From Spirogloea muscicola (Eukaryota): DNA of 20,000 nucleotides. The DNA is taken from positions 669,481 to 689,480 of the forward strand of contig WELB01000026.1 in assembly GCA_009602725.1 (NCBI GenBank), given 5' to 3'. Positions 1 through 20,000 of the stretch are shown here, one piece after another. Both the position numbers and the translations under genes were made by a program. The notes under the pieces are model-generated. The model was not told the DNA's origin. It ran no database searches and worked only from the letters and a program-made list of their open reading frames with translations. The number at the start of each line of letters is the position of its first letter. Within the stretch, counting starts at the first letter, position 1.

Positions 1-650
1 ACTCACGTGGCTATGAATGGTAGCCACTTGTTCTGCTGTGTACTTTGTGCTCTTGTGTCGGGCATACCTTAGATCTTGTTTACCAATTTGGGCTGGCCTT
101 TCATGGCCACCCTTACGAAAAAGCCTTTCGCTTTAGAGTGACAGCCTAAACCCAGTCTTGCATGTGCCAACCCCGAGGACTAGTGGGCGGGGTACATGAG
201 CTTGGCCACCACGTTGAAGCGGTACACGAGCTCTGCATGTCCTATCTTGGCAGTGTACAACGACAACACATGCAGATGACAGTGCTCGCATCAAAGACGA
301 AGCAGGGCGAGAAGGTCTTATTGAGCACAGGGCACGTGGAATCATGCACATGCACTCAAAGATCTGCCTGCTGTCATGATTTCATACATGATGCAGTTGC
401 ACTCATGCTAACTATGTGTAGTGCATCCTGGCCTTCATGACCCCTTCGGAGCCAATAGCTGCCGATGTATTCTGAAGGTAAGTGGAAAGGGATACCGATT
501 TAGCAATCTGCTGCTTTCCATTCGCCTGGAAAGGGTATGACTTCCCCAAGAGATGTTTGTGAATGCCAAACCTTGCAAACTTGACCCATGCTAGTAGAAT
601 GAGGAAGTGTGCCACATTTTGACAAGAGCTGGATTGTTCACCTTCAAATG

Positions 651-3600
651 TCACTTCTTCCCCTCGTCGCTTTTACGAGTAACAGGCTTGCGTCCATATT
701 GGACAACCATAGGCTTGTCCTTCAGCAAGTAGCCATGTGTGGCAACCTGACACAAGCAAGGCCAATGATATTGAAGTCCTAATATTGTCCAATATCAATC
801 AGCTATCTCGTATGTAGCTTGGACTTTTAGACTTACGTGCAAACGGCCATTGTTGCTTGTATTACAACTGCATACAATGCCAGTCTGCTGCTTGGACTAT
901 TGTGCATGAATCTACCTTATGTGTAGTTTTACAGTAAGAGGAGCAGTATGTACCACTTACCAGAGCTTTTTGAGCCAGGTTGAGGGCTGGGAAGGTCACA
1001 AAAGCTTGCCCACGCATACGACCCTCCTGAGTCAGGCACATGGAGTACTTCCTGAATTAGTGTCTGGGTGTTCTACGTTCAAGTCTACGTTACATCAGAG
1101 ACAATATCCGTCTAACGAGATTTCTAGTTCAGAAAGGTTGCAACCTGACGAACTTCTGCATTGCATCAGTGATCGAACCCCAATGTGGCCCCACGTTTAT
1201 GTCAAAGATCGTGTAAATGTGATGCAATGTTATGCATAATCAGGTCTTTGCAAGTAACCTGCATTAGCTTCACGCCAAGCTCTTTGTTGGCAGTCTCTTC
1301 TGATCCCACAAAAGGACCTGCTCCAGAACATTGCGTCCTTGCTGTGAGCCATGCTTGCATCACATCACATACTTCAGTGGCACTCATCAAGTTTAAGAGC
1401 CGATAAGTCCTGCTAAAAGCATAGACTTGGGAGTCAAGGGTTTGTCATGAGGTGCTTGCCATAGATATGCCGCAAATCCTCTTGTGTGACATCCTTGGCC
1501 AGGTTCTTGATGTAAAGGACGTCCGAAGGCTCTCCCACTGAGTAATTCTGGACATGGAGGTGATTGACGCGTTGCTTTGGGTCATTGCCAAGCGTGCTGA
1601 GGCTGCCTACCGGCCCCTAATACAGGAGTTCTGTATAGTGCATCACACAGTGCTTGACTGAAGGTTCAGGTGGACGAACTAGGTGACCCAAAAGTATAGG
1701 TAATCTGGACTAAATTGGGGTTCTGCTTGGCCAAGCCAGACGGTCAACACATGCACCTTGAACATGGGCATGGCTAGGATCTCCTCGGGCGACAGCTTGC
1801 TCTTCTGGATCTCCTCAATGACAGCCAACTCAGAGTTCTGCTTCCGAGCGGCTCTTGTCTCCTCACCTGCTCCTGTTCGTTGTGCTGGAGCAAGCTTCGA
1901 CCCTAACTTTATCTGAAGCACATCCTCAGATCAGAATGTCAGTGCACACAGTCACCTGAATTATACACGGCTTCATTGAAGACAGAAGTTTGAGCAACTA
2001 TCATGGGTGTACGACAAGCTTCGAGGTCCCCCAGACTGTGTAGCACAGTCAATCTGTCTGCAGGTCTTATGTTAACAGCTAGAATGCTCGTACTTGGATG
2101 ACGGGGGCATTCTTCTTGATGACGGAAGTAGGCTTGGCCACGTCCTTCAGTGGGGGCAAGCTTGTCACGGAGACCCTGGCTTTCTTCCTTGGCCTCATGC
2201 CGGATGTAAGGGCATCCTCTCCTTCTCCTTCCCTCACCTGGTCGCGTGCATTGACTTAGACAATCAGTCTCAAAATATTTCAGTGAGAGGTTTATGCACA
2301 GTCCTGAGTCACAATTGCCAGTTGCCAATTTTCGACATGGCTCGCATTGGAGTAGAATGGGTCTGGTTCGCCAGCAGACCTCCTCATCAGACTCAAGCTC
2401 CGACTCGCCGTCGGAAAGGTCAGGAGCCGCTTGAGCAGTCAGGGGAGGAGAAGAAGGAGGGGCTGGAGGCGGGGCAGCTGAGGGGAATGGAGGAGTGGGG
2501 ACGGCCGGCCGGAATGGTGCAGGAAGATTCATCTTGTTCATAAGATGGAGCACCTGCCACAGGCACACACACCAAGCAAGGACTCAGCTTGAACATAACA
2601 AGGTTAACCACAAAAATGTCAGTATGCAAGCTTTTCCATATCTGGCCATACCCAAGAAGCCAGACAACAATCCCAGTCTCCAGTCAAGCGGATGATGCCA
2701 GAAGACTTGACAAGTGAGAGCTCCATGCGAGAAACAGGCAGTAAGAAGGATGCACATCTTCATGCCTTGTAGTGCAAGGTCAAGCGAGGCAAAGCGGAGC
2801 CAGTGGAAGTTCCTGTGTGAAAGTGACTGCCGCCCCAGAGCAAAGGAGTATGGCAAAGGAACGTGGGCAAGGCCAGCCTGCCTGCGTGTAGAGCCGTGGC
2901 ACCGCGATGAGCGCACTCGTGATGTTGCTGAGGATGTTGCTGTCTGGCGGAGGGTAGGCATACCTGCCAATATGCCGCAACAGAAGCCAGCACCCGTGTT
3001 TAGCCATAAGCATCAGCATCCTCCGCCGCTTCAACACAGACCTCACAACAGCATTGGACTACCAAATTGTATGAACATCAAACCACAAAACATCGATGAG
3101 TACTTGAGAGTAGGCAAGCTTGACTGCAGGAAAGAAACTAAAGCTCAGCAAGCACTCTGTACTCTTCACACCATGGCGACAGTCCATAACTGACGGATAG
3201 AGCATGGAACGAACTCCAAGTCAGGTGGGAACGGGTAGTCGACGCCGAGCGAGGGAGCAATTGGCTCGCCAGGAGGTGGAGGCTTTGCCGCATAGCTTCC
3301 CGGCAGCATGGTCGGTACAGGGGTGGGACCACGTAGGACAGGTCTGAGATTGAAGCTGGCAGTGGACCGCAGCTCGGTGGGACTGGCGAGGTACGGGCTC
3401 TGAAATGCCAGCCGTGGCGAGGAAGGTGGCGGGAAAGCGTGGAGCTCGAGAGAAGCGTCAGGTGGGGCGGCAGCTGCCTGCACAGCGATAGGTGCCGGTG
3501 CTGGAGTGGGGCCGCTGCTGCGGGCGCCTGACACCACCACGGCCTTGGCAGCGCTACCGCCGGCGAGCTCGGCCTTGGGCTCGGTCTCAGGCGCACGCCC

Positions 3601-4435
3601 GACCCACAGCGTCTTGTTCAGGAGCCGCAGCCTGAGGAGCGCCAACGAGGGTCAACCCCGCGACCAGTCCTAGCAGAAGCACTGACAGCTGGACCATAAG
3701 CATAACTCTGTGACACCGTCCCCTAAGCCCTGAGCCCTACTACCTGAATCTGGTTAAGTGGCATGTGGTGCTCGAGCAGCCGGTAAGAGCACTCGACCAC
3801 CAAAGTGCAGGCAAGCTCCGCGAAGACGGTGGGGGCAGACACCAAGCACAGAAGACGGGCTCATAGCCACACAGTCACGGTTGCAGCAGCACGGGCAGGA
3901 TGCTGCTGACGCAAAGACTTGCTGTGATCGTTGATCTAAGGTGGCGACTGCGAAGTCGGTCTCAACTCCCAGTGACAGGCAGTGGCAGGACTGTGTGTTT
4001 GTGCAAATCTTGCTGCTATCTATGAAGTCAAGGGCTTGCTGTTTTCCTGTGGAGGTACTGGCTGAACTGTGCACCTGTGGAGCTGCGCCTGTGCCCGTAC
4101 GGCGGCGGCCTCGTCGGCAAAGTCGACGTAGGCGCAGTTTTTCAGCCTGCAGTGCAGCAGCAGCCGCCGCAGCCGCCCCAGCCGCCGCACAGGCCCCTGT
4201 CAGCCTCTGGCATCCCAACTGTGCAGTGGCATGGCCGTCCATCACCAAGGGCATCCACGAGACTTCGTCTACGCTCCGACCTGCCAAGCGAGCAGGGCCG
4301 GACGACTGCAGCGCCATAGTGCGCGAGCAGGCGCTGCAGCGTCTCGGGCTGCACTGTGTCGGGGATATGCTTCACGAGCAGCGTTGCTGCAGTAGCAGCT
4401 GCGCGGCCGCTCGGCGTGCTAGGAGGCTCCACCAT
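651..4435 (-). CDS. RNPC3: U11/U12 snRNP 65 kDa protein (two-RRM minor-spliceosome protein), 11 exons, ~502 aa
   Basis: Hand-built exons (minus): 4281-4435, 4075-4146, 3215-3631, 2882-2963, 2380-2553, 2094-2237, 1757-1912, 1460-1547, 1259-1317, 961-1026, 651-746. All phases are consistent (1509 nt, TGA at 651-653). RRM1: TLLVKHIP...LKNCAYVDF...LRLLNKTLWVGRA. Central block: YAYPPPDSNILSNITSALIAVPRLYTQ|VLHLMNKMNLPAPF. RRM2: GEPSDVLYIKNLAKDV...LMQEGRMRGQAFVTFP...HGYLLKDKPMVVQYGR. These match the plant 65K family as recalled. Confidence 0.95.
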
Positions 4436-5291
4436 GGCGACTCCTTGGCAGCTCACGGCCGGCGCGTCAGCGACGAGGACTCAGTTGCCGCCCTCAGGCT
4501 CTGGCACTGGCGGAACGGCTCAGCGCCGTCGCCCGTCGCCCTGACCGCACGCCAAAACATTCGGCCACCATTTCGGGCTTCCGGCTGTCGCCTTGCGCTC
4601 TCTTGCACATGTCCACGACGCTGCTGGCCCCGTCCACCGCGTGACCAGGTGGGAGGGCAGCAAGCAGTGGCGTCATCGCCCTCCAGCACCCCACAGGCGG
4701 AGCATGGAGCGGGCGAGCATCAGGAACAGGCCTGTGGATGGATGCAAGCGTGTGCCGCTGCGAGGTGGGCGTTTCACAAATAAGATAAGGAGGCACGACC
4801 GCAGTGCGCGATGGCGAAGTCCTGCTCTGTGCCAATGCTCGAATGCAGCGGGTGGGCTTCAGTGACTGAGGACTGGCCAAGGGGACGAGGCAAGGAGGCG
4901 AGGTGCGGGGACGAGGGAGACTGTATCAGGAGAGAGACAGGAATGTGCTGAGGAGAGGGAGGCAGGATTACTGGGATGAGATGACAGAGGGGAGTTGGGA
5001 CCGAGGAAGACTGGACGACAGAGAGAGGGGGGAGAGGGGATGAGAGGGAGAGACGAGGGAGAGGGCGAGAGGTGGGGAAGGAGGTGTGCAGCGGCCGCAG
5101 CTTGCGCCAGCTCCCAGACGCTGCCAGTCGTCCTCCCACGGCAGAGCCTTGCCCCGCCTTGCCGAGCCTTGCCGCGCCACCGTCCAGCAGGCGTCGAGCC
5201 GCCTGGGCTTGTGGGCCACTGGCGACTGCCGTCGTGCCAGTGGCAGCGCCTGCCGCAGCCGTGGGGGCCCCTCTGGCCGGCCGCGTCGCCC
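4436..5291. promoter_or_regulatory. Divergent intergenic/5'UTR region between RNPC3 and SURF1, probable bidirectional promoter
   Basis: 856 bp, GC/CpG-rich, between the minus-strand ATG at 4435 and the plus-strand ATG at 5292. Transcription starts cannot be located from sequence. Confidence 0.55.
4879..5084. repeat. Purine (GA)-rich low-complexity tract
   Basis: Plus strand dominated by G/A, e.g. gagagagggggagagggatgagagggagagacgaggga-like runs. Confidence 0.7.
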
Positions 5292-7789
5292 ATGGCTCTG
5301 GCAGCCGCCCTTGCGGCAGCCGCTCGGCAGCTCAGACGATCCACTGCTGCCGTCTCGAGGCCGTCCCTCTGGAGCTCCATTGACGGCGCCCCTTGTGGAA
5401 GCCCCGTCCAGCGACTCTCCACCGCTGCTTCTGTGCACACGCCGCCAGGTGAGACTACTGCCGCAGCGACATCCGGGCGCGTGTCTCAGGCAAGCTGGGT
5501 CAGCGATGCTTCCTGCGGCCTCCGCTGGCCCTTGCGGCGGGCGGGAGCACGGTGAGCACTATGAGGGGTCCAGCTTAGAGCTTCACAGATGGCCGCCGAG
5601 CCTGGCCGAGCTGCTCGACGACCAACATCAGCAGCAAGAGGCACTGCGGAGCAGGTTGACGGGTCCGTCTGTGGAGTTACGTCAGCATGGGTTGAGGGTG
5701 TAGCGTGAGCTACTTACGTGTTGTGGATGACAGAGCGCCCACCACAGACAAATGAGCTGAGGCGACAGCGAGCCTGTGCCTTGTGTCGTCCCCTTGTTCA
5801 GCCCCCACCTGTGCTACTTTAGTTCACAGCTTATGACAGGCAAAATTGCGCTTGTAACCCACAGAAACACTGGTGGGTGCGGTACCAGGCGCAGAGAGGC
5901 GGCCTCCTGGGTGGTCCATCCTTGTGCTGCTCCTGCCCCCTGCTGCTGCGTTCGGCCTTGGCACGTGGCAGCTTAAGCGGCGGCAGCAGAAGGTCTTGCC
6001 TCTCCTGAACCTCAACGACCTCAGTCCATTAGAGCTCTGCTTTGTGACAGCCGTCTACTCGATTGTTCTTGTATGCCACTCTGGAAATTTCAGCCAACGT
6101 AGTGCAGAGGTTGTGCTTATGTATGTAGTTGCTCCACAAAGTAAAGTGTGCAAAGGATCAAAAGCCGACATGCGGTGTTGGCTTGAGCAGCTTCGTTGGT
6201 CCAGTGCAAGGACTGCTCTTGCACTGAAGCTCCCGCTTTGCAGCAGTTTTTTTCCAAAAAGCTGCACGCAATCTGCTAGTGGAAGTCCAATATGATGCCT
6301 TCTTGATCCTAAAGCTGCAGTCAGAGATGTGCATTGCTTGAGCAGGTGGACCTTCTCCAGCAACGTGAGCAGCGGCTACAAGAGGAGCCAGTGCCCCTGA
6401 CTCTGGAGCTGAAGCTTGCTGCCAGCAGCAGCCAGCACGTGGGAGCCAGCCCATTTGAGTATCGGAGGGTGGTCTGCGAGGGCATGCTCGACGAGGCACG
6501 ATCACTGTTTGTCGGGCCACGGGGGCGCAGCGTCGGCGGCATCACCGAGAAGGGCTACTATCTCATCACGCCGGTCATCCCCGCCGCTGAAAACGGCCTG
6601 TGGTAGAAGCTCCAGGTCCTCAGCTCGCTTGCGGCGTGCAGCATCAAAGACTTCCGCAGTGCCGCCTAGACTTAAGCTCTGCAGGTCGATGTTGGTATGT
6701 GAACGATGGGGATGACTTTAGGGATTAGTTTGATGTGTAACCCAACAGCCATGACCACTGTTTTCAATGGCGGTGCAGCTCGCGGCCACCGGTCCTCGTC
6801 AACAGGGGCTGGGTGACTGAGGCATGGAGGAGGGAGCATGACCACAACCAGGGCGTCGATCAAGATGCGGCCGTGCCGGGGCGCACCTTGACGGCCAGTC
6901 CATCGGGCTCTGTCTCTGTTGTTAAAGGCGATAATGGGCACCAAAGGAGCTGGTGGCACTTCTGGAGCAGCGGACATGAAGCTACAAGCGCTGCGGTGGA
7001 GGTGTGTGCCCACTGTAGCAGCAAAGCCGGTGGCAGGCATTGACAGCCCGCTGCACACGGAGAAACCACTGCGAAAGAAGTTTTGTGGTAACACGACAAT
7101 GGGTTGTGCTGGCTGGGCAGGGCACGGCACCGCCACCTGTGACGAGGATCTGTGGCATTGTACGCTCGAGCGAGCAGCCGAGCGCCTTTGTGCCGGCAAA
7201 TGTGCCGACCGCCGGGCAGTGGTTCTATTTGGACGTACCTGCCATGGCAGCCGCCTGCGGCCTGCCACCGGGCACGCTACTAGTGGACGCAATCAGAGAT
7301 GGTGGCGCCTTGGAGGCGACGTTGCAAGGGTCGCCGATTCCCAAGGACCCATCGGAGCTCGTTCGGCAGTCTGTGATGCCACAGGACCATCTCAACTATA
7401 CTCTCACCTGGTAGGACAACGGCGGTGCATCACATAATAGAGTCGTCAAAGCTTGCTTATATGTAAGCCGTGGCCCGCCTCAGTGAATTCAGGAAGTGAT
7501 TTGAGCGTGGCCTCTCCATCTCACACTACCTGCCTTCCTTTACTTAATCGCTAGCACAGTGGTTGTAGTTGGACACTGCTTGGAGTTGGACTGGTATTGC
7601 ATAGGATGTCGAATCCAAGACCCTTTACGCATGGGCCATGGTTCAGCCGTATCTGAGAAAGTCATGTGTATGAGCCTTTCCTTGAGAATGCACAGGTACA
7701 CTCTCTCAGCAGCCACGGCCTACATTGCATATCGGCGGCTACATATGGTGCGGGCGCCCATGATGACCAAGGGAAAGCGACAGCAATGA
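5292..7789 (+). CDS. SURF1: SURF1/Shy1 cytochrome c oxidase assembly protein, 6 exons, ~382 aa
   Basis: Exons 5292-5448, 5865-5992, 6346-6602, 6779-7001, 7121-7410, 7696-7789; all GT-AG and phase-consistent (1149 nt). Ala/Arg/Ser-rich transit-peptide-like N-terminus; FGLGTWQLKRRQQK; EYRRVVCEG...FVGPRGRS...GYYLITP; VLVNRGWV; FVPANVP...WFYLDVPAMA; HLNYTLTWYTLSAAT. Confidence 0.95.
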
Positions 7790-9157
7790 GCTCGGCTGCA
7801 TCCACGTACTTATGGGAGGAGATGCTTACATGTCTATGTTCTCTTCAATGTCATACCAGCACACCAGATGCTTAGGCCCCTGATGGCTGCATCGGCCACC
7901 GTGAGCTTGTCAACAATGCCCGCTCGTTCTGGAAAGAAAATTTCTTCTTGGCACCAGCTGTAATAAGCAGCAGGCGGTTTGCTTCTGCATGCCTGTAAAG
8001 GGGGCAGCAGCAATTATGCAACCTCAGTATTGTTCTGCCTCAGTGGCTCACGCTTACAGATTGCTTGTGTTGGCTAGAAGGCATAAGATACCAGATGCTT
8101 GCTGCAATCTGGCATAGCCTGTGACTGCCATCCTGACATGTTATCAGCCAGCCACATTCCCAAGTTGGAGCCAAAGGCAGGAGGGCCCTCTAGCGTACAC
8201 CAACCCACTGGGAAAGATGTGGTAAAGGTGAACAATGTATTCTGTTGGCCTGCCAGACTGTTGTTGGCCCAGGCGAGCATTGGCAGGCTCCATGGTCTTG
8301 TATGTATGTGTTGTTGCCTTCTCAGTCTACCTTGCGCGTCATAGTATCAAGGAGGCTAGGGAGTGGTGCCTAAAGCCTGGCTTCAGTTGAAGGATTGTCG
8401 CAGTATGAGGGATGTTGCAGCTAGAATGCTGTAGGGGACATATTAGCGTTCTGAACGCTCGTGCAATTACTATGGACATTTATGAATGACAGTGCCTTGC
8501 AAGGACTGATTCTTAGCAGTTAGTCCCATAGCCAGGGAACGCCTCACTCAGCTAGGGAATGCCCCCAGCTTTATCAGGCCAAGTACTGCGAGGAGGCCAG
8601 TGATTACGGCCTCAAGTGAAGGACGGCGTCAGATAAGTTATGGTCGCTGCAATCATTCTGTGATGGCCTTGTCGTCCAATAGTAGCCTCTGCACTTCATA
8701 CTACTGCTGTTGTACTTTGATGAAGCGGATTGTCAGACATAAGTTGGTGGTACTAGCATCTTCTAATTGTTCCTGACATGCAAGCAGGAAATGCACTTAA
8801 GCTTGCAATGCGATGATGTGCTCTTGTAGTGGAAAACTGCATGCCAAATATGGCCGGCACAGAAAACTACTTCAAATTACCGTGTTGAAGTAACCATTGT
8901 TAACCTTGGAGGCTTCACGGCCTTCGAGAAGCACCTCACCTCGTGTAAAAAGGTCACCTCTCATTAGCAGGGTTGAGTAGGAAACTTTTAGCTGTGCCAG
9001 AGGTACACTGAAGCTGATGGACATCACAAAGCGGCATAAAGGGCCATGCGGCACCACTTACAAGGGTGTACTGCTGCTGGCAAGCGCAGCGCCCAGGAAG
9101 GGCAACGGCAAGGGCCTAATGTGCCGATTGGTGGTAGCTGCTGCAGGCAGGCTTTGC

Positions 9158-9221
9158 AGAAGAAGTGGCTCTCCCAATGGGGGCAAGGGCTGTGAGAAGC
9201 CAGCCCGAAAAGAATTGACAA
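9158..9221 (+). repeat. 64-bp dispersed repeat, identical to 19812-19875, flanked by an 8-bp direct repeat (TTTGCAGA)
   Basis: agaagaagtggctctcccaatgggggcaagggctgtgagaagccagcccgaaaagaattgacaa occurs at both loci. TTTGCAGA lies at 9153-9160 and 9223-9230. Confidence 0.9.
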
Positions 9222-9458
9222 ATTTGCAGAGGCTGCAGCGGTAGAGCTGATGTCAATTTGTGGCTTTCACGAGGTGTCATATGCACTGCGCGAGGGTACC
9301 ATCCTTCGAGGTCTTCTGTGTTTCAGAGCTTTCCGGCTTCCAGGAGCCTAGCTTCTCTGACCTGAGGCTGCTTAGCAGGGGTTACTGAGTAACACGTAGC
9401 TGCTTTGTTTCTTGTTGTGCTTGCTTTTCTTAGCGCTTCCCCTAGCCCCCTTCCTTTG

Positions 9459-9612
9459 CCAGCCCCTCTTCTCTATGGGCGAGCACTTTCTTGCTTGCTT
9501 TTCCAGCCCATATCCCCAAATGGGCGAGCCCTTTCTTTCCGGCTTCGGACCTTGTCCGTTCTTTCGTGCTGGCTTCTTCAGCCCTCGCCCCCGTTGGATG
9601 AGCTTACTTCCC
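9459..9612 (-). repeat. Diverged reverse-orientation copies of the same repeat family
   Basis: 9552-9610 (ttgtccgttctttcgtgctggcttcttcagccctcgcccccgttggatgagc...) aligns with the reverse complement of the 64-mer. 9459-9494 and 9503-9540 repeat its cagccc...tgggcgagc.ctttctt half. Confidence 0.65.
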
Positions 9613-9766
9613 GCTTGCTGTTCGGTATTCGGGCGTCAGTTAGCGACGTCTACGTGCAGCACGGGTCCCCACTTGTTGCGCCGCGGCGTCGAGCCCGGCG
9701 CCTCACCTTGCGCTCGCCTGCAGACCAGGCAGCTCCAGCAGTCCGCCGCAAGCGGCGCCAGCGACC

Positions 9767-12172
9767 ATGGCGGCGGCGGGCGGCGGCGACGGCCGCGGCG
9801 GCGCGGAGGCGTGGCTGCGGGGCCGGCTGCTGGCGCTGGCGGAGGCCGGTGGCGGCGGCGGGCTGGACACCGACATGGCCGGCAGCCTGGCGGCCTACTG
9901 CGCCGCCGCCACGCCCGAGCAGGCCGCCGAGTACCTCCTGGTGAGCTCCCCCAACCGCTCCACTTCCCTCGCCGCGGTGCCACCGGGCGGAATCGAACCC
10001 TGGTGCTCAGATTCCAAAAGTCGAGTCCAAGCACAAGCGACCGCAGCTGCGTCGCCTGTAGTCGTGGATGGTCTCTTCCAGTTCACATTCCTGCCACCTG
10101 AGATCGATTCTCTGAACCCAACTTACCTCGTGGCAAATCTTGACCTCGGAAGCACTGGCGGCACTGCTGGGCCCCCCGCAGAACATCGTTGGGGACAGCG
10201 ACGCGACGCGGGCGATCACCGCCGAGTACGCCGCCAATTGGGCGCCGGCGTCTGCGCCCAGTGGCGGCGCCAGTGGCGGCGGCAACGGCAGCAGGATGCG
10301 TGCGTACGTCAAGCCCCGTGAGGAGGGCGACTACATGGTCGCAGGGCGCAAGGCTCGGGACAGCTCCAGCGGCACTGGCGTCAAGGCGACGGTGCCGCCG
10401 CTGGTGATAGCCGGCGCTGGCGCAGCTAGCGGCAGCGCGAAGAAGACCCGCAGAGGCCGCGCTGTAGAGCTGGCGGAGCTGGGCGCCGGCCGCGCGCTGC
10501 TGCCGCGCCACGGCCCCTGCGAGTGCCAGGCATCGCGACACCGCCTGGTCGCCAATTGCCTCTCCTGCGGCCGTATAGTGTGTGAGCAGGTCGAGCTCCA
10601 CCCCCCCATCTCCTCTTGGCGTCAACCAGGACGGTCTGACGCCAGAAGGAAACCTAAACCCTAAGCCCTAAACCCCTAACCCCTAAAAGCCAAACCCAAA
10701 ACCTTTGAGCCTGACTTTGATCCATACTGGGAGTAATGCAGAGCTCCACCGAAATGAAGCATGCTATCTGATTGTCTTTACGGCAGGAGGGCGAGGGCCC
10801 CTGCGAAACGTGTGGCGCGCTGGTGCTGCGTGATGGCAGTAGCTATGCTGGGTTGGATGAGCAGGCGCTCCTGCCCCCGGAGCTTGCAAATGAGGCAGAG
10901 GCCAAGGCAGTTGCCTTCAAGGTCGGGCTCTGTTGAGAAGTTGAGCGGCTCTCAGATAACATGAACGCATTGACATGTCTGTGAGGTTGATTACCATCTT
11001 CAAGTTGCAGCATGTCCACATCGATCACCCAGCACGCAGTGGATGTGGTTTGTAGCTTAATGGTTATATGGACCTGAAGTGGATGCCTTTGATACTATAT
11101 GGAGATAAATGGACACTTCTAGCGCAAAGCTTAAAATAGCAGCTCCAGATCTCATCTTAACGAGGATTTTGTGGCTTGTGGTCTACAGGATCGCCTAGTG
11201 GAGTATGACCGGACTGCGGCAAGGAGGACTGAAGTCATTGACGACCAGAGTGACTATTTCCAGATTGACAGCAACGCCTGGCTAAGTGAGGAGGTAAGGC
11301 AGCCCGACTCTCCAGCATGCTGCATCTCACAAGGGCTCCAGTAGAGGTTTGGATGTCACTGCCATACTTGGCTGGCAATTTGATTAAGTAGCCACAGCCT
11401 GGCCTCAAGCCTTTTGCAATCACCCTTGTATCACGAGTGCAGGAGAAGCTGCAGCTCCAGAAGCGCCAGGAAGACATGGAGCGCACTACGGAGGAGCGCA
11501 AGAAGCGCGTTGTTGTTACATTTGATCTCCTCGGACGGAAGGTGCTGTTTCCATGCTCAACAGAGCAGTGTGTGCATAGGCTCCATCTTCAGAGTCTAGC
11601 ACCGCGTATCTGTGATGGCGTGTCTCCCCTGCTTGTGGAAAGGCCTTTGGCTGTAGCGAGTCAGGGGTTGCAAGTTTCACCATTGAGGTGTACAATGAAG
11701 ATCTTGTAAATGCTACACTTCTTCTGGCATTGACATGGACTTGACATTACTGCAGTATTTGCATGATCAGCAAGAAGTGAGAAATATGGCTTCTGCTCTG
11801 CATGCGTGCCAGGTTGTGATGGCGGAATCTGAGCAACTGGGCGACGTAGCAGAAGAGGCGGCCCTGCTCAGCACAAGCACATCCAGCGGCGCCACTCAGG
11901 ATCTCAGCATGCGAGTGAAGCCGAGCTCAAGCCTCTGCATTCCACCTCCCATTTTCGTAGACGTGAAAGCTTTGGGCAAGTCTCATATACAGACCACCAA
12001 GGCTGAAGGTGCGGTCAAGAGCAGCGGTGCTGCTTCAGGGGTTGGGCGGGGCCCATCAAAAGCATCGTGGATGCGGGTTCAGCACGATGACCCCTTTGTG
12101 GAAGCAGTGGGTGTGATTTCACAGGAGGCCAGCCTTAGCAAAGTAGCAGGTGCTACTGCAGCCGAGGCATGA
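9767..12172 (+). CDS. TRIP4: Activating signal cointegrator 1 / RQT4 homologue with zf-C2HC5 zinc finger, 6 exons, ~426 aa
   Basis: Exons 9767-9940, 10182-10589, 10787-10921, 11189-11293, 11443-11541, 11813-12172; all phase-0 GT-AG (1281 nt). CECQASRHRLVANCLSCGRIVCEQ|EGEGPCETCG, DRLVEYDRTAARRTEVIDDQSDYF, VVVTFDLLGRKV, RVQHDD. No ASCH domain seen. Confidence 0.92.
10650..10703. repeat. Degenerate plant-type telomere-like (CCCTAAA)n tract in TRIP4 intron 2
   Basis: aaacctaaaccctaagccctaaacccctaacccctaaaagccaaacccaaaacc; includes an exact AAACCCTA telo-box. Confidence 0.75.
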
Positions 12173-12519
12173 GAGGTGAACCTTTGCTGGGCAGCTGAAG
12201 ATTGGTTGCACAGCCAGCGGGTTGCATACGTCTTTGGAGCAGGTCACTTCTGGACTAACGTACGTAAGAATTTATATGCTGGAACTTCGTCAAGAAGCTT
12301 CAGTCCTTCACTTGAGGTTCACTGCCAAGAAACCCTTCTCAACTGCCTTCCGCATGGCAAGAAGTTGTAGATGCCTCCTCGACTGTCGCGCGAGACCAAA
12401 GTTTGGCTCATTGCTGGATGAGTCGTGTTTGCTCGTGCAAAATTACCAAGGAAGGAATCTACCTCACGACCATTAGTTGCTGTTGTCTATGTATTGCAGG
12501 TTGCGCGATGTGATGAAAC

Positions 12520-12555
12520 TGTTGACGTGCTTGGCCTTGTTGACGTGCTTGGCCT
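12520..12555. repeat. Perfect 18-bp tandem duplication
   Basis: tgttgacgtgcttggcct x2. Confidence 0.85.
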
Positions 12556-13602
12556 CTCAATGTGTTGTTGTGAGCTTGACCATAATCGGCTTGGAGGCTC
12601 ATCTGGTGGGACATCACATTAGCAAAGGCGAGGCTCGCGAAGTGATCTAGCATTTTTGAGAATCCTCCCCGCCGCCATTTGCGACCATACCAGCAAAGGC
12701 TGTGAAGGTGCGGGCACCACCTGCTGGACTAGTCAAGAAGAGTGGATGGCAGGCAGGCAAAAGGCGGATGAGTGATCTCCATAGCTGAAATATACAGGAA
12801 ACAATCTGATGGAGAAGCGGTGGGATGATGGACATTTGAGGTCTAGTATGGATCAGGGACTATGGCCTTATTGTTCATGTCCTTCACTTGGTGGCTGGGT
12901 GAGGAGAACATGTTGCACAAAGAAGGCGCCAACAAGAGAAAGGACGCCCCAATTTGGAAGCGGGAGCAGCACCTCACGCTAATTATGTATAGGTATCACT
13001 TCGTGATGCTGTCCTCTACCACCATCATTTTCCTGCTCAACAATCTCTTCGAACGTACTTCACACGCATGACTCCCTTGGAGGAGGTCCGCATCCCTTTG
13101 CCCACCCTTACAGCTGCAGGCTCCGACCACGATCACACAATCATGTCAGCCCAGCGTAGGGCAACTGAAGGCGCCAGATCTGGCCGCAGCGCACAATGTT
13201 GGAAGGTGGGATTATATAGTGGGGTCTTGAGAGACAGAGAGCGGTGTTCTCACGGACGAGGAGCTGGGACGCGGGGACACAAGGAATTGCTCCTTGGTAG
13301 GAGACGGTGGGTCTGAGAGGAAGTCCCAGGAGTGGGAAACCAGCGGCAGTAATCGGGGCTAAACCGGGTTACCATCGATACGCTATATGTACCTGCGGGA
13401 TGACCGGGTTACCGTGGATAAGCTGGATTAGCGCGGAAGTAGTCAACAAATCATTCTACACGTGATCAACAGAGTAAAACCAACAAGTGTAAAAGGAGAC
13501 TTGGCGATATTTAGATGATAGACTCTGCAGAATATATAGAGCACAGAAGGAATGGCAAATATATTTATCTGATAATTAGAGCACAGCTGGCGAATATAAT
13601 GT

Positions 13603-14737
13603 CTATTCCCATTAGGATTCGGGATCGACTACTATGCAGAATCTGCATGGAATAGATCAGAATGGCGTCAATTCGGAATACGCATAGCGATGCTTCCTCT
13701 GTTGAAGGGAAAAAGGCATAGTGGTATACCAGCTTGCAGCAGCATTGTCATTGACACTTTTCCCAAAGGTAGGAAATATTCGGAAGCTGATGGGGATTGC
13801 TCTGCTCTGATATATACAGACATATATACAGACCGGGGAGAACCAGATGGCTTCTATCGAGGCCGAGGAGGCACCAGTACGGGAGATAACACACTCCGCA
13901 TGCCCATCCTCCAGCAAGAGGAGCCTGGCAGTTTCAGGCGTGGTGGACAACCACGTACCACCAAGAACAGCACGACTTATCCAGCCGATACCTTCTGCAG
14001 GGCTCTCCAATGTGGCTTTGGAGGAGATGGAGGTGGATCGGAGTATTGATTTTATCAAGGCTTCCGGGCTGTGTTTTCCCTTGGTCGCCCACATGCGTGC
14101 AGAAGACGCCTGGTTGGCGCAGACGCTTGCAACGAAGACGCCACCTCTTGCATCGAATGCAGGCCATGAGGATGTGGAGTCAATCGGTACTTTCTACAAT
14201 GGTATCATTCCTTGGACGGTGCCTGATGAGGGTATCGTTTTGGTTGAAGTGTTCGGGGGTACTGCCAATGGGTTTCGAGCCGCTATGTCCAGCCACATCA
14301 AAGTAGCTCGTTATGTCTACATTGACAATGACTCAGCAGCCAGGGGTTTAGCCCAATAGGTGTAGGTAGAGGCTTCAATTGACCTAGAGACGGCTTTATT
14401 CAAGCCCTTCATGAAGTTTCTGCATGCAGTATAAGCGCGGCAGACAAAGAACCTTGGCTATATTGTGGAGAACGTGGAGCCACGGAAGAATCATCTGAAG
14501 GCGCGATTCGACTGCAACTCCGTTTGTGATGTACTCGGGCCTTACACCGTTTTGGACGCCGCTTATCTGGGTTCTTTGACAGATCGACGCCGTGTCCATT
14601 GGACCAACCTTGCCCCGGCGAAGATGCTGCAGGCATGCATCAACCGACAACGTCGCCCTTCCAAACCTGTACGCCTATATGGCTTTTGGACCCAGGTCGC
14701 GGTGTTGCGCCTGTGGACTACAACCGTCGACTTTTTC
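13603..14737 (+). mobile_element. Retrotransposon pol fragment: protease C-terminus, linker, C5 DNA methyltransferase (decayed)
   Basis: 13603-14131 is a close inverted copy of 15876-16394 (GIDYYAESAW...MLPLLKGKR...AEDAW.AQTLA), with a 12-bp duplication atatatacagac. ORF 13847-14359 continues in frame into methyltransferase motif I. Confidence 0.88.
14243..14737 (+). pseudogene. DNMT3-like C5-cytosine DNA methyltransferase domain remnant encoded in retrotransposon pol
   Basis: Motif I-like VEVFGG (14243-14260); motif II-like IKVARYVYIDND; motif V-like D.ETALF; motif VI ENV (14468-14476); motifs VII/VIII LDAAYLGSLTDRRRVHWTNL (to ~14611). Catalytic motif IV (PC) is absent, consistent with a deletion near 14357-14380. 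Stops TAG 14357-14359 and TAA 14432-14434; truncated by an LTR at 14738. Confidence 0.85.
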
Positions 14738-15340
14738 CAGTAAAGCTTGTGCAAGCAACTAGATGTCAACAAATACTCAATGCAGGTGTGAGATCGATCG
14801 TGTAGTCCGATATTGATTGATAGTCACCCGGTCGGTAACCAATTTGATAGTAACTCGAGCCAGAACGGGGGCCTAGCCCAGCCTATTTGGTAAGGGGGGC
14901 CAAGCCCAGGCCTATCTACTTCGGACAGGCTCCAAGCCTTGATGTAGACGGGGGTCCAAACAAGATGCAATCTGCACTCTTGCAAGGAACAAAGATGCTG
15001 GATATATGCAACACCTCAGAGCAACGCAAGGTTACGCTTGTCAGACGTTCAACAACACACGAGGTCACAATCTTTGTGTCTTACCACGTGTGTCCGGTCT
15101 TACGCGCCGGTGACAGAAGTCTTCTCCGCTAAGTCTCTCCCTCTGGCTTTTGCCGTTGTCCCCGCCGCTGTTGCCGCTGCTGTTGCCGTCGCTGCTGCTG
15201 TTACTGCCGCCGCTGCCGCCGTTGCTGCTGCTGCTGCCGTCACTGTCGTCGCCACCTCCGCTGTTACAACAACGAGCGTAGCGTGCGCGTTCAGTGTCAC
15301 GCCAAGAGGGCGTGGCACAGGTGTCCGCATAATAGAGAGC
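14738..15340 (-). repeat. Rearranged 3' LTR remnant (U5-like part colinear, R-like part inverted)
   Basis: 14738-15119 is a direct match to 18608-18989; 15117-15340 matches the reverse complement of 19005-19238. Confidence 0.85.
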
Positions 15341-15875
15341 ATCTTCAAGGAGGTTTTCTTTGAAGGTGTTCTATATGAAGCCTCTAGAACTGATTATTAT
15401 GTCTTAATCCTAACGCTATCGAGGGCCAGAACGTAGATTAGGTCTTCTGACCCTTTGCGTACCAGGGTTCAAGAAGCGACTGTCTTGACCCCTAGAGGTT
15501 TACATAAGATAGTTATTCGGAGTCGAATAGATTCCAATCCATATCTTCTTCATCGAGAAGACCATTAGAGGAGTCCAAATGCTCTATCAATTTCTCGATT
15601 ATAAGGCCTGCCATGCCTAGATGCTTGTATTCAGGTGTAGGGGTTTCTAAACTAGATCTGTTTTCATTTAATAGATGGATAGATCTAGCCATTAAGTGAG
15701 CTTGGAAATTTACTCGAATTCTTCCGAAGAGTGCGGATAAAGCAGGATCCTTGATATCCGGATACCCAGAACCCTGCCATTCATAGAACCCTTGAACAGT
15801 AATTGGATACTGTAAAGAGGGTTCTTCTTTTTGTGGGACGAGCGGGAAATCCTCCTGCTCTATCCTTCCAGACGC

Positions 15876-16394
15876 TGCAAGCGTCTGCGCCGACCAGGCG
15901 TCTTCTGCACGCATGTGGGCGACCAAGGGAAAACACAGCCTGGAAGCCTTAATCAAATCAGAATTCCGATCCACCTCCGTCTCCTCCAAAGCCACATTGG
16001 AGAGCCCTGCAGAAGGTATCGGCTGGATAAGTCGTGCTGTTCTTGGTGATACAGGGTTGTCCACCACGCCTGAAACTGCCAGGCTCCTATTGCTGGAGGA
16101 TGGGCATGCGGAGTGTGTTATCTCTCGTACTGGTGCCTCATCGGCCTCGATAGAAGCCATCTGGTTCTCCCCTTTGTCTGTATATACCAGAGCAGAGCAA
16201 ACCCCATCAGCTTCCGAATATTTCCTACCTTTGGGAAAAGTATCAATGACAATGCCGCTGCAAGCTGGTATACCACTATTCCTTTTTCCCTTCAACAGAG
16301 GAAGCATCGCTTTGCGTATTCCGGATTGACGCCATTCTGGTCTATACCATGCAGATTCTGCATAGTAGTCGATCCCGGATCCTAATGGGATTAG
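15876..16394 (-). repeat. Post-protease linker, inverted copy of 13603-14131
   Basis: ORF 15513..16535(-) shares MLPLLKGKR.SGIPACS.IVIDTFPKGRKYSEADG and MASIEA.EAPVREITHSACPSSS...AQTLA with ORFs 13690(+) and 13847(+). Confidence 0.9.
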
Positions 16395-16698
16395 GATCTC
16401 AGTTCCCAACAAGACATCATAAGTATCAGCCCTCGTGATGAGACACCGCGGTGAACGAGGTGCATACTTCAGAATCATCAGCATGCAACTTGATACACAA
16501 TGGTTTTTTAGTGACACCCACGACAGTGTCTGCACCGCCGGTTGCTATCCTGATCTTCAAGGTACTAGCACTGATGTCGTCCTTCCCCAGACGGAGTTTC
16601 TTGGCAAAAAGTTGGCTAATAAGGATAGGTTGTGCACCTGTATCAAGTAGCACCAAGGCAGGGGTTGCTACATTGGTATCTGTAGCCAACTTCACCAC
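16330..16698 (-). pseudogene. Retropepsin-type aspartic protease (frameshifted)
   Basis: ALVLLDTGAQPILIS (DTG at 16644-16636) and flap-like IRIATGG; after a frameshift, YDVLLGTEIL. In-frame TGA upstream at 16699-16701. Confidence 0.9.
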
Positions 16699-17089
16699 TC
16701 ACTTGGTATTGTCAAGCATGGCCACCGCGGCGATGATCTCTGTACGCTCAGTCGGAGATCTGCAAGGTTTGATTTCAGGAGCTGACAGAGTCAGAGGGTA
16801 AATTGCGACCATGACAGGTGAGTGCTGTACCACCTGTGATGCGACAACATTTTCAACTTCTCTGGTTGTCAGAAGCATGTCATGCAAAGTCTCCTTAGAT
16901 ACACCAATATCATTCAAGCTGAGAACCGGTGCCTCAAGCATTCTGGTAAGCAGTACTTTAGTAGGCACTGGAAATTTAACAAGCATATCTGCACTGGTAG
17001 CAACCTTCGGAGTCGAGCTACGAACGGGTACAACAATATCACCAGTATCCTTGACTCTGAAACTGGCTGGGTATCGAGCCGTTCCACAA

Positions 17090-18534
17090 GGTGCTTGCTG
17101 AGTAGTTCTATCTCTCCCCTCCTCAGGGGATTGTGAGATGAAGAACCCTGTACGTCTGCAGCTTGAGGGACAAGGTTGGCAACAAGAGCATACCCCTCAT
17201 AGTTGCCCATCTCCTCTTCCTCATCGACGTAGATTTTCTGAGGATTGTATTCCTCGTCTTCTGGGTAATCACCTGCTTCAGGCATGGCAGTAGAAACGAC
17301 TTCAGTCTTGCTATGCTGTTTAGCCAAAGCAAGCTGCTTAGTAAATTCCGCTACCTGCCTCGCCATCTGTTCATATCTGGAGTCAGGTCTATCAGTCGAG
17401 GTTCTGGCAGACAACCCCCTCCCAATAGCACTTTTATTTCTCAAAGCTACAGGCCTCTTATCAGGGAACTTTCCCCAACACTGCTGTTCTAAATGCCCAG
17501 ATTTGGAGCAAAATGAGCATATGGCACCAGATTTCTGATGCCTCTGGGTACAATCTTTCTTAGTGTGCCCTTGCTTACCACATCCATGACACTCTACGAC
17601 TGTCCTAGTCACAGACACGTCTGCTGAACGTGTAGCGACTGGATAGGCTACAAAAGCCTATCCAGTTTTCATACCTCGTGCCTTGTCCGGTGACGAAGCA
17701 GTCGGTTCATAGCAGATGTGCCTTGAGAACCTGCAAAATGTTCATCGGCACATTGTAATTTAAAGTCGTCAGTCTCCTTGTCAAGCATGACTCGGAAGAC
17801 GTCTTCTATGTCGTAGTCCTTCTTGTTAAGATACTGCCGACGCATCATCAGAAGTCCCTGTACTTGACGCAACCCCTTTCCTGCGACAACGCGCAAGAAC
17901 TGATATGCAAGGTCCTTCTGACTTATCTGTGTGTGAGACTGTTCAATCACTTTTAGAAACCGGTAATAACAAACAGTCACAGACTCGTCTTGCGAGCAAT
18001 TCGCATCAATGCCTGCTGGTGAATAATAGTGTCCTCAGGGAAGTGGTGAGCAAGACGATTAAACATCTTGCGTACGGGATCCGTCAGAAGCTGAGGACCT
18101 AGCTGCCTTTCTGCTTCAGATGCATTACTATATACCGGTGTGATCATCTGCAAGATAGTGTCACGCAAACGTCTATAGACATCGCTAGCTTCATGACTGA
18201 GATAACGACTCAGTAAAAGCATAGCATCCTCGCGGCTTATCAGACACTTCTGCATGCGCAGCTCACATATCTCTGCCTCGTAGTGTTCCTCCACTGTTCT
18301 TAGTGAAGAACCACCAGGCGTACCTCTGTACTGTGGACGATCTCCTTGAGACATGATGCGAAGCGGCTGTGGTGTCACCTCTGCTTTTCCTGGAACAGGT
18401 TCAACCGCCGCAGAAACAATGTCCGGAATATCAGCAGCAACTTCAGATATTTCCGCTACGCTATCAATTACTGTAGAAGCAATATCCGGAGTATCAGTCG
18501 GAGTTGCTACTTTACGGCCGGACCTTGAGTCCAT
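17090..18534 (-). pseudogene. Retrotransposon gag with two CX2CX4HX4C zinc knuckles (disrupted)
   Basis: ATG at 18534; consecutive ORF pieces 17977-18534, 17669-17980 and 16914-17618. CHGCGKQGHTKKDC and CSFCSKSGHLEQQC at 17478-17591. The lower boundary is approximate. Confidence 0.88.
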
Positions 18535-18593
18535 ACACTGAATACAAATGAAAATCCAATTGCCGAGAGAATGCAAGAAGTCTTCTTGGCAAG

Positions 18594-18607
18594 AAGTCTT
18601 CTCGGCT
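18594..18607 (-). other. Putative self-priming primer-binding site (AGCCGAGAAGACTT)
   Basis: Directly abuts the LTR end on the element's sense strand, lacks the TGG start of tRNA PBSs, and is the exact reverse complement of the sense-strand sequence at 19238-19225. Confidence 0.65.
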
Positions 18608-19378
18608 CAGTAAAGCTTGTGCAAGCAACTAGATGTTCAACAAATATTCAATGCAGGAGTGAGATCGATCGTGAGTCCAACATAAATAGTCACCCGGTCC
18701 GTAACCAATTTGATAGTAACTCGAGCCAGAACGGGGGCCTAGCCCAGCCTATCTACTTGGTAACGGGGGCCAAGCTCAGGCCTATCTACTCCGGACAGGC
18801 TCCAAGCCTTGATATAGACGGGGGTTCAAACAAGATGCATTTTGCACTCTTGCAAGGAACAAAGATGCTGGATATATGCAACACCTCAGAGCAACGCAAG
18901 GTTATGCTTGTCAGTCGCTCAACAACACACAAGGTCACAATCTTTGTGTCTTACCACGTGTGTCCGGTCTTACGCGCCGGTGACGGAAGCTTCTCGGGGG
19001 TACGGCTCTCTAGCGGCTATTACGCGGACACCTGTGCCACGCCCTCTTGGCGTGACACTGAACGCGCGCGCTACGCTCGTTGTTGTAACAGCGGCGGTGG
19101 CGGCGACAGTGACGGCGGCAGCAGCAGCAACGGCGGCAGCGGCGGCAATAACAGCAGCAGCGACGGCAACAGCAGCGGCAGCGGCGGCGGGGACAGCGGC
19201 AAAAGCCAGAGGGAGAGAGAGACCAGCCGAGAAGACTTGTCCCGGCATCGGTCCTCCGCACCCTTATGCTTGGTCAGGAGAAATACATTGCCTAATGGGG
19301 TGAGCTATTCAGCTAATCTGACCCCCCAGGCCTCAAGGTCAGTGTGACCTGAGACGCACTCCTTTGATTGACCTACCA
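18608..19378 (-). repeat. 5' LTR (U3-R-U5), outer boundary uncertain
   Basis: Contains both segments repeated at 14738-15340, a GCN-rich low-complexity tract (~19090-19200) and a TATA-like box. Sequence beyond 19238 has no second copy in the window. Confidence 0.7.
19263..19268 (-). promoter_or_regulatory. TATA-like box (CATAAG) of the LTR promoter
   Basis: Lies 25-30 nt upstream of the inferred transcript start at 19238; non-canonical first base. Confidence 0.35.
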
Positions 19379-19597
19379 TTTCCCACTACTGTCTAGCTAG
19401 CCGCTTACCTATGGCTTGTCTCAGTCCTTAGCACTCCGACTCCTTCAGATCTTGTCCATTCTTTTGGGCTGGCCTCTCCCAGCCACCAGTTAATCTGGCC
19501 GCACTTGCTTCTTGTCGAGAGGTAAATCGCACCTTCCAACGCGCTTTCTCGGGCTTCCTCGGTCTATGATTGAGGGCCTCTCTGTGCTAAACCTGTG

Positions 19598-19700
19598 CGC
19601 CCGCGTCAGGCGGAACGTGTGCAACGATTGGGTGGTACGCCCCGCGTCAAGCGGAAAGTGTGCAACGATTGGGTGGTACGCCCCGCGTTCGGCGGGAAAT
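19598..19700. repeat. 41-bp tandem repeat, ~2.5 copies
   Basis: cgccccgcgtcaagcggaaagtgtgcaacgattgggtggta units start at 19598, 19638 and 19679 (partial). Confidence 0.9.
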
Positions 19701-19811
19701 GGGCGGCAAATGAACTCGAAACGCCAAGTGGTAACTCTGGCGACAACTTAGCACCACTGCTGACCAAAAGCGAGTGGGAGGTCCCCGCGCTCGCGTCTTC
19801 TCTTGACACTA

Positions 19812-19875
19812 AGAAGAAGTGGCTCTCCCAATGGGGGCAAGGGCTGTGAGAAGCCAGCCCGAAAAGAATTGACAA
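19812..19875 (+). repeat. 64-bp repeat identical to 9158-9221
   Basis: Exact match by direct comparison. Confidence 0.9.
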
Positions 19876-20000
19876 GGTTCGAAGGGGCCAAACTACGAGC
19901 TAAGCAGCGACTGCGGGGCCTGAAGAGGCTATGGCAGAACGGGGGAGGATGGACCACTTAGTAGTTACGAGTGAGGAGCCTCACATCCGACAGACTAGCT

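What the first reader, a model, noticed from the sequence alone, without database searches (positions are those of the whole stretch)
13847..14737. LTR retrotransposon carrying a DNMT3-like C5 DNA methyltransferase fused in frame downstream of its protease
Seen: the linker that follows the DTG protease in the minus copy (15876-16394) recurs here on the plus strand. It reads in frame into VEVFGG...IKVARYVYIDND, followed by ENV and LDAAYLGSLTDRRRVHWTNL, the order of C5-MTase motifs I, II, VI, VII and VIII. RxRxxWxNL resembles DNMT3 (RARYFWGNL). Combining the two copies gives gag(2xCCHC)-PR-linker-DNMT. Known: DNMT-encoding retrotransposons were reported in charophytes and dinoflagellates (de Mendoza et al. 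2018) and are rare elsewhere. Inferred: intact members may methylate their own cDNA or host DNA. This copy is dead (motif IV missing, stops).
Basis: partly seen in the sequence, partly recalled or inferred. Interest (0 to 1): 0.88.

Follow-up and report, generated by a model that had tools for sequence, protein, structure and literature searches.

The report
Dead algal retrotransposon carrying DNA methyltransferase
This is a broken copy of a multi-copy jumping gene, likely from a green alga of the group closest to land plants, that carries a DNA cytosine methyltransferase behind its protease, a kind of element already described in another alga and here likely extended to a new algal class.

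Summary
Observation confirmed and refined. The linker of the minus copy recurs inverted at 13603-14134 (93%) and reads in frame into C5-methyltransferase motifs. This copy has no Pfam hit, but sister copies annotated in Spirogloea muscicola (83-91% identical) hit PF00145 and two keep the catalytic PC. About 177 nt with that motif are deleted here. It is no one-off chimera: a Spirogloea gene model has gag-protease-linker-methyltransferase at one locus, and a distant relative is one unbroken gag-PR-DNMT-RT-RH-INT-PHD frame. DNMT3 affinity is likely but rests on similarity only; no tree was built. The closest known kind is KnitGypsy-Dnmt3 of Klebsormidium (de Mendoza 2018). The scan found such elements before in mosses (unchecked notes). 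New here: a likely Zygnematophyceae host, and a perfect 14-nt match right behind the 5' repeat that fits self-primed reverse transcription. Both window copies are dead and lack RT and integrase. Verdict: new member of a known kind, interest 0.42.

The parts
13603..13812 (+). plus copy: C-terminal end of the protease region (no DTG), out of frame with the linker through a 10-nt insertion
13813..14218 (+). plus copy: linker between protease and methyltransferase; shared with the minus copy up to 14134
14219..14341 (+). C5-methyltransferase motifs I-II (VEVFGG, YIDND); 14153-14344 is 91% identical to P0005 over 64 aa
14341..14382 (+). deletion point (about 177 nt, including the catalytic PC) followed by the remnant of motif IV, QGFSPIGVGRGFN, in another frame
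14387..14737 (+). methyltransferase motifs VI-VIII (ENV, DAAYLG, RRRVHWTNL), 83% identical to P0005 over 86 aa, one stop; cut off at repeat X; motifs IX-X, RT and integrase absent
14738..15126 (-). repeat X, 3' copy (92% to 18608-18995); inferred U5-side part of the terminal repeat
15117..15335 (.). repeat Y, inverted relative to its partner 19017-19238 (93%); begins with a 13-of-14 copy of the 14-nt motif
15336..15872 (-). segment Z, 42% GC, open for 119 codons in frame with the linker, replaces the methyltransferase in the minus copy; no Pfam or PHROG hit; covered by one contig at single-copy-like depth
15873..16790 (-). minus copy: aspartic protease (LLDTG, D codon near 16644; frameshifted, one stop) and linker
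16791..18360 (-). minus copy: gag with two CCHC knuckles (about 17421-17597), split over four frames
18594..18607 (-). 14 nt directly behind the 5' repeat, perfectly complementary to 19225-19238: candidate self-priming primer binding site
18608..19391 (-). 5' terminal repeat of the minus copy (X 18608-18995, Y 19017-19238; outer end at 19391 is tentative, from a 5-nt inverted match only)

Best explanation
The window holds two dead, rearranged copies of one multi-copy retrotransposon family, likely Ty3/gypsy-type and likely from Spirogloea muscicola or a very close relative, whose polyprotein carries a C5-cytosine methyltransferase, likely DNMT3-type, behind the protease. Shown: the linker-methyltransferase fusion, its recurrence in other copies, the intact catalytic motif in sister copies, and loss of that motif here. 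Inferred: in intact members the domain is made as part of Gag-Pol ahead of RT (as in P0007), is packaged in the particle, and would methylate the element's own new cDNA in cis. Also inferred: reverse transcription would be primed by the RNA's own 5' end pairing with the 14 nt behind the 5' repeat. The family is most likely kin of KnitGypsy-Dnmt3 rather than a fresh capture.
For: Sister gene models are named Spirogloea muscicola and are 83-91% identical to the two halves. P0003, P0004 and P0005 pass the PF00145 cut-off of 22 bits with 41, 27.3 and 39.4 bits; P0003 and P0005 read GFPCQGFS. One contig in each of three DNA runs of one sample joins both sides of the deletion with 179 other letters between, and contigs with other letters span the linker-methyltransferase junction near 14134. 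P0002 matches the window's gag, protease and methyltransferase in that order (E 9e-30, 2e-22, 3e-30). P0007 is one 2391-aa frame with CCHC, protease, PF00145, RT, RNase H, integrase and PHD and matches the window's knuckles (E 9e-9), protease (E 2e-9) and P0005 (33% over 191 aa, E 1e-28). The P0007 domain aligns to DNMT3B from motif I to VII and weakly at the C-terminus; all Foldseek rows shown for its model are DNMT3 complexes. de Mendoza 2018 places Dnmt3 domains in the Pol of a Gypsy element of Klebsormidium and shows de novo CG methylation for SymbioDIRS-Dnmt3 domains.
Against: The window has no RT, RNase H or integrase, so Gypsy placement rests on P0007 at about 30% identity. The window's own domain has no Pfam hit. 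By sequence the Spirogloea domain scores slightly better on bacterial M.HhaI and M.HaeIII than on DNMT3A and matches phage methyltransferases at E 9e-10; by structure HaeIII, HhaI and DNMT3 tie within 1 Z, on a model of mean pLDDT 48. KnitGypsy-Dnmt3 domains showed no activity in yeast, called inconclusive by the authors. P0002 is a gene model of 795 aa over 2934 nt, so predicted introns may bridge breaks, and it lacks the PC. No intact Spirogloea copy with RT was seen. The repeats lack TG...CA ends and no target-site duplication was found.
Confidence: 0.8

Rival explanations
1. The family is a separate capture of a methyltransferase (from a phage-like, viral or host source) by a Gypsy lineage, only convergent with KnitGypsy-Dnmt3.
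For: Similarity scores do not separate DNMT3 from bacterial and phage enzymes; Atlas look-alikes include virus and chlorophyte clusters. Repeated independent captures are documented. No Klebsormidium protein turned up in three homolog searches, which are word-limited.
Against: Same host phylum, Gypsy Pol context in P0007, unpermuted motif order and a DNMT3-like short C-terminal part in P0007.
Confidence: 0.14
2. In this alga the family survives only as non-autonomous gag-protease-methyltransferase derivatives, or the methyltransferase is a decaying passenger with no role in replication.
For: All four Spirogloea gene models stop within or just after the methyltransferase, and none reaches RT. 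The two linker copies differ by 2 synonymous and 10 non-synonymous codons of 97, as under neutral decay. The minus copy has lost the domain.
Against: Catalytic motifs are kept between Spirogloea copies and P0007 at about 33% identity, which implies long past selection; gene models of broken copies are expected to be short. This rival concerns present activity and is compatible with the origin given in the best explanation.
Confidence: 0.3
3. The junction is a one-off chimera of a retrotransposon piece with a host or viral methyltransferase gene, or an assembly artefact.
For: The locus is heavily rearranged, and the neighbouring copy joins the same linker to a different stretch.
Against: P0002 and P0007 show the same order elsewhere; contigs of other copies span the junction.
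Confidence: 0.02

Closest known systems
KnitGypsy-Dnmt3 of Klebsormidium nitens (de Mendoza et al. 2018, PMC5890265; abstract, passages, sections 9 and 11 read; figures and main supplement not seen)
   Same: Streptophyte algal host; intronless, unpermuted C5-methyltransferase within the polyprotein of a retroelement with Gypsy-type domains (shown for the relative P0007); terminal repeats that are not a plain LTR pair.
   Different: Host is likely Zygnematophyceae, not Klebsormidiophyceae. Both copies here are dead and lack RT and integrase. The paper describes DIRS-like repeats; the repeats here are rearranged and could not be matched to that plan. I saw no mention of self-priming or of the position relative to the protease ('protease' 0 occurrences in the main text). 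No direct sequence comparison was possible.
SymbioDIRS-Dnmt3 and SymbioLINE-Dnmt (same paper, passages read); EpiLTRs (bioRxiv 10.64898/2026.05.21.726589, passages and section 8 read)
   Same: Retrotransposon-borne cytosine methyltransferases; SymbioDIRS-Dnmt3 domains methylate CG de novo in yeast.
   Different: DIRS elements integrate by tyrosine recombinase; LINE elements carry the domain in ORF1; EpiLTR domains are sister to DNMT4, come with a Dam domain and, in Cymbomonas, sit at the 3' end of pol.
Self-primed LTR retrotransposons: Tf1/Sushi group, Tcn1 and TAR lineages (PMC6317226, PMC4600332; passages read)
   Same: At least 10 nt directly behind the 5' repeat complementary to a stretch inside it; 14 of 14 here.
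   Different: Shown for one copy only, transcript start unknown; those lineages are not described with a methyltransferase in the passages read; P0007 ends in a PHD finger, not a chromodomain.

Membership tests
C5-cytosine methyltransferase (PF00145) | Profile hit above the curated cut-off, this copy | tested here: not met
   0 families at E<=1 for P0001; the best-conserved motif IV is deleted
C5-cytosine methyltransferase (PF00145) | Profile hit and catalytic PC in sister copies of the same family | tested here: met
   3 of 4 sister gene models pass the cut-off; 2 of 4 keep PC
KnitGypsy-Dnmt3 | Unpermuted motif order (unlike plant DRM), no introns | tested here: met
   motif I first, then II, IV, VI, VIII; colinear with P0005 apart from the deletion
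KnitGypsy-Dnmt3 | Domain lies in the same frame as Gypsy RT and RNase H | tested here: inconclusive
   met for the distant relative P0007; the window has no RT
KnitGypsy-Dnmt3 | Domain falls in the Dnmt3 clade by phylogeny | not tested
   no reference sequences obtained; similarity and fold evidence lean to DNMT3 but tie with bacterial enzymes
KnitGypsy-Dnmt3 | DIRS-like split repeats (A-coding-B-A-B) | tested here: inconclusive
   X flanks the coding part directly, Y is inverted between the ends, the 3' end abuts another copy
KnitGypsy-Dnmt3 | Purifying selection on the domain | not tested
   no DNA of sister domains held; only the linker of the two dead copies was compared
Ty3/gypsy LTR retrotransposon | Order PR-RT-RH-INT | tested here: inconclusive
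   met in P0007; not present in the window
Ty3/gypsy LTR retrotransposon | TG...CA termini and target-site duplication | tested here: not met
   shared repeat end reads ...TACTG on the element's strand; no duplication seen; the locus is rearranged
Self-primed LTR elements (criterion of PMC6317226) | At least 10 nt starting 0-5 nt behind the 5' repeat, complementary to a stretch inside it | tested here: met
   18594-18607 against 19225-19238, 14 of 14, starting 0 nt behind the shared repeat end
Self-primed LTR elements (criterion of PMC6317226) | The complementary stretch is the 5' end of the RNA | not testable with these tools
   only contigs, no raw RNA reads, were offered

The most novel reading that the evidence does not exclude
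One ancient, self-primed Gypsy lineage that carries its own DNMT3-type enzyme between protease and RT has been inherited across streptophytes, from Klebsormidium through the Zygnematophyceae (sister of land plants, recalled) into mosses, and pre-methylates its cDNA inside the particle; the Spirogloea family fills the gap between the algal and moss members.
Probability: 0.45. Interest if true: 0.65.

Novelty: new member of a known kind. Interest (0 to 1): 0.42.

Why it matters
Retrotransposons that bring their own silencing enzyme are rare and their purpose is open. The only streptophyte case in the papers I could search is Klebsormidium. A family in the Zygnematophyceae suggests an old, inherited lineage and not a species quirk, and it gives natural copies with an intact catalytic motif, plus one complete relative, for testing activity, which was inconclusive for the Klebsormidium enzyme. 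The candidate self-priming site offers a handle on the odd repeats of these elements. The copy in the window is itself a dead fragment.

Tried and rejected
No genome is held for this window, so copies could not be counted. The profile search over all representatives never ran (queue full on 10 of 10 tries), so no deep alignment or tree exists. Pfam and PDB sequence searches with the window's own translation found nothing relevant. Single-sequence folding of P0005 was useless (pLDDT 37). Two scans of metagenome contigs found no confirmed locus (0 of 275 and 0 of 40 pattern matches), so the host and repeats of P0007 are unknown. A viral-contig scan did not run. Exact look-ups of 4 window translations found 0 in the protein collection, so the host is not proven to be Spirogloea itself. 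No tRNA gene in the window; no Rfam match in 12500-20000. No RNA holder is on record; run X5 is only guessed to be RNA, so nothing is said about expression. No remainder of the plus copy (motifs IX-X, RT) was found beyond the 5' repeat, so simple nested insertion is not shown. I considered 18594-19238 as a MITE with 14-nt inverted ends; less likely because a second copy flanks the other end of the coding part and stops exactly at the motif, but not excluded. Summed contig depth was not used as a copy number. Literature searches with no paper on a Spirogloea or Zygnematophyceae element; most subscription papers, likely including the Spirogloea genome paper (recalled), are outside the library.

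Full report
Observation. The stretch 13603-14134 on the plus strand is the inverted copy of 16394-15873 (93% over 532 nt). Past the point where the two copies part, the plus copy reads on in frame into VEVFGG (14243), YIDND (14318), ENV (14468), DAAYLG (14555) and RRRVHWTNL (14585), with three stops. It ends at 14737, where repeat X begins. The translation has no Pfam hit at E<=1 and no relevant PDB hit.

What the domain is. Homolog searches returned few proteins: 1 of 1466 candidates, 2 of 848 and 2 of 1661. With a cluster look-up they give four gene models named Spirogloea muscicola, a Zygnematophyceae alga. P0005 matches the two halves of the window domain at 91% over 64 aa and 83% over 86 aa; 100 shuffles of the stretch reach at most 25.4 bits against 154. 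P0003, P0004 and P0005 pass the PF00145 cut-off; P0002 does not. P0003 and P0005 keep GFPCQGFS; P0004 has Y for C and P0002 lacks the motif. The window lacks 59 codons of P0005 up to and including the PC; the rest of motif IV survives in another frame at 14341. Sequencing contigs agree: one contig in each of three DNA runs of one sample joins both sides with 179 other letters between, and a contig end in run X5 shows the catalytic motif in front of 14341, read by eye. So the domain is a real C5-cytosine methyltransferase, inactivated in this copy.

Is the fusion typical of the family? Yes. Contigs with other letters span the linker-methyltransferase junction near 14134. P0002 matches the window's gag, protease and methyltransferase in order at one locus, though it is a spliced model of a decayed copy. 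P0007, from an unnamed JGI/IMG record, is one frame of 2391 aa: CCHC 326-341, protease 708-800, PF00145 1006-1120, RT 1436-1639, RNase H 1703-1835, integrase 1953-2121, PHD 2337-2379 (the CCHC and protease hits are below their cut-offs). It matches the window's knuckles, protease and methyltransferase, and P0005 at 33% over 191 aa. The window has no RT, RNase H or integrase. In the minus copy the protease end and linker share one frame, but the linker runs into an unrelated segment Z. Gag and protease there are split over several frames. The two linker copies differ by 2 synonymous and 10 non-synonymous codons of 97. Both copies are dead.

Which class of methyltransferase? DNMT3-type is likely, not shown. 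For: unpermuted motif order; the P0007 domain aligns with DNMT3B over motifs I-VII (E 3e-7) and weakly over the C-terminal motifs; all Foldseek rows shown are DNMT3 complexes. Against: one bacterial enzyme scores as well; P0003 and P0005 score better on M.HhaI (E 3e-4) than on DNMT3A (E 0.15-0.24); the family profile ranks M.HaeIII just above DNMT3A; phage enzymes match at E 9e-10; VIA-align ties HaeIII (Z 12.7, rmsd 3.2, 169 aligned), HhaI (12.0) and DNMT3A (11.9), on a model of mean pLDDT 48. No tree could be built.

Repeats. X (14738-15126 and 18608-18995, 92%) flanks the minus copy directly; Y (15117-15335 and 19017-19238, 93%) is inverted between the ends. On the element's strand the 14 nt directly behind the 5' repeat (18607-18594) are perfectly complementary to 19238-19225 and pair in the folded RNA (z -2.7 on 20 shuffles). 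This meets the self-priming criterion of PMC6317226 (passage); the mechanism is described for Tf1 and Tj1 in PMC4600332 (passages). The naive chance figure of 4e-6 is optimistic, since I found the match by looking at junctions and near copies of the motif occur close by. The 3' repeat stops at the same base, which supports that base as the repeat end. The ends are not TG...CA and no target-site duplication was found. I noted this reading before seeing a similar unchecked note on a moss element; that note is not independent support.

Mechanism. Shown: fusion, recurrence, catalytic motif in sister copies, decay here. Inferred from P0007 and from general Ty3/gypsy biology: the domain is translated in Gag-Pol, enters the particle and would methylate the new cDNA in cis, the model proposed in de Mendoza 2018 (section 11; review file passage). 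That paper showed activity for SymbioDIRS-Dnmt3 domains but none for KnitGypsy-Dnmt3, which it called inconclusive. I give 0.8 to the family-level reading, and less to present activity in this alga.

Comparison and novelty. The closest known kind is KnitGypsy-Dnmt3 (PMC5890265; abstract, passages, sections 9 and 11, and searches in three supplementary files; Figure 4c and the main supplement with the alignments could not be read, so its domain order is unseen). It works like that family; membership is untested for want of sequences. 'KnitGypsy' occurs in 1 paper of the library. Searches for a Spirogloea, Zygnematophyceae or moss report found none. PMC12344493 and the 2026 preprint mention the streptophyte elements without naming Spirogloea in their main text; their supplements were not read and may include it. 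Earlier notes of this scan report such elements in mosses; I could not check them, and sequence look-ups with P0005 and P0006 found no look-alike window.

Verdict. A real feature, correctly read: a dead member of a methyltransferase-bearing retrotransposon family, a new member of a known kind. Its value lies in the likely new host class and the candidate self-priming site. Interest 0.42.

Noticed in passing
window 18594-18607 and 19225-19238: Perfect 14-nt inverted match closing a 645-nt unit; near copies of the motif at 15117, 18578 and (with a gap) 18986 mark the rearrangement points. The inversion of Y in the 3' repeat appears to be bounded by such copies.
   Followed up: partly
window 15336-15872: Segment Z, 42% GC, open for 119 codons in frame with the linker of the minus copy, where the methyltransferase would be; no Pfam or PHROG hit; origin unknown.
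   Followed up: partly
protein P0007 (JGI/IMG, unnamed host): Complete 2391-aa Gag-PR-DNMT-RT-RH-INT frame ending in a PHD finger (E 3e-11), a possible chromatin reader paired with a methyltransferase; 'PHD' has 0 occurrences in PMC6317226.
   Followed up: partly
window 19440-19490 and 19812-19875: Very high-copy short repeats (summed contig depth above 500,000 against about 100 for single-copy contigs); they resemble 71-111 and match 9158-9221.
   Followed up: no
window 5858-6292 and 10116-10661 (+): Exons of host genes: SURF1 N-terminus (E 9e-4) and a C2HC5 zinc finger (E 5e-8).
   Followed up: no
window 13253-13600: Multi-copy stretch directly upstream of the plus copy; not identified.
   Followed up: no
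PMC12344493 (passage): This paper calls the streptophyte DNMT3 elements 'LTR Copia', whereas the 2018 paper it cites says Gypsy.
   Followed up: no

Follow-up and report, generated by a model that had tools for sequence, protein, structure and literature searches.

Reverse transcription of the Tf1 retrotransposon is primed by the first 11 bases of its own RNA, freed after RNase H cleavage (PMC7175516), and self-priming has been proposed for Tj1 on sequence grounds, the same kind of evidence as is used below (PMC4600332). The associated "pretzel" structure consists of three duplexes, with two helices flanking the primer site, and fission-yeast Tf1/sushi LTRs always end in CA (bioRxiv 2022.12.06.519325). 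About half of the Tf1 cDNA retains a single-stranded primer-site tail (PMC11042837). In the accessible text of the survey by Neumann et al., self-priming is predicted in 12% of the plant LTR elements surveyed, with values of 83% for Tcn1 and 89% for TAR (203 TAR elements); the in-silico criterion requires that a site 0–5 nt past the LTR end have its complement, over 10 nt or more, within the 5' LTR (PMC6317226). The same text describes the algal chromovirus clade Chlamyvir as using tRNAs, and half-tRNA-primed elements (Osser, Bryco, Bianca) as carrying a site complementary to the anticodon arm of a host tRNA (PMC6317226). For SM-Tcn1, the accessible text reports that neither priming mode was found (PMC2864245).

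The closest described family to the element presented here is KnitGypsy-Dnmt3 from Klebsormidium nitens (de Mendoza et al. 2018, PMC5890265), which combines DIRS-like repeats (A-coding-B-A-B) with Gypsy domains, and whose methylase shares an ORF with RT and RNase H. The searchable part of that publication does not discuss priming: "primer" occurs once in the main text, in the context of PCR, and "PBS" in none of three supplements, a set apart from the main supplement (PMC5890265). Background on DIRS elements is also provided by PMC6681497. Among titles and abstract openings, drawn mostly from outside the subscription literature, no report on priming in methylase-carrying elements was found. 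Here we analyze a 20,000-nt stretch of DNA (the window) from Spirogloea muscicola, a species placed among the algal sisters of land plants.

Results

A decayed retroelement at an intron-rich host locus

The window contains two ordinary host genes, a SURF1-family gene (5858–7414) and a TRIP4/ASC-1-family gene (10116–12172). The host genes are intron-rich, and the TRIP4 exons are 82–91% identical to a Spirogloea muscicola gene model; telomere-like CCCTAAA-type units are located at 10652–10677 inside a TRIP4 intron. The segment from 13603 to approximately 19400 is a rearranged cluster of one retroelement family. The 5' end of its LTR is adjoined by a very high-copy repeat family (about 19417–20000 and 9158–9492), whose summed contig depth exceeds that of single-copy sequence by a factor of thousands; 9158–9221 and 19812–19875 share 64 identical nt, and a tandem pair of 41 nt is present within the repeat region at 19600–19681.

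On the minus strand, the main copy of the element is ordered terminal repeat, 14-nt site, gag with zinc knuckles, aspartic protease, and linker (Table 1). Both gag and the protease are broken, and all of their Pfam scores fall below cut-off, including those of the protease region with gag-asp_proteas (E 0.0022), Asp_protease_2 (E 0.0036), and RVP_2 (E 0.0073). The gene model P0005 of Spirogloea muscicola has the same gag-protease-methylase-like order and is 38–47% identical to the element in all three parts, with 47% identity between gag and the P0005 N-terminus and 38–46% over the protease region. P0005 was the sole protein relative found: the methylase-region query returned one match among 661 candidates and the linker protein query none among 1208. 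No RT, RNase H, integrase, or recombinase was detected in the window, where both pol fragments stop before any RT. The element is a decayed gag-protease-methylase-like retroelement, of which the window shows the 5' end.

Table 1. Features of the retroelement cluster, with positions in the window
Feature	Position	Strand	Basis or score
5' terminal repeat, LTR-like, about 784 bp	18608..19391	-	3' end TACTG firm; 5' start CAGTA candidate
TATA-like box CATAAG, 30–25 nt upstream of predicted start	19263..19268	-	sequence; promoter function predicted
Predicted self-primer, first 14 nt of predicted transcript	19225..19238	-	exact complement of 18607–18594
Internal partial complement of self-primer, 8 exact pairs, 11 with one bulge	18987..18997	-	duplex -14.4 kcal/mol
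Predicted primer-binding site, directly after LTR end, no TGG start	18594..18607	-	sequence
Tandem second copy of primer site, 16-nt period, 12/14 identical	18578..18591	-	2 mismatches
Downstream stretch predicted to fold back on primer site, hiding it	18562..18571	-	-14.3 kcal/mol
Broken gag, frameshifts and stops, CCHC zinc knuckles	16914..18534	-	zf-CCHC E 0.01, below cut-off
Broken aspartic protease region, LLDTGA	16248..16913	-	Pfam, below cut-off
Inverted piece of second LTR copy, matches 19238 to about 19005	15117..15345	+	sequence comparison
3' part of second LTR copy, matches 18986–18608	14738..15116	-	7% divergence
Inverted second pol fragment: protease end, linker, broken C5-methyltransferase-like region	13603..14737	+	sequence comparison
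C5-methyltransferase-like region	about 14192–14650	+	three stops; about 40 residues missing relative to P0005

The second pol fragment is 93% identical to 16394–15873 across 532 nt. Paired copies of the linker, the 5' part of the LTR, and the 3' part of the LTR (13603–16394) differ by 6–7% each, which fits a common age for the inverted pieces, perhaps as products of a single fold-back event. Part of the 3' repeat is inverted, and the point where this repeat meets the internal region sits on a single-copy contig.

The methylase-like region exhibits 40% identity to residues 609–780 of P0005 (E 1e-35) and carries FGG, ENV, and RxR-like motifs, a pattern that we take to be Dnmt3-like. Searches of the region against Pfam, NCBIfam, PDB, and fold collections returned no match, and the AlphaFold model had a pLDDT of 32, which renders its Foldseek result meaningless. 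The region is likely a methylase remnant, possibly of the Dnmt3 type, judging from the motifs, the homologous gene model, and the analogy to KnitGypsy-Dnmt3. The description of the family as DNMT-bearing in a first-pass annotation of this DNA therefore stands as far as the motifs and the gene model go, but draws nothing from the domain, structure, and fold searches.

An open frame of 215 codons (15513–16160, minus strand), whose ATG lies just behind a CAG acceptor-like site (16178/16177), crosses position 15873, where the main copy ceases to match its sister. The frame has no Pfam match, and neither it nor P0005 has a usable match in the ESM Atlas. An X5 contig, RNA at a guess, is identical over 15640–16177, stops at the acceptor-like site, and has 355 letters unplaced; the frame is possibly a spliced transposon-derived transcript. 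An RNA-like contig joining the leader (19238–18885) to the acceptor at 16177 was rejected, its depth at 18914–18941 being 9.8 as compared with 32.6 for the contig. Two GTAAGA splice-donor-like sites are located inside the LTR leader on the minus strand, at 18973 and 18954, and an X5 contig identical over 18957–19178 ends 2 nt before the second of these.

Ends of the terminal repeat

For the 3' boundary of the LTR at 18608, the second repeat copy gives an independent fix by ending on the equivalent base (14738). At the other end, CAGTA at 19391 is the only 5-nt inverted match to the LTR 3' end in 20000–19239, and the summed depth of contigs drops over 19385–19414, from 2840 to 1051. Position 19391 is nevertheless a candidate start only, because chance would be expected to give about 0.7 such matches, one diverged contig aligns 18 nt further, to 19409, and a search around the repeat found no target-site duplication. 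The LTR does not have TG...CA ends; TG is located at the 3' end in both copies. A long GCC/GCT-rich run in the leader is kept in both LTR copies (19085–19205 and 15150–15265). Long plus-strand frames at 18529–19347 and 18818–19303 were rejected as genes and taken as by-products of this repeat, as the GCC/GCT-rich run is what keeps them open.

A 14-nt complement between the primer site and the LTR

Read on the minus strand, the last letters of the repeat are ...CAAGCTTTACTG, up to 18608, and AGCCGAGAAGACTT (18607–18594) comes next without a gap. No TGG is present in 18625–18585, which excludes an intact tRNA as primer. The exact complement of the 14-mer is located inside the LTR, with 617 nt separating the two arms and pairing extending on neither side. 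CATAAG is the only TATA-like match of the scanned pattern in 19420–19238. These results bear out three statements of the first-pass annotation: that the 14-mer is flush behind the LTR end (offset 0) and does not begin with TGG, that 19238–19225 pairs exactly with 18607–18594, and that a CATAAG box (19268–19263) lies 25–30 nt upstream of the complement.

That this arrangement is a chance coincidence is very improbable. When the LTR was shuffled with preservation of dinucleotides, only 1 of 20,000 shuffles generated a complement of at least 14 nt within 0–5 nt of the LTR end, although that single shuffle did reach 16 nt, and at none of 35,642 other window positions did a complement exceed 12 nt.

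The RNA 5' end is predicted to lie at or next to 19238, because CATAAG is at -30, the start would be a pyrimidine/purine step, and the inversion joint of the second LTR copy falls on that base. The predicted self-primer has C at -1 and A at +1, followed by a TC-rich run. A pyrimidine/purine start with a TC-rich run is a plant promoter pattern.

Predicted folding of the leader RNA

The duplex between the 5' end and the primer site is the strongest local one (-23.6 kcal/mol), followed by those of the self-primer with the tandem site (-17.3) and the internal site (-14.4), and by that of the primer site with the downstream stretch (-14.3). When the RNA was folded from 19238 to 18590 or 18560, the 14-bp duplex had a mean pair probability of 0.96. 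When the RNA was folded to 18533 or 18450, the duplex probability was 0.0, and forcing the duplex cost 9 and 23 kcal/mol, respectively. In the longer folds the internal site captures the 5' end, and the primer site pairs onto 18571–18562, a fold-back that is part of the MFE structure once the RNA extends to 18533 or beyond. Loss of the duplex in these folding models may reflect a switch, the decayed state of this copy, or the limits of folding that allows no pseudoknots. Helices on either side of the primer site, as in the pretzel, were sought by duplex scans in this decayed copy, with no positive control, and all four queries performed no better than shuffles, of which 113, 123, 110, and 38 of 200 each were as stable.

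The second LTR copy

The second LTR copy consists of antisense 19005–19238 joined to sense 18986–18608. Its inverted piece begins at the first base of the self-primer, within which there is one mismatch. Its 3' part shares the TACTG end of the main copy, and no primer site follows. The joint coincides with the internal partial complement of the self-primer. This is the structure that would be expected from a minus-strand strong-stop cDNA that snapped back upon itself. If the cDNA extended to nt 1, its template must have escaped cleavage, which strict cis-cleavage as in Tf1 would not allow; this reading would thus require priming in trans or a template jump. An ordinary 3' LTR that underwent DNA inversion and a deletion would have an identical map. 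Plain DNA inversion also explains the joint, which lies on one of only three eight-base inverted repeats in the LTR, and another copy switches strand elsewhere (18800/19065).

Other copies of the primer site

One DNA run aligned to 18545–19415 provided 281 contigs and 91 variant rows. Neither 14-mer varies among the 40 best-supported of the 91 rows, which do contain variants at flanking positions 19219 and 19242. Since the 40 rows cover about 5% of sites, the 28 unvaried positions are not significant, and because only the best 40 of 91 rows enter this comparison it demonstrates only the absence of a common variant. The sole self-primer variant found is that of the second LTR copy, which has no primer site for comparison. 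A diverged contig lacking about 300 nt of U5 (joint 18614–18918) keeps 23 nt at 18592–18614, spanning the LTR end and the primer site, with at least 80% likeness. By a rough measure, the summed depth at the primer site is 888, as compared with about 150 for single-copy contigs.

Searches for DNA of relatives in viral contigs, metagenome contigs, and prokaryote genomes found no loci. Five metagenome loci with an 18-nt junction pattern were rejected as chance matches; all five lacked a protein match and a tRNA, and at none of them was the upstream complement longer than 7 nt.

Discussion

Proposed self-priming and its alternatives

We consider it probable that the RNA of this element, rather than a tRNA, primed its own reverse transcription, because the primer site pairs exactly with 14 bases inside the element's own terminal repeat. 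By the published in-silico criterion described above, the locus is a self-priming candidate (14 nt exact, offset 0). In the proposed pathway, transcription directed by the CATAAG box would start at the C/A step 19239/19238, and the RNA 5' end would fold back about 630 nt so that nt 1–14 anneal to 18607–18594. A 3'-OH would be freed after about nt 14, by the element RNase H if the reaction is Tf1-like, or the primer would be supplied in trans by a second packaged RNA. Minus-strand DNA synthesis would then begin at 18608. To generate the second LTR copy, strong-stop cDNA spanning 18608 to 19238 would snap back on the internal 11-nt site and extend to its own 5' end. With regard to the self-primed reverse transcription proposed by the first-pass annotation, the criterion and the exclusion of an intact tRNA speak for it, and the start site and the mechanism are read from the DNA.

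The complement could instead act at a later step, as in DIRS-type elements, where a region like their internal complementary region (ICR) would help single-stranded cDNA to restore or join its ends, possibly with a tyrosine recombinase. Repeat ends that are not TG...CA and a target-site duplication that was not found would suit such a role, as would the figure legend that describes a DIRS arrangement of the repeats in the closest known family (PMC5890265) and the requirement of DIRS-1 for its internal complementary region after first-strand synthesis (PMC7192593). However, the ICR of DIRS-1 spans 88 bp and corresponds to the outer extremities of the two repeats (PMC7192593), whereas the site here measures 14 nt, pairs with a stretch about 150 nt into the repeat and 30 nt below the TATA-like box, and is itself flush behind the 5' repeat, the usual primer position. 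Together with the lack of a recombinase in the window, this makes a DIRS-type role unlikely. An origin of the complement as a scar of template switching or local duplication, with no replication role, is unlikely as well. The locus has undergone several inversions, its primer site is tandemly duplicated, and related copies have many deletions and one further strand switch. The summed depth nonetheless indicates, by its rough measure, that the site is not private to the locus, and the diverged copy keeps the site while the neighboring U5 is lost; moreover, the site is located exactly where a primer site is required, and no other primer site is present.

A quite unlikely explanation is that the primer was a host RNA other than an intact tRNA, such as a half-tRNA or small RNA fragment, and that the LTR 14-mer is a captured copy or a structural decoy. 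We count in favor of a host RNA the 9-nt core of the 14-mer motif, which we take to resemble the U2 snRNA 5' end. Half-tRNA priming is also known in the algal and moss copia lineages Osser and Bryco, but within the accessible text of the survey it is exclusive to Ty1/copia (PMC6317226), whereas the closest known kin of the element here have a Gypsy-like order. The perfect 14-nt partner is present in cis, and no tRNA or snRNA family matched 18400–20000; three weak Rfam matches were far below gathering scores.

Relationship to described elements

Like the self-primed Ty3/gypsy chromoviruses of the Tf1/sushi group (Tf1/Tf2, Tj1, Tosmo1-3, and the plant Tcn1), the element has its primer site directly behind the 5' LTR with no complementarity to a tRNA end, and it differs from tRNA-primed LTR elements in having no TGG-led site 0–5 nt behind the LTR. 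As in Tf1/sushi elements, the complement of the primer site is found in the LTR, downstream of a TATA-like box (PMC7175516, PMC4600332, bioRxiv 2022.12.06.519325). The differences from Tf1/sushi are a complement of 14 nt instead of 11, an LTR ending in TG instead of CA, the loop of about 630 nt, the methylase-like domain, and flanking pretzel helices that do not rise above chance; RT, integrase, and chromodomain are not in view. The element thus likely works like Tf1, yet we do not file it as Tf1/sushi because the CA end is missing, the pretzel is not above shuffles, and there is no RT for placement. The label "Tf1-type" from the first-pass annotation accordingly overstates the likeness: it fits the primer-site position and the LTR complement, but the LTR ends in TG, and pretzel duplexes were not seen above shuffles.

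KnitGypsy-Dnmt3 resembles the element in belonging to a streptophyte alga and in its unusual repeat structure, and it is also Gypsy-like with an intronless C5-methyltransferase-like region in pol (PMC5890265). The likeness is by description only: methylase identity is at the level of motifs in a broken copy, and the fragments here end before the RT with which the KnitGypsy-Dnmt3 methylase shares its ORF. The TAR elements (Houba, Osr-1) are predicted to self-prime by the same criterion, but they are Ty1/copia elements of land plants for which the survey table reports no methylase (PMC6317226). DIRS-1 and the split-direct-repeat tyrosine-recombinase elements share non-canonical repeat ends, internal self-complementarity, and methylase cargo, as far as the accessible descriptions extend. 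The DIRS-1 ICR is long and pairs with both extremities, unlike the short site in primer position here, where an aspartic protease is present and no recombinase was seen.

A more far-reaching reading, which we regard as doubtful, is that the element represents a separate lineage of retroelements with a methylase, living in the algae that are sister to land plants, and that self-priming evolved in this lineage apart from Tf1/sushi, with mirror-image CA...TG ends, no pretzel, and a two-state leader. Under such a scheme the RNA 5' end and the primer site would each be hidden by a decoy until a partner swap starts reverse transcription, and the snapped-back copy of the LTR would preserve, as a fossil strong-stop cDNA, a record of the RNA start and the first DNA base.

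Implications

Self-priming is a mechanism already known and common by prediction; the novelty lies in connecting it with an algal element that carries a methylase and has unusual ends. If the self-priming reading is true, the TG end beside the primer site would imply integration or end processing unlike that of Tf1. It would also provide the first priming mechanism for retrotransposons bearing their own cytosine methylase, and would extend self-priming to the streptophyte algae.
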